Virus genome (UHGV): UHGV-0140723
Length of the DNA: 12,374 bases
Source: a virus
Reading direction: 5' to 3' (one strand)
Shown: positions 1-12,374 of the stretch, in pieces
How the letters are laid out: the number at the start of each line of letters is the position of its first letter
How positions within the stretch are numbered: the first letter of the stretch is position 1
The notes under the pieces: model-generated
The model's input: the letters and a program-made list of their open reading frames with translations, nothing else
Told to the model about the DNA's origin: nothing
Database searches by the model: none
Position numbers and translations under genes: made by a program

Positions 1-236
1 CTTTTTTCGTTGTATTTTGTCAGAATCTCACAAGATAAAACATCATATTTTGTAACCGCTTTGCCTTTGTCGAGGTCAAAGAATCCGAACGCTTTACCGT
101 CTTTGAATCCGACAACTTCGTAAGACTCTTTAATGATTTCACCATTGAACAAATCACTCTCGATACGATGGAATAATGCTACATCCTCTTTGTCGGTTGC
201 AATTTGTAAAAGTGTGGTCAGTTCGACGTGTTCCAT
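1..236 (-). CDS. hypothetical protein, 3' end cut by window edge (78 codons visible, MEHVELTTLLQIATDKEDVALFHRIESDLF...)
   Basis: ATG at 234-236 (minus) preceded by the conserved cassette RBS (sense CCTAAACTGGAGATTCAAAATG). Frame is open to position 3 with no stop; absent from the ORF track because no stop lies in the window. Confidence 0.55.
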   Translation of the reverse strand, partial: MEHVELTTLLQIATDKEDVALFHRIESDLFNGEIIKESYEVVGFKDGKAFGFFDLDKGKAVTKYDVLSCEILTKYNEK

Positions 237-324
237 TTTGAATCTCCAGTTTAGGATTTTATTTAGTGGGGGGAGGTCATCCCCCGTTGATTGACAATTT
301 ACAGATTTTTGATTGTCTCGTCAA
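237..324 (-). promoter_or_regulatory. PeSL-like cassette, family 1 (promoter, 5'UTR hairpin, RBS)
   Basis: Sense strand: -35 TTGACG (319-324), 17-bp spacer, -10 TAAATT (296-301), hairpin GGGGGA/TCCCCC (269-285), then RBS GGAG and ATG. The -35 and -10 lie inside the 3' end and stop codon of CDS 299..829. Confidence 0.6.
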
Positions 325-829
325 TATCTTTTTCAATATCTTTTAAAGTTTTCTCTAAGTTCTTGATATTGAACGTTAAACCTTCACCGAGAGTCTTAGA
401 GTAACCGCTAGGGCGTAAATCATGCAGCTTGATTTCTTCCACATTGGATAAGTTTACCATCTCACCATTTGCAGCATAGGCTATTGATACAGTATTTTTA
501 GGTGCGTTGTAAAACTTGTTTAAGGACTTGATAGAACGTTCATAAGCCATTTTATAGCTATTTAAAAGGTTTTTAACGTGGCTGTGAACGTTTTTACACT
601 CATCTAAATAAAGACCTAAAAACATCGGGAGAAGTTCCGCGACAGCTTGCATAAAGTGAGAGACCACAACGGTTGCAACATTACGACGATGAACGTAATA
701 AGCCCCGTTTTCTGATTTGGTAATGGTTGCAAAGTGTACCCCATTACAACGAAATTCATAGGTATCTTTAACAGGCTTAGACATTACATTATTTGAACGA
801 ATATAGTTGATAGCTTTGAACTTGTTCAT
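299..829 (-). CDS. hypothetical protein (176 aa, MNKFKAINYIRSNN...)
   Basis: ATG at 827-829 sits directly behind the conserved cassette (+ strand cattttagaatctcctagtttaagg). The six-frame ORF 299..922 extends this frame upstream through the regulatory cassette from a TTG codon, which I treat as an artefact. Confidence 0.65.
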   Translation of the reverse strand: MNKFKAINYIRSNNVMSKPVKDTYEFRCNGVHFATITKSENGAYYVHRRNVATVVVSHFMQAVAELLPMFLGLYLDECKNVHSHVKNLLNSYKMAYERSIKSLNKFYNAPKNTVSIAYAANGEMVNLSNVEEIKLHDLRPSGYSKTLGEGLTFNIKNLEKTLKDIEKDIDETIKNL

Positions 830-922
830 TTTAGAATCTCCTAGTTTAAGGACTTTACTTAGTAGGGAGGTTATTGCCTCCCCGTTGATGAGTAATTTAC
901 TTGTTTTGATATCTGATTGCAA
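830..922 (-). promoter_or_regulatory. PeSL-like cassette, family 1
   Basis: Sense strand: -35 TTGCAA (917-922), 17 bp, -10 TAAATT (894-899), hairpin GGGAGG/CCTCCC (865-882), RBS AGGAGA, ATG at 829. Confidence 0.6.
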
Positions 923-990
923 GCAATTTTTTAAGTCTATCTATAAAGAATCTTTTAAGTTAATCCCTTTTAGATAAACCCCCTCGAACA

Positions 991-1019
991 AAGTTACCAA
1001 TGTCAAGAGGGATTGTCAA
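991..1019 (-). promoter_or_regulatory. additional sigma70-like promoter upstream of the 830..922 cassette
   Basis: Sense strand TTGACA (1014-1019), 17 bp, TAACTT (991-996). The segment 923..1051 has no credible ORF. The -35 region tgtcaacatctttttaaa recurs at 2724-2741. Confidence 0.4.
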
Positions 1020-1051
1020 CATCTTTTTAAAAGTTTTTTGTAAGTTATTGA

Positions 1052-1393
1052 TTAACTGATGAATATTTTTTCAGGTTTTACATAGCTGATACGCTGATTT
1101 TTTAGTAGGCTATCCCATAACAAGGCGGCAATGTGCCCATATCCGGCCTCACGCAGCCCCTTCATCGTTTCAACTCGACTCTCAAAACGATTTGCGTAAT
1201 ACTCGCTATTAAGTGTCGTTTTGTTCCCTTCGTTATCTGTATGGATGATTTGCATCACTTGAAAGGGGCTGACATCCTCGCCTTTGTTCCACTGCTCAAA
1301 GTATTTTAGGCACTGCATAGGTGACATCTTATCACTTACTTGAGTTGACCAAGATGAATCTTCTTTATCGGTAATTACAGTTACATAAGCCAT
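1052..1393 (-). CDS. hypothetical protein (113 aa)
   Basis: ATG at 1391-1393 directly behind a family-1 cassette with RBS AGGAGA; ORF from the track. Confidence 0.7.
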   Translation of the reverse strand: MAYVTVITDKEDSSWSTQVSDKMSPMQCLKYFEQWNKGEDVSPFQVMQIIHTDNEGNKTTLNSEYYANRFESRVETMKGLREAGYGHIAALLWDSLLKNQRISYVKPEKIFIS

Positions 1394-1487
1394 TTTAGAA
1401 TCTCCTAGTTTAAGGACTTTATTTAGTGGGGAAGGTCATTCCCTCCCCGTTGATTGACAATTTACAGACTTTTATCAGGCTTGTCTA
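1394..1487 (-). promoter_or_regulatory. PeSL-like cassette, family 1
   Basis: Sense strand: -35 TAGACA (1482-1487, overlapping the TAG stop of CDS 1485..1718), 17 bp, -10 TAAATT (1459-1464), hairpin GGGGAGGG/CCTTCCCC with one G.U wobble (1428-1448), RBS, ATG 1393. Confidence 0.6.
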
Positions 1488-1718
1488 GTCTTTTTCAATG
1501 ATAATTTCATATTGACCATCGACACTGTCAAAATAGACGCCGTCTTCATCTTCTGTCTTAAAGTAGCATTGAATATCATCACTGGCGGGATAGTCTTGTC
1601 TTGCTATCTGGCAAACTTGAATAGCATTTTCTTTACTCCCTGTAAACTCCTCAAGCCCTTTAAAATCACATGAATGACCATTACAAATAGAAAGGATAAG
1701 ATAAACGGTTGTAAGCAT
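1485..1718 (-). CDS. small protein with hydrophobic N-terminus and 4 Cys (77 aa); possibly exported
   Basis: ATG at 1716-1718 with RBS AAGGG about 8 nt upstream. N-terminus MLTTVYLILSICNGHSC is signal-peptide-like. No cassette upstream, only a short hairpin (1737-1751), so probably co-transcribed with 1782..2345. Confidence 0.55.
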   Translation of the reverse strand: MLTTVYLILSICNGHSCDFKGLEEFTGSKENAIQVCQIARQDYPASDDIQCYFKTEDEDGVYFDSVDGQYEIIIEKD

Positions 1719-1781
1719 GATTTAAGCCCTTTAAATGGCCCTGTATGGGCCTTAAGTTGGAAGTTGGTGTCTTTGTACTGA

Positions 1782-2345
1782 TTAACCTAAAAAGTCTTTT
1801 AAATTGCGCTCTGTGATGTTTGCCGTGATTTTATCCAGCAAGTCACAAAACACGGAACTATCACCGCTATTCTGTACAATTTTCGCCATACTTAACAAAT
1901 CATCGTCAACATAGCCTAAATTGCGGTTAGTTGCATCTGGTACAAAGAAAGGTGCATACATCGCACTAAATTTCGTCGAGTGAAGGCCAATAATCCAATT
2001 TTTATCAAAGTGTCCGGTAAAGCTGGCGATATCGCTCATGTTGTCACAAGAATAATCATCCTCTAGCTCTTCCTCTGGGATATCCATCTCAATGACAATT
2101 ACGTCCTGCGTTTCCATTTGGAAAGCTGCCGTAATAAGCCCAGATTCTAAAGCGTTTTGAATGCAGCGTTCACGAATGTAAGAATCTTCCTCATCTTCCA
2201 GACATTCCGTTTTGATAATCTTGTTCATTGGGTAAACGTAGAAACAATCATCCATGTATGAGCAGTTCCAGATTCCTTCCGGCTTGTCGCCACCATTCAG
2301 CAGGTTTACAAAGTTTTTGAGGGTAGTTCCGTGATAGCATTTCAT
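1782..2345 (-). CDS. hypothetical protein (187 aa); possible H-Y-E class ADP-ribosyltransferase-like fold (low-confidence functional call)
   Basis: ATG 2343-2345 behind a family-2 cassette. N-terminal MKCYHGTTLKNFVNLLNGG and downstream GIWNCSYMDDCFYVY resemble, from memory, the YHGT...GG and W-x-x-(F/S)-Y motifs of diphtheria toxin and exotoxin A and the DarT N-terminal motif. No search was run. Confidence 0.45.
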   Translation of the reverse strand: MKCYHGTTLKNFVNLLNGGDKPEGIWNCSYMDDCFYVYPMNKIIKTECLEDEEDSYIRERCIQNALESGLITAAFQMETQDVIVIEMDIPEEELEDDYSCDNMSDIASFTGHFDKNWIIGLHSTKFSAMYAPFFVPDATNRNLGYVDDDLLSMAKIVQNSGDSSVFCDLLDKITANITERNLKDFLG

Positions 2346-2427
2346 TTTTGAATCTCCTAGTTTAAGGATTGAGTGGTAAAGCTCTTTATCTGGGGCTTAA
2401 GTTATCAACTTTTAAGCCCCTTGTAAA
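2346..2427 (-). promoter_or_regulatory. PeSL-like cassette, family 2
   Basis: Sense strand: upstream stop TAA, then -35 CTTTACA (2422-2427), 17-bp spacer containing the 5' arm of hairpin GGGGCTTAA/TTAAGCCCC (2392-2420), -10 TAACTT (2399-2404) preceded by TG, then AGATAAAGAGCTTTACC...CTAAACTAGGAGATTCAAAAATG. Confidence 0.55.
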
Positions 2428-2432
2428 GTACT

Positions 2433-2636
2433 TTATTTGTTATTTTTGACAACTTTTAAAACTGCAAGGTAACCTAAGCAATAAGAATCACCGAAAAGAG
2501 TCCTACCCATGAAAGAATCCTCTTTGATATCCTTTGCAGTGACAGTTTTTTCTACGCCGTGGGAAAGGACTACATCACCAACTTTGATATCTTTGATGTG
2601 TGTTGTTTCAATGGTTAAGCCGTTAATAATAGCCAT
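2433..2636 (-). CDS. hypothetical protein (67 aa)
   Basis: ATG 2634-2636 behind a family-1 cassette; stop TAA at 2433-2435 is the first triplet of the next cassette. Confidence 0.6.
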   Translation of the reverse strand: MAIINGLTIETTHIKDIKVGDVVLSHGVEKTVTAKDIKEDSFMGRTLFGDSYCLGYLAVLKVVKNNK

Positions 2637-2729
2637 TTTAGAATCTCCTAGTTTAAGGACTTTATTTAGTAGGGAGGTTATTGCCTCCCCGTTGATGAGT
2701 AATTTAATCTATCTAAAAATCAGTGTCAA
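2637..2729 (-). promoter_or_regulatory. PeSL-like cassette, family 1
   Basis: Sense strand: -35 TTGACA (2724-2729), 17 bp, -10 TAAATT (2701-2706), hairpin GGGAGG/CCTCCC (2672-2689), RBS, ATG 2636. The -35 directly follows the stop of CDS 2737..3141. Confidence 0.6.
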
Positions 2730-2736
2730 CATCTTT

Positions 2737-3141
2737 TTAAAGTTCTGCGTAGATTGCATCACAGACATCACGGAAATCATGATTTGTTAAGTTACGTTGT
2801 AACCAAGTGGCAAAGAAATCAGCGATTGCAAAATTAGCGTCATACTCGACGGATAGCCACACTTTAACAGCAAATCGGAACATCTTTAAATCAAGCTCTT
2901 TATTCATTACCTTTGATTTGCCTAACATGTCGGCCATCTCATGTTGTGCACCGTCTAGCGTGATACCGGCTGCAACGTCAGCCAATGAGTTTTTTACGCT
3001 TTCAACGTCTAAGATAATACTTTGAATCTTCCCAATAATGTTTTGCAGTGTTTCATCTGGTGCTGATGATGTGATAACATTAATCCGGTTGACGGTCAAA
3101 CGTGCTTTTAAGATAGATAACTCACGATTATTAATAGCCAT
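2737..3141 (-). CDS. hypothetical protein (134 aa)
   Basis: ATG 3139-3141 behind a family-2 cassette (RBS TGGAGA); ORF from the track. Confidence 0.7.
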   Translation of the reverse strand: MAINNRELSILKARLTVNRINVITSSAPDETLQNIIGKIQSIILDVESVKNSLADVAAGITLDGAQHEMADMLGKSKVMNKELDLKMFRFAVKVWLSVEYDANFAIADFFATWLQRNLTNHDFRDVCDAIYAEL

Positions 3142-3221
3142 TTTTGAATCTCCAATTTAGGATTTAGTGGTAAAGCTCTTTATCTGGGGCTTACTTTATC
3201 GAACTATAAGCCCCTTGTAAA
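3142..3221 (-). promoter_or_regulatory. PeSL-like cassette, family 2
   Basis: -35 TTTACA (3216-3221), 17 bp, -10 TAAAGT (3193-3198), hairpin GGGGCTTA/TAAGCCCC (3186-3214) with a 13-nt loop. The central part is identical to the copy at 5239-5267. Confidence 0.55.
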
Positions 3222-3226
3222 GTACT

Positions 3227-3499
3227 TTATGCTAAATGCAGCTTTTTGCCTTTTACTATGATGTAACTTGATGCGCTATTGCCGCATACATCTTGATAAA
3301 TTCTACGCAAACGGCCTTCGTAGTATACTTTCCAGCTAGTTGGAATCTTTTTCCCGTATCCGGTAGCAGTTTTTTGGAATCCTGCAAGTTGCCAATCCAA
3401 AATGTGCTGTTCAGCTTGTAAATCCTCGAAGTGCATTACACCGTTCACATAGTGGCGTAGGGTTACGTTTAAGGTGCGACCGTTGTTAGTAGTGTACAT
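3227..3499 (-). CDS. hypothetical protein (90 aa)
   Basis: ATG 3497-3499 behind a family-1 cassette; stop TAA 3227-3229 abuts the -35 of the next cassette. Confidence 0.65.
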   Translation of the reverse strand: MYTTNNGRTLNVTLRHYVNGVMHFEDLQAEQHILDWQLAGFQKTATGYGKKIPTSWKVYYEGRLRRIYQDVCGNSASSYIIVKGKKLHLA

Positions 3500-3593
3500 T
3501 TTTGAATCTCCTAGTTTAAGGACTTTACTTAGTGGGGAAGGTCATTCCCTCCCCGTTGATTAGTAATTTACTTGTTTTTAAAACTAAAATCAA
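3500..3593 (-). promoter_or_regulatory. PeSL-like cassette, family 1
   Basis: -35 TTGATT (3588-3593, overlapping the TGA stop of CDS 3590..3922), 17 bp, -10 TAAATT (3565-3570), hairpin GGGGAGGG/CCTTCCCC (3534-3554), RBS, ATG 3499. Confidence 0.55.
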
Positions 3594-3922
3594 GAGAAAT
3601 TTTTTCGTTTGTTCAGTTCTTGGACAATTACAGTGTAATAGTCTTTTAAGTCACTGATATTTAAAGCATTTATCAGAGAGTTATAATCATCGACAAGCTG
3701 AAAATTATCTTTGAAAATGTCACTGATTTGATAAGTTTTTGATTGAAATCTGAAGCTCATTTCTAACCGTTTTATTTGTTCATCACTTAAACGCTCCAGA
3801 AAACTCATTACAAGGCTATTATTGACCTGTTGCGTGATTGCCTTACTTGCCAGATTGTAGGCGCTGTACGCCTTATATAGCGCCATAATAGCAATGATTG
3901 CAGTGATACCCATCATTAACAT
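3590..3922 (-). CDS. small membrane protein (110 aa, N-terminal transmembrane helix MLMMGITAIIAIMALY)
   Basis: ATG 3920-3922 overlaps the stop of the upstream gene (ATGTTAA, 7-nt overlap); RBS AGAGGAAG 8 nt upstream. Hydrophobic N-terminus seen directly. Confidence 0.6.
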   Translation of the reverse strand: MLMMGITAIIAIMALYKAYSAYNLASKAITQQVNNSLVMSFLERLSDEQIKRLEMSFRFQSKTYQISDIFKDNFQLVDDYNSLINALNISDLKDYYTVIVQELNKRKNFS

Positions 3923-4212
3923 AGTGCTTCCTCTTTACGTGACACTTTGCCATTTACAGTTATCTCATAAGAATCTAGTAAATCACTTTCAGACTTAACA
4001 GGACTTTTACAAGTATCATCATAAACATTAATTTGCAATACAGGCTTTTTATACTCCCTGCAACTATTCCATAAGCAAATCACTACACGACGGCCTTTTA
4101 TTTTGCCGTGTAACCATTCCATAACCTCATGAGTATTTCTTGAGGTCTCGATAAAATCAATTTTGTTGAGTAACTTGCTTAGATTTTCCCTAACTTTATT
4201 TGATAATTTCAT
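3916..4212 (-). CDS. hypothetical protein (98 aa)
   Basis: ATG 4210-4212 behind a family-2 variant cassette; translationally coupled to 3590..3922. Confidence 0.65.
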   Translation of the reverse strand: MKLSNKVRENLSKLLNKIDFIETSRNTHEVMEWLHGKIKGRRVVICLWNSCREYKKPVLQINVYDDTCKSPVKSESDLLDSYEITVNGKVSRKEEALC

Positions 4213-4292
4213 TTTTGAGTCTCCTAGTTTAAGGTTAGTTAATAAAGCTCTTTATCTGGGGCTATCTTATCAGCTTGATAACCCCGTGTAAA
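4213..4292 (-). promoter_or_regulatory. PeSL-like cassette, family 2 variant
   Basis: -35 CTTTACA (4287-4292), -10 TAAGAT (4264-4269), hairpin sense GGGGTTATC/GATAGCCCC (4258-4285). Inner stem base pairs differ from other family-2 copies by compensatory changes plus one G.U wobble. Confidence 0.55.
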
Positions 4293-4301
4293 GAGGTCTA
4301 T

Positions 4302-4814
4302 TTAGTTCTTAAAGATATTCATCACTGAATCTTTTAATGCTTCCAAGCGTTCTAATACTTCAGATTCTGCGTCTGCGTTGTTCACTTCCTCTTTTAGTCT
4401 GTTATCTAAATCATCGCCGTCACTGTAGCACCAATCGAAAGCATAACCAATATAAAAACTCTCTAAAACCGTGCTACCGTTTGCATCTACAACTTTCGCG
4501 GCGATGTTATATTCTGAAGCCTCTAAATCTCTTTCTAGTTCTTTCTGTAAGCTGATATAAGCCTCTTTTGATGGATTTTCCCGGCCTTGTTTTGCATAGT
4601 CACTCGAAAGCTGTTTCAGGCTGTAATGTAAAGGGATTGCATATTTAAATTCATTACGCTGATAAATAGGATTTTTAACAGTAACACCGCCTTGATGGTT
4701 GTCTGTAAATTCCCAATTATCAAGGTTATGGCTTGCTTCGTAGCAATTAACAGCTTCGTAAATGATGGAAAATTTTTCTTTTACAACTTCAAAGGTAGCG
4801 TCTACAGTTTTCAT
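4302..4814 (-). CDS. hypothetical protein (170 aa, acidic C-terminal half)
   Basis: ATG 4812-4814 behind a family-2 cassette; ORF from the track. Confidence 0.7.
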   Translation of the reverse strand: MKTVDATFEVVKEKFSIIYEAVNCYEASHNLDNWEFTDNHQGGVTVKNPIYQRNEFKYAIPLHYSLKQLSSDYAKQGRENPSKEAYISLQKELERDLEASEYNIAAKVVDANGSTVLESFYIGYAFDWCYSDGDDLDNRLKEEVNNADAESEVLERLEALKDSVMNIFKN

Positions 4815-4894
4815 TTTTGAATCTCCAGTTTAGGATTTAGTGGTAAAGCTCTTTATCTGGGGCTTAAGATATCAGCTTTTAAGCCCCTTGTAAA
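4815..4894 (-). promoter_or_regulatory. PeSL-like cassette, family 2
   Basis: -35 TTTACA (4889-4894), 17 bp, -10 TATCTT (4866-4871), hairpin GGGGCTTAA/TTAAGCCCC (4859-4887). Confidence 0.55.
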
Positions 4895-4902
4895 GTACTT
4901 TA

Positions 4903-5193
4903 TCAGTTAATTTTCAGCTTTGCATAACCTCTCATTGTACGAATGGGAGACGTTAAGGTTACGCGTCTGATATATGCCTTTTTAGTGTATACAGTTGTCT
5001 TCCCGATGGTGTTTACATGCGTGAAAAGGTTTATTGGTGAATTTTTTAAATTCATTTGTTTATCAGCCTTCACACCCCATCTTACAGCAGTTTGTTTTCC
5101 GTTGTCAACCACTTTTCCGCCTAACTTTTTCGCCATGATGCGAGCGTCATCACGAGTTTTTGCAGGAATTACAACGTTTTTGATAATAGCCAT
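4903..5193 (-). CDS. hypothetical basic protein (96 aa, MAIIKNVVIPAKTRDDARIMAKKLGG...)
   Basis: ATG 5191-5193 behind cassette RBS TGGAGAAC. The track ORF 4903..5208 starts at a TTG inside the RBS region and is an artefactual 5-codon extension. Confidence 0.65.
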   Translation of the reverse strand: MAIIKNVVIPAKTRDDARIMAKKLGGKVVDNGKQTAVRWGVKADKQMNLKNSPINLFTHVNTIGKTTVYTKKAYIRRVTLTSPIRTMRGYAKLKIN

Positions 5194-5274
5194 TTTTAAG
5201 TTCTCCAATTTAGGATTTAGTGGTAAAGCTCTTTATCTGGGGCTTACTTTATCGAACTATAAGCCCCTTGTAAA
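5194..5274 (-). promoter_or_regulatory. PeSL-like cassette, family 2
   Basis: -35 TTTACA (5269-5274), hairpin GGGGCTTA/TAAGCCCC (5239-5267), same loop as the 3142..3221 copy. Confidence 0.55.
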
Positions 5275-5282
5275 GTACTTTA

Positions 5283-5663
5283 TCAGTTAATTTTGAAAAT
5301 TGTCACATAGCCGTCACTGCCGATTATTTGAGACACTCCAGCTTTTTCCACTGAATAGCCCATATTTTCAAGATGATAAACAGCATCATCATAACCATAT
5401 GCGCCACCCTGATAACGTCTCTTATCGCATCTTATCAGGTTTTTACCACGTCCTGCAAGTGCATTCAGTACGGCTTTTTCACTTGATAGCGTACCATCTA
5501 ACATGGTTGCCGTGTAATGGTTGATTTTATTCCCGTTAATATCATACTTAAAATTGAATGCGTGAACAACAATCAATTTGCCGTTAAATTTTTCATCAAG
5601 TGACTTCTCCAGTGCGTTGCGGAAGTTGTCTTTGTTGATGAATTTCGGTGCACGATAAGCCAT
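5283..5663 (-). CDS. hypothetical protein (126 aa)
   Basis: ATG 5661-5663 behind a family-2 cassette. Last codons and stop (AAA ATT AAC TGA) are identical to those of CDS 4903..5193. Confidence 0.7.
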   Translation of the reverse strand: MAYRAPKFINKDNFRNALEKSLDEKFNGKLIVVHAFNFKYDINGNKINHYTATMLDGTLSSEKAVLNALAGRGKNLIRCDKRRYQGGAYGYDDAVYHLENMGYSVEKAGVSQIIGSDGYVTIFKIN

Positions 5664-5746
5664 TTTTGAATCTCCTAGTTTAAGGGTTAATTTAGTAAAG
5701 CTCTTTATCTGGGGCTTAAGATATCAGCTTTTAAGCCCCCTGTAAA
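5664..5746 (-). promoter_or_regulatory. PeSL-like cassette, family 2
   Basis: -35 TTTACA(G) (5741-5746), hairpin GGGGCTTAA/TTAAGCCCC (5711-5739), RBS AGGAGA, ATG 5663. Confidence 0.55.
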
Positions 5747-5751
5747 GTACT

Positions 5752-5958
5752 TTATTTGTCGTAGTAGTAAATCGCTGTCTGCCTTGTAAATTTCTTAGTG
5801 TTTCTTGTAAGGTAGCAATTAGAATTAATAGCCGTTTCTACATAGTTGCAATAGTCGGCTTCTGATATTCTGGACCATACGCCACAGATTTTCATGTAAA
5901 AACGTTTTACCTTTGTGTTAACGTTAGTTGTAACCATTAATTCACGATAGTAAGTCAT
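5752..5958 (-). CDS. hypothetical protein (68 aa)
   Basis: ATG 5956-5958 with RBS TGGAGAA; driven by the divergent cassette at 5959..6037. Confidence 0.6.
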   Translation of the reverse strand: MTYYRELMVTTNVNTKVKRFYMKICGVWSRISEADYCNYVETAINSNCYLTRNTKKFTRQTAIYYYDK

Positions 5959-6037
5959 TTTTGGATTCTCCAGTTTAGGAAGTGGGCTGGCTTGCCCGTC
6001 TGATGCAAATATTAAATAACCATAGTCAAAGAGTCAA
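5959..6037 (-). promoter_or_regulatory. divergent promoter + stem-loop + RBS cassette (first module of the array)
   Basis: Sense strand: -35 TTGACT (6032-6037), 17 bp, -10 TAATAT (6009-6014), short hairpin GGGC/GCCC (5984-5997), RBS TGGAGAA, ATG 5958. Same architecture as family 1, different sequence. Confidence 0.55.
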
Positions 6038-6203
6038 TAGGAATTTTAAAAATATTTTTGCAAAAAAAAAAAACTGTAATGAAACGGGTGCGCGCGATTA
6101 CCACAAAACAGAACTATAATCAAGAATTATTTTTCAATCCGCTACAAATTTTTCTGTTGACTTTTATTTTCAGATGTGGTAGCCTTGTGAGAAATGGCGA
6201 CAG

Positions 6204-6400
6204 CCCCACCTACCCCCACCTACCTGCACAATTCTAAAATGATTTTTCTTGCCCGACCTGAGCGGGGTCTGCACGTTTTGAAAATGAAAAAGCTCTTTGG
6301 AGATTACCTGCACAGTTTGAAAATGAATTTTCTCTTTGGAGTTCAAAATTTTCTCTACAGATTTCTCTACAGAACTCTACCTGCACAATTCTAAAATGAA
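6204..6400. repeat. cluster of short direct repeats in an ORF-free segment
   Basis: Four copies of CTGCAC(A/G)nTT(C/T)(T/G)AAAATGA starting at 6224, 6269, 6309 and 6382, two of them within a ~40-bp tandem unit (6268-6302 vs 6308-6342, 28/35 identical); tandem cccacctac x2 (6204-6222); tandem tttctctacag x2 (6351-6373). Confidence 0.6.
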
Positions 6401-6443
6401 AAAGCCCTCCTTACCTGAAAAATTTACCAGATAAGAAAGGCTT
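6391..6443 (-). terminator. intrinsic terminator-like long hairpin downstream of the macrodomain gene
   Basis: Sense RNA: AAGCCUUUCUUAUCUG / loop GUAAAUUUUU / CAGGUAAGGAGGGCUU gives a 16-bp stem with three G.U wobbles, followed by UUUCAUUUU. The wobbles would be C-A mismatches on the opposite strand. Confidence 0.5.
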
Positions 6444-6472
6444 AGGCTATTGTGAATATCCTACAGAGTTTC

Positions 6473-7258
6473 TTAGTTCTTTGCGTCTAAGAAGGTAACT
6501 TCTGGTGAAGAGAAGATTGCCTCGATATCCTCATCAGTTCTTGCATAGATATAAGCTTCTGCATCACTACCAAATGTTACAGCAATTCTGTGATTGCTCT
6601 TTGACAGGTGGGTAACTAGAGCGTTACTTAGAGACATCTTTTCAACCGGAGGGTTACTTTGATGTATCTTACCTTTTCTTCGTCTGAAGAGGGTAACTGC
6701 GTTATCTGTGAACACTGCTACACCTGCAAAGTATTCTGGTTCACAGTAGTTCTTCCAACCTGAGCGTAACTTGTGGTACATCTCGCCTTCATAGACATAC
6801 AGATAAACATCTACACTCTTCATCACCTGATTGATGATAACTGTGATGGCTTGAGGGTCAAGTCCACCGATACCTGCACCAATCATAGGTAAACCAACTT
6901 TCTTCAACTGATTAACTTCACAGTATCTGTTAAGCTGCTTCAAAGATGACTCTAAAGCACTGTATCGGGCATCTTTACCAGTCTTAAGCTGAGTGTAAAG
7001 GTTAGCTATACGGCCTTGTTCTAAACGTGCTACAGAGAAATTACCCAGTAAATTTTCACAGGGTTTGTGGCCTATACCACCTGCATATAGATAAACTTCT
7101 GTATCGGTCTCATATGCTTTTGGGTAAAGTTTAGAAATCTTGTCAGCGATACCTGCACCCATTAAATTCATACAGTTGCAACCGTGACCGATGATGTCAA
7201 ACTTACCTTTATCAAATGCGGCAAAGATATCACCATTGATTATTTTTACAATACCCAT
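6473..7258 (-). CDS. macrodomain protein, TARG1/OARD1/DarG-like N-terminal domain (~150 aa) plus unknown ~110-aa C-terminal domain
   Basis: 261-aa ORF; ATG 7256-7258 abuts the upstream stop (TAAATG) with RBS GGGAGAG. Motifs GDIF...GHGCNCMNLMGAGIA and LPMIGAGIGGLD match, from memory, the GDLF...HCISEDCRMGAGIA and MPRIGCGLD signature regions of human TARG1. Confidence 0.7.
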   Translation of the reverse strand: MGIVKIINGDIFAAFDKGKFDIIGHGCNCMNLMGAGIADKISKLYPKAYETDTEVYLYAGGIGHKPCENLLGNFSVARLEQGRIANLYTQLKTGKDARYSALESSLKQLNRYCEVNQLKKVGLPMIGAGIGGLDPQAITVIINQVMKSVDVYLYVYEGEMYHKLRSGWKNYCEPEYFAGVAVFTDNAVTLFRRRKGKIHQSNPPVEKMSLSNALVTHLSKSNHRIAVTFGSDAEAYIYARTDEDIEAIFSSPEVTFLDAKN

Positions 7259-7459
7259 TTAACATCTCTCCCAAGACTCTTTATCTTCTGAAGGTTTTAC
7301 ACGCTGTCCTTCGTGGTCTACCCAGATGCACCCACAACCTTCACAGATTACTGGCATTGCGTAGCCAGCTTTAAAGTCATCTTCAGTGATAAGACCTTTT
7401 AAGTCACCTGTATCACGTCCGAACATTTCGATAGAACAATCTTTACAGAAGTCAGCCAT
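7259..7459 (-). CDS. small Cys-rich protein (66 aa, CxxC...CEGCGC, zinc-ribbon-like)
   Basis: ATG 7457-7459 overlaps the TGA of the upstream gene (ATGGCTGA); RBS AAGAGG 9 nt upstream. The track ORF 7259..7537 begins at a GTG inside the upstream gene; I prefer the coupled ATG. Confidence 0.5.
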   Translation of the reverse strand: MADFCKDCSIEMFGRDTGDLKGLITEDDFKAGYAMPVICEGCGCIWVDHEGQRVKPSEDKESWERC

Positions 7460-7679
7460 GAATAATTGCCTCTTGAATGATGATACCTTTACCACAACGA
7501 CTTTTAAAGTCTTCCAATGGTTCAGAGATGAAGCCACGTAAGCAGTCAGTAAATACTAAGTTCTTCCTGTAAGCTATCACATCATTTGCTGTAAATGGGA
7601 TGACCTCATTTCGTCCAATGAACACTGCTGACCTGATAAGCTTTCGTGTCTTTTTATCTCTGGCTAGTATTACTTTCAT
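7452..7679 (-). CDS. hypothetical basic protein (75 aa)
   Basis: ATG 7677-7679 with RBS GAGAAGG 7 nt upstream; overlaps the end of the upstream gene by 26 nt in another frame. Confidence 0.55.
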   Translation of the reverse strand: MKVILARDKKTRKLIRSAVFIGRNEVIPFTANDVIAYRKNLVFTDCLRGFISEPLEDFKSRCGKGIIIQEAIIHG

Positions 7680-7980
7680 AGTTTACCTTCTCAGTTAGCT
7701 CATATAAATCAACATGCTCAATACTATCAATGTTGATATCAATCTTTTTGAAGCGTTCTATCACTTCGTTGTCAGTCATCCATATCAGACACCAATGATT
7801 CTGAATGGATTCTTCAAGAAGGTCAACACAATCTTTAAAAGTTTTTGTGTCACTTCTTGTTCCGACCACTGCAATTGTTCCATATAGCCACTTACCATTG
7901 CCGTAAGTTACTTGTGCTACACCAACCTCTTTATCTTTCTCGTAGTAAACGGCTACAAAATCTCTTCCATTAATCTGCAT
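7654..7980 (-). CDS. hypothetical protein (108 aa)
   Basis: ATG 7978-7980, 2 nt after the upstream stop; RBS GAGGAAG. Confidence 0.6.
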   Translation of the reverse strand: MQINGRDFVAVYYEKDKEVGVAQVTYGNGKWLYGTIAVVGTRSDTKTFKDCVDLLEESIQNHWCLIWMTDNEVIERFKKIDINIDSIEHVDLYELTEKVNYESNTSQR

Positions 7981-7982
7981 AG

Positions 7983-8252
7983 TTACTTCCTCGTTTTAAG
8001 AACTGCTAAGATTTCTTTAGAGTCTGGTAAGAACCATGTGTAGTGATTCTCTTTGATTTCTGGATGAGTGTCAACCTTTATTTTGCACTCTTTACCAACA
8101 TGCTTAAGCTGTGCTGTGACACCTTGCATAAAGATATGACACATCACATTATCCATAATGGTTGGTATGAAGTCAATTCGCATATAAGTTTCTTTTGGTC
8201 GCGGTAACAGTAAGTACCCTTCTACGTAAAAAGTATCTTCATTCTCTGTCAT
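7983..8252 (-). CDS. hypothetical protein (89 aa)
   Basis: ATG 8250-8252 overlaps the upstream stop (ATGA); RBS AGGAAA. Confidence 0.6.
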   Translation of the reverse strand: MTENEDTFYVEGYLLLPRPKETYMRIDFIPTIMDNVMCHIFMQGVTAQLKHVGKECKIKVDTHPEIKENHYTWFLPDSKEILAVLKTRK

Positions 8253-8518
8253 TGCTGTTTATTTCCTAATAAAATCATGTCAATAAGGTTGTTAGCTTTG
8301 ATTGTGCACTGGTAAAAGCCGTCACGATAGAACTCAAGGGCTGCTGCTACATTACTGCCTGTGTTGCCTTTGATGATATACCGTGATTCTTCTTGAGTGT
8401 ACTTGTCACTCTCACTTACTTGGGAGTTTTTGAATGTACTGCTCACTTTGTTCGTTGAACACCCTGACATAGTTATCAGTAACACAAACATTATAAAACT
8501 CTGGCTTAGTTTTTTCAT
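8249..8518 (-). CDS. putative lipoprotein (89 aa); o-spanin-like by architecture
   Basis: N-terminus MKKLSQSFIMFVLLITMSGC is a signal peptide with a lipobox-like MSGC; second Cys in the mature part. RBS AAGAGGT 8 nt upstream. Start lies 107 nt inside the 3' end of 8412..8759. Confidence 0.6.
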   Translation of the reverse strand: MKKLSQSFIMFVLLITMSGCSTNKVSSTFKNSQVSESDKYTQEESRYIIKGNTGSNVAAALEFYRDGFYQCTIKANNLIDMILLGNKQQ

Positions 8519-8759
8519 ATGTTAGTACCTCTTTTGTATGCTTATTCTTAGCAAGCACATCTTTCAAATCATTTTTGTAATTGGTGCTCAGTGTGACTAA
8601 CCCTTCCTGATAAGCATCTTTAGCAACACTTATGAGCTTTTGATTGTTTAGCTCAGTTTCAGCAACTTGATAGTCTCTGTAAGAGTATCCTCCCCAGACA
8701 CCTGCCCCAACTAAGAAAACAATTATGAAAGTAGCTTGACAGAACTCTTTAAATGTCAT
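8412..8759 (-). CDS. membrane-anchored protein (115 aa, N-terminal TM helix FIIVFLVGAGVWGG); i-spanin-like by architecture
   Basis: ATG 8757-8759 with strong RBS AGGAGA 7 nt upstream, immediately after the terminator at 8778..8799; single N-terminal hydrophobic helix then a charged domain. Confidence 0.6.
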   Translation of the reverse strand: MTFKEFCQATFIIVFLVGAGVWGGYSYRDYQVAETELNNQKLISVAKDAYQEGLVTLSTNYKNDLKDVLAKNKHTKEVLTYEKTKPEFYNVCVTDNYVRVFNEQSEQYIQKLPSK

Positions 8760-8777
8760 TTAACAATCTCCTGAAAT

Positions 8778-8799
8778 GAAAAAGGCTCCCGAAGGAGCC
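8778..8799 (-). terminator. rho-independent terminator
   Basis: Sense RNA GGCUCC-UUCG-GGAGCC, a perfect 6-bp GC stem with UUCG tetraloop, followed by UUUUUC. Lies 13 nt after the stop of CDS 8812..9276. Confidence 0.8.
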
Positions 8800-8811
8800 T
8801 GTATCTTAACC

Positions 8812-9276
8812 TTAACCGAGGACTTTAGCAAGGACATTTGCAGCCATCGAAGAAGCTTTTGCAGCAGCAGCTACCCCAGCTTTGACAGTGCTATCCTTGA
8901 TAGCAGATACCGTTGCAGCATCAGTAAAGAGATAAGTAGTTGTTTTAGAACCACTTGTAAAGGAAAGCATAAGAGCAGTTTCCAGATTGAAAGAGCGATA
9001 CGGAGCACCTTCTTTAACGATACCTTCAGCACCTAATTCTGAAGCCATCCCCATATCATAGATAGTCATCAGGTTTTCTTTGTGTGCTGTGGTTGAGCCA
9101 GAACCCTTTACGTGTTTCTTAACATTCAAAAGAGCACGATACTCTCGGATGTTACCGTCTGCTTTTACGTTGACAGCACGGAAGATTTTACCCTCAAAGT
9201 TGCTCTTGATAATGTTACGAACTACTTCAGATTTGTTTGCCGTAACGTCCAGTGCTACCGTAATGATATTGTTCAT
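8812..9276 (-). CDS. hypothetical protein (154 aa, Ala/Ser/Thr-rich C-terminus)
   Basis: ATG 9274-9276 with RBS GAGAG; last gene before the strong terminator. Confidence 0.7.
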   Translation of the reverse strand: MNNIITVALDVTANKSEVVRNIIKSNFEGKIFRAVNVKADGNIREYRALLNVKKHVKGSGSTTAHKENLMTIYDMGMASELGAEGIVKEGAPYRSFNLETALMLSFTSGSKTTTYLFTDAATVSAIKDSTVKAGVAAAAKASSMAANVLAKVLG

Positions 9277-9286
9277 AAGTTTTCTC

Positions 9287-9982
9287 TCAATGTTTAACTA
9301 ACATGGTTTTGATGTGTGGAAGGATTCTGCTCACCTTCTGCACATTCTTCTCTGTGTCTTCTATAAAACATACTATATTAAAGTAAGGCAGAATGCAAGA
9401 CTGAATCATCCTCACTTTCAAACTTTCTGCACTTATAGAGTTAGTTCCAAAACCACGCATAAAAAGCATGTAATCATGCTCTATGTAATGCCTTAAAAAC
9501 ATCTCAGTAGGGATTCTCTGAGATTCACCTCTAGCTGTCAAGAGTCCAATGGCAGCATGATTAGCAATTGCATCAATGATATTGAAAACATACGTCGGCT
9601 TTGCACTTACAGAGTCAAGCAAATTAGTGTACTGTGAAAATGACCCATCAATCAATTCCGTTGAGTAATCTTCGTGATTAAAATTTGTAAGAACACCATC
9701 AATGTCTGCTAAGATAAGGTTACCTTTTTCTACAAGGTCTTTATTGGCTATGACTAAGCTGTCACGCCTTACACCTATAGTTTGTCCAGTCTCTTTATCT
9801 ACAACATTCACAATTGGCTCTGATGTGTGAAACTCTTCAAGTGAACATATAACTTCTCTTGCAGTGTCTTCAAAATCCCTACACTGTTCTGGAGTCCATA
9901 CACAGGAATTAAGACCTAACTCATGAGGATGTAAGTCATAAGCATGACACAGTACTTCATCAGACTTTCTTAATTTTTTCAT
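9287..9982 (-). CDS. HAD-superfamily phosphatase-like protein (231 aa); resembles the 3'-phosphatase domain of T4 polynucleotide kinase/phosphatase but has no P-loop kinase domain
   Basis: HAD motif I LILADIDGVLT, motif II GLLTARGES and a C-terminal acidic motif FIEDTEKNVQKV parallel, from memory, the FDVDGTL, VVSGRES and AIDDRTQVV motifs of T4 Pnk. No GxxxxGK(S/T) anywhere. ATG 9980-9982 overlaps the upstream gene by 23 nt. Confidence 0.65.
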   Translation of the reverse strand: MKKLRKSDEVLCHAYDLHPHELGLNSCVWTPEQCRDFEDTAREVICSLEEFHTSEPIVNVVDKETGQTIGVRRDSLVIANKDLVEKGNLILADIDGVLTNFNHEDYSTELIDGSFSQYTNLLDSVSAKPTYVFNIIDAIANHAAIGLLTARGESQRIPTEMFLRHYIEHDYMLFMRGFGTNSISAESLKVRMIQSCILPYFNIVCFIEDTEKNVQKVSRILPHIKTMLVKH

Positions 9983-10508
9983 GATTTACCTTAGAAATGT
10001 TTGTTGCAAATTCACATTGAGCGATAACTTTCATGTTGTTATAGACATCTTGAGAATACTTCTTAGCTTTAGGGATTCTGTACGAATACCCAGCATTATA
10101 TGATGCTAAAACTTTTTGTAAAGTCTTCTTTGACTTTGGCTGACCATGTACCTTTGTCCAAAACTCAAGCTCTTTGTGCGTTTCCTTTGCAGCATAGTCA
10201 AAGTCTTTTAAGAGTTTCTTTTTAGCCACATTAGGACTAATTTTGTTACGCTTTACAACAGTCTTCAAGTGATTCTGGAAAATACCATAATCATGTGTCT
10301 TTTTATTCTCTACCTTCAGACCTAACTCTGACTCTTGTAAGGCTATAGCAGCTAGAGTGATACCCCAACCTTTGCCCATGTTATTCTCACCATACTGGTA
10401 AGCTTTTAACATGTTTACTTTTTGGCTAATTGATAGCTCTGGGCAGTCAACTGCATAAGATAAGTGTGCTGTAAACATTAAGCACAAACCTAGAATCAAT
10501 TTCTTCAT
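9960..10508 (-). CDS. exported lytic transglycosylase-like protein (SLT domain, 182 aa) with cleavable signal peptide
   Basis: N-terminus MKKLILGLCLMFTAHLSYA is a signal peptide. Family-1 lytic transglycosylase motifs ALQESELG (catalytic E-S), DYGIFQN and LASYNAGYSY. ATG 10506-10508 with RBS AGGAGAA. Confidence 0.8.
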   Translation of the reverse strand: MKKLILGLCLMFTAHLSYAVDCPELSISQKVNMLKAYQYGENNMGKGWGITLAAIALQESELGLKVENKKTHDYGIFQNHLKTVVKRNKISPNVAKKKLLKDFDYAAKETHKELEFWTKVHGQPKSKKTLQKVLASYNAGYSYRIPKAKKYSQDVYNNMKVIAQCEFATNISKVNHEKIKKV

Positions 10509-10539
10509 TGGTTCTCCTGTTTAGTTTATCGTGACAACA

Positions 10540-10568
10540 ATTATACAGCACTCTGCACAAAATACAAA
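10540..10568 (-). promoter_or_regulatory. sigma70-like promoter for the 9960..10508 unit
   Basis: Sense strand TTTGTA (10563-10568), 17 bp, consensus TATAAT (10540-10545), about 30 nt upstream of the ATG. Confidence 0.5.
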
Positions 10569-10591
10569 TAAAAAAGGCCGCCGGAGCAGCC
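10569..10591 (-). terminator. rho-independent terminator after rIIB
   Basis: Sense RNA GGCUGC-UCCG-GCGGCC (6-bp stem with one U.G wobble) followed by UUUUUUUAUUU; starts about 17 nt after the rIIB stop. Confidence 0.7.
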
Positions 10592-10608
10592 TTTTAAGAA
10601 ATTACTTA

Positions 10609-11718
10609 TTAGATTTCACGTTTACGTTGGGAGATAAGTTCTCCAGCAGTACCAACGATGACATGTAAAGCTTCAGTCTTGCCATCCCATGCTTTCAGCA
10701 CTTTACGTTGATTATCAACGATTGCTGCAACTTCATAACGAGACGAGCGCATCTTCATATCGTTGTAATCAGTTGGTACGGATACAACGTCTCGTGGATG
10801 GACACGAACCTTCAGAATTGTATCACCTGAGAAACAACGAACATAATCCCAAGCACCAACATGAAGACCTTGAGAGCAAGTCACGTTACGGTTATTATCA
10901 ACCATCCAACGTGGCATTTCTACAATGTTACCCAAATCATTAGGTACTCTGTAGGTGTGGGAGTCAACCAGCTTGCCTTCACGAGTAGATACTTTCTTCC
11001 AACCAATGATGTAGCCTTCTTCATCAATTTCAACATCAAGGTGAGATACGAAGCCCCAAAGTTGTTCTACGGAATCTTTAGATGGGTTTTCCATCAGTTT
11101 TTCGAAGAACATCACAAGGCGTTCGAAACCTTTATCTCCAGTCTTCATCATGTGAAGAATACGGTCAACCAGAGTAGAACGCATCTCAACAGCACCGTAG
11201 AATAGTTTGTCGCCTTTGATTGTGATAGCACCCTGAGTGAAGTTTTCGATAGACTTACGAATGTTCATCAGTTCAAAGGCTTTCTTAAACTCACCTTTCA
11301 CAACATGAACTACAATCTCTTGATAGTTCGGATGAGTAGATTCAACAATTTCAGACTCTGAACCATAAGTCATAATTACAGAGTCACCAGTAATCATGTA
11401 CTCAATCTTGTCATCTTTCTGCATAGCTTCATGCAGTTTATTTACTGGAGCTTTCTGTACAGCATCTTTAACAACCTTTTCAACTGGTTTGCCAGCTTTC
11501 TTTTTAAAAGTCTTAGCAACTTGTTTCAAAGTCTTCGTAGCTGGTGTAGAAGTTGCCTTCTTATTCCCTTTTAAGGTTGCTTCATGACGCTCTACAGCAC
11601 GACCGACTGAACGGGTTGAAGTATTAAATTTCTGTGCAATAGCTGTTTTAGTCAACTTACCTTCTTTAACCAGTTTGTAAATTTCTGCGTCAATCTGTGC
11701 TTTAGTTTTAGTAGTCAT
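10609..11718 (-). CDS. rIIB: rIIB protein (369 aa)
   Basis: Strong similarity by recollection to T4 rIIB across the C-terminal two thirds (LVDRIL, ENPS, EMPRWMVDNNRNVTCSQGLHV vs T4 KMPRTRVNDDDTQTCSRGLHV, VRVHPRDVVSVPTDYNDMKMR vs T4 VKVHPRDVVSIPIDYNDAKMR). N-terminal helix-turn-helix-like segment. ATG 11716-11718 with RBS GAGAGAG. Confidence 0.9.
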   Translation of the reverse strand: MTTKTKAQIDAEIYKLVKEGKLTKTAIAQKFNTSTRSVGRAVERHEATLKGNKKATSTPATKTLKQVAKTFKKKAGKPVEKVVKDAVQKAPVNKLHEAMQKDDKIEYMITGDSVIMTYGSESEIVESTHPNYQEIVVHVVKGEFKKAFELMNIRKSIENFTQGAITIKGDKLFYGAVEMRSTLVDRILHMMKTGDKGFERLVMFFEKLMENPSKDSVEQLWGFVSHLDVEIDEEGYIIGWKKVSTREGKLVDSHTYRVPNDLGNIVEMPRWMVDNNRNVTCSQGLHVGAWDYVRCFSGDTILKVRVHPRDVVSVPTDYNDMKMRSSRYEVAAIVDNQRKVLKAWDGKTEALHVIVGTAGELISQRKREI

Positions 11719-11792
11719 CTTATTACTCTCTCTTGTTAGTTAATAAATCATTTTGTGAGGATATTCTAAGGGGCTTCAAAGCCCCTTGTCAA
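11719..11792 (-). promoter_or_regulatory. rIIB promoter with hairpin in the spacer (family-2-like architecture)
   Basis: Sense strand: rIIA stop TAA, then -35 TTGACA (11787-11792), 18-bp spacer containing hairpin GGGGCTT/AAGCCCC (11770-11785), -10 TAGAAT (11763-11768). Confidence 0.55.
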
Positions 11793-11797
11793 ACACT

Positions 11798-12374
11798 TTA
11801 ATCGTAAATTGTAGTCCCTTCTGGAACACACTTCACATCAAAGCCTAAGAACTTACTCACTTCAATAGGTGACACTTTATTCCAATCTAAATGAGAAAGC
11901 AAGAAGTTTTCTTGTTTTCTTTTTGAAAGGTAGTTTGTCACCTTAATGACCATGCGGTCACCAGCTTTCTTAATTTTCTTGTACAGCTTTGTATCATTGT
12001 CAAGGCATTCTTTCAAAGTTTGCAATCTACTAACAGTGTAAGTGTATGCAAACGGTGCAGCAACGTATTGGATTTTACCGAACATTGCCTCTACAGCCTC
12101 TTCATTACCTTCTAGGAAGATAGTTTTGTTTGTATCCCGTGAATAGCAATAACCACGAGAAATCTTCCTATTATTGAATGTAAAGTTTCTGGCAATAATC
12201 CAGCTACTTGTAAGGTCAAGAACACCATTCATGTAGATGCGTGTCATATACCTGTTATGATTAATCCAATGAACATCAGTTAAGCTGTCGTTCAAGAGCT
12301 TCTCATCTACTTCAATCCAGTCTTCTGGTATCTTTTTCCAATTTGCTTTTCGGAAAACATAGACTGTCTTCCCT
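11798..12374 (-). CDS. rIIA: rIIA protein, C-terminal ~192 codons (5' end beyond window)
   Basis: Frame is open from the TAA stop at 11798-11800 to the window edge (the track ORF starts at an internal TTG). Lies immediately upstream of rIIB in the same orientation, as in T4. I did not confirm by residue-level recall. Confidence 0.65.
   Translation of the reverse strand, partial: GKTVYVFRKANWKKIPEDWIEVDEKLLNDSLTDVHWINHNRYMTRIYMNGVLDLTSSWIIARNFTFNNRKISRGYCYSRDTNKTIFLEGNEEAVEAMFGKIQYVAAPFAYTYTVSRLQTLKECLDNDTKLYKKIKKAGDRMVIKVTNYLSKRKQENFLLSHLDWNKVSPIEVSKFLGFDVKCVPEGTTIYD

Follow-up and report, generated by a model that had tools for sequence, protein, structure and literature searches.

Early-region promoter-hairpin-leader cassettes of a Felix O1-like phage form a probable PeSL-type system of module shuffling

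The closest described systems are the promoter-early stem-loop cassettes (PeSLs) of the T4-like phages RB49/phi1, T4/PST and KVP40/nt-1 (Arbiol et al. 2010, PMC2839356; Comeau et al. 2014, PMC4122927), for which promoter activity, terminator activity and mini-circles have been demonstrated experimentally (PMC2839356; PMC4122927). Lambdoid morons are likewise autonomous accessory genes with their own promoter and terminator or hairpin; they have no flanking conserved repeats, and their insertion is attributed to illegitimate recombination (PMC2839356). For Felix O1 itself, the genome paper lists direct repeats without an assigned function (Whichard et al. 2010, PMC3185647).

The window analysed here, 12,374 nt of the virus genome UHGV-0140723, is matched by 278 phage records, the best being Felixounavirus at 91–95% identity. 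It spans rIIA/rIIB through the early array and is, as judged by its sequence, the Felixounavirus early region (Felix O1-like, Ounavirinae) downstream of rIIA/rIIB. In the segment running from rIIB to the macro-domain gene, genes overlap or abut and there are no cassettes. A sequence-only reading had proposed about twelve promoter, stem-loop and ribosome-binding cassettes preceding almost every gene of the array. The 11 copies that it listed are all present to within a few bases, and a twelfth, of a third type, lies at 5956–6043. Cassettes of ~90–100 bp precede 12 of the 14 genes at 234–6043, genes F and J being the two that have none, and all lie on the minus (sense) strand (five family 1, six family 2, one third type). 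Coordinates of the family 1 and family 2 cassettes are covariance-model (CM) and HMM matches; SD denotes the Shine-Dalgarno sequence and promoter elements are predictions:

5956–6043, minus: third-type cassette, first of the array, serving gene A; -35 TTGACT 6032–6037, 17 nt, -10 TAATAT 6009–6014; short GC hairpin 5984–5997; SD GGAG 5968–5971, then the common ribosome-binding tail
5752–5958, minus: gene A, 68 aa, ATG 5956–5958
5661–5759, minus: family 2 cassette of gene B; -35 TTTACA 5741–5746, -10 TATCTT 5718–5723; two-part hairpin 5696–5754 with the upstream stop TAA 5752–5754 within its stem; SD 5672–5675
5283–5663, minus: gene B, 126 aa, ATG 5661–5663
5191–5287, minus: family 2 cassette of gene C; -35 5269–5274, -10 TAAAGT 5246–5251; hairpin 5221–5285; SD 5203–5206
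4903–5193, minus: gene C, 96 aa, ATG 5191–5193
4812–4907, minus: family 2 cassette of gene D; -35 4889–4894, -10 TATCTT 4866–4871 with TGA before it; hairpin 4841–4905 (-24.8 kcal/mol, z -4.25); SD 4823–4826
4302–4814, minus: gene D, 170 aa, ATG 4812–4814
4210–4305, minus: family 2 cassette of gene E; -35 4287–4292, -10 TAAGAT 4264–4269; hairpin 4241–4302 with a divergent stem (GGGGTTATC/GATAGCCCC); SD 4221–4224
3916–4212, minus: gene E, 98 aa, ATG 4210–4212
3590–3922, minus: gene F, 110 aa, overlapping gene E, no cassette
3497–3599, minus: family 1 cassette of the 90-aa gene; -35 TTGATT 3588–3593 containing the TGA stop of gene F, -10 TAAATT 3565–3570; 5'-UTR GC hairpin 3534–3554; SD 3508–3511
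3227–3499, minus: 90-aa gene, ATG 3497–3499
3139–3234, minus: family 2 cassette of gene H; -35 3216–3221, -10 TAAAGT 3193–3198; hairpin about 3165–3234; SD 3150–3153
2737–3141, minus: gene H, 134 aa, ATG 3139–3141
2634–2735, minus: family 1 cassette of the 67-aa gene; -35 TTGACA 2724–2729, -10 TAAATT 2701–2706; hairpin 2671–2690; SD 2645–2648
2433–2636, minus: 67-aa gene, ATG 2634–2636
2343–2440, minus: family 2 cassette of gene I; -35 2422–2427, -10 TAACTT 2399–2404; stop TAA 2433–2435; hairpin 2377–2435; SD 2354–2357
1782–2345, minus: gene I, 187 aa, ATG 2343–2345
1485–1718, minus: gene J, 77 aa, after gene I, no cassette
1391–1493, minus: family 1 cassette of gene K; -35 TAGACA 1482–1487 containing the TAG stop of gene J, -10 1459–1464; hairpin 1428–1448; SD 1402–1405
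1052–1393, minus: gene K, 113 aa, ATG 1391–1393
929–1051, minus: spacer of ~125 nt downstream of gene K, no cassette
827–928, minus: family 1 cassette of the 176-aa gene; -35 TTGCAA 917–922, -10 894–899; hairpin 864–883; SD 838–841
299–829, minus: 176-aa gene, ATG 827–829
234–330, minus: family 1 cassette of the partial gene; -35 TTGACG 319–324, -10 TAAATT 296–301, in which TAA is also the 176-aa gene's stop; hairpin 269–285; SD 244–247
ATG 234–236, minus: partial gene running off the window end, an orthologue of gene O (87 aa) in relatives

The 23-nt tail motif of the repeats occurs 7 times at up to 3 mismatches against 0.00 expected, which excludes a chance origin; a repeat search of the window gave families of 4–9 copies. 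The genes between the cassettes are, as had been supposed, small unknowns: no Pfam domain was found in any of the 13 complete array proteins (299–5958), and all 10 array proteins scanned against PHROGs fall in families of unknown function.

To examine the promoter elements we compared ~70 distinct copies per family. Of the 68 distinct copies compared for family 2, 66 have TTTACA as their -35, and the hexamer exactly 17 nt past it is TAnnnT in about 64, with 12 different hexamers represented. In family 1 the -10 TAAATT is kept, while the -35 at 17 nt is TTGCAA, TTGACA, TTGACG, TAGACA or TTGATT. These -35 hexamers come from the unrelated (non-homologous) 3' ends of the upstream genes, whose stop codons fall within the -35 or the -10. 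The family 1 copies described earlier as ~90-bp repeats are real, but the repeat begins near the -10 and the -35 lies outside it. In both families the elements and their spacing are conserved while the bases around them vary. The promoter geometry was as previously described. A simple promoter scan flagged 9 of the 12 cassette promoters, and the 25 nt upstream of the -35 are 68–84% AT compared with 62% window-wide. Taken together, these data support predicted sigma-70 promoters in the cassettes. By RT-PCR in Felix O1, ORFs 16, 20, 21 and 22 of the 14–23 array peak at 5 min and ORFs 14, 17, 19 and 23 at 25 min, a mixed timing, and the same study states that secondary promoters and temporal control are unknown (PMC3185647). 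In the literature searched, neither transcript 5' ends nor reporter data turned up for Felix O1-like phages.

The family 2 hairpin does lie in the promoter spacer, as had been noted, but is larger than claimed: to the 9-bp GC inner helix is added an 11-bp outer helix in which TAAAGTACTTTA pairs with TAAAGAGCTTTA downstream. TAAAGTACTTTA holds or abuts the upstream stop codon and overlaps the -35. Family 2 copies fold at -24 to -26 kcal/mol (z -3.9 to -5.1); 97.9% of stem cells are paired and 6 pairs carry compensatory changes, compared with only 33–55% pairing in slid controls. In eight distinct family 2 sequences an outer-helix G-C has become U-A, which breaks the palindrome of each box and keeps the pairing between boxes. 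The family 1 helix is 97% paired, with compensatory changes in 4 of 7 pairs. These compensatory changes support the hairpins. No hairpin of the array is followed by a U-tract, a difference from PeSLs, and the obvious terminators of this phage have one, which makes a PeSL-like terminator role doubtful.

As the sequence-only reading had suggested, the search was extended to related genomes. In a complete 90-kb relative genome all 13 copies fall in one ~6.5-kb array, with none elsewhere; across relatives the cassettes are present throughout, so the promoter reading is not weakened by their absence elsewhere in the genome, which the sequence-only reading had listed as a refuting outcome. Family 2 occurs in 288 phage-database records and family 1 in 246, all Ounavirinae save three named for Staphylococcus or Campylobacter; Staphylococcus phage SA1, the only one of the three examined, looks mislabelled. 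Exact matches in IMG/VR are confined to Felix O1-sized contigs.

The parallel drawn earlier with the PeSLs of T4-like phages holds for anatomy, which matches the published definition (PMC2839356) and is accompanied by covarying stems: an AT-rich upstream region, sigma-70-like -35 and -10, a GGGG...CCCC stem-loop in the spacer, over the -10 or just past it, and a 3' end formed by a Shine-Dalgarno sequence and the start codon. Both kinds of cassette cluster among small orphan genes and show cassette-bounded indels between close relatives that leave one chimeric cassette at the junction. It does not extend to sequence: the phage is an ounavirus (~87 kb), and phage database searches detected no sequence homology between the cassettes and T4-like phages. 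Further differences are that PeSLs occupy several hyperplastic regions rather than one 6.5-kb array, that only two or three tightly conserved sequence families occur here, with the whole leader conserved, and that in family 2 the stem forms a two-part hairpin of ~20 bp that engulfs promoter and stop codon. Promoter activity is demonstrated for PeSLs and predicted for the present cassettes. Two of the Felix O1 direct repeats correspond to parts of these cassettes: the family 2 core is the 57-bp repeat CTTTACATGGGGCTTAAAAGTCTGTAAAGTAAGCCCCAGATAAAGAGCTTTACCACT, which lies between genes 15/16 and 19/20, and the promoter part of family 1 is the 39-bp repeat TTGACACTGG...TTAAATTACACATCAAC, which lies between genes 18/19 and 20/21 (PMC3185647).

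We next turn to gene content, for which a module map of 15 related phages was drawn. Most differences are units of gene plus cassette (in map notation A<2>, B<2>C<2>, 67aa<2>, U<2>, 67aa<2>IJ<1>, 176aa<1> and O<1>), and the cassettes at the junctions combine two parental cassettes without a scar, in keeping with the earlier proposal that cassettes organise a plastic region. At the A|D junction of Felix O1, the 5' flank is that of the window's A|B cassette and the 3' flank that of its C|D cassette; the crossover falls within the shared core. The 3' half of the cassette at 4812–4907 matches that junction. The first cassette of AYO145A and bumzen fuses a third-type promoter half to a family 1 hairpin and leader, and precedes gene B, which has a family 2 cassette in the window. 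Identical hairpin-loop variants are found at different positions in different phages, and the closest relative varies module by module; gene I has two alleles, only 64–67% identical, and the switch between them occurs at its cassette. Crossovers map to the core, the tail and the interval between promoter and hairpin. By sequence comparison, then, genes have been gained, lost and exchanged at cassettes among related phages. The ends of long identical tracts shared with relatives lie near cassettes in 7 of 18 cases against about 24% expected, so ordinary homologous exchange is not clearly focused on them. Cassettes are also more alike to their positional counterparts in other phages (identity 0.90 and 0.86) than to others in the same phage (0.85 and 0.77), which suggests that ectopic exchange is occasional rather than rampant. 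A whole-gene indel has to end in intergenic DNA, which here is almost all cassette, so indels bounded by cassettes are not in themselves proof that recombination is driven by them.

We consider it likely that the array consists of PeSL-type composite cassettes that mediate module shuffling in a Felix O1-like early region. Every cassette occupies the interval between two small genes and would supply a promoter for the host sigma-70 RNA polymerase, so that each gene may be transcribed separately soon after infection. It would also supply a stable GC-rich hairpin. In family 2 this spans the promoter and would form only in read-through RNA from the upstream gene, where it may mark the 3' end of that gene, protect it or process it, and may damp read-through; in family 1 and the third type it lies ~3 nt past the predicted start site and could therefore also act as a 5'-terminal stabiliser of the downstream mRNA. 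The near-invariant unstructured leader (GGAG, 7–9 A/U-rich nt, ATG) would give uniformly strong translation. Because ~95 bp recur nearly identically in a dozen copies and one orientation, homologous recombination from cassette to cassette, either inside a single genome or among relatives infecting the same cell, could delete, insert, replace or re-couple gene-plus-cassette units with expression signals intact. If so, the region is a plug-and-play store of accessory genes, and a PeSL-type system exists in a new phage lineage, such cassettes having been described before only for T4-like phages.

It is possible, though somewhat unlikely, that the conserved parts are mainly a target of post-transcriptional control: the family 2 hairpin would be an RNase III-type site cutting read-through RNA into monocistronic mRNAs, as happens in the early region of T7, and GGAG with its A-rich tail a target of a RegB-like nuclease or RegA-like repressor in joint shut-off of early genes. 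The ~20-bp two-part stem with internal loops and no U-tract would fit, as would the tail, which is the only segment common to all three cassette types and in which GGAGATTCAAAA matches 5 of 7 positions after GGAG of the T4 RegB consensus GGAGRAYARAA (PMC3014915); the phage also encodes a polynucleotide kinase, an enzyme that cooperates with RegB in T4. However, there is no RegB family match among the 10 upstream window proteins and 13 array proteins and no Rfam match, and the conserved -35/-10 geometry is left unexplained. Such control could hold beside the PeSL-type reading rather than replace it. We regard as unlikely a purely regulatory role, in which the cassettes are true promoter, hairpin and RBS units that selection for a single expression programme keeps alike, indels from general or illegitimate recombination are filtered to intergenic positions, and the cassettes have no special role in plasticity. 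The lack of a clear enrichment of tract ends at cassettes, the mostly positional orthology and the near-absence of other intergenic DNA, which obliges viable indels to end in cassettes, all accord with it. It is harder to reconcile with exact, scar-free chimeras crossing over in a shared core, with one gene bearing different cassette types across phages and loop variants moving between positions, or with 75–85% between-position identity over ~95 nt that covers spacer positions without obvious function; the adjoining rIIB-to-macro-domain segment also seems less variable in gene content (judged by eye from annotation tables).

That the hairpin repeats are sites of a dedicated recombination system, an active gene-capture device using integron attC-like folded sites or a structure-specific nuclease or recombinase, appears very improbable. 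An imperfect ~60-nt inverted repeat does lie directly past each ORF in a single orientation, gene-plus-repeat units come and go, and the PeSL authors raised the same idea (PMC2839356), but annotation of the array and flanking window shows neither an integrase nor a recombinase, crossovers are spread rather than fixed at one point, and family 1 cassettes, with only a short hairpin, shuffle equally well. Selfish miniature mobile elements (MITE- or REP-like) spreading through intergenic regions would likewise be short, multicopy and intergenic with an inverted repeat. The copies here, however, share one orientation and extend exactly from stop codon to ATG, start-codon context included, and they lack terminal inverted repeats and target duplications; with none elsewhere in the 90-kb genome and none outside Ounavirinae, their distribution effectively refutes this origin.

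The early region of T7 has three sigma-70 promoters and RNase III hairpins between its early genes. As is predicted here, host RNA polymerase transcribes early accessory genes that are split by irregular ~20-bp intergenic hairpins without U-tracts, but in T7 the promoters stand only at the operon start and the hairpins are not repeats of one another, whereas here each gene has its own predicted promoter in a repeated cassette. With integrons the array shares a one-directional run of small genes, an imperfect hairpin-forming repeat after each, and gain and loss of gene-plus-repeat units; the lack of an integrase, the predicted promoter in every cassette and crossovers spread along the repeat make this an analogy only.

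Finally, the spacer at 929–1051 holds an orphan copy (1014–1033) of the 20-nt flank and -35 found at 2724–2743. This copy is probably a relic of recombination, and possibly an extra promoter (TTGACA, 17 nt, TAACTT).

The genes of the window all lie on the minus strand, and megablast against 50,697 phage records yielded 278 matching records, with Felixounavirus genomes (Felix O1-like, Ounavirinae) as the top matches at 91–95% identity. In sense order, and in window positions, the region is laid out as follows.

First in sense order, minus strand: the end of rIIA, then rIIB
Sense-downstream of rIIB, minus strand: operon-like block of overlapping genes for a transglycosylase-like protein, a polynucleotide kinase, a spanin and a macro-domain protein
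9287–9982: polynucleotide kinase gene
6473–7258, minus strand: macro-domain protein gene
6402–6443: strong terminator between the macro-domain gene and the array
Between this terminator and the array: non-coding stretch of ~360 bp
6043 down to 1, minus strand: cassette array
5956–6043, minus strand: third-type cassette heading the array

An earlier, sequence-only reading of this DNA had proposed that about 12 cassettes, each combining a promoter, a stem-loop and a ribosome-binding site, precede the small genes of the array. A repeat search of the window recovered multi-copy repeat families at the same places, the 23-nt tail motif was found in 7 copies at ≤3 mismatches versus 0.00 expected, and covariance models built from the window copies recovered five family 1 and six family 2 cassettes, a few bases off the coordinates first proposed. 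With the third type added, a cassette is present before 12 of the 14 array genes, confirming the observation; the gene at 3590–3922 overlaps its upstream neighbour, and that at 1485–1718 has a short private spacer instead. The array runs on beyond the left end of the window, and in relatives it is closed by a canonical terminator.

All 12 cassettes end in ATG and keep a –35/–10 spacing of 17 nt, and the sole segment common to the three types is the tail CCTAAACT(A)GGAGATTC(A/T)AAAATG. A family 2 cassette occupies the entire gap between two genes, with the upstream stop at its start or inside it (TAA inside ATAAAGTAC, or TGA just before ATAAAGTAC). This is followed by the –35 element TTTACA, a 17-nt spacer that opens the GC stem GGGGCTTAA, a –10 element (TAnnnT) lying in the loop and 3′ arm, TTAAGCCCC and AGATAAAGAGCTTTAC, and finally a leader of ~25 nt, GGAG, 8–9 nt and the ATG. 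RNAalifold and single-sequence folding predict a hairpin composed of a 9-bp GC helix and an 11-bp helix pairing TAAAGTACTTTA with TAAAGAGCTTTA (–24 to –26 kcal/mol, z –3.9 to –5.1). TTTACA after the stop, a hairpin in the spacer and a –10 over its 3′ arm stand as first described, while the hairpin is larger than had been thought, owing to the additional 11-bp helix. The promoter geometry of family 1 is also as first described: a –35 element, 17 nt, TAAATT and, 10 nt further on, the helix GGGGAGG(G)...CCTCCC(C), followed by ACTAAATAAAGTCCTTAAACTAGGAGATTCTAAAATG. The repeat itself begins only near the –10; the –35 hexamers (TTGACA, TTGACG, TAGACA, TTGATT and TTGCAA) belong to sequences unrelated to one another, mostly the 3′ ends of the preceding genes, and in three of the five copies the upstream stop codon falls within the –35 or –10. 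The GGGG...CCCC stems differ in placement: family 2 has them in the spacer and over the –10, family 1 and the third type 10 nt downstream of the –10. Fold z-scores range from –2.6 to –5.1 (–1.9 for the third-type cassette). The 51-nt leader of family 2 has a fold of just –3.7 kcal/mol (z –0.4).

Conservation of these elements was assessed by aligning 78 copies of family 2 and 76 of family 1, taken from the arrays of 15 relatives that represent four genera. Of the 68 distinct family 2 copies, 66 have TTTACA as their –35, and in about 64 the hexamer exactly 17 nt below it reads TAnnnT, despite taking 12 different forms (including TAAAGT, TATCTT, TAAGAT, TAGTAT, TATGAT and TAACTT). The family 2 loop therefore drifts while the three critical –10 positions stay. 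In family 1 it is five non-homologous –35 hexamers that are each held 17 nt from TAAATT. AT content is 68–84% in the 25 nt preceding the –35, compared to 62% for the window. A consensus promoter scan flags nine of the 12 cassettes, and promoter-like sites across the window number 47 versus 34 ± 6, a total that is not unusual; the comparative evidence for cassette promoters is much stronger than this simple scan. Taken together, the sequence features indicate that the cassettes carry sigma-70-like –35 and –10 elements with an AT-rich upstream region. The Felix O1 genome paper describes secondary promoters and temporal control as unknown. Its semi-quantitative RT-PCR, in which the array corresponds to genes 14–23, is the sole experimental evidence and bears on early activity indirectly: transcripts of ORFs 16, 20, 21 and 22 are highest at 5 min, those of ORFs 14, 17, 19 and 23 at 25 min (PMC3185647). 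A search of the literature found no TSS maps or transcriptomes of Felix O1-like phages.

The hairpins are supported by covariation. In family 2, 97.9% of alignment cells are paired, six of the 20 pairs (four of the nine in the inner helix) show compensatory changes, and 54 cells are changed on both sides versus 11.9 ± 2.6 in shuffles; slid-partner controls give 33–55% paired. The family 1 GC helix is paired in 97% of cells, with compensatory change in four of seven pairs. In Erwinia phage copies the stem sequence differs (GGTGTTTAG/CTAAGCACC) but the structure is retained. Since TAAAGTACTTTA and TAAAGAGCTTTA are each a near-palindrome, we considered that they could instead be two operators of a dimeric repressor. 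However, in eight distinct copies an inter-box G-C has become U-A while the symmetry of the boxes is broken, as in TAGATTTCTTTA with TAAAGAGATTTA; because these copies keep the pairing between the boxes and lose the palindromes, we favour one long hairpin and reject the operators. The hairpins also do not resemble Rho-independent terminators in sequence: none is followed by a U-tract (the post-stem sequences are CCACTAAATCC and ACTAAATAAAG), a terminator scan picks up none of them, and the evident terminators of the phage all carry a U-tract. A covariance search of Rfam 15 assigned no family, with three sub-threshold chance matches, all outside the array.

The cassettes have a narrow phylogenetic range. 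BLASTN with family 2 matched 288 records at 1,380 places and with family 1 246 records at 1,327 places, the genera concerned being Felixounavirus, Mooglevirus and Suspvirus. Family 2 also matched Erwinia Kolesnikvirus, though more weakly; in IMG/VR, matches to the exact 20-nt core are confined to Felix O1-sized contigs. Three matching records bear Staphylococcus or Campylobacter names. Staphylococcus phage SA1 (GU169904.1, 147 kb), the one of these examined, shares 10 kb with the region at 91.8% identity, including rIIA and rIIB, and is probably a mislabelled, chimeric or contaminated deposit. The expectation that the cassettes would recur across the genome and its relatives was borne out for the relatives, but the complete 90-kb genome of Salmonella phage SeKF_63 has a single array, with six family 2 and seven family 1 copies in one 6.5-kb stretch and no copy detected elsewhere by the covariance models. 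Neither family gave a BLASTN match to T4-like phages, a comparison that the sequence-only reading had suggested as a check.

Next, we called genes and cassettes in all the arrays and clustered the proteins, producing a module map of the 15 relatives. Breakpoints were placed with this map and hand-checked junction alignments, as automated BLAST chaining was confused by the repeats and missed known indels. Naming the array genes by letter or protein length, with 1 and 2 for a cassette of either family, P3 for the third type and brackets for modules that some phages lack, the pan-order reads P3, (N), A, 2, B, 2, C, 2, D, 2, E-F, 1, 90aa, 2, H, 1, 67aa, 2, (U, 2), I-J, 1, K, 1, 176aa, 1, (O, 1), M. 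Within about 6 kb, at least eight indel events separate the relatives, and the phages differ from one another by whole units of gene plus cassette.

Gene A with a family 2 cassette: absent in five phages
Genes B and C, each with a family 2 cassette: absent in Felix O1 and Moogle
67aa gene with a family 2 cassette: absent in Moogle
Gene U with a family 2 cassette: additional in LMP33
67aa gene with a family 2 cassette and genes I-J with a family 1 cassette: absent in Felix O1
176aa gene with a family 1 cassette: absent in ph2-2 and SLAM_phiST56
Gene O with a family 1 cassette: carried by six phages

Three more events (N, W and Y) have one cassette boundary or none. Because whole-gene indels must end in intergenic DNA, the structure of the junctions is more telling than the ends of the indels. 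The Felix O1 cassette between genes A and D matches the window cassette between A and B on its 5′ side and that between C and D on its 3′ side, with a scar-free switch point inside the shared core. In AYO145A and bumzen the first cassette joins the third-type promoter to a family 1 hairpin and leader ahead of gene B, which in the window is served by family 2. The cassette family of genes I, K and M differs between genera, and the same hairpin-loop variants appear at differing positions across phages: Felix O1 has one variant both between A and D and upstream of H, and Moogle has one both between D and E and upstream of H. The closest relative also changes from module to module, being SeKF_63 for A and B, KEP2 for D, SUT_S720 (at 100%) for H and J, and AYO145A for 67aa and 176aa.

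Gene I (187 aa, 1782–2345) exists as two alleles in the genus, with about 90–96% identity to the window in AYO145A, KEP2, SUT_S720 and bumzen versus 64–67% in SeKF_63, DaR-2019b, LMP33, ph2-2, SLAM_phiST56 and humlepung; identity drops from exactly its upstream cassette to the 3′ end of the gene, which could reflect diversifying selection or allelic replacement. Among identical tracts of ≥180 nt, seven of 18 ends lie near cassettes versus about 24% expected, and cassettes within one genome show an identity excess of only 1–2 points; individual loop-variant swaps are clear, though strong concerted evolution is not seen. The lack of a clear enrichment of tract ends and the slight homogenisation therefore point to ordinary homologous exchange everywhere in the region, with the cassettes mattering mainly for the joining of non-homologous modules.

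From this anatomy, conservation, covariation and junction structure we infer how the array might work. Each cassette would equip its gene with a promoter of the host type and with a leader that is uniform and unstructured. For family 2, transcription is predicted to start within the 3′ arm of the inner helix, and therefore the hairpin would be present only in RNA coming from upstream, where it may close the upstream message by attenuating transcription, by protecting the 3′ end or by serving as a T7-like RNase III site. The hairpin of family 1 and of the third type would start about 3 nt past the predicted start, which is the geometry of a 5′-terminal stabiliser; 5′-terminal hairpins are established mRNA stabilisers from work on E. 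coli mRNA decay. The co-oriented repeated homology would allow general recombination to delete, insert and swap modules while every gene's signals keep working. It is also conceivable, though in our estimation improbable, that the cassettes do more than provide homology and that a phage factor recognises the ~20-bp two-part hairpin and GGAG leader, either as a structure-specific recombinase or nuclease that excises and captures gene-cassette circles or as an RNA-binding or RNA-cleaving off-switch of the array. If this were so, the former version would amount to an integrase-less, phage-borne counterpart of the integron, and on either version the repeat block at 6037–6472 would be part of the same control or mobilisation unit.

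The array had been likened to the promoter-early stem-loop (PeSL) cassettes of T4-like phages, and this likeness holds for anatomy and behaviour, which agree point by point with the published definition (PMC2839356, PMC4122927), although the phage itself is a Felixounavirus and not T4-like. As in PeSLs, the stem-loop has no fixed place with respect to the –35 and –10, the cassettes are concentrated in a plastic region rich in small orphan genes, and indels and replacements are cassette-bounded with one chimeric cassette per junction. Unlike PeSLs, which occupy several hyperplastic regions of T4-like genomes, these cassettes form a single array, are of independent sequence origin, fall into only two or three families tightly conserved through the entire leader, include a two-part hairpin that engulfs the promoter, and have no U-tract after their hairpins. 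The T4-like host and dispersed regions are where PeSLs were found and no mechanistic requirement. PeSLs are further characterised by mini-circles arising when adjacent cassettes recombine and by a stem-loop that terminates or attenuates transcription, both of them candidate properties of the present array. Eight papers in the searchable literature mention PeSLs; judging by titles and abstracts, they are analysed in T4-like phages only, with none on a Felix O1-like phage. The Felix O1 genome paper prints the family 2 core (57 bp) and the promoter part of family 1 (39 bp) as 'direct repeats', without attributing a function to them (PMC3185647), and later comparative papers on Felixounavirus are silent on them. 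The mechanism is known but little studied, and the array is an instance of it that had gone uninterpreted, in a phage group of medical and diagnostic relevance.

Felix O1-like phages are the classic diagnostic phages of Salmonella and are also used in biocontrol and therapy. Our analysis provides a map of about a dozen candidate early promoters per genome and accounts for repeats that had been listed without comment. It indicates that the shuffling of accessory genes by cassettes, documented so far only in T4-likes, recurs in an unrelated myovirus lineage, and this recurrence with unrelated cassette sequences suggests that virulent phages have converged on a general way of keeping early genes in a swappable store. 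For phage engineering, the cassettes may offer safe insertion points with built-in expression signals, and they predict the places at which therapeutic Felix O1-like phages will vary in the genes they carry.

The genes between the cassettes are the small unknowns they had been taken for: no Pfam domain was detected in the 13 complete array proteins, and the ten scanned against PHROGs all fall into families of unknown function. The same ten gave no defence-related match in PADLOC beyond one chance-level hit, and an anti-defence role is a guess. The 90-, 67- and 176-aa proteins, initially clustered as a paralogous family 'G', have no significant mutual similarity, the cluster being a single-linkage artefact. 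In the Felixounavirus Bas63, a knockout screen describes small hypothetical genes that are interspersed and vary in essentiality, at roughly 66–80 kb in Bas63's own coordinates, a stretch that may or may not include the counterpart of the array (PMC11482910).

Several further features were observed. All 12 cassettes are predicted to form a weak 3–4-bp stem between (T)CC(T) and the Shine-Dalgarno (A)GG(A) across a 6-nt loop (TCCTTAAACTAGGA; for example at 4823–4835 and 1402–1416), with one compensatory change, and this stem might modulate translation. In the tail GGAGATTCAAAA (for example 4812–4826), five of the seven positions after GGAG agree with GGAGRAYARAA, the consensus site of the T4 endoribonuclease RegB, whose partner in T4 is polynucleotide kinase (PMC3014915). 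The present phage likewise encodes a polynucleotide kinase, but a Pfam search of window proteins turned up no RegB homologue. The rIIB promoter (11763–11810, minus strand, between rIIA and rIIB) has a cassette-like compact layout, running from the stop TAA through AGTGT, TTGACA and the spacer hairpin GGGGCTTTGAAGCCCC to TAGAAT (promoter 11763–11792); by repeat search and covariance models it belongs to neither family.

The interval from the terminator to the first promoter, within 6037–6472, contains four direct copies of TCATTTTnnAAnnGTGCAG(GTA) and two compositionally biased tracts.

About 6224–6243, 6269–6290, 6308–6328 and 6381–6400, sense strand: copies of TCATTTTnnAAnnGTGCAG(GTA)
6203–6225: C-rich tract
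6056–6075: T12/AT-rich run

A complete 90-kb relative genome carries four copies of the motif, all in this block, versus 0.3 by chance. Felix O1, Moogle and EcSzw_1 conserve the motif, and Erwinia phiEa104 has an altered version of it. The block resembles iterons and could serve as an origin or for the binding of a regulator; GC skew, examined as a test for a replication origin, shows no change at 6037–6472. Downstream of the array terminator in relatives, between convergent transcription units and about 1.0–1.5 kb past the left end of the window, lies ~1.5 kb of non-coding DNA with GGAAAGGGAAAGGG-type and ATAGAGC repeats. Because the SeKF_63 record stops about 1 kb past the array, the physical genome terminus may lie in this non-coding region.

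Within the array, the cassette-free spacer at 1719–1781, between the 187-aa and 77-aa genes, has its own hairpin (GGCCCATACAGGGCC), and the 12-nt motif AAGCCCTTTAAA occurs twice, at 1653 and 1724. Finally, the 20-nt sequence (A)CTTT(T)AAAAAGATGTTGACA occurs at both 2724–2743, where it forms the 3′ end of the 134-aa gene and the –35 of a family 1 cassette, and 1014–1033, where it is orphaned in a ~125-nt spacer downstream of gene K. The orphan copy was probably left behind by recombination, or else it acts as an additional promoter (TTGACA, 17 nt, TAACTT).

Follow-up and report, generated by a model that had tools for sequence, protein, structure and literature searches.

Promoter-early stem-loop (PeSL) cassettes have been described in the T4-like phages RB49/phi1, PST and nt-1, together with the cassette-bounded gain and loss of genes (Arbiol et al. 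2010, PMC2839356; Comeau et al. 2014, PMC4122927). Upstream stop codons lie in their AT-rich region, and their stem-loops overlap or follow the -10 box (PMC2839356). For Felix O1, only direct repeats were reported, between genes 15/16, 19/20, 18/19 and 20/21; no promoter or recombination role was given to them, and the promoters listed in that paper lie elsewhere in the genome (PMC3185647).

We analysed a window of 12,374 nucleotides from the virus genome UHGV-0140723. It is matched by 278 phage records, nearly all of them from Felixounavirus with 91-95% identity, and rIIA/rIIB lie at its right end. The window represents the early region next to rIIA/rIIB in a Felixounavirus. Within 230-6040, 13 small ORFan genes follow each other on the minus strand, and 11 of the spacers among them are repeated cassettes of two types. 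The module genes all fall in PHROG families of unknown function, each in a different one. In the complete 87-kb genome of AYO145A, both cassette types are present only at 8.8-14.6 kb, which corresponds to the array. The best overall explanation, to which we give a probability of about 0.8, is that 230-6040 belongs to a Felix O1-like myovirus and forms a hyperplastic early-gene array, in which promoter-hairpin cassettes would shuffle whole gene modules by the PeSL mechanism, here in an Ounavirinae phage.

Cassettes and genes of the array

Repeat families D1-D8 were found in the window, and all spacers were compared in register. The cassettes are near-identical elements of about 90 bp, all in the same orientation and fused to the upstream stop codon and the downstream start codon. 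In the minus-strand direction, 5' to 3', they consist of an AT-rich stretch, which holds or provides the stop of the gene upstream, then a promoter, a hairpin, a conserved tail, and a strong Shine-Dalgarno sequence (SD) with the ATG of the next gene. Both predicted promoters are sigma-70-like: type 1 has a TTGACA-like -35 box, N17 and TAAATT, and type 2 has TTTACA, N17 and TAtctT or TAAAGT. A strict scan found promoter-like hexamers at 8 of the 11 cassettes. The hairpin, GC-clamped by GGGG...CCCC, lies downstream of the -10 box in type 1 and encloses it in type 2, with a predicted folding energy of -10 to -17 kcal/mol (59 distinct variants from 21 genomes). G-U pairs make the type-1 hairpin more stable in the sense RNA. 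Terminator prediction on the array did not call the hairpins as intrinsic terminators, and no U-tract follows them.

All features below are on the minus strand. The type-1 cassette C0 (234..324; repeats D5-D7 and promoter scan) has its -35 TTGACG at 319-324, -10 TAAATT at 296-301, hairpin at 268-285 and SD at 243-248, and its ATG (234-236) starts a gene running off the window. Gene G1 (299..829; 176 aa, unknown function, phrog_4725) is preceded by the long spacer C1 (827..1051), whose proximal part is a type-1 cassette (-35 TTGCAA 917-922; -10 894-899; hairpin 864-883; SD 837-842) and whose distal conserved part carries two TTGACA motifs. Next come G2 (1052..1393; 113 aa, ORFan, phrog_4318) and the type-1 cassette C2 (1391..1487; repeat D3), with -35 TAGACA at 1482-1487, containing the TAG stop of G3, -10 TAAATT at 1459-1464, hairpin at 1428-1448 and SD at 1401-1406. 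G3 (1485..1718; 77 aa) and G4 (1782..2345; 187 aa), spanning 1485..2345, are separated by a spacer (1719-1781) with a small hairpin and without a promoter cassette, and are predicted to be co-transcribed.

The type-2 cassette C4 (2343..2447; repeat D1) has -35 TTTACA at 2422-2427, -10 TAACTT (2399-2404) within the hairpin (2392-2420) and SD at 2353-2358; the AT-rich extension on its upstream side, AAAAATAACAAATAA, provides the final codons and the stop of G5 (2433..2636; 67 aa, ORFan). The type-1 cassette C5 (2634..2741) has -10 TAAATT at 2701-2706, hairpin at 2671-2690 and SD at 2644-2649, and lies downstream of G6 (2737..3141; 134 aa, ORFan). In the type-2 cassette C6 (3139..3229; -35 3216-3221; -10 TAAAGT 3193-3198; hairpin 3186-3214, loop variant B; SD 3149-3154), the leading TAA is the stop of G7 (3227..3499; 90 aa, ORFan). 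The type-1 cassette C7 (3497..3593; -10 3565-3570; hairpin 3534-3554; SD 3507-3512) has a -35 TTGATT at 3588-3593 that contains the TGA stop of G8 (3590..3922; 110 aa), which overlaps G9 (3916..4212; 98 aa) to form one module.

The type-2 variant cassette C9 (4210..4301; -35 4287-4292; -10 TAAGAT 4264-4269; SD 4220-4225) has a hairpin (4258-4285) containing a sense-strand G-U pair, and lies downstream of G10 (4302..4814; 170 aa, ORFan). The type-2 cassette C10 (4812..4914; repeat D1; -35 4889-4894; -10 TATCTT 4866-4871; hairpin 4859-4887, loop A; SD 4822-4827) carries an extension AAAATTAACTGATAA in the 4901-4914 region, which supplies the last three codons and TGA stop of G11 (4903..5193; 96 aa, ORFan), then the cassette's own TAA. 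The same extension in the type-2 cassette C11 (5191..5294; -35 5269-5274; -10 TAAAGT 5246-5251; hairpin 5239-5267, loop B; SD 5202-5207) forms the end of G12 (5283..5663; 126 aa, ORFan), whose protein is unrelated to that of G11. The leading TAA of the type-2 cassette C12 (5661..5757; -35 5741-5746; -10 TATCTT 5718-5723; hairpin 5711-5740; SD 5671-5676) is the stop of G13 (5752..5958; 68 aa, ORFan). Finally, C13 (5956..6037) holds the predicted first promoter of the array, of a third type (TTGACT-N17-TAATAT, 6009-6037), with a small hairpin (GGGC...GCCC) and a tail resembling that of the cassettes, CTAAACTGGAGA, with the ATG.

Each cassette would allow the gene downstream of it to be transcribed early and autonomously, and the hairpin probably acts on upstream transcripts by attenuating or stabilising them. 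The cassettes share 80-100% of their sequence over 60-100 nt and could thereby serve as portable homology: recombination or gene conversion from cassette to cassette, within one genome or between co-infecting relatives, would delete, insert or swap whole modules in register, each exchange leaving one intact, often chimeric, cassette. We infer these roles of promoter, attenuator and recombination substrate from the sequence.

Repeat sequence at the 3' ends of genes

The original prediction placed the cassette boundaries inside the 3' ends of upstream genes, and the repeat does run 12-15 nt into these coding sequences. The strings it quoted are exact at their coordinates. TATCAGTTAATTTT is present at 4901-4914 and 5281-5294, and the minus-strand CDSs 4903..5193 and 5283..5663 both end with AAA ATT AAC TGA (KIN*). 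CDSs 2433..2636 and 5752..5958 both end with AAA TAA, then AGTACTTTACA; this agreement extends just one codon beyond the stop, the TAA being the first triplet of the cassette. The 18-mer TGTCAACATCTTTTTAAA occurs at 1014-1031, in the distal part of C1, and at 2724-2741, in C5. From 200 dinucleotide shuffles for each string, 0 matches to the 18-mer (<=2 mismatches) and 0.02 matches to the 14-mer (<=1 mismatch) are expected; these repeats are not due to chance. The -35 element had also been said to overlap a stop codon at three sites. This holds at 1485-1487 (TAGACA) and 3590-3592 (TTGATT) and fails at 2737-2739, where the TAA stop of G6 lies in the AT-rich stretch, 7 nt upstream of the -35 TTGACA (2724-2729) and outside the hexamer. 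The strongest case of coding overlap is beyond the range of that prediction: the whole predicted promoter at 296-324 (TTGACG-N17-TAAATT) lies inside the last 8 codons of CDS 299..829, its -10 box holding the TAA stop of this gene.

The repeat unit spans from about 12-15 nt upstream of the stop codon to a few nt past the ATG, and unrelated genes therefore share their last codons. One point against shuffling is that some of the shared 3'-end variants (TGA, TAA or AAA ahead of the cassette TAA) are single substitutions apart and could have arisen independently.

The shared CDS-embedded stretch lies at roughly -55 to -36 from the predicted start, the position expected of an UP element, and conservation of the KIN-type termini extends throughout the genus and to its sister genus Mooglevirus. 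These termini are long-standing parts of the promoter-upstream region, not fresh scars. Both features would also be expected if the spacers were alike only through the needs of a promoter, an UP-like element, an SD and a hairpin, the cassettes being no recombination substrates. We consider such convergence improbable, partly because of the gene ends themselves. The 3' end of G5 has at least 5 variants among relatives, some of them taken from ends of the G11/G12 type and translated in a different frame. In KhF1, an identical 83-nt tract follows both G11 and G12, including AAA ATT AAC AAA TAA; this putative conversion tract carries the last four codons and the whole cassette from one gene to another, and turns the protein end KIN* into KINK*.

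Gene gain, loss and exchange among relatives

Whole modules had been predicted to be exchanged as units bounded by the cassettes, with a comparison of close relatives as the check. We compared gene content in 20 Felixounavirus relatives. For 11 out of 12 distinct events of presence or absence of array genes, both junctions are in cassettes and in register, with a common cassette stretch of 23-126 nt, and the same gene order with indels not bounded by cassettes did not occur. FelixO1 and PMBT20 are without 1455-2630 (type 1-type 1 junction, 68-nt overlap), FelixO1 without 4902-5660 (90 nt), LF82P5 without 2435-5660 (89 nt), AN17P8 without 2448-4808 (106 nt), and NRG857CP1 without 933-3499 (106 nt) and 4915-5213 (81 nt). 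G13 is missing in AYO145A, SUT_S720, humlepung, PMBT20 and AN17P8. Extra genes with a duplicated cassette on their flanks are found at C2 (CRP22), C4 (KhF1, LTH02, P54) and C7 (LTH02, P54, MET-P1). One indel, of a 62-aa gene upstream of 5752..5958, shows a microhomology of just 7 nt.

We then located the ends of homology blocks in a spread sample of 60 relatives. Of 86 ends, 81 lie <=15 nt from a cassette (27% expected; p about 1e-39), as do 21 of the 25 distinct end clusters (p = 4.5e-9). Only 20 out of 86 are strictly within spacers; the ends therefore sit a few nt inside the flanking CDSs. Since the array spacers are the cassettes, location alone cannot separate cassette recombination from selection for whole-gene indels, and under convergence whole-gene indels would be the only ones seen because selection removes partial ones. 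Consistent with this, the adjacent cassette-free operon (6473-10508) also has gene-boundary indels, with SD-ATG homology <=17 nt. Likewise in line with convergence, allelic identity switches are only weakly, and not significantly, enriched in cassettes (20/70 vs. 21% expected; p = 0.08), and several fall inside genes. General homologous recombination would therefore act everywhere, the cassettes being no special hot spots for it. G4 has two alleles, about 65% identical, with only the first ~23 nt in common, and the 85-aa second allele of G11 diverges only in its 3' half (4907-5059). In favour of shuffling, the identity matrix per module is a mosaic.

The in-register junctions are difficult to reconcile with convergence, as are the cassettes themselves. 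The same gene carries different cassette subtypes in different phages: G6 is followed by C5-type, C7-type or chimeric promoters, with a chimera in mio at the C5 position, downstream of the 134-aa gene, and C4 of the window is a patchwork of the two flanking cassettes of LTH02. Loop variants A, B and C move between positions with no obvious functional difference. Mooglevirus has the same two cassette types with a lineage-specific consensus, and a cassette identity of 0.88-0.90 within a genome vs. 0.84 between genomes, a modest excess. Mooglevirus also has a tandem double cassette (Mordin). The shuffling of modules between cassettes is thus supported, within limits: exchange as units describes the cassette-to-cassette events and does not extend to the allelic breakpoints inside genes.

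Autonomous mobility of the cassettes, as MITE-like or integron attC-like elements inserting themselves or moved by a site-specific recombinase, is very unlikely. In its favour, the cassettes are short intergenic repeats with a hairpin, bounding single genes, and a protein might recognise the conserved GGGG...CCCC stem, as has also been speculated for PeSLs (PMC2839356). However, their single orientation and fusion to stop and start codons do not fit insertion, no target-site duplications or terminal inverted repeats were found at the array cassettes in the spacers aligned in register, and the cassettes are confined to one 6-kb array. A Pfam search of the module genes gave no match, including no integrase or transposase domain. 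Moreover, crossovers map to different parts of the cassette, with the G13 and C7 events in the tail or SD and others in the promoter or loop, which fits general homologous recombination better than site-specific cutting. Tandem duplication and divergence of the flanking genes, which are small, tandem and co-oriented and several of which have N-terminal MAI or MAY codons in common, is less credible still as the source of the shared termini: the genes belong to different PHROG families, G5 uses the segment in another frame, identity between G11 and G12 starts abruptly 12 nt before the stop, and BLASTP gave no alignment of these two even at E<=100, so that their shared end is a DNA-level repeat and not paralogy.

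Comparison with known systems

Integron gene cassettes are promoterless and need the IntI integrase and attC/attI sites. They share with the present array single-gene units between hairpin-forming repeats and possible circular intermediates; here, however, no integrase is present and every cassette has its own predicted promoter. Morons of lambdoid phages (Juhala/Hendrix model) are thought to enter by illegitimate recombination. Like the modules, morons, which are discussed in PMC2839356, each consist of one gene that has its own promoter and may have a terminator, placed between undisturbed neighbours, but no family of repeated linkers flanks them. For a tandem paralog cluster, the evolving unit described is an ORF 3' end, the spacer and the next ORF 5' end (PMC2568036). 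The conserved recombining unit is there also the gene junction and not the ORF, the genes being paralogous bacterial lipoprotein genes, whereas unrelated ORFans and a promoter cassette are involved here.

PeSLs differ from our cassettes in several respects. Here, the phage is a Felixounavirus (Ounavirinae) and not T4-like; the cassettes form one 6-kb array, whereas PeSLs occur in several regions; they fall into two sharply defined sequence types with a common 3' tail; the repeat extends 12-15 nt into sense codons of unrelated genes; and their promoter, terminator and mini-circle features are predicted or drawn by analogy, from sequence alone. They may not be homologous in sequence to the RB49 PeSLs. 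The 57-bp direct repeat of Felix O1, CTTTACATGGGGCTTAAAAGTCTGTAAAGTAAGCCCCAGATAAAGAGCTTTACCACT, is the type-2 cassette, and the 39-bp direct repeat, TTGACACTGGTTTTTAGATAGATTAAATTACACATCAAC, is the type-1 promoter (Whichard et al. 2010, PMC3185647). In both PeSLs and the present cassettes, an intergenic composite of about 100 bp opens with an AT-rich stretch holding the stop codon of the upstream gene, continues with sigma-70-like -35/-10 boxes and a stem-loop with G-runs and C-runs overlapping the -10 or just downstream, and ends with an SD and start codon. Both are clustered in hyperplastic regions full of ORFans, and both bound the indels and replacements between close relatives, with chimeric cassettes at junctions. 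In predicted anatomy and apparent behaviour, the cassettes of this array thus match the PeSLs of T4-like phages.

Organisation of the array and of its cassettes

A BLAST search with the entire 12.4-kb window gave matches to 278 phage records at 91–95% identity, none of them identical; almost all are from Felixounavirus, the Felix O1-like myoviruses of Escherichia, Salmonella and Shigella. Two of these records look like chimeric or mislabelled deposits: GU169904.1, 'Staphylococcus phage SA1' (147 kb), which holds 81% of the window at 92% identity, and PV390658.1 (phage P54), labelled Tequatrovirus although its region is Felixounavirus-like. The close relatives are Ounavirinae throughout, belonging to Felixounavirus and Mooglevirus. 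All genes of the window are on the minus strand. By comparison with the annotated phage AYO145A, rIIA and rIIB lie at the right end, next to an operon of abutting genes whose last member encodes a phosphatase (6473..7258). Beyond this gene, a 0.5-kb non-coding stretch is followed by a run of small genes (G1 to G13, numbered from left to right) extending leftwards from about 6040. The cassette-flanked genes of this array all belong to PHROG families of unknown function, no Pfam domain was detected in any module gene of the array, and no Rfam family matched anywhere in the window. Over the 87 kb of the complete AYO145A genome, the two cassette types are confined to 8.8–14.6 kb, the counterpart of the array.

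The spacer between the phosphatase operon and the array (5959–6472, core 6221–6450) shows the highest conservation in the region, with 94–100% identity over 19 relatives vs. about 90% for genes. It contains four minus-strand copies of TTTTCATTTT[AC][AG]AA..GTGCAGGTA, a CCCCACCTAC doublet, an A12 run and, on the minus strand at 6402–6443, the sole canonical intrinsic terminator that a terminator scan found near the array, to which the minus-strand fold z-score of -2.5 of this stretch is mostly owed. The stretch may be a regulator-binding or replication-related site.

The spacers of the array were aligned in register on the coding strand and the cassette elements were then located. The repeated intergenic motif is present in 11 cassettes of 62–100 nt, which form two families on the minus strand. 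Type 1 (five copies, in spacers ending at 298, 1051, 1484, 2736 and 3589) consists of a TTGACA-like -35, 17 nt, the -10 TAAATT, about 10 nt, a hairpin GGGGAGG...CCTCCCC, the tail ACTAAATAAAGTCCTTAAAC, the Shine-Dalgarno (SD) sequence TAGGAGA, 8 nt and ATG; its promoter forms are TTGACA/TAGACA/TTGATT/TTGCAA/TTGACG-N17-TAAATT. Type 2 (six copies, in spacers ending at 2432, 3226, 4301, 4902, 5282 and 5751) starts with (T)AAAGTAC and has a -35 TTTACA, a hairpin GGGGCTTA...TAAGCCCC of 28–30 nt enclosing the -10 (TATCTT, TAAAGT, TAAGAT or TAACTT) at exactly 17-nt spacing, and the tail AGATAAAGAGCTTTACCACTAAATCC before the SD and ATG. Every cassette carries (A/T)GGAGA-N7-8-ATG at its 3' extremity. 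Both types display predicted sigma-70-like boxes at 17-nt spacing; in 8 of the 11 cassettes, the promoter was recovered by a strict consensus scan.

Among 59 sequence variants from 21 genomes, the GGGG...CCCC hairpins fold at -10 to -17 kcal/mol, and their pairing is preserved despite sequence variation. The type-1 hairpin begins 10–11 nt past the -10, whereas that of type 2 encloses it. A strand test based on G-U pairs, which make the type-1 hairpin more stable as sense-strand RNA, clearly favours the sense RNA for type 1 and is ambiguous for type 2. Intrinsic (rho-independent) terminators are GC-rich hairpins immediately followed by a U-tract. None of the cassette hairpins was called by the intrinsic-terminator scan and none is followed by a U-tract; they are therefore not canonical intrinsic terminators. 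From these elements, we infer promoter, attenuator and recombination activities for the cassettes.

In the long spacer 830–1051 (222 nt), an ordinary type-1 cassette is preceded by two TTGACA motifs and a G-rich segment, and a 38-aa ORF is annotated inside the spacer in nataliec. Its conservation in all relatives and in the Mooglevirus Mordin makes a conserved regulatory region more likely than the scar of a lost module.

Extension of the repeats into gene ends

The original prediction, that unrelated genes end within the repeat, was based on strings that we found in every case exactly where they had been placed. The 14-mer at 4901–4914 and 5281–5294 ends two CDSs with AAA ATT AAC TGA, and the 18-mer is present at 1014–1031 and 2724–2741; with mismatches allowed, dinucleotide shuffles gave a chance expectation of 0.02 and 0.00, respectively. 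The two proteins ending in KIN (G11, 4903..5193, and G12, 5283..5663) give no alignment by BLASTP, so their shared end is a DNA repeat and does not result from paralogy. Three stop codons had also been said to overlap a -35 element. Those at 1485–1487 and 3590–3592 are indeed inside the hexamer, while the one at 2737–2739 is 7 nt upstream of it. The clearest case had been missed: at 296–324, the entire promoter TTGACG-N17-TAAATT is within the last eight codons of CDS 299..829, whose TAA stop forms part of the -10 of the cassette.

In all cassettes, the stop codon of the upstream gene is located 0–20 nt upstream of the promoter or within it. The leading TAA of type 2 is the stop of 2433..2636, 3227..3499 and 5752..5958, and in two other type-2 cassettes a TGA precedes it, which results in tandem stops. 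Upstream of this TAA, AAAA(T/A)TAAC(NNN) is common to three unrelated gene families, G5 (2433..2636), G11 and G12. Across 21 genomes, each of these families has 3–5 different ends, which come from one shared pool (...AACTGATAA, ...AACTAATAA, ...AACAAATAA, ...AAGTAATA(A/G)). In KhF1, 83 nt are identical after G11 and after G12, starting exactly at AAAATTAACAAATAA, and the end of the G11 protein changes from KIN* to KINK*. In SUT_S720, LTH02 and P54, a G11-type segment is found at the end of G5 in a different reading frame, and the stop codon of a 52-aa gene of LTH02 is the TAA located within the type-1 tail ACTAAATAAAGTCC. Only single substitutions separate some of the shared end variants, which could also be due to parallel changes. 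According to the element coordinates, the stretch embedded in the CDS spans about -55 to -36 of the predicted promoter, the position expected for an AT-rich UP-like element; the stretch AAAATTAAC...TAAAGTAC might be constrained by UP-element function or by coding.

The repeat also extends past the start codon (2623–2639, 3128–3144 and 5180–5196; also 1384–1397 and 5654–5667). The unrelated G5, G6 (2737..3141) and G11 begin with ATGGCTATTA(T/A)T (MAII/MAIN), the unrelated G2 (1052..1393) and G12 begin with ATGGCTTAT (MAY), and the two alleles of G4 (1782..2345), ~65% identical, share only their first ~23 nt. These common starts could reflect either an extension of the cassette into the 5' end of the CDSs or selection acting on their translation-initiation region.

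Gene gain, gene loss and recombination in relatives

We compared the homologous region in 20 Felixounavirus genomes, as the original prediction had proposed, and found module gains and losses bounded by cassettes. There were 12 distinct gene-content events in the array. The missing segments are 1455–2630 (FelixO1, PMBT20), 4902–5660 (FelixO1), 2435–5660 (LF82P5), 2448–4808 (AN17P8), and 933–3499 and 4915–5213 (NRG857CP1); moreover, G13 (5752..5958) is missing from five phages and the gene labelled G0 from eight. Additional genes are present at spacer C2 (1391..1487) in CRP22, at C4 (2343..2447) in KhF1, LTH02 and P54, and at C7 (3497..3593) in LTH02, P54 and MET-P1. For 11 of the 12 events, the two alignment blocks overlap within the cassette by 23–126 nt, which places the junction in register, with a single intact cassette remaining. 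In deletions, a type-1 cassette is joined to another type-1 cassette and a type-2 cassette to another type-2 cassette. The exception is a translationally coupled 62-aa gene upstream of G13, bounded by just 7 nt (AAAAATG).

In a broader sample of 60 records spaced evenly down the BLAST ranking, 81 out of 86 internal homology-block ends were within 15 nt of a cassette (27% expected), as were 21 of the 25 distinct end clusters (P = 4.5e-9). Only 20 of the 86 ends were strictly inside spacers. The ends cluster a few nucleotides into the neighbouring CDSs (4910–4917, 5293–5296, 1385–1391 and 2339–2343), which bears out the idea that module boundaries lie inside gene ends.

The cassettes themselves are also exchanged. 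The cassette subtype downstream of a given gene varies between phages, the type-2 loop variants A, B and C are found at changing positions, and the cassette downstream of G6 in mio is chimeric, its -35 coming from one subtype and its spacer and -10 from another. C4 of the window combines patches of the two cassettes that flank the extra gene of LTH02. Both types are present with their own consensus in Mooglevirus (Citrobacter phage Mordin), and cassette identity is 0.88–0.90 within genomes vs. 0.84 between them, a modest excess that is supportive of concerted evolution but not decisive. Mordin (L023) carries at 6036–6178 two type-2 cassettes head to tail in a single 143-nt spacer, an arrangement that may have been left behind when a module was lost out of register. 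In seven spacers of the region, the depositors of this genome had annotated a 14-nt repeat_region immediately before the ribosome-binding site.

Module shuffling is thus supported for gene-content changes, and this is where the cassettes specifically matter. The strong form of the hypothesis, with modules as the sole unit of exchange, does not hold: when window-vs-relative identity was segmented with a 3-state HMM (20 relatives), 20 of the 70 allelic breakpoint clusters fell in cassettes vs. 21% expected (P = 0.08), and identity patches recurred inside genes (413–512, 1106–1217 and 4907–5059). The identity mosaic is finer than the modules, and ordinary homologous recombination therefore acts everywhere. 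Furthermore, since every spacer of the array is a cassette, location alone does not separate cassette recombination from selection for whole-gene indels. The adjacent cassette-free operon also displays gene-boundary indels, joined via <=17 nt of SD-ATG homology; per gene, gene-content events are about twice as frequent in the array, although this comparison is small.

In this operon, one or two extra genes were found in relatives at 7959–7992 (junction of CDS 7654..7980 and 7983..8252), adding 297 nt in FelixO1, CRP22 and AN17P8 and 722 nt in AYO145A and KEP2. The joins have only SD-ATG-first-codon homology (GAGGAA...ATGCA, <=17 nt), so gene-boundary indels do not strictly need cassettes. Two genes of the array have sharply divergent alleles: the 3' half of G11 (4907–5059) is 53–61% identical in AYO145A, mio, nataliec, P54 and ECP2307, whose G11 allele encodes 85 aa vs. 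96 aa, and G4 with its downstream spacer (1729–2322) is 62–65% identical in eight phages. Each divergent block has one boundary at a cassette edge.

Significance and comparison with known systems

The sequence and comparative data support an interpretation of the array as regulatory and recombination cassettes of the promoter-early stem-loop (PeSL) type, known from T4-like phages, in an Ounavirinae phage. A bolder reading, which we consider improbable, would make it an active gene-cassette exchange system in a non-T4 lineage. The GGGG...CCCC hairpins would be recognised by a phage or host protein, and modules would be excised as promoter-carrying mini-circles, for which any cassette of a co-infecting relative could serve as a point of re-entry. 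The 5' edge lying within the CDS would be a universal socket for any incoming ORF, supplying it with a short AT-rich C-terminal tail, tandem stops and an UP element for the next promoter. If so, PeSL-type shuffling would not be peculiar to T4 but a general strategy, convergent or ancient, of virulent enterobacterial myoviruses.

The interpretation as PeSL-type cassettes extends the PeSL principle from T4-like phages to Ounavirinae (two genera examined), and the modular evolution of virulent phages appears to make recurrent use of repeated regulatory linkers. The array accounts for the fast turnover of accessory early genes in Felix O1-like phages while expression persists. Host-takeover and anti-defence functions are usually encoded by accessory early genes, and Felix O1-like phages are widely isolated and used in Salmonella and E. 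coli typing and biocontrol. The finding is of use for phage comparative genomics and engineering, the cassettes being natural landing pads for engineered, early-expressed insertions. It also calls for caution when such genomes are assembled and annotated, as chimeric gene ends can arise from repeats that extend into CDSs. It does not overturn current understanding and will not surprise specialists who know the PeSL work.

Integron cassettes are promoterless, end in attC and have an adjacent tyrosine-recombinase integrase. The array does not belong to this class, since each of its cassettes carries its own promoter and no Pfam domain was detected in the module genes. In the literature searched, we found no earlier account of PeSL-like cassettes or promoter stem-loops in Felixounavirus, nor any transcript map or expression data for this genus, and a text search for 'PeSL' returned no relevant phage paper beyond two (PMC2839356, PMC4122927). 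The Felix O1 genome paper lists 57-bp and 39-bp direct repeats without interpretation (PMC3185647); the former is the type-2 cassette and the latter the type-1 promoter.

The PeSLs of RB49 and phi1 are composite motifs that open with an upstream stop codon in an AT-rich region, followed by a sigma-70 promoter, a G/C-run stem-loop mostly between the boxes, over the -10 or just downstream, and an SD and start codon at the 3' extremity (PMC2839356). They are concentrated in hyperplastic ORFan regions, where they mediate indels and replacements, and in T4-like phages they are experimentally strong promoters and terminators and form mini-circles (PMC2839356; PMC4122927). The array differs from this description in its host, Ounavirinae and not T4-like (Tevenvirinae-type), a difference of host range and not of mechanism. 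It shares with PeSLs seven sequence-level and comparative features: a ~100-bp repeated motif, 17-nt-spaced sigma-70-like boxes, an upstream stop, a stem-loop, an SD with start codon, a hyperplastic ORFan-rich location, and indels or replacements between close relatives bounded by cassettes.

Follow-up and report, generated by a model that had tools for sequence, protein, structure and literature searches.

Hairpins of repeated intergenic cassettes in a Felix O1-like phage: sense-strand pairing, embedded promoters and resemblance to PeSL elements

GC-rich inverted repeats recur between the small genes of a viral DNA of 12,374 nucleotides (UHGV-0140723; the whole of this stretch is referred to here as the window), and they raise the question of whether their pairing is maintained for the sake of an RNA structure or of a feature in the DNA. 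A preliminary description, made from the sequence, had argued for selection on an RNA structure rather than a DNA-level feature: as set out below, the sense-strand pairing bears out the first part of this, whereas the promoters and mosaic junctions in the same sequences speak against the exclusion in the second.

Two cassette families in the early block

Compared with Felixounavirus genomes, the window shows 91-94% identity, and rIIA/rIIB lie at its right end; it represents the early region of small ORFs in a Felix O1-like myovirus (Felixounavirus, Ounavirinae), with the genes on the minus strand. The cassettes are repeated between the small early ORFs and each hairpin lies inside one such intergenic unit, which runs from the upstream stop codon through a sigma70-type promoter, a GC hairpin and a conserved leader with Shine-Dalgarno sequence (SD) to the ATG. 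In Felix O1, the cassette-preceded ORFs 16, 20, 21 and 22 peak 5 min post infection, whereas ORFs 17, 19 and 23, likewise preceded by cassettes, are counter-cases that peak at 25 min (PMC3185647, Table 3). We consider it likely that these intergenic units are repeated regulatory cassettes, with the hairpins as their stem-loop modules, and that they correspond, in the Ounavirinae, to the PeSL (promoter-early stem-loop) cassettes.

In family 1, TTGACx-N17-TAAATT is followed, after 10 nt, by a G-run/C-run hairpin, the conserved leader and the SD. On the plus strand, the stem reads GGGGGA GGTCA TCCCCC at 269-285, GGGAGG TTATTG CCTCCC at 865-882 and 2672-2689, and GGGGAAGG TCATT CCCTCCCC at 1428-1448 and 3534-3554, the last being GGGGAGGG/CCUUCCCC in the sense orientation, with one G.U. 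In 39 of 42 contexts, the distance from TAnnnT to the stem downstream of it is exactly 10 nt, and each of the 92 family-1 matches falls on the gene strand. The members in the window are:

236..324, minus strand: family-1 cassette; TTGACG-17-TAAATT (324-296), hairpin 269-285 (GGGGGA/UCCCCC), leader, SD, ATG
833..925, minus strand: family-1 cassette; TTGCAA-17-TAAATT (by eye), hairpin 865-882 (GGGAGG/CCUCCC), outer G.U 864/883
1391..1487, minus strand: family-1 cassette; TAGACA-17-TAAATT (1487-1459), hairpin 1428-1448 (GGGGAGGG/CCUUCCCC, G.U at pair 6)
2634..2739, minus strand: family-1 cassette; TTGACA-17-TAAATT (2729-2701), hairpin 2672-2689
3497..3600, minus strand: family-1 cassette; TTGATT-17-TAAATT (by eye), hairpin 3534-3554
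5956..6040, minus strand: family-1-like cassette at the head of the block; TTGACT-17-TAATAT (6037-6009), GGGC/GCCC 5984-5997, then SD, ATG

In family 2, TTTACA-N17-TAnnnT is superimposed on a 9-bp hairpin, and two further outer helices extend the stem to an irregular hairpin of ~20 bp. These outer helices overlap near-palindromic TAAAGnnCTTTA motifs, possibly with another role. The six cassettes are:

2343..2435, minus strand: family-2 cassette, upstream stop codon to downstream ATG; inner hairpin 2392-2420, sense GGGGCUUAA/UUAAGCCCC; embedded TTTACA-N17-TAACTT; fold z = -4.2; score with search model R1 92.4 bits
3139..3229, minus strand: family-2 cassette; inner hairpin 3186-3214 (GGGGCUUAU/GUAAGCCCC, U.G at pair 9); TTTACA-17-TAAAGT
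4210..4304, minus strand: family-2 cassette with divergent stem; inner hairpin 4258-4285 (GGGGUUAUC/GAUAGCCCC); TTTACA-17-TAAGAT preceded by TG; z = -5.6
4812..4905, minus strand: family-2 cassette; inner hairpin 4859-4887; TTTACA-17-TATCTT preceded by TG; z = -4.5; full three-helix hairpin about 4838-4905
5191..5285, minus strand: family-2 cassette; inner hairpin 5239-5267 (U.G at pair 9); TTTACA-17-TAAAGT
5661..5754, minus strand: family-2 cassette; inner hairpin 5711-5739; TTTACA-17-TATCTT preceded by TG

All stems of the preliminary description were found in the sequence where it had placed them, although its statement that family-2 stems are mostly GGGGCTTAA/TTAAGCCCC holds for three of the six copies: those at 3186 and 5239 have GGGGCUUAU/GUAAGCCCC, and the sixth, at 4258-4285, is divergent. 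In the latter, the three compensatory inner swaps that had been claimed are indeed present, pairs 7, 8 and 9 being changed on both sides, together with one U.G at pair 5; moreover, its outer helices are re-paired using different sequence. Folding of the family-2 intergenic RNAs gives z = -3.3 to -5.6, with only 0-1 of 200 shuffles equally stable; by themselves, the hairpins of family 1 stand out less from their surroundings (z = -1.3 to -2.7).

Judged by its motifs, a putative host-type promoter of sigma70 type is overlaid on, or adjacent to, each cassette hairpin. Of 66 distinct family-2 copies, 65 have TTTACA-N17/18-TAnnnT, its -10 located within the loop and 3' arm. A related arrangement is seen at the rIIA-rIIB junction, the counterpart of which is annotated as a promoter in AYO145A:

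11765..11795, minus strand: rIIA-rIIB junction element; TTGACA-AGGGGCTTTGAAGCCCCT-TAGAAT, hairpin wholly inside the promoter spacer

Additionally, 73 of 93 homology breakpoints lie in or near cassettes, which make up 22.5% of the region (p = 4e-30); the cassettes are mosaic recombination junctions between related genomes. They are, as promoters and mosaic junctions, also DNA-level features. The outer helices of family 2, the sigma70-type promoters and the weak covariation of family 1 are points that were absent from the preliminary description.

Pairing across genera and the strand of the wobbles

The search with R1 found 108 family-2 copies, 84 of them distinct, in Felixounavirus, Mooglevirus, Suspvirus, Kolesnikvirus and PMBT37. 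A larger alignment had been named beforehand as a possible refutation; in the 84 distinct copies from four Ounavirinae genera pairing was kept, with 98.0% of 1679 cells paired as against 89.9% when shuffled, and the covariation score was 0.213 as against 0.068 (neither value was reached in any of 500 shuffles, although a set of related sequences may outscore every shuffle even when it has no structure). In the inner helix, 99.3% of cells pair, and double changes occur at inner pairs 3, 7, 8 and 9 (four of nine) and at two outer pairs; the number of pairs changed on both sides is, however, not above that in shuffles (6 versus 5.4). The alignments (A4 and A6) were built by fitting the copies to the model structure; an anchor-based tabulation, independent of R1, gave the same picture. 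Because cassettes spread by duplication or recombination, the cell counts overstate the support: the independent substitution events are few, with roughly 5-6 double changes and 10-14 wobble events. In family 1, covariation is weak (95.6% paired versus 93.8% shuffled), as the G-run and C-run arms pair in several registers, and a partner slid by -1 still pairs at 95.5%. The compensatory changes described previously can therefore be upheld for family 2, but are statistically weak in family 1. Overall, the hairpins are conserved across four genera while their stem sequences vary in a pair-preserving manner.

The imperfect pairs had been described as G.U in the minus-strand, sense orientation only, and every case in the window is of this kind, reading A.C on the plus strand. 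Across the copies, wobble cells number 149 G.U to 4 A.C in family 2, and 39 to 8 in family 1 (26 to 4 in a register-aware count); correspondingly, pairing on the sense and antisense strands is 98.0% versus 89.3% for family 2 and 95.6% versus 88.7% for family 1, and mean dG values are -12.1 versus -10.1 and -11.0 versus -9.1, respectively, a difference of about 2 kcal/mol. Mutation bias cannot explain this, as the T/A asymmetry at 4-fold degenerate sites is only about 1.5-fold. The near-confinement of wobbles to the gene-sense strand points to selection on a hairpin that is single-stranded and sense, most likely in RNA, which is the simplest reading.

Possible modes of action and alternative explanations

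Because the -10 of family 1 ends 10 nt before the stem, transcription from the cassette itself is expected to yield an mRNA that begins 2-4 nt ahead of the hairpin; being 5'-terminal, the hairpin would protect this mRNA against 5'-end-dependent decay. In family 2, the 5' arm would lie within the promoter spacer, where it is free to covary, the first half of the -10 would fall in the loop, together with TG, and its end in the 3' arm, together with the discriminator; transcription is predicted to start (+1) at the conserved A that directly follows the stem (the A after CCCC). With this geometry, the 9-bp hairpin and its ~20 bp extension would form only in read-through RNA from the upstream gene, which they may attenuate or process: the resulting 3'-terminal hairpin would protect the upstream mRNA, and the embedded promoter would restart transcription for the next gene. 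The +1 positions, and hence the terms '5'-terminal' and 'read-through only', are predictions from consensus spacing. Efficient intrinsic termination is doubtful, as a U-tract is absent after all cassette hairpins and a terminator scan of the window flags none of them, unlike the canonical U-tract terminators elsewhere in the window (8776-8800, 10571-10600 and 6402-6443). Translation control, suggested earlier, is unlikely: the hairpins lie 25-40 nt upstream of the SD and are unpaired with it. We infer that cassette function may lie in 5'-end protection and in read-through attenuation or processing; in the best explanation, each small gene would be a self-contained, exchangeable expression unit.

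The hairpins could, nevertheless, be ordinary Rho-independent terminators between early genes and nothing more, given that GC-rich stems directly follow stop codons and that PeSL stem-loop 211/210 cut downstream lacZ as strongly as rrnB T1 (PMC2839356). Besides the missing U-tracts, however, the family-2 loops of 10-11 nt exceed the usual terminator size, and the conserved embedded promoters and the 10-nt spacing after the family-1 -10 would be left unexplained, making this very improbable. We give equally little credence to the idea that pairing is not selected at all, a few palindromic ancestral alleles having been spread by duplication or gene conversion such that covariation and wobble bias are inherited artefacts. 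The small number of independent events, the mobility of the junctions and the two limits of the shuffle tests noted above favour it; against this, at least five family-2 stem alleles are all self-complementary, including GGUG.../...CACC of an Erwinia phage, the almost complete pairing of the inner helix has to be accounted for, and the hairpin is kept across genera whose cassette flanks have diverged. Moreover, each A.C mismatch is a singleton, while G.U variants have risen to high copy number, a signature of purifying selection.

If pairing is selected, it might be so in the sense (non-template) DNA strand, in which a hairpin forming in the open promoter complex, behind the polymerase or in single-stranded replication or recombination intermediates could modulate promoter use or recombination. 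This strand has the same sequence as the RNA and the bias of G.T over A.C fits equally well; in family 2, the hairpin coincides exactly with the spacer and -10, recombination junctions fall at the cassettes, and PeSL crossovers were mapped in or beside the stem-loop (PMC2839356). We nonetheless regard this as unlikely: a sequestered -10 is expected to hinder, not help, sigma70 binding, and in family 1 the hairpin is placed further downstream than the -10, where the initial bubble does not reach. The weaker stabilization of DNA by G.T than of RNA by G.U also counts against it. The least probable alternative is that the repeats are double-stranded features, either operators of dimeric regulators or cruciforms, controlling the early promoters. 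In its favour, the arms of family 2 are 33 nt long and 76% complementary, making an extended near-palindrome with a near-palindromic TAAAGnnCTTTA 12-mer on either side; R1 also hits the antisense strand, scoring about half as high, and palindromes in terminator stems can serve additionally as binding sites for transcription factors (bioRxiv 10.64898/2026.08.19.745784). Yet one genome has several self-complementary stems (CUUAA, UUAUC, CUUAU, GGGGAGGG and GGGGGA), unreadable by a single sequence-specific protein, and the half-sites change complementarily, not identically; the G.U versus A.C asymmetry is unexpected, each G.T costing an A.C on the other strand, and 3x3 internal loops with a 10-11-nt central loop disfavour cruciform extrusion.

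Relation to known systems

The cassettes resemble several known systems in part. The early RNase III processing hairpins of T7 (R0.3, R0.5, R1, R1.1 and R1.3) are likewise a repeated intergenic family in host-polymerase early transcripts, next to promoters, and once cleaved they leave the upstream mRNA with a protective hairpin at its 3' end. When folded for comparison at the presumed sites, they have upper stems of 9-13 bp with G.U pairs and loops of 3-5 nt, whereas the loops of family 2 measure 10-11 nt; the sequences are not similar, cleavage of the present hairpins is hypothetical, and those of family 1 (6-8 bp) are too short as RNase III substrates. Family 1 is reminiscent of the ompA-type 5'-terminal stabilizers of E. 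coli mRNAs, reportedly described by Emory, Bouvet and Belasco in 1992: a hairpin 2-4 nt from the mRNA 5' end has the geometry that blocks 5'-end-dependent decay, albeit with a start site that is here predicted from sequence.

In the promoter-coupled terminators of bacteria (Fletcher et al. 2026, preprint, bioRxiv 10.64898/2026.08.19.745784), as in the cassettes, one intergenic stretch provides both the RNA stem-loop of the upstream unit and the promoter of the downstream unit, with only a few bases between the 3' end predicted for the RNA and the +1 that follows; there, however, the stem-loop DNA is the -35, the T-tract the spacer and the -10 lies downstream, whereas here the stem is in the spacer and -10, without a T-tract. 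The elements themselves were listed, as 'direct repeats' of Felix O1 and wV8, by Whichard et al. 2010 (PMC3185647; repeat_region DR_1-DR_9 in GenBank EU877232), with promoter, hairpin and function unassigned and the transcription organization of Felix O1 called unknown: the 57-bp repeat CTTTACATGGGGCTTAAAAGTCTGTAAAGTAAGCCCCAGATAAAGAGCTTTACCACT is a family-2 cassette, and the 39-bp repeat TTGACACTGG...ATCAAC is the family-1 promoter.

By analogy of parts and layout, sequence homology aside, the closest known system is the PeSL cassettes of the T4-like phages RB49/phi1, PST/T4 and nt-1/KVP40 (Arbiol et al. 2010, PMC2839356; Comeau et al. 2014, PMC4122927), the carriers here being Ounavirinae. 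Promoter and terminator activity were both measured for PeSL (PMC2839356), as were mini-circles; the PeSL papers contain no covariation or strand-bias test, and 'compensatory' occurs 0 times in that of 2010 (PMC2839356). Wrapping of the whole promoter into a ~20 bp hairpin by two extra helices is peculiar to family 2. In both systems, a repeated composite of ~60-100 bp runs from the stop codon of a small ORF to the next SD/ATG, and combines a sigma70-like promoter (TTTACW-N17-TAYWAT in T4/PST) with a G-run/C-run stem-loop containing G-T pairs, situated between the -35 and -10, overlapping the -10 or just after it; both are clustered in a block of small accessory ORFs and coincide with the indel or replacement boundaries of related genomes.

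Cassettes of the small-ORF block

Judged by its sequence, the window is assigned to Felixounavirus (Ounavirinae; Felix O1-like myoviruses): in megablast searches, 96-100% of its length aligns at 91-94% identity with Salmonella phage SeKF_63, Escherichia phage AYO145A and many others. Its genes lie on the minus strand, with rIIA and rIIB at the right end and, at the left end, a block of small hypothetical ORFs in which the cassettes and their hairpins are located. Twelve cassettes, each running from an upstream stop codon through a promoter, a GC hairpin and a leader with an SD to an ATG, separate ORFs of 67-207 aa, and this layout is shared with 20 related loci. The Felix O1 genome paper (PMC3185647) lists a 57-bp and a 39-bp 'direct repeat' with no function given, and states that the transcription organization is unknown; these correspond exactly to a family-2 cassette and to a family-1 promoter, respectively. 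In the wV8 GenBank record, the cassette repeats are annotated as DR_1 to DR_9.

Homology to other phages tends to end at the cassettes. In blastn comparisons of window positions 1-6500 with 15 relatives, 73 of the 93 homology ends lie within a cassette ± 15 nt, intervals that make up 22.5% of the region (p = 4e-30, which is optimistic, as the 15 subject genomes are mutually related; the loci are L001, L002, L123-L130 and L150-L157 in our numbering). The starts of the best megablast matches cluster likewise (230-253, 883-914, 1385-1391 and 2301-2323). The cassettes are likely breakpoints in the recombination of Felix O1-like phages.

At the head of the block is a 514-nt non-coding gap (5956-6475), which contains three to five copies of a ~30-nt repeat with CTGCAC (sense GTGCAGGTA), together with the following features:

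6221-6249, 6269-6302, 6305-6341 and 6378-6414: copies of the CTGCAC repeat
6061-6072: A12 run
6037-6009: good sigma70-like site, TTGACT-17-TAATAT

A related motif, GTGCAG...TATAAT, follows rIIB at 10553-10586. The gap could be an origin, or else provide an array of regulator-binding sites or a phage-specific promoter motif.

Two points of annotation arose from the comparisons. GenBank entry GU169904.1 (147 kb, "Staphylococcus phage SA1") contains DNA that is 92% identical to the window over 81% of the window length; it looks like a mixed or chimeric assembly, and not a Staphylococcus phage gene block. In ESCO50 (locus L151) and vB_SflM_004 (L155), several small cassette-flanked early ORFs (66-110 aa) are labelled 'tail sheath monomer', 'tail tube protein' or 'prohead assembly scaffold protein', and these are probably propagated mis-annotations.

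Pairing and covariation in the hairpins

Reading the sequence confirmed every stem coordinate of the preliminary description. The stems are as follows:

2392-2420, 3186-3214, 4258-4285, 4859-4887, 5239-5267 and 5711-5739, minus strand: family-2 inner stems, six copies
269-285, minus (sense) strand: family-1 stem GGGGGA/UCCCCC
865-882 and 2672-2689, minus (sense) strand: family-1 stem GGGAGG/CCUCCC
1428-1448 and 3534-3554, minus (sense) strand: family-1 stem GGGGAGGG/CCUUCCCC, with one G.U

Family-2 cassettes are laid out as stop-UAAAGUACUUUACAAGGGGCUUAA-loop-UUAAGCCCCAGAUAAAGAGCUUUACC...SD...AUG. Going inward, RNA folding gives helices of 6 bp and 5 bp separated by a 1x1 mismatch and then, past a 3x3 internal loop, the inner stem of 9 bp, capped by a loop of 10-11 nt; the z-scores are -3.3 to -5.6. 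The sense stem is GGGGCUUAA/UUAAGCCCC in three of the six window copies, GGGGCUUAU/GUAAGCCCC (U.G at pair 9) in two, and GGGGUUAUC/GAUAGCCCC in the copy at 4258-4285. In this last copy, three inner pairs had been described as swapped compensatorily, and pairs 7-9 are indeed altered on both sides, with a U.G at pair 5; its outer helices are rebuilt from different sequence.

For a larger sample, the homologous block was fetched from Felix O1, wV8, AYO145A, Mushroom, nataliec, ESCO50, LNA1, vB_SflM_004 and S.Kent 1-2-1; from the Mooglevirus phages Michonne, Moogle, KPS64, Sf13 and Henu11; from Suspvirus EcSzw-2; from the Kolesnikvirus Erwinia phages phiEa104 and MM7; and from PMBT37. IMG/VR contigs were added, an 18-mer scan giving ~25 Felix-like contigs; the genomes came from annotated GenBank records. 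Family 2 is found in all four genera with differing stems, for example, GGGGUUUAUA/UAUAAGCCCC or, in the Erwinia phages, GGUGUUUAG/CUAAGCACC. A MAFFT alignment (A1) was rejected because it broke the register, putting the 1-nt gap that accounts for the different length of the UUAUC class within the 3' arm; a covariance model (R1; 65 nt, 20 bp), seeded with equal-length copies (A2), set this gap in the loop. It matched 108 copies, 84 of them distinct, across 21 non-redundant loci.

In this larger alignment, which is fitted to the model structure, the pairing read from the window held up: 98.0% of 1679 cells are paired, versus 89.9 ± 0.4% after shuffling (0/500), the covariation score is 0.213 versus 0.068 (0/500), and, when partners are shifted by 1-3 columns, at most 58% of cells pair. 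A structure-free, anchor-based table of the copies yields the same classification as the model. In the inner helix, 99.3% of cells pair, and double changes affect pairs 3 (G-C/U-A), 7 (U-A/A-U), 8 (A-U/U-A) and 9 (where five pair types occur). Two pairs of the outer helix also show double changes, one of which, from G-C to U-A in 11 distinct copies, sits in opposite halves of two flanking TAAAGnnCTTTA motifs. The number of pairs with a change on both sides shows no excess in family 2 (six, versus 5.4 in shuffles), and independent substitution events are few. Covariation backs the inner helix and, modestly, the outer helix. An Rfam cmscan of the whole window at E <= 1 returned three weak chance matches, none of them at cassettes.

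In Citrobacter phage Michonne (L123, 7346-7523), two family-2 cassettes almost adjoin, the CTTTACA of the second following directly on the first leader's start codon (...GGAGAATCTAAAATGCTTTACATGGGG...); this looks like the scar of an ORF deleted between them.

Family 1 provides weaker evidence for maintained pairing than family 2. Its layout is TTGACx-N17-TAAATT, 10 nt (e.g. ACUCAUCAAC), the hairpin and then ACUAAAUAAAGUCCUUAAACUAGGAGAUUCUAAAAUG, and all 92 matches to its covariance model (R2) are on the gene strand. Pairing is 95.6% versus 93.8% in shuffles, and sliding the partner by -1 still gives 95.5%, several registers being possible because the arms are G-runs and C-runs. Double changes occur at two of the eight pairs, in seven cells. 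In the three stem types of the preliminary description, an A-U pair does move jointly on both arms, but the events are few.

The intergenic region at 1716-1784 contains a different hairpin, at 1737-1751 (sense GGCCC-AUACA-GGGCC), with counterparts in wV8 (CCCC-UUACA-GGGG followed by a T-run, an annotated terminator) and Moogle (GCCCC-GCACA-GGGGC); the stem sequence varies and the pairing is retained.

Strand polarity and overlap with predicted promoters

The preliminary description had noted that the imperfect pairs are G.U on the sense strand only, and this is so for all window cases, which read A.C on the opposite strand. The family-2 alignment contains 149 G.U cells versus 4 A.C (one from an antisense match, the other three being singletons in the outer helix), and 98.0% of cells pair in the sense orientation versus 89.3% in the complement. 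For family 1, a model-based count gives 39 G.U versus 8 A.C (95.6% versus 88.7% paired), and a register-aware count 26 versus 4, every A.C being a singleton. In both families, the sense RNA of the unique hairpins is more stable than the antisense RNA by ~2 kcal/mol (Wilcoxon p = 1e-5 and 2e-7). Mutation bias is unlikely to be the sole source of the G.U excess, given that the asymmetry at 4-fold degenerate sites of the sense strand (T 521, A 357, C 162, G 142) is at most ~1.5-fold. The strand-biased pairing and stability, taken with this small compositional asymmetry, therefore indicate a selected structure that is single-stranded and has sense polarity. It is most simply read as RNA; a hairpin selected in the non-template DNA strand would have the same polarity, yet we consider it quite improbable. 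The earlier proposal of an RNA structure is mostly correct for family 2, and for family 1 it is plausible; its exclusion of a DNA-level feature goes too far, as the cassettes are also predicted promoters and recombination joints.

As to the kind of RNA element, a Rho-independent terminator, recognized by a GC-rich stem-loop with an immediate U-tract, was rejected: no U-tract follows the cassette hairpins, the stems being succeeded by AGAUAAAGAG (family 2) or ACUAAAUAAAG (family 1), and a terminator scan of the window flagged none of them while finding canonical terminators elsewhere. RNA folding of the cassette RNAs revealed no pairing between hairpin and SD. In every cassette leader, the SD itself lies within a small anti-SD/SD hairpin, UCC(U)-UAAAYU-(A)GGA (e.g. 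2355-2370 and 4822-4836, minus strand). Of 200 distinct contexts, CC-TAAAYT-GG occurs in 148 and CCT-TAAAYT-AGG in 52, with no mixed forms; the second form equals the first with a U and an A inserted opposite each other, so that its stem is longer. This may be a single inherited event, the two sites being just 6 nt apart.

Both families match sigma70-like early promoters at consensus level. In family 2, the -35 is TTTACA in 66 distinct copies and TAnnnT follows in 65 of these (after 17 nt in 60 and 18 nt in 5), preceded by TG in 38; a promoter scan of the window recovered TTTACA-17-TAnnnT in five of the six copies, three with an extended -10 TG. The promoter is superimposed on the hairpin, with the spacer forming the 5' arm, the TG and the -10's first half lying in the loop, and the 3' arm comprising the end of the -10 together with the discriminator. 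Each -10 variant (TATCTT, TAAGAT, TAGTAT and TAAAGT) has a complementary spacer, and the stem is preserved by a promoter-neutral spacer that varies in step with the -10 end. A conserved A immediately 3' of the stem is the predicted +1, so that the hairpin would be missing from the cassette's own transcript and would form only in read-through RNA from the upstream gene. Two other placements of the family-2 promoter were rejected. An upstream promoter with its -10 (TAAAGT) overlapping the stop codon fits one copy (GTGACA-18-TAAAGT, 5306-5277), and is not the general arrangement because its -35 lies in unrelated coding sequence and is not conserved; an antisense promoter within the near-palindrome was discarded, as it has no -10.

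In family 1, TAnnnT is present in 42/42 contexts, ending exactly 10 nt upstream of the stem in 39, and the window copies have TTGACA-like hexamers 17 nt upstream. With this spacing, the predicted 5' end lies 2-4 nt before the hairpin. The promoter scan of the window gave:

2729-2701: family-1 promoter TTGACA-17-TAAATT
1487-1459: family-1 promoter TAGACA-17-TAAATT
324-296: family-1 promoter TTGACG-17-TAAATT

In Felix O1, the cassette-preceded ORFs 16, 20, 21 and 22 peak 5 min after infection, and ORFs 17, 19 and 23 at 25 min. A further element, at the rIIA-rIIB junction (11765-11795), reads TTGACA-AGGGGCTTTGAAGCCCCT-TAGAAT, with a 7-bp hairpin entirely within the 18-nt promoter spacer; AYO145A is annotated here with a promoter only.

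Possible roles and relation to known systems

The two families would act differently. Family 1 would place a protective hairpin at the 5' terminus of the cassette's own mRNA; 5'-terminal stabilizers have a hairpin no more than ~4 nt from the end, and that of family 1 is 2-4 nt from the predicted +1. It is too short for an RNase III processing site. Family 2 may provide an attenuation, processing or 3'-protection hairpin of read-through RNA, overlaid on a restart promoter. An RNase III site of the T7 early type should be an irregular helix of at least ~20 bp in which about one helical turn separates the internal from the apical loop; family 2 folds as 6+5+9 bp, with 9 bp between its 3x3 internal loop and its apical loop. 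Folded alongside the T7 early RNase III sites, it has similar dimensions and larger loops. It is conceivable, though on balance doubtful, that family 2 is dual-coded, a host promoter residing inside an RNase III-type (or otherwise cleaved) hairpin, with read-through RNA cut in the 3' side of the internal loop, at the start nucleotide of the embedded promoter. For each early gene, processed and primary mRNAs would then have identical 5' ends and leaders, and a protective 3' hairpin would remain on the upstream mRNA. More broadly, folding of the nascent hairpin could link transcription upstream with initiation at the downstream promoter.

Felix O1-like phages are in wide use for Salmonella and E. 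coli typing and biocontrol. In each genome, the cassettes provide roughly a dozen predicted early promoters and transcript boundaries, and they could serve phage engineering as compact parts that combine promoter, insulator and RBS. Our literature search found no usable transcript-end data for these phages and no paper applying to them the design of the PeSLs, the promoter-early stem-loop cassettes of T4-like phages.

PeSLs combine a sigma70-like promoter with a G-run/C-run stem-loop that includes G-T pairs and is located between the -35 and -10, overlapping the -10 or after it; they flank small ORFans, have measured promoter and terminator or attenuator activity, form mini-circles, and have a role in modular shuffling (PMC2839356; PMC4122927). 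The likeness to the present cassettes is close: the promoters match at consensus level and are flanked by small ORFs, the family-2 stem covers spacer, -10 and discriminator, that of family 1 begins 10 nt past the -10, and the hairpin at 11765-11795 is wholly in the spacer. Moreover, the cassettes lie at homology junctions, as PeSLs serve as recombination linkers. PeSLs were described from T4-like myoviruses, whereas the window is from a Felixounavirus, a difference of where they were described and not of how they work. Family 2 fits promoter and RNA stem into the same 30 bp, the sequence-neutral spacer covarying with the end of the -10. The design, a hairpin-overlaid promoter flanking exchangeable small ORFs, extends beyond T4-like phages, which supports its being a general solution for plug-and-play accessory genes. 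Overall, we conclude that the arrangement as a whole represents a new case of the known PeSL design, found in a different subfamily of phages.

Follow-up and report, generated by a model that had tools for sequence, protein, structure and literature searches.

A predicted ADP-ribosyltransferase-fold protein and an orphan macrodomain protein in the early region of a Felixounavirus

Resistance of phage T4 to DarTG2 has been shown by genetics to require Tk.4, also termed AdfM (bioRxiv 10.1101/2025.11.20.689424). [quoted passage not shown] SCO6735, which has an essential glutamine (Gln85) at the position of the catalytic lysine of TARG1 and DarG, cleaves dT-linked ADPr-DNA and gives protection from DarT (PMC9411070).

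The DNA analysed here (the window; 12,374 nucleotides of UHGV virus genome UHGV-0140723) is a Felixounavirus (FelixO1-type) early region whose genes, all on the minus strand, include rIIB, SLT-like and PNK-like ones and numerous small ones. A sequence-only reading had proposed that two of its genes form an ADP-ribosylation writer/eraser pair, lying about 4 kb apart in this early region. Both open reading frames are real: ORF187 (1782..2345, minus strand) starts with ATG and encodes 187 aa, and the macro ORF (6473..7258, minus strand) starts with ATG and encodes 261 aa. They are indeed non-adjacent, being separated by 4,127 nt (4.1 kb) with about ten intervening genes.

The macro protein and its relatives

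The macrodomain occupies residues 1 to about 160 of the 261-aa protein (6779..7258, minus strand). Its sequence matches Pfam Macro (E = 4.5e-7, exceeding the gathering score), the DarG models of NCBIfam (E = 2.6e-12, residues 7–165) and PADLOC (1.1e-12), and TARG1 (1.6e-5), so that the original macrodomain call holds at the sequence level. A profile of the family searched against the PDB retrieved BT1257 (3e-19), TARG1 (1e-16), SCO6735 (8e-16), Mycobacterium tuberculosis DarG (1e-14) and Poa1p (5.5e-12), placing the protein in the ALC1-like TARG1-DarG-SCO6735-Poa1p class, with an N-terminal ALC1-like macrodomain as in DarG. Four motifs were recognised: H25-x-x-N28-C, M33-G-A-G-I-A, N86-L-Y-T-Q90 and P124-x-I-G-A-G.

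Several features set the protein apart from DarG. The NCBIfam DarG model is matched only at positions 4–155 of 338 (46.7 bits against a cut-off of 250), so that the C-terminal DarT-binding domain is absent, in line with the earlier remark that no obvious DarT-binding partner domain is present; furthermore, no DarT gene adjoins the macro gene. The remaining C-terminal extension of about 100 aa (6473..6778, minus strand) gave no match in a Pfam search, has no relationship to that of phiEa21-4 gp14, and by tblastn matched only 247 Felix-like records, always within the "phosphatase" gene. In addition, the catalytic lysine of DarG and TARG1 is missing: TARG1 Lys84 (DarG Lys80) aligns with Gln90, which is invariant in the five phage macro proteins compared, and TARG1 Asp125 is replaced by Gly131. 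Gln90 represents the SCO6735-type substitution, and by analogy with the Gln85 needed by that enzyme for dT-ADPr DNA hydrolysis, catalysis may proceed through an essential glutamine instead of the lysine of TARG1 and DarG.

The macro protein falls within the phage Tk.4/AdfM-Adpp family, with significant pairwise similarity and 20 invariant columns. It is 34% identical to T4-type Tk.4 over about 160 residues (E = 3e-24), 30% identical to a NARP1-adjacent Pakpunavirus macro protein (E = 3e-21) and 26% identical to that of a Vibrio Adps-macro-Namat operon (E = 4e-10), these three being 27–38% identical among themselves; it also matches PHROG 335 (E = 6e-113). T4 Tk.4/AdfM shares its motifs (H-x-x-NC, MG[AS]GIA, NLYTQ and LP-x-IG-x-G), and both are orphan genes without an adjacent DarT in an early region with an SLT/Vs.1-like gene. 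The extra C-terminal domain of about 100 aa, in contrast, is restricted to Felix-like phages, and the protein for which anti-DarTG2 activity was established, by genetics, is that of T4.

A further close counterpart is Adpp, the ADPR-1''-phosphate phosphatase of the NARP1-AP pathway (Osterman et al. 2026 preprint). The Felix protein belongs to one family with the genes that Vibrio phage 184E37.1 and Pakpunavirus Moonstruck carry inside NARP1 (26–30% identity), Poa1p is a significant relative, and Felixounaviruses have NARP1. However, identity to these operon-embedded (Adpp-type) forms is lower than to Tk.4, and the Felix gene lies outside the NARP1 operon. Felixounavirus AYO145A has genes of NARP1 type at 84.0–86.7 kb, just before rIIA: Adps, annotated as ribose-phosphate pyrophosphokinase, and Namat, annotated as nicotinamide phosphoribosyl transferase. 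With the end of Namat at 86722, that of the record at 87372 and the macro start at 7537, the distance comes to about 8 kb, a stretch that contains rIIA/rIIB and other genes. In AYO145A the macro gene is thus not within two genes of Adps/Namat, the operational definition of NARP1-AP.

The sequence relationships suggest that the macro protein is most likely an orphan antitoxin-like hydrolase of the Tk.4/AdfM-Adpp family, and we infer that it most likely strips a substituent placed by host defence at the 1'' position of ADP-ribose. This substituent could be the ADP-ribose attached to thymidine of phage single-stranded DNA in a DarT2-type attack, by analogy with T4 AdfM. Alternatively, it could be the phosphate of ADPR-1''-phosphate produced by RES-type NADases, in which case the ADPR released would feed the phage NARP1 NAD+-reconstitution genes, about 8 kb upstream in Felixounavirus genomes.

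Predicted fold and residues of ORF187

Two independent models of ORF187 matched almost exclusively proteins of the ADP-ribosyltransferase (ART) superfamily, and the predicted structure has the split β-sheet NAD+-binding core of that fold. The family alignment comprised 149 sequences, namely the window ORF and 148 cluster representatives. Conserved positions include His5-Gly-Thr on β1, Trp26, Ser29, Tyr36 on β2 (within 'FYVY'), Glu86/Asp88 on β3 and an invariant Asp97-x-Ser99-Cys-x-Asn-Met; the C-terminal region (residues ~128–187) is helical. His5 and Tyr36, on predicted strands 2–8 and 35–39, are kept in 144 (97%) and 147 (99%) sequences, respectively, while Trp26, Asp97 and Ser99 are conserved in all. 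Glu86, present in the window ORF, is retained in only 91/149, and an acid at either 86 or 88 in 143/149. The description of ORF187 as an H-Y-E ART therefore stands for the predicted fold, the histidine and the tyrosine, and not for the glutamate across the family. Because the family does not strictly keep the catalytic glutamate of this triad, ORF187 may lack transferase activity; the invariant Asp97 could, judging from the alignment, be an alternative catalytic residue.

ORF187 was compared with the ARTs of the H-Y-E clade, including the Tpt1/KptA NAD+ lobe, DarT, Arr and the diphtheria-toxin/PARP type. No sequence match to the DarT models of PADLOC, Pfam or NCBIfam was obtained, placing ORF187 outside the DarT/DUF4433 family. 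This speaks against its being a DarT, as do the lack of an adjoining DarG and a structural ranking in which Tpt1 and toxin ARTs stand above DarT.

The 'YHGT' of ORF187 aligns with the 'FHGT'/'YHGT' motif of the Tpt1 NAD lobe. Taken with the relationship of the macro family to Poa1p, the Poa1p-like activity of Adpp and a PNK-like gene in the same early region, this raises the idea of a pathway in which ORF187 moves an RNA 2'-phosphate to NAD+, the macro protein dephosphorylates ADPR-1''-phosphate as Poa1p does, and NARP1 recycles ADPR to NAD+. Such a pathway is very improbable. The N-terminal RNA lobe of Tpt1 holds most of the catalytic Arg-His-Arg-Arg tetrad, whereas ORF187 begins at the HGT motif (residue 5, against ~105 in KptA) and has no N-terminal RNA-binding lobe. 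Moreover, hhalign of the ORF187 and KptA family profiles aligned 17 columns only (probability 3.9%), Tpt1 has a histidine where ORF187 has Tyr36, and outside the Ounavirinae there is no conserved linkage to macro or PNK genes.

In another reading ORF187 is an inactive ART fold that works through binding: it would soak up NAD+-derived immune signals (ADPR/cADPR isomers) as a sponge, or engage a host defence protein that uses NAD+, serving as its stoichiometric inhibitor or decoy. In favour of this, V, C, K or other residues take the place of Glu86 in 39% of the aligned family, the strictest conservation (W26, D97, S99, C100, N102 and M103) is family-specific and does not follow the classical triad, and the protein is small, stand-alone, fast-evolving and partnerless, like many phage sponges and inhibitors. 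Against this, the NAD+-binding His5 and Tyr36 are 97–99% conserved and a β3 acid on the same face (86 or 88) is found in 96%, Asp97 could supply the catalytic acid, and polar residues kept so strictly across 313 clusters are more what one expects of an active site. On balance we regard a binding-only role as unlikely. ORF187 is a divergent stand-alone protein with a predicted ART fold that probably binds NAD+ through His5 and Tyr36, and we infer that during the early phase of infection it probably ADP-ribosylates a protein or nucleic acid of the host.

At 50% identity the ORF187 family falls into no fewer than 313 clusters; its isolate lineages are the Ounavirinae, Pakpunavirus and a Vibrio myovirus group. 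Between Felixounaviruses, ORF187 is only 55–56% identical whereas the macro protein is 95–98% identical, indicating that the two genes are under very different selection; neighbouring genes are nearly all at 83–100%, the exceptions (66% and 73%) each occurring in one genome. No conserved neighbour of ORF187 was found across 12 lineage representatives. ORF187 is a stand-alone, rapidly evolving protein of a phage family not yet characterised, and its hypervariability at the allele level suggests an arms-race role.

Transcription units and association of the two genes

An early intergenic repeat lies directly upstream of ORF187 (2355..2447, minus strand), one of five copies of repeat family D1 in the window. 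It consists of an extended hairpin, GGGGCTTAA...TTAAGCCCC, and a conserved RBS downstream of this, with a predicted RNA folding energy of −25.4 kcal/mol (z −4.8). Further upstream, ahead of a 67-aa ORF (2433–2636), a σ70-like promoter TTGACA-17-TAAATT (2701..2729, minus strand) matches the consensus at 10 of 12 positions and is the probable start of the ORF187-containing transcript; phage AYO145A has an annotated promoter at the equivalent place. The macro gene, whose ATG abuts the stop codon of the preceding ORF (7259), is therefore without a promoter of its own, and the earlier proposal of early-type promoters on both genes was not confirmed. Immediately 3' of the macro gene is a strong intrinsic terminator with a 17-bp stem and a T-run (6402..6443, minus strand), also annotated at the equivalent place in AYO145A. 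It divides the macro operon from the early genes downstream of it, ORF187 among them, and the two genes consequently lie in different transcription units.

That ORF187 is a DarT-like or other H-Y-E ART acting on DNA or protein, with the macro protein as its cognate eraser in a non-adjacent phage modification/demodification system, has several points in its favour: both folds are encoded on one strand 4.1 kb apart, the macro protein belongs to the DarG/TARG1/SCO6735 class of reversers of DarT products, and the two genes co-occur. The earlier proposal would have been refuted by a failure of the genes to co-occur in relatives, and this is not what was seen: both were near-core in Felixounaviruses and both were present in every ORF187-bearing isolate lineage. 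This co-occurrence weighs little, because the macro family is far wider than the ORF187 family (2,852 against 373 phage records, 7.6-fold) and because the AdfM (DarTG2) and Adpp (aRES) roles need no phage ART. It follows that ORF187 is missing from at least 87% of the records with a macro gene, among them that of T4.

Gene order likewise gives the pairing no support. Pakpunavirus and the Vibrio phage have their macro gene inside the NARP1 module, with the homologue of ORF187 about 12.5 kb away, and in the two Pakpunavirus records found by both searches the genes are on opposite strands. DarTG-type operonic adjacency is accordingly absent from the window and from these other lineages. Around eight divergent ORF187 loci, flanks reaching up to 10 kb on either side contained no macro, Adps or Namat gene. 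With the terminator and intervening genes in the window, the lack of a DarT model match and the discordant evolutionary rates, a cognate pair appears improbable, and the inference of a writer/eraser system is not supported.

The two genes are most likely independent counter-defence or host-takeover genes, and we think it reasonably probable that they are independent early-region accessory genes, both concerned with NAD+/ADP-ribose chemistry, with no dedicated writer/eraser relationship; their functions would then be independent as well. In all ORF187-bearing isolate lineages the genome also contains a macro gene and NARP1, and one metagenomic ORF187 homologue lies 1.4 kb from an NAD+ salvage cluster, so a looser link through NAD+/ADPR metabolism may exist; with only about three isolate lineages, some of them related, statistics can establish neither linkage nor independence. 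More tentatively, ORF187 might found an undescribed phage ART clade with the signature H-Y-[E/D] + Trp26 + Asp97-x-Ser99-Cys-x-Asn-Met, acting enzymatically on a new target as an effector of anti-defence or host takeover. Its use of NAD+ would be buffered by the macro and NARP1 genes of the same phages in a loose genome-level NAD+/ADP-ribose economy, rather than in a DarTG-like pair.

Setting aside the writer/eraser reading spares Felixounaviruses a misleading DarTG-like annotation. The macro gene, the less novel of the two, brings Felixounaviruses into the AdfM/Adpp family and poses the question of whether a single macro family acts against DarT2, against aRES or against both, and of what the Felix-specific C-terminal domain contributes. 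If ORF187 is an active transferase, a widespread unannotated family would join the few phage ADP-ribosyltransferases (Alt/ModA/ModB and AcrIF11), with members in the genetically tractable model phages FelixO1, Bas63/JohannRWettstein and PaoP5. As the hypervariability of ORF187 suggests an arms race, what it acts on could lead to a host defence or a mechanism of takeover.

Gene order and transcription units

By megablast, the window is the early region of a Felixounavirus (a FelixO1-like myovirus), 90–95% identical to numerous phages of E. coli and Salmonella, and all of its substantial ORFs are on the minus strand. In the direction of transcription, rIIB (10609–11718) is followed by an SLT/Vs.1-like gene (9960–10508), which overlaps a polynucleotide kinase (PNK)-like gene (9287–9982), and then by a block of small genes whose last member encodes the macro protein (6473–7258). 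Some ten small early genes lie beyond the macro terminator, among them ORF187 (1782–2345), which encodes a protein of ADP-ribosyltransferase (ART) fold. The order from the SLT-like gene to the macro gene resembles the vs.1-vs-tk.4 cluster of T4 (comparison locus L013). The PNK-like gene matched the PHROG PNK families only (residues ∼84–217), with no Pfam match and no sequence match in the PDB. Rfam and tRNA scans across the window gave no match.

The sequence-only reading had proposed that ORF187 and the macro protein form an ADP-ribosylation writer/eraser pair, both expressed from early-type promoters. Both ORFs are present, on one strand with 4,127 nt between them, and the promoter assignment holds for ORF187, which has a 93-nt repeated intergenic element directly upstream (2355–2447, one of five copies; hairpin and conserved RBS, RNA folding energy −25.4 kcal/mol, z −4.8) and a TTGACA-17-TAAATT site one small gene further upstream. 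It does not extend to the macro gene, whose ATG directly adjoins the stop codon of the preceding ORF and which is therefore the last gene of an operon. Since a terminator with a 17-bp stem (6443–6402, minus strand) follows, ORF187 and the macro gene belong to different transcription units. The ORF that precedes the macro gene (7259–7537) probably starts at Met27 (PHROG 2210 spans residues 27–92), giving a 66-aa Cys-rich, zinc-ribbon-like protein with a CxxC...CxxC pattern; its stop codon touches the start codon of the macro gene, an arrangement suggestive of translational coupling.

Two families of repeats occupy early intergenic positions on the minus strand: D1 (93 nt, five copies at 2355–2447, 3149–3241, 4822–4914, 5202–5294 and 5674–5766) and D3 (84 nt, four copies at 827–910, 1391–1474, 2634–2717 and 3497–3580). 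Every element comprises a strong GC-rich hairpin (GGGGCTTAA..TTAAGCCCC or GGGGAGG..CCTCCC) ahead of a conserved ribosome-binding region, CTAGGAGATTC-N4-ATG, and may act as a processing site, an attenuator or a stabiliser of the transcript. Between the macro terminator and the next gene, some 510 nt (5959–6472) are non-coding and gave no Rfam or tRNA match. This stretch carries a 22-nt motif, TCATTTTAGAATTGTGCAGGTA, three times (6221–6242, 6305–6326 and 6378–6399; up to 3 mismatches, none expected by chance) with a fourth, weaker copy near 6269–6302, followed by CTGTAGAGAAA and GGTGGGG, both as short repeats, and by a promoter-like TTGACT-17-TAATAT at 6037–6009; such an array could act as an operator or in regulation.

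The macro protein and its family

Residues 25–138 of the macro protein match Pfam Macro above the gathering score. Its best specific models are those of DarG (NCBIfam, 2.6e-12; PADLOC, 1.1e-12), which match the N-terminal half only and fall far under the equivalog cut-off, and its best solved relative is TARG1. Homologues were found by tblastn in 2,852 phage records, T4-type tk.4 among them. Five orthologues, from the window phage, a T4-like phage, Erwinia phage phiEa21-4, Pakpunavirus Moonstruck and Vibrio phage 184E37.1, form one family with 26–44% identity and 20 invariant columns; their profile matches BT1257 (3e-19), TARG1 (1e-16), SCO6735 (8e-16), M. tuberculosis DarG (1e-14) and yeast Poa1p (5.5e-12). 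In the alignment, an invariant Gln90 (‘NLYTQ’) stands opposite TARG1 Lys84, and Gly131 opposite TARG1 Asp125. A glutamine at the Lys84 position is shared with SCO6735 (Gln85), in which it is essential; SCO6735 strips thymidine-linked ADP-ribose off DNA and protects against DarT (PMC9411070).

The C-terminal ∼100 residues (6473–6778) have no Pfam match and are confined to Felix-like phages (247 records). In Erwinia phage phiEa21-4, gp14 also ends in an extension, equally long but unrelated to the Felix one, and the C-terminal domain of DarG has no sequence resemblance to either.

The Felixounavirus macro gene adds a member to a family described in 2025–2026, for which two recent preprints provide experimentally based roles. 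T4 Tk.4, renamed AdfM, is needed for T4 resistance to DarTG2 (10.1101/2025.11.20.689424), and Adpp of Vibrio phage Gary, a macro protein within operons of the NAD+-reconstitution system NARP1, dephosphorylates ADPR-1''-phosphate and so lets NARP1 overcome the RES-domain defence aRES (10.64898/2026.01.28.702374). Matching this pathway (NARP1-AP), the macro gene is embedded in or adjacent to the NARP1 genes Adps and Namat in Vibrio and Pakpunavirus phages, in the order Adps-macro-Namat in Vibrio phage 184E37.1 (L007 2028–4969) and Adps-x-Namat-x-macro in Pakpunavirus Moonstruck (L014 1–3480), the latter arrangement having likewise been remarked on for phage Adele (PMC12846349). In contrast, Felixounavirus AYO145A carries Adps and Namat at 84.0–86.7 kb (L016 20013–22723), ∼8 kb upstream of its macro gene when counted across the record ends. 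As anti-DarTG2 Tk.4/AdfM and the NARP1 macro proteins fall in one family, the family as a whole may serve both roles. The window's macro protein is probably an orphan hydrolase of the AdfM/Adpp family that undoes ADP-ribose chemistry inflicted by the host, with DarT2-type DNA marks and/or ADPR-1''-phosphate (for NARP1) as its substrates.

ORF187, a divergent ART-fold protein

The sole match of ORF187 in sequence libraries was PHROG 3303, which has no assigned function there; Pfam, NCBIfam and PADLOC gave none, nor did phmmer against the PDB. A word-indexed search returned Felix-like relatives only, and an exhaustive profile search gave 313 clusters at 50% identity, nearly all of stand-alone proteins of 160–240 aa. 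In searches for related loci, divergent members used singly found no match or Pakpunavirus alone. By tblastn, the divergent member P0192 had no match among isolate phages, and P0043 returned the same 372 records as the ORF187 query. A search with the ‘DDYSCxNM’ sub-alignment found mainly Felixounaviruses and five divergent loci.

When the window ORF was aligned with 148 cluster representatives (149 sequences), Trp26, Asp97 and Ser99 were invariant, and His5 (97%), Tyr36 (99%), Gly6, Thr7, Ser29, Cys100, Asn102 and Met103 nearly so. Glu86, taken from the sequence alone as the probable ‘E’ of the catalytic triad, is present in the window protein but in only 61% of the alignment; in 96%, either position 86 or position 88, which share one face of the strand, is acidic. 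That ORF187 is a non-catalytic binder appears unlikely. AlphaFold produced a mediocre model when given Felix-only sequences (pLDDT 70) and a confident one from 61 diverse sequences (pLDDT 94.3, pTM 0.89). The BFVD viral fold library yielded one uncharacterised relative and a DarT fragment.

Against the PDB, the ORF187 family profile gave only a non-significant ‘HGT’ match to Tpt1, and Pfam scans of 61 family members gave sub-threshold matches to PARP in six and to Tpt1 in one. By sequence, the N-terminal ‘YHGT’ motif alone aligns with Tpt1. Membership of Tpt1 was rejected, as hhalign against E. coli KptA or the KptA-family profile covered 17 columns at 2–4% probability (3.9% for the comparison of the two family alignments). 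A pathway like that of Tpt1 and Poa1p is very improbable. On these findings, ORF187 belongs to the ART superfamily as a divergent member, carries H-Y-[E/D]-type motifs and falls outside DarT, Tpt1 and every other described family. A literature search found no paper linking Felixounavirus or Pakpunavirus to an ORF187-like protein; within the literature searched, the family constitutes a previously undescribed clade of this known superfamily.

Co-occurrence, neighbours and divergence

Isolate phages with an ORF187-family gene (372–373 records) all belong to Ounavirinae, among them FelixO1 and Bas63/JohannRWettstein, to Pakpunavirus or to one Vibrio myovirus group. Every one of these lineages carries the macro gene, so the two genes do co-occur in relatives, although this counts for little as evidence of pairing, given how few these lineages are and that some are related to each other. 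Of the phage records with a macro gene, at least 87% lack ORF187. The macro gene of Pakpunavirus and of the Vibrio phage belongs to the NARP1 module and lies ∼12.5 kb from the ORF187 homologue; in the two Pakpunavirus records common to both searches, one gene is on the opposite strand to the other.

Flanks of up to 10 kb per side, as fetched, were scanned for macro genes by HMM and queried for Adps and Namat, divergent loci from metagenomes and IMG/VR (L008, L009, L012, L044 and L055–L058) being included. The macro gene was found at Ounavirinae loci only, and Adps or Namat at none. When same-strand neighbours within 5 kb were compared all against all across 12 lineages, the ART-fold gene itself was the only one in common; no conserved partner emerged.

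L008 (GCA_024712465.1, a metagenomic phage-like contig; 4702–10597) carries a complete NAD+ salvage cluster and, 1.4 kb downstream of it, a distant homologue with 24% identity. The cluster comprises NUDIX, isochorismatase/nicotinamidase, NMN adenylyltransferase-like (NMNAT), NAPRTase and NAD synthase genes. This single case hints at an NAD+ theme and is possibly a NARP-like module adjoining an NAD+-using ART-fold gene. An SprT-like protease gene lies immediately upstream of one divergent homologue (L009 2772–4046) and another ∼6 kb upstream of the Pakpunavirus homologue (L004 13891–14367), which may be coincidence.

Between Felixounaviruses, no gene of the region has diverged further than ORF187, at 55–56% identity against 83–100% for nearly all of its neighbours and 95–98% for the macro protein; two further ORFs, 4903–5208 (66%) and 7452–7679 (73%), were low in one genome each. 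Two deeply diverged ORF187 alleles circulate, with ∼40 records at ≥90% identity and ∼200 at ∼55% (compared with L024, L026 and L039). The pattern marks a local hypervariable hotspot, which is suggestive of an arms-race gene, and the disparity between ORF187 and the macro protein is unlike that expected of a co-adapted pair. A writer/eraser relationship, for which the presence of both folds is the whole of the positive evidence, is quite unlikely. The best-supported reading, and a moderately probable one, is that these are two independent accessory genes related to NAD+ and ADP-ribose, ORF187 being an ART-fold protein, fast-evolving and stand-alone, with a probable role in the NAD+-dependent modification of a host target. 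The ORFs, folds, motifs, contexts and counts come from tool results, and from these we infer all enzymatic activities of both proteins.

Phage ARTs and orphan macrodomains are already known themes; with the ORF187 family, an ART-fold family that is both widespread and hypervariable occurs in tractable model phages and lends itself to direct testing.

Follow-up and report, generated by a model that had tools for sequence, protein, structure and literature searches.

The 514-bp gap at positions 5959-6472 carries an array of direct repeats that, judged by sequence comparison, is a real functional element of FelixO1-like phages. The gap is gene-free and lies between two early genes of the window (the whole 12,374-nt stretch analyzed), which is the early region of a Felixounavirus with every gene on the minus strand. 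The array is taken to be functional because it is better conserved than the adjacent protein gene and is absent elsewhere in the genome. By the same comparison, the segment is a self-contained non-coding locus common to the whole FelixO1-like subfamily (Ounavirinae), and the array probably acts either as a small repeat RNA or as a protein-binding array.

FelixO1-like phages are widely used in Salmonella and E. coli typing, biocontrol, and therapy, and a literature search returned no Felixounavirus transcriptome, sRNA, or replication-origin paper. Current annotations leave the gap blank or fill it with spurious small CDSs, at a locus that is single-copy, subfamily-wide, non-coding, and under stronger constraint than its adjacent gene. 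Under either kind of function, the 18-nt core of the repeats offers a precise target for mutagenesis and for capturing the binding partner.

Architecture of the array and its boundaries

The gap and its right-hand flank contain the following features:

6009-6037, minus strand: sigma-70-type promoter of the downstream 68-aa gene (TTGACT-17-TAATAT, 9/12 match)
6040-6075, unstranded: AT-rich near-palindrome TTTTAAAAATATTTTTG, then an A12 tract (6062-6073)
6076-6101, unstranded: GC-rich palindrome-containing element (gtaat 6076-6080, gcgcgcg 6090-6096, attac 6097-6101)
6106-6166, plus strand: most conserved block of the gap, with a motif-2 copy CGCTACAAATTTTTCT (6140-6155) and TTGACT (6157-6162)
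6157-6185, plus strand: putative promoter facing the array (TTGACT 6157-6162, 17-nt spacer, TG 6177-6178, TAGCCT 6180-6185)
6166-6223, plus strand: variable leader, which in the window is a plus-strand C-rich allele ('type A') ending in two copies of CCCCACCTAC
6204-6223, plus strand: tandem short repeat, the 10-nt CCCCACCTAC twice
6224-6242, plus strand: unit 1 core, CTGCACAATTCTAAAATGA, kept in all genera
6269-6287, plus strand: unit 2 core, CTGCACGTTTTGAAAATGA, then AAAAGCTCTTTGGAG
6308-6326, plus strand: unit 3 core, CTGCACAGTTTGAAAATGA, then ATTTTCTCTTTGGAG
6350-6373, plus strand: motif-2 tandem, TTTCTCTACAGA twice, within the long interval separating unit 3 from unit 4
6381-6399, plus strand: unit 4 core, CTGCACAATTCTAAAATGA, identical to unit 1, abutting the hairpin and overlapping the T-tract of the minus-strand terminator
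6402-6443, minus strand: intrinsic terminator of the macro-domain gene, 17 pairs, the right boundary
6473-7258, minus strand: macro-domain or 'phosphatase' gene (Pfam Macro E = 4.5e-7; phrog_335)

Four co-oriented copies of the 18-base core TGCAC-N6-RAAATGA start at 6224, 6269, 6308, and 6381 on the plus strand, 45, 39, and 73 nt apart from start to start. The core is bipartite, with 5 + 6 invariant bases around a fixed 6-nt spacer, so that 11 positions of the 18-bp site are invariant. A scan tolerating 3 mismatches gives 3 matches, against a shuffle mean of 0.01, and at least 3 such matches occur in 0 of 200 shuffles. The initial annotation had described repeats, an A12 tract, and a GC palindrome between the terminator of the macro-domain gene and the next promoter, and all of these features are found. 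Its coordinates need small corrections, with the starts of units 3 and 4 each given one base too high (6309 and 6382), and its repeat unit proves too short: the repeats belong to a 34-nt family with 82% and 71% identity between copies. The tract, the palindrome, and both tandem short repeats can be read directly at the positions listed above, and the flanking minus-strand terminator (6443-6402) and minus-strand promoter (6037-6009) are likewise confirmed.

Both sequence motifs of the array are local to the gap. Motif 2, whose pattern CT-T-CAGA-TTCT is invariant in 11 diverse sequences, is confined to the gap both in the window and in FelixO1. A search of the rest of the genome for the core, suggested as a check in the initial annotation and run on the 86-kb FelixO1 genome, finds no copy outside the gap. 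Among IMG/VR contigs, the core occurs only in Ounavirinae-sized contigs and in one unrelated 10-kb contig. A general promoter class, with TGCAC-N5-TAAAAT as a -10 element plus upstream box, is rejected because the motif is nowhere else in FelixO1; position 11 also varies between A and G, whereas a -10 hexamer requires A.

The right boundary is a terminator on one strand only. The hairpin scores as a terminator on the minus strand; on the plus strand, where it directly follows unit 4, it has C-A mismatches and no U-tract. Folding against shuffled sequence gives z = -2.46 for the minus strand versus z = -0.19 for the plus strand. In every genus, the final repeat unit adjoins this terminator. The left boundary is the minus-strand promoter at 6037, which lies outside the array and is kept in relatives, including an Erwinia phage whose equivalent reads TTGACT-17-TATATT. 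Compared with the published UP consensus, the segment at 6040-6075 resembles an UP element for this promoter. The A-tract within it is polymorphic in length (A12 in the window, A5-A6 in relatives), and at the position of the GC-rich element relatives have other short GC palindromes (CGTGCGCACACG, CGCACGTATGCG).

Conservation across the subfamily

Four genera, Felixounavirus, Suspvirus, Mooglevirus, and Kolesnikvirus, retain the array, as does a divergent 88-kb phage with only 37% identity in the macro protein. Relatives carry 3-5 co-oriented units of about 38-45 nt in which the 11 core bases are invariant. Nucleotide identity is higher in the array than in the macro gene in each comparison (90% vs 73%, 81% vs 69%, and 74-78% vs 69-70%). 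The block at 6106-6166, unique within the FelixO1 genome, shows 82-92% identity to the window in phages with 69-73% identity in the macro gene. Ordinary coding sequence in relatives, without conserved repeats, would have counted against the initial annotation; the opposite is seen, the array being retained in every relative examined. The repeats are a real, selected element.

Unit spacing is less constant than the core itself. Intervals of 45/41/75-77 nt are found in other genera, 39/37/37 nt in an Erwinia phage, and 38 nt in locus L058, so that overall spacing falls at 37-45 and 73-77 nt, out of helical phase and different between genera. The macro gene is the constant, convergent neighbor of the array in relatives. 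This adjacency is kept in L058, where the macro protein is 37% identical and the other neighbors differ, and in L048.

The comparison also bears out the earlier view that the segment is non-coding. Mechanical ORFs of 45-66 aa can be drawn on both strands of the gap, and those of the window match no Pfam or PHROG family. Several GenBank records place small CDSs in the gap, on strands that differ between records, and one of these CDSs has a PHROG family. Because the spacing between units changes by lengths not divisible by 3, reading frames shift from genus to genus; the frames are thus unconserved and the array is therefore not coding. The plus-strand ORF is, as had been proposed, a by-product of translating the repeats.

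A putative plus-strand repeat RNA

The tentatively preferred reading, ranked first here and not considered in the initial annotation, is that the array specifies a small unstructured plus-strand RNA whose repeated units serve as multivalent binding or decoy sites. A plus-strand promoter, opposite in direction to the surrounding genes, would transcribe the 3-5 imperfect direct repeats as far as the hairpin that ends the convergent macro gene, or perhaps beyond it. The product would be a largely unstructured small RNA of roughly 210-260 nt, in which each unit would show the invariant core UGCAC-N6-RAAAUGA as an equivalent docking or cleavage-decoy site for one sequence-specific protein, allowing the RNA to work as a multivalent sponge or decoy. 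We infer which strand is transcribed, where the RNA starts and ends, that it is the RNA and not the DNA that acts, and which partner, of what nature, is bound.

The arrangement of promoter-like sequence around the array is consistent with such a transcript. All repeat units are oriented as the facing plus promoter is. In the window, this promoter matches only 8/12 consensus positions and is weak, which is why the promoter scan did not list it. All non-Erwinia genera nevertheless keep the -35 hexamer along with the first two bases, 'TA', of the -10 element, and in these genera the block containing TTGACT is the most conserved part of the gap. In an Erwinia phage, a 10/12 sigma-70 promoter (TTGACG-18-TATACT) faces the array from farther upstream than in the window, back-to-back with the promoter of the neighboring gene, and the array is the sole thing it could transcribe. 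The variable spacing, out of helical phase, fits independent RNA sites better than cooperative DNA binding. The window also has other genes of counter-defense type, with rIIA/B and polynucleotide kinase as the FelixO1 homologues.

Published expression data from FelixO1 show transcription of the gap, timed differently from that of its neighbors. By RT-PCR that was not strand-specific, 'ORF14' reaches its maximum at 25 min, and ORF13 and ORF16, on either side of it, at 5 min (PMC3185647 Table 3). ORF14 is the ORF formerly annotated in the gap; it is missing between ORF13 and ORF15 of FelixO1, and the note on wV8 gp13 agrees.

Several observations sit less easily with a repeat RNA. The plus promoter of the window is weak at 8/12, and the hairpin, without a plus-strand U-tract, is optimized for the minus strand. 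The leader is C-rich here, but most lineages have a G-run-rich 'type B' segment (GGGGAGAGGGGGAGTAAGAGGGGGAGAGGGG) in its place, which is hard to square with a strand-specific leader role. The two leaders are not an inversion of each other at any significant level (182/2000 shuffles score equally well). Presence throughout the subfamily would be expected of a core cis-element more than of an accessory counter-defense factor. The fixed 6-nt spacer, with half-sites about one helical turn apart, would also be expected for a DNA-binding protein. RNAalifold, which cannot model pseudoknots, finds no conserved secondary structure (0 compensatory pairs; consensus -9.8 kcal/mol over 273 columns); ToxI stems are only 3 bp. 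The plus-strand fold of the window, at z = -0.19, is likewise on a par with shuffled sequence.

In layout, the array resembles an orphan type III antitoxin array such as the 'pseudo-ToxI' of phage PhiTE, a likeness by analogy. Pseudo-ToxI is an array without a toxin gene that neutralizes a host abortive-infection toxin (PMC3475682). Like type III antitoxins (ToxI, CptI, TenpI), the array is intergenic and non-coding; its 3-5 direct repeats of about 38-45 nt are co-oriented with a putative upstream sigma-70-type promoter, and a hairpin comes after them. ToxI repeats average 38.1 nt in 2.8 copies, with a range of 1.9-5.6 (PMC3401426 Table 2), and both the unit length and the copy number of the array fall inside the published type III range (approximately 31-62 nt per repeat and no fewer than 1.9 copies). 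The repeats of tenpI arrays are non-identical (PMC12283969). As in ToxI (GUGCAG-CUAG-AAAU), the array has an A-rich AAAU-type site at the unit boundary preceded by UGCA, and enterobacterial ToxI units end in a comparable GUGCR-N4-6-AAAAU.

The differences are also clear. Unlike type III antitoxins, the array has unequal units with one 73-77-nt interval, is universal in the subfamily rather than sporadic, has no supported pseudoknot or conserved stem, and combines a weak promoter in the window with a hairpin that has no plus-strand U-tract. In sequence it resembles none of the ToxI or TenpI arrays examined, and such resemblance to a cognate antitoxin is the defining trait of a mimic like pseudo-ToxI. 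A profile of the unit scores no better than shuffles against five enterobacterial ToxI arrays (E. coli, Salmonella, Enterobacter). Kinship with TenpI is rejected on one Klebsiella tenpIN locus, whose repeats are unrelated. One genuine toxIN locus, L076, has the core on its sense strand (ToxN Pfam E = 2.7e-47). Homology to ToxI through this locus is rejected: among 85 pattern hits in bacteria and metagenomes it is the sole unique contig with a ToxN gene (L076 and L106 are one contig, counted once), and for that reason the match may be coincidence.

The array is followed by no plus-strand gene, and an HMM built from ToxN sequences has no match in the phage-type metagenomic loci; the absence of a toxin gene is expected if the array is a mimic. 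A blastn search of 5,426 complete E. coli genomes finds no host counterpart, and 72,556 plasmids (blastn, E up to 10) return only 15 short matches, each covering at most 18% of the query, with a best E of about 0.2. Rfam 15, including CRISPR repeats, ToxI, and phage sRNAs, has no family at gathering score in the window, and at E <= 10 only four chance-level matches fall within 5950-6500. Neither tRNA nor tmRNA is found.

A second known class offers a looser parallel. CsrB and CsrC are sponge RNAs that titrate CsrA through repeated linear motifs. The array would share with them a short RNA format with many copies of one short motif, in which copy number matters rather than overall fold. The array motif differs in being longer (18 nt) and bipartite, and GGA motifs are unconserved in the Erwinia phages.

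A more specific form of the preferred RNA reading joins the array to its constant neighbor. An RNA counter-defense decoy and the adjacent macro gene would make up a two-part anti-toxin module, a proposal that must be considered doubtful. The decoy in such a module would be an orphan antitoxin-like or substrate-mimicking RNA that sequesters a ribonuclease or RNA-modifying toxin used by the host for abortive infection, and it would be fixed across the subfamily rather than lab-selected like pseudo-ToxI. An RNA decoy would be the first naturally fixed RNA-based anti-toxin device in a major virulent coliphage group and would bear on host-range prediction.

Possible replication origin and other rival readings

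The strongest rival to a repeat RNA, possible but less likely, is a DNA iteron array at a transcription-activated origin: monomers of an initiator, from phage or host, would occupy the four 18-bp sites. Together with the G-run segment that follows it in most lineages, the facing promoter would open or prime the adjacent AT-rich DNA for the T7-like primase-helicase and polymerase. The iteron-like origin of the initial annotation stays viable, if unproven. At least 3 direct repeats of a conserved site, within the 17-22 bp usual for iterons, are present, but a common helical register is not.

Iteron origins such as lambda ori and the plasmid and P1 iterons have a spacing of about 21-24 bp. The array shares with them several direct repeats of about 18 bp with conserved ends and a variable center, its half-sites lying about one helical turn apart as in monomer-binding iterons. 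Like transcription-activated origins (the T7 primary origin, T4 oriF/oriG), it has AT-rich surroundings and is present once per genome, with a putative promoter pointing into the repeats and, in most lineages, G-clusters on the non-template strand after that promoter. Its single copy, subfamily-wide presence, and conservation above the flanking genes are those of an essential cis-element, and a divergent relative has a second short-repeat cluster (TGTTAA) beside the array. The replication genes of these phages are T7-like and have no known origin (PMC3185647).

Other evidence counts against an origin. The spacing of the array, at about 38-45 bp for most units and 37-45 and 73-77 bp across genera, departs from that of iterons as well as from helical phase. 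In the window's lineage, the G-run segment is swapped for an unrelated C-rich one. No initiator candidate is recognized among the neighbors, a macro-domain protein and a 68-aa protein, and the lasting adjacency of the macro gene despite changed outer neighbors is unexpected for an origin. In FelixO1, change points at about 8 kb and 63 kb give one of the better GC-skew fits, but the skew is weak (RSS 0.385 vs 0.433), is no better than unrelated change-point pairs, is dominated by an outlier at 13-14 kb, and gives no convincing strand-composition switch. An origin or a key operator would provide a handle for phage engineering.

A packaging end is a separate candidate that fails on position. The 608-bp terminal repeats of UAB_Phi87 have been mapped experimentally (PMC4837284), and the gap lies about 22 kb inside this phage if the record starts at the mapped end.

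An operator or roadblock array is unlikely. Here, a phage early or middle protein bound to four DNA sites would shut off or insulate the boundary between the rIIA-to-macro operon and the next cassette, or control the divergent promoters. The array does sit exactly between the terminator and the back-to-back promoter-like elements, copies of a second local motif (CTCTACAGATTTCT) lie both inside the array and immediately before the -35 hexamer, and the expression timing of the gap differs from that of its neighbors. Asymmetric operators of about 17 bp bound by monomers exist, for example the C1 operators of phage P1. The sites, however, follow the facing promoter instead of overlapping it. No DNA-binding protein is recognized among the neighbors by Pfam, PHROG, or structure search; the 68-aa neighbor was rejected as a DNA-binding regulator, its confident AlphaFold model (pLDDT 89.5) having no nucleic-acid-binding fold and no structural neighbor at E <= 0.001. 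The regulator binding sites suggested in the initial annotation are viable and unproven, but a general temporal regulator is excluded because the motif occurs nowhere else in the genome.

It is more improbable that the array acts from the minus strand, with the units as duplicated tails of the macro terminator (half-stem plus U-tract) that provide back-up termination or a 3'-UTR element for the macro mRNA. Read on that strand, units 2 and 4 give GAGCUUUUUCAUUUU and GGGCUUUUUCAUUUU, which resemble the tail of the real terminator (itself overlapping unit 4), and the array always comes after the macro gene. The fold on this strand is better than chance, but its z-score is due to the one real hairpin and no unit has a conserved stem. 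Units 1 and 3 have A-runs rather than U-runs on the minus strand, the invariant GUGCA half plays no part in intrinsic termination, and the array sits after a terminator that already looks efficient.

Inverted cassette remnants, neutral decayed sequence, or a small repeat protein gene are scarcely credible and already contradicted by the comparative data, since the array is conserved above the neighboring gene across genera and its frames and annotated CDSs are inconsistent in the ways described above, although one such CDS has a PHROG family. The resemblance to cassettes that had suggested remnants comes down to the 11-mer ATTCTAAAATG, which just two of the four copies have, and these only in Felixounavirus. 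As had been noticed, this 11-mer is common to the minus strand elsewhere (10 matches vs 0.68 expected), where it forms the translation-initiation region of minus-strand genes and supplies their ATG start codon. The invariant TGCAC has no counterpart in the cassette leaders, where GGAG stands instead, and Erwinia phages keep the array even though the initiation region of its neighbor is unlike it.

The repeat array and its surroundings

For the region 5700-6800, a search brings up 223 phage records (80-99% identity), nearly all of them Escherichia/Salmonella Felixounavirus, and every credible gene in the window lies on the minus strand. The gap between the macro-domain gene and a 68-aa gene is a previously undescribed non-coding element, present once per genome across the whole subfamily, and fits no known family in full. 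The initial annotation of a repeat-packed, ORF-free segment is confirmed, and the case is far stronger than was visible from the sequence alone.

Features of the gap and its flanks (window coordinates)
5752-5958, minus: 68-aa gene, homologue of FelixO1 gp15 (phrog_5293, unknown function), one flank of the gap
5959-6472: gap, 514 bp, site of the repeat array
6037-6009, minus: promoter of the 68-aa gene, accompanied by a UP-like, AT-rich palindrome
6106-6166, plus: highly conserved 61-bp block, ending in a TTGACT region (6157-6162)
6166-6223, plus: leader that separates TTGACT from the first repeat, with two unrelated alleles of similar length
6177-6185, plus: TG-n-TAGCCT, seventeen bases past TTGACT
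6443-6402, minus: terminator of the macro gene, a hairpin at the right end of the gap
6473-7258, minus: macro-domain/'phosphatase' gene (Pfam Macro, phrog_335), the other flank

Four co-oriented copies of CTGCAC-N-AAAATGA start at 6224, 6269, 6308, and 6381; the first two starts were placed correctly at the outset, and the other two were off by one. Three or more motif matches occur in none of 200 dinucleotide-preserving shuffles (shuffle mean 0.01). Initially taken as 19 nt, the unit is longer, with copies that align across 34 nt at 71-82% identity and a consensus across relatives, YCTA(CC)TGCAC-RWWTYK-RAAATGA-(A5/WT4)-S-CYCTTTGGAG, of about 38-45 nt. The other elements first noted are present: two short tandems (6204-6223 and 6350-6373), an A12 tract (6062-6073), a GC-rich palindrome (6076-6101), and the flanking minus-strand terminator and promoter. 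Comparison with relatives marks the A12 tract as a polymorphic expansion; the short palindrome differs in sequence between lineages and keeps its palindromic character. On the plus strand, the order is 68-aa promoter, GC palindrome, conserved block, leader, four units, and macro-gene hairpin. AlphaFold models the 68-aa protein with confidence (pLDDT 89.5) as five strands and a single helix, and the model has no structural neighbor in the PDB at E <= 0.001.

The C-rich leader allele (plus strand), found in this window and part of Felixounavirus, contains the 10-nt unit CCCCACCTAC once or twice. The G-run allele, whose four or more G3+ runs form a canonical G-quadruplex-type motif, is carried by FelixO1, wV8, Suspvirus, and Mooglevirus; it is found in most lineages and all other genera, with Erwinia phages having a shortened form. 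Within the complete FelixO1 genome, the core (TGCAC-N6-RAAATGA) is confined to the gap, with 0 matches in 30 shuffles. A second motif, CTCTACAGATTTCT, is likewise restricted to the gap, where it lies in the long spacer of the array and, in one copy, just upstream of TTGACT.

An 11-mer common to the array and the minus strand elsewhere belongs to stereotyped early-gene cassettes, in which it forms the ribosome-binding spacer and start codon. Across 250-5700 (minus strand), at least 10 early genes have in front of them a stereotyped ~95-nt leader of one of two kinds, as before the starts at 1393, 2345, 2636, 3141, 3499, 4212, 4814, and 5663. Each comprises a promoter, a GC hairpin overlapping or following it, and then ...CCTTAAACTAGGAGATTC(T/A)AAAATG. 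The leaders correspond to two direct repeats, of 57 bp and 39 bp, that the FelixO1 genome paper lists. Shared leaders turn the region into a series of interchangeable gene cassettes, and whole-cassette insertions distinguish relatives from one another.

Conservation across relatives

A gap-only blastn query retrieves 290 phage records, with Suspvirus, Mooglevirus, and Kolesnikvirus (Erwinia and Hafnia phages) among them. Every genus has a syntenic gap of ~460-520 bp after the macro gene with 3-5 co-oriented cores, and the units of Erwinia phages stand in strict tandem (spacings 39, 37, and 37 nt). In L058, a divergent 88-kb phage, the macro protein shares only 37% identity and the array's other neighbors are different genes, a Dam methylase and an unrelated one of 132 aa, yet five units of 38 nt are retained, convergent with the macro gene. 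The L058 array is split into 3 + 2 units by a ~100-nt G-rich insert, and directly upstream of it (~590-770 of IMG/VR UViG_3300045988_063805) eight or nine (A)TGTTAA(A) repeats are densely clustered in very AT-rich DNA.

Nucleotide identity is higher in the array than in the adjacent macro gene: 90% versus 73% in the comparison locus L031, 81% versus 69% in L032, and 74-78% versus 69-70% in Mooglevirus and Suspvirus. The 61-bp block is 82-92% identical. Conservation of the array above that of an adjacent protein-coding gene amounts to purifying selection on a non-coding element. Ordinary coding sequence does not take the place of the repeats in relatives, an outcome opposite to the one that would have told against the initial annotation.

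Among 2.9 million viral contigs, the two-copy pattern occurs only in Ounavirinae-sized contigs and one unrelated 10-kb contig (L050/L136). This GC-richer virus carries two tandem 50-nt intergenic repeats at 6254-6321, CACTGCACTATGTTAAAATGATTG(A/G)TTTTTAAATTGCCTCC, which have the core, a downstream T-run, and TTGCC in common with the Ounavirinae unit. Their neighbors are genes of 151 aa and 543 aa, the latter of which, judged by eye only, resembles a large terminase subunit.

Transcription and the active form

An Erwinia phage has, facing its array, a sigma-70 promoter that matches at 10/12 positions (TTGACG-18-TATACT); it lies back-to-back with the neighboring gene's promoter and has no ORF to serve. 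RT-PCR of predicted FelixO1 ORFs places the peak of ORF13 (the macro gene) and ORF16 at 5 min and that of ORF14 at 25 min (PMC3185647 Table 3). ORF14 was formerly annotated in the gap and is missing between ORF13 and ORF15 in the current RefSeq record; wV8 gp13, located in the array, cites its accession. The RT-PCR, which is not strand-specific, does show that RNA exists over the gap with kinetics unlike both neighbors.

Ranked first, if tentatively, is a transcribed, unstructured repeat RNA that would serve as a multivalent binding or decoy platform. The ORF14 result, a dedicated promoter and closing hairpin, the orientation of all units with the array-facing promoter, a spacing that is out of helical register and not constant between genera, and the persistent link to the macro gene argue for it. 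However, the promoter on the plus strand is weak in the window, no U-tract follows the hairpin on that strand, and the leader alleles are opposite in strand composition. RNAalifold on 11 diverse sequences finds 0 compensatory pairs and only -9.8 kcal/mol, and the plus-strand fold is no better than shuffles (z = -0.19); the minus strand beats them (z = -2.46) because of the terminator.

Somewhat less probable is an iteron or origin array, in which the DNA itself would be active; single copy per genome and universal presence favor such a reading, as do direct repeats with two invariant half-sites fixed six bases apart (~one helical turn). In change-point analysis of FelixO1 GC/AT skew, a switch at 8 kb coupled with one at 63 kb is one of the better solutions, with an improvement that is small and not unique. 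An operator or roadblock array is unlikely. Duplicated terminator tails or a 3'-UTR element, despite the constant macro-gene neighbor, are more doubtful still. A relic or coding sequence is highly improbable, mechanical ORFs on both strands notwithstanding, and the gap is non-coding. Units 1 and 2 lie in another frame than units 3 and 4 in Mooglevirus and Suspvirus, a 2-nt deletion shifts the frame in wV8, and unit spacings (45/39/73 versus 45/41/75-77) differ by other than multiples of three. GenBank records annotate small CDSs in the gap inconsistently, on either strand, and the window's gap ORFs match no Pfam or PHROG family.

Just past the window's left end, FelixO1 (NC_005282.1, ~12.3-13.9 kb) has ~1.6 kb without an annotated gene between convergent ORF23 and ORF24; the kilobase at 13-14 kb is that genome's strongest GC-skew outlier.

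Likeness to type III antitoxins

The array's unit length and copy number fall within published type III antitoxin ranges, and repeats of TenpI arrays need not be identical. ToxI units from enterobacterial plasmids (of E. coli, Salmonella, and Enterobacter) close with a similar element, GUGCR-N4-6-AAAAU, at which ToxN cuts; the ToxI sequence is confirmed in PMC8610362. Phage PhiTE sets a precedent, in that its orphan antitoxin-like array overcomes abortive infection. When 185,579 species-representative genomes are scanned for a pair of cores separated by 15-45 nt, 19 loci emerge. One of these, in an Acetatifactor MAG (L076, CAJGCP010000022.1, ~6580-7300, minus; same contig as L106), is a textbook toxIN locus, complete and apparently unannotated. 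Its TTGACA...TATACT promoter is followed by a pair of 37-nt repeats that end in UGCAC-AGCCCU-AAAAUGA, by a terminator, and then by the ToxN gene (Pfam PF13958, E = 2.7e-47).

Tests for homology came out negative. A ToxN gene occurs in only the Acetatifactor contig among 85 pattern matches, a 42-nt phage-unit profile scores ToxI arrays no better than shuffles, and a Klebsiella tenpI is unrelated to the phage unit. By blastn, none of 5,426 complete E. coli genomes gives a match, and 72,556 plasmids give only 15 short ones at chance level (E up to 10). Antitoxin mimicry therefore does not survive as homology and is kept only as an analogy of architecture and as a novel, if improbable, reading.

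Long intergenic tandem arrays of 21-nt period occur in Prevotellaceae MAGs (L078, L083, L086, L092), and others in an Ignavibacteriales MAG (L079, L087, L088) and Caldilineaceae (L093, L142). Their unit fits (T/C)TTGCAC-N6-RAAATGA-N; there are several per genome, without a common neighboring gene or ToxN, and they may be chance pattern matches or an unrelated satellite family. On the K. pneumoniae plasmid NZ_CP056218.1 (L167), a minus-strand 153-aa ORF that crosses the circular record's start and is absent from the PLSDB gene table fits the published TenpN residue pattern, and two non-identical tenpI repeats with a terminator lie at ~290-520.

Follow-up and report, generated by a model that had tools for sequence, protein, structure and literature searches.

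A gene for a two-domain macro protein in a stretch of phage DNA raises the question of which ADP-ribosylated substrate the enzyme would act on, and what its second domain adds. The stretch analysed here (the window) comprises 12,374 nucleotides of UHGV virus genome UHGV-0140723. DarTG is a widespread DNA-ADP-ribosylating defence, and phage AdfM macrodomains have been recognised only in 2025-2026. An earlier reading of this DNA, made from the letters alone (the sequence-only reading), had suggested that the protein could reverse host ADP-ribosylation of phage DNA or proteins, for example that set by DarT-type systems, or could regulate a phage-encoded ADP-ribosyltransferase (ART). Our analysis favours, with a probability of roughly 0.6, an AdfM-type counter-defence enzyme that would erase DarT2-type thymidine ADP-ribosylation from phage DNA via a Gln/Asn active site and that carries a lineage-specific accessory domain.

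The locus and its genomic setting

The window has about 94% nucleotide identity to Felixounavirus genomes, for example Escherichia phage LinBro and Bas63 (JohannRWettstein), which confirms that the gene is phage-encoded; the window is the early-gene region of a Felix O1-type phage. All genes lie on one strand, in the order rIIA, rIIB, an SLT-like protein, a HAD-type polynucleotide kinase, spanins, small unknown genes, the macro gene and further small unknown genes. The macro gene is part of the early-type block that begins with rIIA/rIIB, its neighbours are phage genes of unknown function, and the polynucleotide kinase gene lies 2 kb upstream of it.

The open reading frame proposed by the sequence-only reading is real (Table 1). 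It was proposed with no strand given; the frame is on the minus strand, where 261 codons are followed by a TAA stop, and the plus-strand translation of the same interval contains stops throughout. The orthologues bas63_0095 of Bas63 and CDS0098 of LinBro are annotated as 'putative phosphatase', and PHROG phrog_335 matches residues 1-260 of the window protein with E = 6e-113.

Reading the sequence directly, we found that the TAA (7259-7261) of an upstream gene for a 66-residue Cys-rich protein abuts the ATG of the macro gene, which suggests that the two are translationally coupled. At the other end, a hairpin and T-run about 30 nt past the stop indicate that the macro gene is the last of its transcription unit. 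The Cys-rich protein (7259-7459, minus strand; phrog_2210) is zinc-ribbon-like, with the pattern CxxC...CxxCxC. In one distant relative (L005) this upstream slot holds a different 63-residue CxxC...CxxC protein and in another (L006) an unrelated 103-residue protein, so that the coupled gene is not supported as a conserved functional partner. The same two distant loci also encode, shortly before the macro gene, a conserved protein of some 100-118 residues starting MN..Q.L.LKL.EE..E (L005:7467-7823, L006:7379-7687), which is absent from the window and whose start resembles, by eye only, small MazG-type pyrophosphohydrolases. In three Moogle-like contigs (L030, L032 and L034) the frame stays open for 19 codons ahead of the conserved MGIVK start (MKVTELNHLK...), probably without coding for a longer protein, although gene callers could be misled.

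Full-length copies of the protein occur in 258 phage records, equal to the count of records matching the surrounding 4 kb, and the gene is hence effectively core to Felixounavirus and its sister genera (Moogle-like and SUSP2-like phages). Distant two-domain homologues with 33-35% identity lie in the same gene order (rIIA-rIIB...PNK...macro) on metagenome contigs that are phage-like and have the same rIIA/rIIB block; the macro-plus-tail architecture is hence old in this lineage. The Bas63 orthologue, at 63,278-64,063, falls within the segment of about 46-66 kb that PhageMaP found to be uniformly non-essential on laboratory hosts, as expected of a conditional counter-defence gene. The Bas63 genome also encodes NadV and PRPP synthetase; its annotation lists no KptA/Tpt1, 2H or RNA ligase gene, and a NADAR (AdfN-type) protein is not reported for Bas63 in the BASEL survey. 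Our literature search found nothing linking Felixounaviruses to DarTG, nor any description of the window protein.

Several other features of the region were noted. The SLT-like protein upstream of the macro gene (9960-10508, minus strand; also L002:616-1161) has a signal-peptide-like N-terminus and a Pfam SLT match below the cut-off (E = 9e-4). T4 has an SLT-domain protein two genes upstream of its macro gene tk.4, and the presence of such a protein near both genes is probably coincidence. The rIIB homologue (10609-11718, minus strand, 369 residues) shows a weak N-terminal HTH-like match (HTH_Tnp_ISL3, E = 1.3e-3, below the cut-off). Between the small early genes lie repeated intergenic cassettes of about 85-93 nt belonging to two families, and these recur in related phages. 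On the minus (gene) strand each has a terminator-like G+C hairpin with a T-run, followed by AAACTAGGAGA...ATG, that is, a Shine-Dalgarno sequence and the next start codon. Just downstream of the macro gene, at 6221-6414 of the intergenic region 5960-6470, there are three to four copies of a direct repeat of 29-34 nt (gene strand ...TTTTCATTTTAGAATTGTGCAGGTA); one of these copies and the terminator-like hairpin overlap, and tiny ORFs are annotated here in some relatives.

Table 1. Positions of features in the window, with the evidence or detail for each
Feature	Position	Strand	Evidence or detail
Complete ORF, 261 aa + TAA	6473..7258	-	Translation; phrog_335 match
Macro domain, residues 1-156, ALC1-like (TARG1/DarG/SCO6735) class, Tk.4/AdfM-type	6791..7258	-	Pfam, PDB profile matches, Foldseek, Tk.4 identity
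Motif GHGCNCMNLMGAGIA, aa 24-38: invariant Asn28 and GxG phosphate-binding loop	7145..7189	-	Invariant alignment columns
Invariant NLYTQ, aa 86-90	6989..7003	-	HMMER and MAFFT alignments; SCO6735 equivalence from PMC9411070
PMIGAGIGGLD, aa 124-134, second diphosphate-binding loop	6857..6889	-	Alignments
Orphan C-terminal domain, residues 157-261	6476..6790	-	Linker helix, six beta-strands, terminal helix
Segment replaced as cassette in finno and BPS17L1	6421..7115	-	aa ~48-261 and 3' UTR; flanks 95% and 90% nt-identical
Shine-Dalgarno-like GGGAGAG, 7 nt upstream of macro-gene ATG	7266..7272	-	Sequence read directly
Terminator-like hairpin, 17 pairs, then T-run, ~30 nt downstream of macro-gene stop	6402..6443	-	
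Repeat family 1	2355-2447, 3149-3241, 4822-4914, 5202-5294, 5674-5766		
Repeat family 2	827-910, 1391-1474, 2634-2717, 3497-3580		
Further repeated-cassette element	4210-4268		

The macro domain and its active site

The sequence-only reading had placed residues 1-150 in the TARG1/DarG macrodomain subfamily and had proposed a Pfam macro-profile search. In that search Macro (PF01661) matched residues 25-138 with 30.3 bits (E = 4.5e-7), above the gathering cut-off of 22. An AF2 model of the full-length protein (pLDDT 84.4, pTM 0.84) has the three-layer alpha/beta macro fold. Foldseek of this model against the PDB gave 235 matches at E ≤ 0.001, of which the best 50 of 235 were all macro-domain structures or designs built on one. 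The TM scores among the PDB matches were 0.7-0.83, and 0.77-0.83 for TARG1 and DarG, all normalised to the target; the match to TARG1 (4j5r) had E = 5.6e-10 and TM 0.82 on the same normalisation.

A profile of 19 full-length homologues gave the same ranking against the PDB, with TARG1 first (E = 3.9e-11) and then DarG of M. tuberculosis (3.7e-9) and T. aquaticus (1.6e-7); MacroD/nsp3-type macro domains came behind these, at E of at least 0.014. The sole PADLOC match was the DarG model (E = 1.1e-12), and the top NCBIfam match was the DarG model NF048014, which aligned with the macro part only and scored 46.7 bits against an equivalog cut-off of 250. These DarG models were the only defence or antitoxin matches of the window protein. 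Given that TARG1 and DarG come first by both profile and predicted fold, and that DarG models are the PADLOC and NCBIfam matches, the assignment to the ALC1-like class (TARG1, DarG, SCO6735) is sound and the earlier subfamily placement holds, TARG1 being the nearest solved relative and DarG the next. The domain is under strong purifying selection (dN/dS about 0.07). The window protein is not a DarG orthologue: DarG's C-terminal DarT-binding domain is not recognisable in it, and the gene has phage genes as neighbours and not an adjacent darT, with no ART detected in the window.

All three motifs quoted in the sequence-only reading are present, as G9-D10-I11-F12, G24-HGCNCMNLMGAGIA-38 and P124-MIGAGIGGLD-134. 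They had been taken as the catalytic signature regions of TARG1/OARD1 and DarG. The regions are indeed there, but the catalytic residues are not conserved, the TARG1 dyad K84/D125 being replaced by Q90 and G131 and DarG K80 by Q90. Gln90 lies in the column of TARG1 K84, DarG K80 and SCO6735 Gln85, within an NLYTQ motif that takes the place of the DarG FPTK motif with its catalytic Lys80, and G131 occupies the TARG1 D125 column in the alignments. N28 aligns with N23 of PhiKZ gp104 and with the DarG Asn. Both N28 and Q90 are invariant in the 19 homologues, even in those only about 33% identical to the window protein, as are the ADP-ribose-binding loop residues G34, G36, G127, G129 and G132. The PMIGAGIGGLD loop resembles DarG G[AV]GNGGL[DP], and the low pLDDT of residues 31-34 is consistent with a flexible loop.

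A Gln at the catalytic-Lys column together with a positioning Asn is the arrangement of SCO6735. This enzyme removes ADP-ribose linked to thymidine in DNA and gives protection from DarT; its Gln85 is held by Asn27, the Q85A mutant is inactive, N27S is almost inactive, and a water-mediated mechanism has been proposed (PMC9411070). The Q90 and N28 columns were set by alignment to TARG1/DarG and by the structure-based equivalence of PMC9411070; the direct alignment to SCO6735 is weak. For T4 Tk.4 the nearest solved structure is BT1257 (E = 1.3e-9), which PMC9411070 groups with SCO6735. A MAFFT alignment of BT1257 NMIGQ to NLYTQ was ambiguous in its placement and is not relied upon. As neither K84/D125 nor K80 is conserved, SCO6735-like Gln-type chemistry is the more likely, and from the alignments we infer a macro domain capable of catalysis, with a mechanism closer to that of SCO6735 than to that of DarG.

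The C-terminal domain and the exchange of alleles

Behind the macro domain the sequence-only reading had seen a C-terminal domain of about 110 residues with no recognisable features. It is a separate and confidently modelled domain (pLDDT about 80-89 within the whole-protein model, 77 in a model of the domain by itself), with a length of 105 residues (157-261), and it always occurs fused to its macro domain. Its lack of recognisable features extended to every search: no relative was detectable in Pfam, PDB, NCBIfam, BFVD or 1.84 billion representative proteins. Pfam searches with the domain from 15 family members gave only scattered matches (best E = 0.025; a PH-domain match at E = 0.19), PDB sequences and NCBIfam gave nothing, and the domain profile recovered only its own family from the 1.84 billion representatives. 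Profile matches in two large proteins (P0033 and P0034) were multi-copy repeat artefacts. There was no support for homology between the tail and the C-terminal domain of DarG, and neither a consistently basic (DNA-binding) nor a consistently acidic (DNA-mimic) tail fits a net charge that varies from -5 to +4.

Among 210 Felixounavirus pairs, dN/dS (Nei-Gojobori) was 0.18 for the tail vs 0.066 for the macro domain, and in the Moogle-like group the corresponding values were 0.27 and 0.10. The tail evolves about 2.7 times as fast as the macro domain, and identities to the window sequence for macro domain and tail were 80%/55%, 53%/19% and 42%/17%. The tail values of 0.18-0.27 speak against domain-wide positive selection, and with a tail dN/dS of 0.18 residues 157-261 are a real, constrained protein domain, albeit a faster-evolving one. 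The role of the tail is most plausibly partner or substrate recognition.

At the same position the phages finno and BPS17L1 carry an allele of 259 residues with 42% identity (L003:2485-3264 and L004:2485-3264). The nucleotide identity between finno and the window is 95% down to position 7116 (codon 48), undetectable from 7115 to 6421 and about 90% thereafter. The finno-type allele is therefore a sharply bounded cassette exchange that took most of the macro domain together with the tail. A weak tblastn match that had suggested a stand-alone tail paralogue in these two phages turned out to be this divergent version of the gene itself, in its usual place.

Genomes comparable in size, from Erwinia-phage-like relatives (IMG/VR contigs of about 84.5 kb), encode a 260-residue protein whose macro domain is 44% identical (L038:1498-2280, L039:1498-2280). 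Its tail of about 105 residues has no Pfam match, and a shared origin with the window tail was rejected, both hmmsearch and hhalign being negative. Other Tk.4-type proteins carry different short tails or a cREC domain. One of these, a metagenomic protein of 339 residues (P0026), has a Tk.4-type macro domain fused at its C-terminus to cREC_REC, a cyclic-phosphate-processing receiver, a hint that small ADP-ribose derivatives are handled by part of the subfamily. We interpret a conserved enzymatic head with exchangeable, fast-evolving tails as fitting a gene engaged with variable host factors; likewise, the bounded cassette replacement in genomes of 90-95% identity and the fast-evolving tail fit an arms-race gene.

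Proposed function, alternatives and comparison with known systems

We propose a model where a DarT2-type toxin of the host ADP-ribosylates thymidine in single-stranded phage DNA; the macro domain would bind this ADP-ribose and hydrolyse the ribose-base bond so that replication of the phage genome proceeds. Gln-type catalysis as in SCO6735 is the most likely chemistry: Gln90, held by Asn28, would position the distal ribose while a bound water does the chemistry, a mechanism that differs from the lysine mechanism of TARG1/DarG. The C-terminal domain would be an accessory module specific to the lineage and evolving together with the macro domain to which it is attached; most likely it binds a partner, either DarT itself or some other factor of the host, or enlarges the surface for substrate binding. 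Such a tail would parallel the DarG architecture of a macro domain plus a toxin-binding domain.

The counter-DarT idea draws its experimental support, by analogy, from the homologue T4 Tk.4. For the window protein the data establish the fold and class, the homology to Tk.4, the active-site residues and a real C-terminal domain under constraint, whereas we infer the substrate (thymidine-linked ADP-ribose on DNA), protection against DarTG2 and whatever the tail contributes. E. coli is described as carrying DarTG systems (EPEC DarTG). A bolder version, which we regard as speculative and rather unlikely, makes the orphan tail a toxin-binding or toxin-inhibiting module. The protein would then be a phage analogue of the two-mode DarG built from unrelated parts, combining erasure of DNA ADP-ribosylation with direct neutralisation of DarT or another host ADP-ribosyltransferase, and the allele cassettes (the 42% identical allele and the different Erwinia-type tail) would be specificity variants for different host toxins.

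The alternative that survives best, which we consider unlikely, is that the enzyme acts on small ADP-ribose derivatives and not on DNA. Its substrate could be ADP-ribose-1''-phosphate, an RNA-repair by-product (a Poa1p-like 'phosphatase' activity), O-acetyl-ADP-ribose, or ADP-ribose-based immune signals or toxins, and the enzyme would clean up metabolites or weaken the NAD-based immunity of the host. According to Iyer et al., the main targets of phage macro domains are ADP-ribose derivatives of low molecular weight, and this family is widely annotated 'phosphatase' or 'Poa1p-like', although the 'phosphatase' annotation is inherited by name. Poa1p is a significant neighbour of the window protein by sequence (6lfu, E = 6e-5) and by fold (6lfq, E = 1e-7), as it is of Tk.4 (E = 2.8e-6), but the sequence match covers the N-terminal 60 residues only. 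The nearby polynucleotide kinase gene, NadV and PRPP synthetase in the same genome and the cREC fusion in P0026 would all suit such a role, whereas the RNA-repair genes KptA/Tpt1, 2H and RNA ligase are not annotated in Bas63, and the sole direct phenotype of the subfamily is anti-DarTG2.

Less probable again is reversal of protein or RNA ADP-ribosylation, set either by other host defence ADP-ribosyltransferases or by a phage ART in need of an eraser. TARG1 and SCO6735 also hydrolyse protein-linked ADP-ribose (PMC9411070), and the macro superfamily spans protein and nucleic-acid substrates. Against this, no phenotype ties the subfamily to protein or RNA targets, and no ART domain was detected in any window ORF or is annotated in the complete Bas63 genome, which also leaves the earlier suggestion that the protein regulates a phage-encoded ART with no support. 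Finally, a mainly non-catalytic binder that sequesters DarT or another ADP-ribose-handling host protein via the macro cleft and/or the C-terminal domain would have parallels in catalytically dead SCO6735, DarG and TARG1, which still inhibit DarT by interaction (PMC9411070), and in the phage factors AdfA and AdfB, which neutralise DarT by binding, and would suit the absence of the canonical catalytic Lys, but is highly improbable given the ADP-ribose-binding and Gln-type catalytic residues (N28, G34, G36, Q90, G127, G129) invariant across 19 members, to about 33% identity, and a macro-domain dN/dS of 0.07.

What is new at the locus is the orphan C-terminal domain with its cassette-like variation, the key functional idea having already been published for the T4 homologue. 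If the proposed DNA-directed function is true, it would extend AdfM-type counter-defence to the Felixounaviruses, a genus much used in Salmonella and E. coli biocontrol and therapy, and would add a natural phage example of a Gln-type active site. Bas63 can be engineered and would be a tractable system for asking what a fast-evolving second domain adds to a macrodomain eraser. Should the tail set the toxin or substrate that is countered, allele typing at the locus could help to predict host range on DarTG-carrying strains; should it be only structural, the protein would be an ordinary family member with a lineage-specific extension.

Among known systems, yeast Poa1p is the source of the 'phosphatase' annotation. 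Its N-terminal HSCNC..WGGGIA compares with GHGCNC..MGAGIA in the window protein, but the sequence match is limited to approximately the first 60 residues, and by fold it ranks below TARG1/DarG. Human TARG1/OARD1 is the best solved match in both sequence and fold (E = 3.9e-11; TM 0.82), but differs from the window protein at both dyad positions and has Ser at the N28 column. DarG (M. tuberculosis, T. aquaticus) likewise starts with a macro domain of the ALC1-like class, which has a similar G[AV]G.GGL[DP] loop, and continues with a second domain; here K80 is Q90 in the window protein, and the C-terminal domains are not detectably related. SCO6735 is an ALC1-like macro domain with the same Gln at the catalytic-Lys position and the same positioning Asn. 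It is bacterial and single-domain, its similarity to the window protein is weak (E = 0.16-0.46), and the longer 'mobile loop' of the SCO6735/BT1257 group is absent from the window protein (a 6-residue gap).

PhiKZ gp104 (AdfM) removes DarT2-installed ADP-ribose from a DNA oligonucleotide in vitro and rescues DarT2 toxicity, and mutation of its N23 reduces activity (PMC13309987). It too is an ALC1-like phage macro domain, in which N23 is the equivalent of N28, but it is only 23% identical to the window protein, keeps the FPTK lysine motif and is a single domain that is imported into the phage nucleus. By sequence it is a close DarG homologue (E = 9e-25 to M. tuberculosis DarG; 133 bits to the PADLOC DarG model). 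The two proteins named AdfM, T4 Tk.4 and PhiKZ gp104, belong to different subfamilies.

The window protein sides with T4 Tk.4. In a transposon library grown on a DarTG2 host tk.4 was the single significant hit, its clean knockout was DarTG2-sensitive, and the gene was renamed adfM (10.1101/2025.11.20.689424, a 2025 preprint); anti-DarTG2 activity is shown for T4 Tk.4 only. Tk.4 is a single domain of 155 residues and is without the 105-residue C-terminal domain of the window protein. Residues 3-157 of the window protein are 35% identical to it (E = 2e-24), and both fall in PHROG phrog_335. The two share the motifs AHGCNC..MG.G.A, NLYTQ (with Gln at the catalytic-Lys column) and P.IGAGIG, and both genes are non-essential and lie in an early-type region of a virulent myovirus.

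Follow-up and report, generated by a model that had tools for sequence, protein, structure and literature searches.

An overlapping pair of genes in a Felixounavirus genome most probably encodes the two-component spanin of a Felix O1-like myophage, belonging to the JH2/Felix O1 family and having the overlapped architecture; we put the probability of this reading at about 0.9. The window (12,374 nucleotides [nt] of UHGV virus genome UHGV-0140723) is assigned to Felixounavirus, with 98% identity to Escherichia phage finno, and its long open reading frames (ORFs) all lie on the minus strand, as do the features of the pair given below. The upstream gene (8412..8759) would encode the inner-membrane subunit (i-spanin) and the downstream gene (8249..8518) the outer-membrane lipoprotein (o-spanin), and the genes are referred to here by these names. 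Both were taken from an ORF list and read directly; the ORF coordinates and the 107-nt overlap in another frame given by the initial annotation were exact in every coordinate.

The pair is already known, since it has been catalogued in a published census and annotated in relatives and genome announcements. The census (Kongari et al. 2018, BMC Bioinformatics 19:326; PMC6139136) places Felix01 in its "JH2" i-spanin and o-spanin families, as "Overlapped," together with JH2, EC6, FO1a, Moogle, Mushroom, UAB_Phi87, WV8, and others. The JH2 i-spanin family has 15 members, including PhiEco32, NJ01, ECBP2, and KBNP1711, and the JH2 o-spanin family has 11 (PMC6139136). Inner- and outer-membrane spanins are also reported in the genome announcements of Moogle and Mushroom, which describe the lysis genes of Felix O1-like phages as scattered, with no cassette and with the spanins away from endolysin and holin. 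From architecture, topology signals, and gene context, we infer that the JH2/Felix O1 spanin family functions in lysis.

The i-spanin gene

The i-spanin gene (8412..8759) starts with ATG and encodes 115 amino acids (aa). Its best 17-residue Kyte-Doolittle window covers residues 6 to 22 (FCQATFIIVFLVGAGVW; mean, 2.0; nt 8694..8744), and a search for a second hydrophobic segment by hydropathy over the whole protein returned none. The 88 residues that follow this segment are polar, with 13 K+R and 13 D+E, in agreement with the earlier description of one N-terminal transmembrane helix and a charged C-terminal domain. The protein is predicted to be a type II inner-membrane protein, N-in, with a short cytoplasmic N terminus, one transmembrane domain (TMD), and an 88-aa C-terminal part in the periplasm, an orientation that we infer from these features. 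Homologues have the same single-TMD layout, and the record of the Kuravirus Paul homologue carries a TMpred note.

The C-terminal end of the domain holds the family-invariant motif EK..F.N.C....Y...FN, with invariant residues (alignment numbering) E81-K82 .. F87. N89. C91 .... Y96 ...F. N101. C91 is Cys92 of the protein (codon at 8484..8486), its sole periplasmic Cys, invariant in the family alignments and a candidate intermolecular-disulfide residue. Full-length similarity was found to PHROG 1152, "Rz-like spanin" (E = 1e-41). AlphaFold2 (AF2), run from a shallow alignment, gave an all-helical model at low confidence (pLDDT 52). A crude heptad a/d hydrophobicity test did not separate the i-spanin from shuffled sequences; lambda Rz, a known coiled coil, failed the same test.

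The o-spanin gene

The o-spanin gene (8249..8518) also starts with ATG and encodes an 89-aa predicted prolipoprotein. Its N terminus (MKKLSQSFIMFVLLITMSGC) consists of a KK n-region, a hydrophobic core, and M-S-G-C, and satisfies a PROSITE-type lipobox pattern. The signal peptide and lipobox (MKKLSQSFIMFVLLITMSG followed by C-S) occupy residues 1 to 20 (nt 8459..8518) by pattern fit. The lipobox reads TMSG/C, where Met at -3 departs from the strictest form, L-[AS]-[GA]-C. Cys20 (codon at 8459..8461), the lipobox Cys, is predicted to be acylated and is invariant across five genera; a LipoP SpII score of 18.0 is given in the record of the Kuravirus Paul homologue. The +2 residue is Ser, and Asp, the inner-membrane retention signal, is absent there. 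Processing by Lgt, LspA, and Lnt and sorting by the Lol "+2 rule" are established lipoprotein pathways, so the lipobox and the Ser at +2 predict an outer-membrane lipoprotein.

The mature form would be 70 aa long with no Pro, and its sole Cys besides the lipidated Cys20 is the family-invariant Cys71 (codon at 8306..8308). The lipoprotein-type signal peptide noted initially is thus supported by the lipobox pattern, and the additional Cys reported with it is Cys71. Besides C20, the invariant residues are C-terminal: G54, D66, C71, N76, and L78. Residue 55 is Asn in the window and Asp in the 29 IMG/VR loci that were checked. In an AF2 model from a shallow alignment, again of low confidence (pLDDT 59), a signal helix is followed by disorder at about residues 19 to 43 and by helices at 54 to 75 and 78 to 88. 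As a trend only, this model predicts a flexible tether (about residues 20 to 43) and a C-terminal helical hairpin (54 to 88). The o-spanin matched PHROG 4180 ("unknown function"; E = 1e-49) and, weakly, the spanin PHROG 456 (E = 3e-3).

Each gene has its own ribosome-binding site (RBS), as the initial annotation had stated in calling both strong. AGGAG (8768..8772) lies 8 nt upstream of the i-spanin ATG, and GAGGT (8527..8531), which falls inside the i-spanin gene, lies 8 nt upstream of the o-spanin ATG (both by direct reading). Searches of Pfam gave no significant family for either protein, and a PDB sequence search with family profiles gave nothing below E = 0.2 for either subunit.

The start of the o-spanin is treated variously in public records. 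In finno and in most automated gene calls it is set at the internal Met10 or later, and the largest o-spanin database cluster (303 members) is a 73-aa truncated form. Met1 and its RBS are invariant among relatives, and Met10 is not conserved, being Ile or Thr in several of them, which makes the 89-aa form the correct gene model.

Relatives and divergent homologues

When phage records were searched with the 1.3 kb surrounding the pair, 258 matched, and in 244 the match spans 80% or more of the query; the best are Felixounavirus genomes at 98% identity. With tblastn at a coverage of at least 80%, the i-spanin was found in 402 phage records and the o-spanin in 333. The pair is annotated as i-spanin and o-spanin in finno, Andreotti, VSe11, Mushroom, Sf14, Moogle, and others, so the comparison with annotated spanin pairs of related phages proposed in the initial annotation returns this same pair. 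The two-component spanin layout that it had recognized is upheld by these annotations, by the 2018 census (PMC6139136), and by the PHROG 1152 match. Identity to Felixounavirus proteins annotated as spanins is 96 to 100% for the i-spanin and 91 to 99% for the o-spanin. Individual tblastn identities were 96.5% for the i-spanin (Mushroom) and, for the o-spanin, 91% (JH2), 96.6% (UAB_Phi87), 80% (Moogle), and 30% (NJ01). Both subunits thus belong to the JH2/Felix O1 family by sequence. The Felixounavirus spanins (Felix01, JH2, Moogle, Mushroom, and UAB_Phi87) are the same genes, matching in overlap, TMD, lipobox, and one periplasmic Cys per subunit, and the window pair differs from the family by strain-level substitutions only.

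An overlapped pair is retained at 24 to 34% protein identity in Kuravirus, Kolesnikvirus, Carvajevirus, and Gorganvirus, with the o-spanin conserved down to 28 to 34%. The overlap is 116 nt long in Kuravirus Paul, 137 nt in the Kolesnikvirus Erwinia phage phiEa21-4, and 164 nt in Klebsiella phage Carvaje. In Proteus phage 2207-N35, an overlapping +1-frame lipoprotein ORF likewise starts inside the 3' end of the gene for the TMD protein. The i-spanin-first overlapped arrangement is kept in all relatives examined.

The features of the spanin class are present in the pair: a single N-terminal TMD, a signal peptidase II lipobox with no Asp at +2, i-spanin-first adjacency, and periplasmic Cys. Conservation in the family alignments identifies one invariant periplasmic Cys per subunit, C92 in the i-spanin and C71 in the o-spanin. 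A periplasmic Cys was found in 507 of 528 two-component spanins, and intermolecular disulfides have been proposed as a general requirement for such spanins (PMC6139136); the predicted arrangement of one invariant periplasmic Cys per subunit is consistent with that proposal. The most conserved parts of both subunits are their C-terminal regions, which is consistent with a C-terminal pairing of the subunits, as judged from the alignments.

Overlap and dual coding

The dual-coding overlap (8412..8518) is 107 nt long, and the o-spanin frame is +1 relative to that of the i-spanin. The o-spanin ATG lies 241 nt after the i-spanin ATG, and the o-spanin gene runs 163 nt past the i-spanin stop. Within the overlap, one frame carries the conserved i-spanin C-terminal motif, and the other specifies the o-spanin from its signal peptide through the lipobox to the beginning of the tether.

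Diversity was measured over 511 homologous nt in 29 IMG/VR loci and in Sf14; these 30 loci comprise 28 distinct DNA sequences. Nucleotide diversity at codon positions 1/2/3 was 0.08/0.06/0.23 (mean, 0.121; i-spanin frame) in the i-spanin-only part and 0.09/0.05/0.33 (mean, 0.157; o-spanin frame) in the o-spanin-only part. In the overlap it was 0.060/0.045/0.064 (mean, 0.056; i-spanin frame), so that the third position is relaxed in neither frame and mean diversity is about one-half to one-third of that in the single-coding parts. This pattern shows selection in both frames.

Two readings would deny that there are two overlapping genes, and both are rejected on the strength of the intact in-register pairs, the codon-position diversity, and the retention of the overlap in divergent homologues. 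Indel errors sometimes yield long out-of-frame overlaps, and the initial annotation had offered a frameshift error as its alternative, in which the locus would really be one ORF or two nonoverlapping ORFs. That an assembly or sequencing artifact of this kind produced the overlap is next to impossible. In 31 of 31 related loci, neither ORF is interrupted and the register is unchanged; lengths and overlap are also the same, except that the Sf14 o-spanin is one residue shorter, and most of the sequences compared are distinct. The region is covered by the 244 GenBank records noted above, divergent homologues in four genera keep the +1-frame lipoprotein ORF within the 3' end of the TMD gene, each ORF has its own RBS and ATG, and the overlap is constrained in both frames. 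Equally slight is the probability that only the 115-aa gene is real and that the 89-aa ORF is an untranslated chance ORF in an alternative frame. In favor of that view, many GenBank records leave the o-spanin unannotated, call it "hypothetical protein," or give it differing start codons. Past the overlap, however, the codon-position diversity of the 89-aa ORF has a coding pattern, with 328 synonymous versus 129 nonsynonymous codon differences in the o-spanin-only part; its protein is conserved in divergent genera, where C20 and the five C-terminal residues listed above stay invariant; and its RBS and Met1 do not vary.

Gene neighborhood and transcription

In finno and many relatives, the upstream neighbors of the pair are rIIA, rIIB, a "putative lysin," polynucleotide kinase, and a hypothetical protein, and downstream there are small hypothetical genes and a macro-domain protein. 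In the window, the pair adjoins neither a holin nor an endolysin gene. The early region in which the initial annotation had placed the pair is suggested by the rIIA, rIIB, and polynucleotide kinase neighbors alone. It had also named an exported lytic transglycosylase nearby (9960..10508): the N terminus of that product is indeed signal-peptide-like, but its Pfam SLT score (19.2 bits) falls below the cutoff (21.3), and the statement is thus verified only in part.

An intrinsic-terminator-like hairpin, AGGCUCC-UUCG-GGAGCCU followed by UUUUU (8778..8800; terminator scan), lies between an upstream 154-aa gene and the i-spanin RBS, and the minimum-free-energy fold includes it. The records of phages Paul and phiEa21-4 carry a terminator annotation at the corresponding position; Sf14 lacks the hairpin, and its upstream gene abuts the i-spanin gene. 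The hairpin may limit the read-through that reaches the spanin genes. A sigma-70 promoter scan between the upstream gene and the i-spanin gene gave no site, with overall counts at shuffle level, and Rfam and tRNA scans of the window gave nothing.

Against the spanin reading stand the lack of a holin or endolysin neighbor, the upstream hairpin, the unlabeled PHROG 4180 with only a weak match to a spanin PHROG, the lack of Pro in the mature o-spanin, the low confidence of both AF2 models, and the heptad test, which gave no sign of a coiled coil but failed on lambda Rz as well. The pair could instead be an early-expressed envelope system of another kind, in which a superinfection-exclusion or receptor-masking lipoprotein (compare T5 Llp and Cor) acts with an inner-membrane partner. 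Its location among rIIA/rIIB, polynucleotide kinase, and small early-looking genes, with no lysis cassette, would suit such a system, as would an o-spanin whose PHROG carries no function. A literature search for experiments with spanins of the Felix O1 or phiEco32 type, including any on a lysis role of the family, found only annotations and the bioinformatic census. We nonetheless consider this alternative distinctly improbable. Gram-negative Caudoviricetes generally need a spanin, and no other candidate is annotated in the relatives' records examined. Four other genera keep a TMD protein and a lipoprotein together as an overlapping gene pair. Carvaje has the pair directly after genes annotated as "holin or antiholin," lysozyme, and "holin or antiholin," and Proteus phage 2207-N35 has it directly after an annotated endolysin, which is itself preceded by two unannotated small hydrophobic proteins; in both, this is the canonical spanin position, directly after the endolysin. 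Functional spanins also lie outside the cassette in T4, beside pseT (PMC6139136).

Comparison with lambda and T4 spanins

The predicted spanin resembles lambda Rz/Rz1 in functional class and predicted topology, a type II inner-membrane protein with an outer-membrane lipoprotein. In both, the o-spanin start codon lies within the i-spanin gene, in the +1 frame, and periplasmic Cys is available for intermolecular disulfides. The arrangements differ: lambda Rz1 is fully embedded in Rz, whereas the window o-spanin is overlapped and extends beyond the i-spanin stop. The mature form of lambda Rz1 is about 40 aa long and proline-rich. Compared with it, the mature o-spanin of the window is longer, has no Pro, and has a C terminus that is predicted to be helical, whereas the Rz1 periplasmic domain is unstructured (PMC6139136). 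The periplasmic domain of the i-spanin is 88 aa long in the window versus about 130 in lambda Rz, and the lambda genes are in the SRRzRz1 cassette, whereas the window pair is outside any cassette. Homology to lambda was sought with hhalign and none was found (probability, 0.65% for Rz and 9% for Rz1, the latter covering the signal and lipobox only).

In genome position, the pair is more like T4 PseT.3/PseT.2, whose genes are also outside the lysis cassette, adjoining the polynucleotide kinase gene (pseT) and small early-type genes. The i-spanins are close in size (117 aa in T4 versus 115 aa in the window), and neither o-spanin is proline-rich, both being structured (T4, PMC6139136; window, predicted). 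The T4 spanin genes, however, are separated and upstream of pseT, whereas the window genes overlap by 107 nt and are downstream of the polynucleotide kinase gene. Periplasmic Cys is absent from the T4 i-spanin, and the T4 o-spanin has two essential ones (PMC6139136), in contrast to one periplasmic Cys per subunit in the window. BLASTP against the T4 proteins gave no i-spanin alignment and an o-spanin match in the signal peptide only; hhalign probabilities were 0.7% (i-spanin) and 8.4% (o-spanin). BLASTP (T4), hhalign, and gene arrangement place the pair outside the sequence families of lambda Rz/Rz1 and of T4 PseT.3/PseT.2.

The family itself differs from both of these studied spanins in having exactly one invariant periplasmic Cys per subunit, within the conserved C-terminal region that presumably mediates interaction, and in having an o-spanin with no Pro and a predicted helical hairpin.

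Proposed mechanism

From the established Lgt/LspA/Lnt and Lol pathways, the o-spanin would be lipidated at Cys20 and cut by signal peptidase II, and Lol would then deliver it to the outer membrane, in the inner leaflet. The remaining steps are modeled on lambda Rz/Rz1. The i-spanin would be anchored in the inner membrane, and the C-terminal helical region of the o-spanin would bind the C-terminal motif of the i-spanin, forming a periplasmic bridge through the peptidoglycan mesh. C92 of the i-spanin and C71 of the o-spanin would form Dsb-dependent intermolecular disulfides that stabilize oligomers. After holin triggering and degradation of the murein by the endolysin, the freed complexes would oligomerize and fuse the inner and outer membranes, completing lysis.

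In lambda and T4 spanins, the disulfide bonds are homotypic. A heterotypic bond between C92 and C71, covalently stapling the inner- and outer-membrane subunits, is conceivable in the JH2/Felix O1 family, though we regard it as unlikely. If true, it would be a mechanistically distinct way of building a periplasm-spanning fusion machine.

Significance

Beyond correct annotation, the finding has little significance, as the pair would be an overlapped spanin of textbook type, one already included in a curated census and in many GenBank records. Its practical yield is the correct o-spanin start (Met1, with the KK n-region and RBS) for a gene that is missing from several records. The homologous pairs in the lysis cassettes of Klebsiella and Proteus siphophages lend contextual support to the JH2/Felix O1 spanin family. 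The locus also illustrates dual-frame purifying selection cleanly enough to serve as a worked example. Its overlap, which carries an internal RBS, keeps two partners that must co-evolve together in place and in inheritance.

Public annotations of the o-spanin gene (window 8249-8518, minus strand) are inconsistent. Among the calls compared (Escherichia phage finno, 27164..27385; phage Sf14, 79947..80141; and clusters P0024-P0037 of public gene calls), the protein is given as 89 amino acids (the full form), as 73, 68, or 64 amino acids, or the gene is omitted. The 73-amino-acid form, which starts at internal Met10, makes up the largest cluster (303 members). Met1, the start of the 89-amino-acid form, does not vary, nor does its ribosome-binding site (RBS); starting further in deprives the shorter products of the basic n-region or of a larger part of the signal peptide. 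One phage was concluded to have "only the i-spanin" (PMC8300805).

The o-spanin homologues of Kuravirus Paul (L003 2679-2939), Klebsiella phage Carvaje (L005 2501-2749), and Proteus phage 2207-N35 (L037 2447-2740) have at least one additional Cys in the periplasmic tether (e.g., LKAECRVD and VQKCQTEN). No such additional Cys is present in the Felixounavirus and Mooglevirus o-spanins; therefore, the number of possible disulfides varies within one family.

Directly upstream of the i-spanin RBS is a strong terminator-like hairpin with a UUCG loop (window 8778-8800, minus strand), and terminators are annotated at the equivalent place in Paul (L003 2409-2430) and Erwinia phage phiEa21-4 (L004 2246-2265). 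Sf14 differs, as its i-spanin gene is abutted by the upstream gene. The hairpin may be a conserved device that either limits transcription of the spanin genes or makes it depend on read-through.

A polynucleotide kinase gene (window 9287-9982, minus strand) neighbors the spanin pair (8249-8759), and its start overlaps by 23 nt the 3′ end of a gene for a 182-amino-acid protein (9960-10508, minus strand). The initial annotation described the latter product as an exported lytic transglycosylase. Export agrees with the signal-peptide-like N terminus (MKKLILGLCLMFTAHLSYA), and the enzymatic assignment is left tentative by the sole domain match, to Pfam SLT, which scored below threshold (19.2 versus 21.3 bits). 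A search of the PDB by sequence found no relative of the protein, which is annotated as "putative lysin" in related phages; the known endolysin of Felix O1 is distinct from it and encoded elsewhere. In phage T4 (L006 8003-9782), the spanin genes likewise neighbor the polynucleotide kinase gene, but the T4 spanins are not homologous to those of the window phage, and the gene order is reversed. The common neighborhood could reflect chance or a "non-cassette" location that the two phages share.

Repeated intergenic modules of two families (30 to 95 nt long, 67 to 100% identical) were found at window 228-5980, with one module 5′ of nearly all small minus-strand genes in the left half of the window (e.g., 2355-2447, 3149-3241, 4822-4914, 5202-5294, and 5674-5766, as well as 821-851, 1385-1415, 2628-2658, and 3491-3521). 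On the minus strand, each runs from a GC-rich hairpin through a conserved AT-rich stretch to CCTTAAACTAGGAGATTC..AAAATG (RBS and start). The modules resemble repeated cassettes (terminator, promoter, and leader) belonging to an array of early genes; they also account for the recurrent plus-strand "ESPSLRTL" pseudo-ORFs. A stretch of ∼500 nt (5960-6470) is poor in ORFs and carries no annotation in finno. Three to four copies of a 23- to 34-nt motif, which reads TTTTCATTTTAGAATTGTGCAGGTAG and variants on the minus strand and CTACCTGCACAATTCTAAAATGA on the plus strand, lie there at a spacing of 39 to 84 nt, together with a T11 run; scans for tRNAs and Rfam families returned neither.

A gene for a macro-domain (Appr-1-p processing) protein (window 6473-7258, minus strand; Pfam Macro, E = 4.5e-7) lies ∼1 kb downstream of the spanin pair. 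A macro-domain gene is immediately downstream of the pair in the podovirus Paul (L003 2939-3379) and in phiEa21-4 (L004 2784-3566). Synteny of spanin and macro-domain genes is common to a podovirus group and the Ounavirinae.

Follow-up and report, generated by a model that had tools for sequence, protein, structure and literature searches.

Downstream of rIIB, the 12,374-nucleotide stretch of viral DNA analysed here (the 12.4-kb window) carries three minus-strand genes, referred to below as g1, g2 and g3. The first-pass annotation had described them as a self-contained unit encoding an exported lytic transglycosylase, a kinase-less phosphatase related to polynucleotide kinase (Pnkp) and a protein of unknown function, with a content that differs from the map of phage T4. 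The question raised by this locus is whether such a cluster is unusual, and what its three products would do, separately or together. Our analysis indicates that the locus is probably the conserved accessory transcription unit, dispensable in the laboratory, that comprises genes 3, 4 and 5 in Felix O1-like myoviruses of the Ounavirinae, with g1 encoding a Vs.1-type protein, g2 a Pnkp-type phosphatase and g3 a WYL_2 barrel.

Identity and layout of the locus

The window comes from a Felixounavirus and is not T4-like, with 99.1% identity between the region and LF110P1. The same trio is found in about 300 phage genomes, at least 80% of the region is covered in 258 records, the gene order is identical in annotated relatives, and the arrangement reaches Kolesnikvirus, Pectobacterium phage Wc4 and Yersinia phage P778. 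The three-gene cluster after rIIB is an ordinary and known one, previously sequenced and annotated in Felix O1-like phages. The comparison with T4, where denB and ndd were named as the genes after rIIB, is moot for a Felix O1-like genome, in which the trio at this place is the rule.

The open reading frames are g1 (10508-9960, 182 aa), g2 (9982-9287, 231 aa) and g3 (9276-8812, 154 aa), with an overlap of 23 nt between g1 and g2 (9960-9982) and a gap of 10 nt between g2 and g3. The reading frames, the overlap and the bracketing by two terminators were borne out. The proteins are not divergent denB or ndd homologues; g1-g3 matched only the Vs.1, PseT and WYL_2 families. Their T4 homologues are vs.1 for g1, the phosphatase portion of pseT for g2 and 31.1 for g3, all of them located elsewhere in the T4 genome. 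Searches of the window for Rfam families and tRNAs found neither, an NCBIfam search returned only noise, and single-sequence PDB searches with g1 and g2 gave no match.

Taken as a whole the locus is routine, being present in about 300 sequenced Ounavirinae genomes, with terminators published in 2010 and genes screened in 2025. The main practical value of the analysis lies in the correction of gene names.

Boundaries and expression of the unit

The terminator after rIIB (10566-10595, minus strand) is formed by a AAAAGGCUGC/GCGGCCUUUU stem (10595-10572) with a UCCG loop, followed by a T-run. It folds with a dG of -15.7 kcal/mol (z = -4.2), and none of 200 shuffles folds equally well. The loop is UUCG in relatives, and the structure is kept with pairing-preserving stem changes in SUSP1, mistaenkt and L010. 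The terminator after g3 (8778-8800, minus strand) reads AGGCUCC-UUCG-GGAGCCU (stem 8800-8783), again followed by a T-run, with a dG of -14.0 kcal/mol (z = -4.4) and no shuffle as stable among 200. It is invariant across Felixounavirus, has a UACG loop in SUSP1, and is replaced at the matching place in L010, P778 and Wc4 by terminators with other stems. Among the differing stems of relatives, L010 has GGGCTAC/GTAGCC and SUSP1 has GGGCTGC/GCAGCC.

The presence of terminators at both places with differing stems across relatives is beyond chance, and just three strong minus-strand terminator-like sites exist in the window, two of them these. Folding against shuffles and conservation in relatives confirm both the rIIB terminator and the UUCG-tetraloop terminator after g3; a 2010 study of Felix O1 had already listed them under the names t2 and t5, respectively (PMC3185647, Table 2).

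The promoter assigned to the unit, TTTGTA-N17-TATAAT, presents a more mixed picture. The sequence is present on the minus strand at 10568-10540, with the -35 element TTTGTA at 10568-10563, a 17-nt spacer containing a conserved TGTGCAG, and the -10 element TATAAT at 10545-10540. The -10 element is invariant in five phages of Felixounavirus and Suspvirus and reads TATACT in L010, whereas the -35 element differs between relatives (TTTGTG, TTTGAA). The site is missing from the list of a consensus scan, which returned 47 sites in the window versus 34 ± 6 in shuffles, because its -35 element shares only three of six bases with TTGACA. We regard it as a plausible candidate sigma-70 promoter, with a conserved -10 element and a weak and variable -35 element.

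We also considered TGTGCAG-N7-TATAAT as a phage (middle) promoter class and rejected it, with one occurrence in the 85-kb genome of the relative humlepung against 0.5 expected; TGTGCAG-N7-TAnnnT is found there at this site alone. In humlepung, the related motif ATTT..GTGCAG is confined to this site and to a single non-coding stretch that contains four tandem copies. Within the 25 nt upstream of g1, a Shine-Dalgarno sequence AGGAG can be read at 10514-10518 (minus strand).

In Felix O1, RT-PCR placed the transcript peak of ORFs 3 and 4 at 25 min and that of ORF 5 at 10 min, and the products of all three were absent from the virion proteome (PMC3185647). Expression of the unit would be of delayed-early to middle timing, initiated at the weak promoter (10568-10540) or arising from read-through of the rIIB terminator.

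g2, a predicted phosphatase of the Pnkp type

The C-terminal domain of g2 (residues 87-231, 9287-9724, minus strand) carries the motifs of a PNKP-type HAD phosphatase. The g2 alignment shows no variation at D93-I-D95-G-V (D93/D95 at 9706-9698), T149-A-R151, K189 and E208-D209, and these residues align with the Asp pair, the Ser/Arg, the 'vvK' Lys and the DD pair of T4 Pnkp. The T4 residues aligned with D93/D95 and T149/R151 are presumably D165/D167 and S211/R213. Pfam PF25109 does not match g2 itself, but is matched by 4 of 9 relatives (best 5.1e-8) and faintly by the syntenic gene of L011, and the Wc4 orthologue is named PNKP phosphatase domain protein in UniProt. The motifs had initially been read as DxDGT and GRES. 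Pnkp-like motifs do align, but their letters differ from that reading: motif I is D93-I-D95-G-V-L-T (DxDGV), and 'TARGE' stands opposite the 'SGRES' of T4, with T149 and R151 kept.

The N-terminal domain (residues 1-86, 9725-9982, minus strand) is a beta-rich orphan domain with an invariant H13-A14-Y15, modelled by AF2 with a pLDDT mostly above 90. A Walker A motif (P-loop) was looked for in g2 and is absent, and a profile of residues 1-86 found no similarity in the PDB, in T4 Pnkp (hhalign E 0.37) or in the N-terminus of phiEa21-4 gp7. From this lack of similarity, we rejected the idea of a decayed kinase domain. With its conserved HAD motifs, no Walker A motif and an N-terminus unlike that of T4 Pnkp, g2 can be retained as a kinase-less HAD phosphatase of the PNK type. 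The kinase-less state, pointed out in the first-pass annotation, is unremarkable and common among phage PNKP-type phosphatases; many viral phosphatase-domain entries of 125-225 aa without a kinase are among the Foldseek matches. The labels 'polynucleotide kinase' and '5'-kinase/3'-phosphatase', found in hundreds of records, are wrong, because the kinase domain is missing.

Mechanistically, g2 would be a HAD phosphomonoesterase like the phosphatase of T4 Pnkp, dependent on Mg and working through an aspartyl-phosphate, and would most likely strip 3'-phosphates from nucleic-acid ends or from 3'-nucleotides. It would be unable to phosphorylate 5' ends, because an unrelated 86-residue domain takes the place of the kinase domain.

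The substrates could also be of another kind. Small phosphoesters are the usual substrates of HAD enzymes, and in humlepung, a Felixounavirus relative, many nucleotide/NAD salvage genes (Prs, Nampt) lie just upstream, while the end-repair pathway is incomplete, with neither a kinase nor an RNA ligase found in the annotation. These observations would fit a small-molecule or nucleotide phosphatase of nucleotide-pool or NAD-related metabolism, rather than an enzyme of polynucleotide ends. The fold of g2 is nearest to polynucleotide phosphatases, ahead of other HAD enzymes. We consider the metabolic role rather unlikely.

g3, a predicted divergent WYL_2 barrel

The product of g3 (8812-9276, minus strand, 154 aa) had been left as an unknown protein, but profiles, fold and its relation to T4 gp31.1 make it assignable to the WYL_2 superfamily. 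Against PF10902 (WYL_2, formerly DUF2693; cut-off 26.7) g3 scores 12.7 bits (E 0.16), compared with 27.7 bits for the Wc4 orthologue and 74.1 bits for T4 gp31.1, and 8 of 10 intermediate relatives match the family. The g3 family profile scored 93.6% (E 2e-7) against T4 gp31.1. The predicted structure, of medium confidence (pLDDT 76.6), is a Sm-like SH3 beta-barrel into which a helix (residues 75-89) is inserted and which ends in a helical tail rich in Ala (residues ~120-154), and its top fold matches are the WYL domains of CapW, DriD and PafBC. The tail, checked for a membrane-targeting amphipathic helix, has only a moderate hydrophobic moment, 0.35. Database records leave g3 as 'hypothetical' despite its WYL_2 superfamily membership.

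DUF2693 has been assigned to the WYL superfamily (PMC4012209), and the WYL domains of CapW, DriD and PafBC bind single-stranded DNA (PMC11662680). By analogy, g3 would be a free-standing barrel whose ligand is most likely single-stranded nucleic acid or a compound derived from a nucleotide.

Relation between the three proteins

We found nothing beyond the synteny of the lineage that joins the three proteins in one system. Nevertheless, the trio, or at least g2 and g3, could be pictured as a counter-defence or end-processing module, in which the WYL_2 protein would capture either a nucleotide signal or nucleic acid that is damaged or single-stranded, the phosphatase would remove 3'-phosphate or 2',3'-cyclic-phosphate marks, and both together would blunt host nucleases or host RNA/DNA-damage sensing. 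The trio is kept together in deep lineages (Felixounavirus, Suspvirus, Kolesnikvirus, Wc4, P778, L010, L011) despite nearby insertions, and in L022 and L028, where the order is shuffled, all three genes still lie within 3.3 kb. Adjacency, on the other hand, is weak evidence, as Ounavirinae genomes are syntenic throughout. The binding of single-stranded DNA by related WYL domains would be consistent with such a module, as would the counter-defence candidates in the neighbourhood (rIIA/B and a macro protein resembling DarG), but a PADLOC search with g1-g3 gave no match.

A module of this type would also agree with the dispensability of the trio in a defence-poor laboratory host. The SUSP1 orthologues agp083, agp084 and agp085 were all 'Not Fit' in a knock-down screen (PMC11879866), although this CRISPRi-ART screen is weakly sensitive in SUSP1, where capsid guides mostly cut plaque size only and the spanins were likewise 'Not Fit' (PMC11879866). 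In the viable natural phage Meda, g2 is knocked out by a stop at codon 109, together with R176C at an otherwise invariant residue, and g3 is intact and 100% identical to the copy in the window, which argues against an obligate pair.

As a linkage test, we scanned 80 other WYL_2 loci from IMG/VR by HMM for members of the g1 and g2 families. A PNKP-type phosphatase or SLT gene was found within 6 kb in only two of these viral loci, both on Ounavirinae-like contigs, and a general linkage between WYL_2 and PNKP genes was rejected. The usual neighbours of the IMG/VR WYL_2 genes are a primase-helicase and other early genes on podovirus-like contigs. Globally, we judge a module built from these proteins to be improbable.

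A previously unrecognised counter-defence pair of g2 and g3, possibly with g1, in which the WYL_2 protein sequesters either nucleic acid that is single-stranded or carries cyclic-phosphate ends, or a nucleotide signal, and the phosphatase erases 3'-phosphate marks, is likewise a long shot. The sequestered species could be those made or read by host WYL/CARF-type sensors and abortive-infection nucleases, and the N-terminal domain of g2 could be a lineage-specific targeting domain. If the pairing were functional, it would represent a new counter-defence mechanism and give roles to long-orphan T4 genes, with the first functional lead for 31.1 and vs.1.

g1, a predicted exported SLT-like protein

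The product of g1 (9960-10508, minus strand) is best described as a Vs.1-family SLT-like murein hydrolase, predicted to be exported. It matches phrog_600 (1e-57) and aligns with T4 Vs.1 (NP_049725) in hhalign at 99.7% probability (E 7.9e-27, 140 columns). Its own score against Pfam SLT (PF01464), 19.2 bits (E 9.2e-4), lies under the 21.3-bit cut-off, but SLT is matched in 14 of 15 aligned relatives (best 8.2e-12). The best PDB match of the family profile is EtgA (8urn, E 7e-4), with goose lysozyme nearly as good, and tblastn found relatives of g1 in 2128 phage records, T4-like and Vi01-like phages included.

The putative catalytic Glu59-Ser60 (10334-10329, minus strand) falls in invariant or near-invariant columns: E59, Q78, Y137, N138, G140 and Y151 are invariant in the alignment, and conservation reaches at least 90% at S60 and G75. 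The ES, GxFQ (G75-x-F-Q78) and YNAG (S136-Y-N-A-G140) motifs align with EtgA and goose lysozyme. The N-terminus consists of MKK, LILGLCLMFTAHL and SYA|VD, with a 13-residue h-region and a KD11 of 2.51, and from hydropathy and direct reading we assign a putative signal peptide to residues 1-19 (10508-10452, minus strand). T4 Vs.1 and phiEa21-4 gp6 have N-termini of the same kind, and the mature part of g1 contains two conserved cysteines (Cys22/Cys165). The motifs, the homology to Vs.1, the SLT matches of relatives and the Sec-type N-terminus uphold the initial reading of g1 as an SLT-type enzyme that begins with a signal peptide.

We infer that g1 carries a Sec signal peptide whose cleavage frees the mature protein in the periplasm. 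There, Glu59 would provide the catalytic acid in a domain like that of family-1 lytic transglycosylases or goose lysozyme, and the enzyme would cut or remodel murein locally. A role at injection, one of those first proposed, is unlikely because the Felix O1 virion proteome does not include gene product 3, whose transcript reaches its maximum at 25 min (PMC3185647).

Although g1 carries an SLT-type domain, is named 'putative lysin' or 'lysin' in many records and lies 1.2 kb upstream of an i-/o-spanin pair (8759-8249), its being an endolysin or a member of a lysis cassette with these spanins is very unlikely indeed, given the strong conserved terminator between g1 and the spanins, the separate Phage_lysozyme-type lysin (gp35, PMC3185647; humlepung_11) and holin elsewhere in Felix O1-like phages, an N-terminus resembling a short cleavable Sec signal and not a SAR anchor, the coexistence in T4 of Vs.1 and endolysin E, and the lack of phenotype on knock-down of the SUSP1 orthologue. 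The protein is not the lysis endolysin, and the labels 'lysin' and, in some records, even 'endoribonuclease' are misleading for what, by its sequence, is a Vs.1-type SLT protein predicted to be exported.

Comparison with known systems

The barrel of g3 is shared with T4 gp31.1 and other WYL_2 proteins, as well as with the WYL domains of PafBC, BrxR, CapW and DriD, all of the Sm-like/SH3-like type. With WYL_2 it has in common the core F-x-V-x-F/N-V-K-K/A-D-G-x-x-R ... K-H-L/V-K-G ... Y-R, but it is longer by the inserted helix and the C-terminal tail. As g3 has neither an HTH nor a WCX domain, it cannot be counted among transcription factors like CapW and BrxR.

T4 Pnkp (PseT), at about 18% identity to g2, differs in having a kinase domain and P-loop, and no RNA ligase partner is annotated in humlepung. 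The stand-alone PNKP-type HAD phosphatases (PF25109) of Wc4 and of phages PTXU04 and Jk06 are kinase-less like g2, as are, among cellular enzymes, Tpp1 of yeast and ZDP of plants. Only relatives in Felixounavirus, Suspvirus and Mooglevirus share the N-terminal domain of g2, and even the N-terminus of phiEa21-4 gp7 differs.

T4 Vs.1, whose SLT similarity was reported earlier (PMC1524935), resembles g1 in length (181 vs 182 aa), in the signal-like N-terminal segment and in the ES, GxFQ and YNxG motifs, at about 32% identity. It lacks the Cys22/Cys165 pair and the Asp preceding GxFQ, and its gene lies between regB and vs, whereas g1 follows rIIB. EtgA is a small Sec-exported single-domain family-1 enzyme, as g1 is predicted to be, and its catalytic Glu and the Asp before GxMQ align with g1, although the sequence similarity is weak and g1 has no secretion-system context. 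Other specialised small lytic transglycosylases of secretion systems include IpgF, IagB, VirB1 and P19.

A three-gene unit typical of Felix O1-like phages

The three genes that follow rIIB form a well-sequenced, previously annotated unit of Felix O1-like phages. An ORF scan placed all long ORFs of the window on the minus strand and recovered the trio as the first-pass annotation had described it: g1 (10508-9960, 182 aa), g2 (9982-9287, 231 aa) and g3 (9276-8812, 154 aa), with the ends of g1 and g2 overlapping by 23 nt and a gap of 10 nt between g2 and g3. Over its 2 kb, the region shares 99.1% identity with Felixounavirus LF110P1 and 94-97% with more than 200 Felix O1-like phages of Escherichia, Salmonella and Shigella, and at least 80% of it is covered in 258 records. 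Given the LF110P1 identity and these covering records, the window is, by sequence, a Felix O1-like myovirus (Ounavirinae) and not a T4-like phage; the contrast with the T4 map, which had made the locus look unusual, has no bearing on it. The gene order in annotated relatives is rIIA, rIIB, 'putative lysin', 'polynucleotide kinase', hypothetical, i-spanin, o-spanin, several small genes and a macro-domain 'phosphatase'.

Terminators and candidate promoter

Two hairpins bracket the unit, as proposed, one after rIIB (stem 10595-10572, -15.7 kcal/mol, z -4.2) and one after g3 (stem 8800-8783 closed by C(UUCG)G, -14.0 kcal/mol, z -4.4); none of 200 shuffles folded as well as either. Both are conserved, with stem sequences that change while pairing is kept in the more distant relatives SUSP1, mistaenkt, the metagenomic contig L010, Yersinia phage P778 and Pectobacterium phage Wc4, and they are the published Felix O1 terminators t2 and t5 (PMC3185647, Table 2).

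The promoter proposed for the unit is present as written, with a conserved TATAAT (TATACT in L010) and a conserved TGTGCAG seven bases upstream of it, but its -35 element matches only 3 of 6 consensus positions and varies between relatives, which is why a consensus scan did not call it. This sigma-70 scan is noisy in such AT-rich DNA (47 matches against 34 +/- 6 expected). We consider the promoter a plausible but unproven candidate.

The best sigma-70 match near the unit (TTTACA-N16-TATAAT, 11/12) sits within g1 on the minus strand (10095-10122), with the g2 start 113 nt further downstream. Because codons of the conserved S-Y-N motif spell out the TATAAT, the match may simply reflect coding, or it may be an internal promoter for g2-g3.

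Assignment of the three proteins

The reading of g1 as an SLT-type enzyme with a signal peptide is borne out at the family level. The single sequence falls slightly below the Pfam SLT cut-off, and 14 of 15 aligned relatives match the family (down to 8e-12). Residues E59, Q78, Y137, N138, G140 and Y151 are invariant and S60 and G75 nearly so, which reproduces the ES, GxFQ and YNxG signatures of family-1 lytic transglycosylases. Among solved structures, the family profile comes closest to EtgA, a transglycosylase of type III secretion (E 7e-4), and to goose-type lysozymes. The N-terminus, in which MKK and a hydrophobic core of 13 residues precede SYA|VD, resembles a cleavable Sec signal, of the same kind as in T4 Vs.1 and Erwinia phage phiEa21-4 gp6, and the mature part retains two conserved cysteines. 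Profile comparison links g1 to T4 Vs.1 (99.7% probability, E 8e-27), and the syntenic phiEa21-4 gene is annotated 'Vs.1'; the SLT resemblance of vs.1 was pointed out in 2006 (PMC1524935). Relatives were found by tblastn in 2128 phage records, T4-like and Vi01-like phages among them, which accounts for the stray 'endoribonuclease' labels, taken over from regB, next to vs.1 in T4. The suggestion that the protein acts during injection is disfavoured, because the g1 product is missing from the Felix O1 virion proteome (PMC3185647 abstract). An endolysin role was rejected, as the lysin of Felix O1-like phages is the Phage_lysozyme-type gp35, encoded, like a holin, elsewhere in the genome.

PHROGs files g2 under 'polynucleotide kinase', yet its sequence contains no Walker A motif, and the proposed kinase-less PNK-like phosphatase agrees well with the alignment. 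By profile, residues 81-221 align with T4 PseT 153-290, placing D93-x-D95 over the nucleophile/acid pair, T149-A-R151 over S-G-R, K189 over the T4 Lys and E208-D209 over D-D, all invariant in the family; 4 of 9 relatives match Pfam HAD_PNKP. The motifs first reported need a small correction: DIDGV stands where DxDGT was given, and TARGES in place of GRES. Residues 1-86 are confidently predicted as a beta-rich domain, in which the triplet HAY is invariant; the domain matched neither PDB chains nor the N-terminus of the phiEa21-4 orthologue; a T4-type kinase domain was rejected here, as the profile has no similarity to that of T4. A Foldseek search of BFVD showed kinase-less PNKP-type phosphatases to be frequent in phages, so this architecture is unremarkable. 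The annotation of the complete genome of humlepung, a Felixounavirus relative, includes a DNA ligase but neither an RNA ligase nor a separate polynucleotide kinase, and therefore a T4-style tRNA repair pathway is not encoded.

The third protein, left as unknown when the other two were correctly assigned, can now be placed, as a divergent member, in the WYL_2 superfamily. Single-sequence searches with g3 found nothing; a profile search of a 1.8-billion-protein representative library returned 125 relatives, mostly of 90-110 aa and matching residues 15-77. Pfam WYL_2 (PF10902, formerly DUF2693) is matched by 8 of 10 sampled relatives, and the Wc4 orthologue scores above its cut-off. T4 gp31.1, a clear WYL_2 protein (1e-20), matches the g3 family profile at 93.6% (E 2e-7). 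Unlike the short family members, g3 contains an inserted helix and, at its C-terminus, a helical tail rich in Ala.

One system or three genes

The trio is kept together in Suspvirus, Kolesnikvirus (gp6-gp8), Wc4, Yersinia P778 and two metagenomic contigs, often with the g1/g2 overlap and sometimes with extra genes inserted around or within it. Such adjacency says little in genomes that are collinear from end to end. Among 80 other viral WYL_2 loci, whose usual neighbours are replication genes, an SLT gene or PNKP-type phosphatase lies within 6 kb in only two Ounavirinae-like contigs. From this collinearity and the rarity of such neighbours, we see g1, g2 and g3 as independent accessory genes sharing one transcription unit, with a functional g2-g3 partnership as a minority possibility.

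Published work bears on both timing and dispensability. By RT-PCR, Felix O1 ORFs 3 and 4 reach their maximum at 25 min, whereas ORF 5 does so at 10 min (PMC3185647, Table 3). The SUSP1 transcriptome-wide knock-down screen, which is not very sensitive, scores each of agp083, agp084 and agp085 as 'Not Fit' (PMC11879866, supplementary data). Salmonella phage Meda is a viable phage with a natural g2 knock-out: its orthologue (L001 6588-7283) carries an in-frame stop at codon 109, confirmed by resequencing by that phage's own authors, and R176C at an otherwise invariant residue, and its g3 matches the window copy at 100% identity. In phages Tribble and GE_vB_B3, too, the tblastn match to g2 falls into 2-3 pieces.

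Neighbouring elements and the T4 clusters

The non-coding stretch 5959-6472 holds four minus-strand copies of TCATTTT(AG/CA)AA(nn)GTGCAGGTA (6218-6398), directly after a long hairpin terminator (6443-6402, dG -23.6 kcal/mol), and a similar ATTTG..TTGTGCAG stands upstream of g1 (10553-10568). In humlepung (85 kb), ATTT-N4-8-GTGCAG has seven matches, five at these five places and two inside coding sequence, and GTGCAGGTA occurs four times against 0.4 expected. The repeated motif may mark where a regulator binds; Rfam gave no match. Between about 230 and 5770, repeat and promoter scans found intergenic cassettes of ~90 nt (repeat families D1-D7 and D9) after nearly every small early gene, each with a hairpin rich in G+C (GGGGCTTA..TAAGCCCC or GGGGAGG..CCTCCCC), a promoter resembling TTTACA-N17-TAAAGT and a conserved ribosome-binding stretch, CCTTAAACTAGGAGATTC.

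A 261-aa macro-domain protein (6473-7258, minus; Pfam Macro 4.5e-7, phrog_335, T4 Tk.4-like) matches the PADLOC model of DarG (1.1e-12), the ADP-ribose-removing antitoxin of DarTG, and could reverse ADP-ribosylation of phage DNA. Directly upstream and abutting is a small conserved minus-strand ORF (7259-7459; 66 aa in relatives, starting MADFCKDC...), whose two Cys pairs (CKDC ... CEGCGC) suggest a zinc ribbon.

Positions 6473-10508 gather homologues of genes from two T4 clusters (Vs.1-like, PseT-like phosphatase, WYL_2, i-/o-spanin and Tk.4-like macro), namely regB-vs.1-vs-tk.4 and pseT.3/pseT.2 (spanins)-pseT.1-pseT ... 31.1, and the spanin-pseT adjacency is common to the T4 and Felix O1 phage groups.
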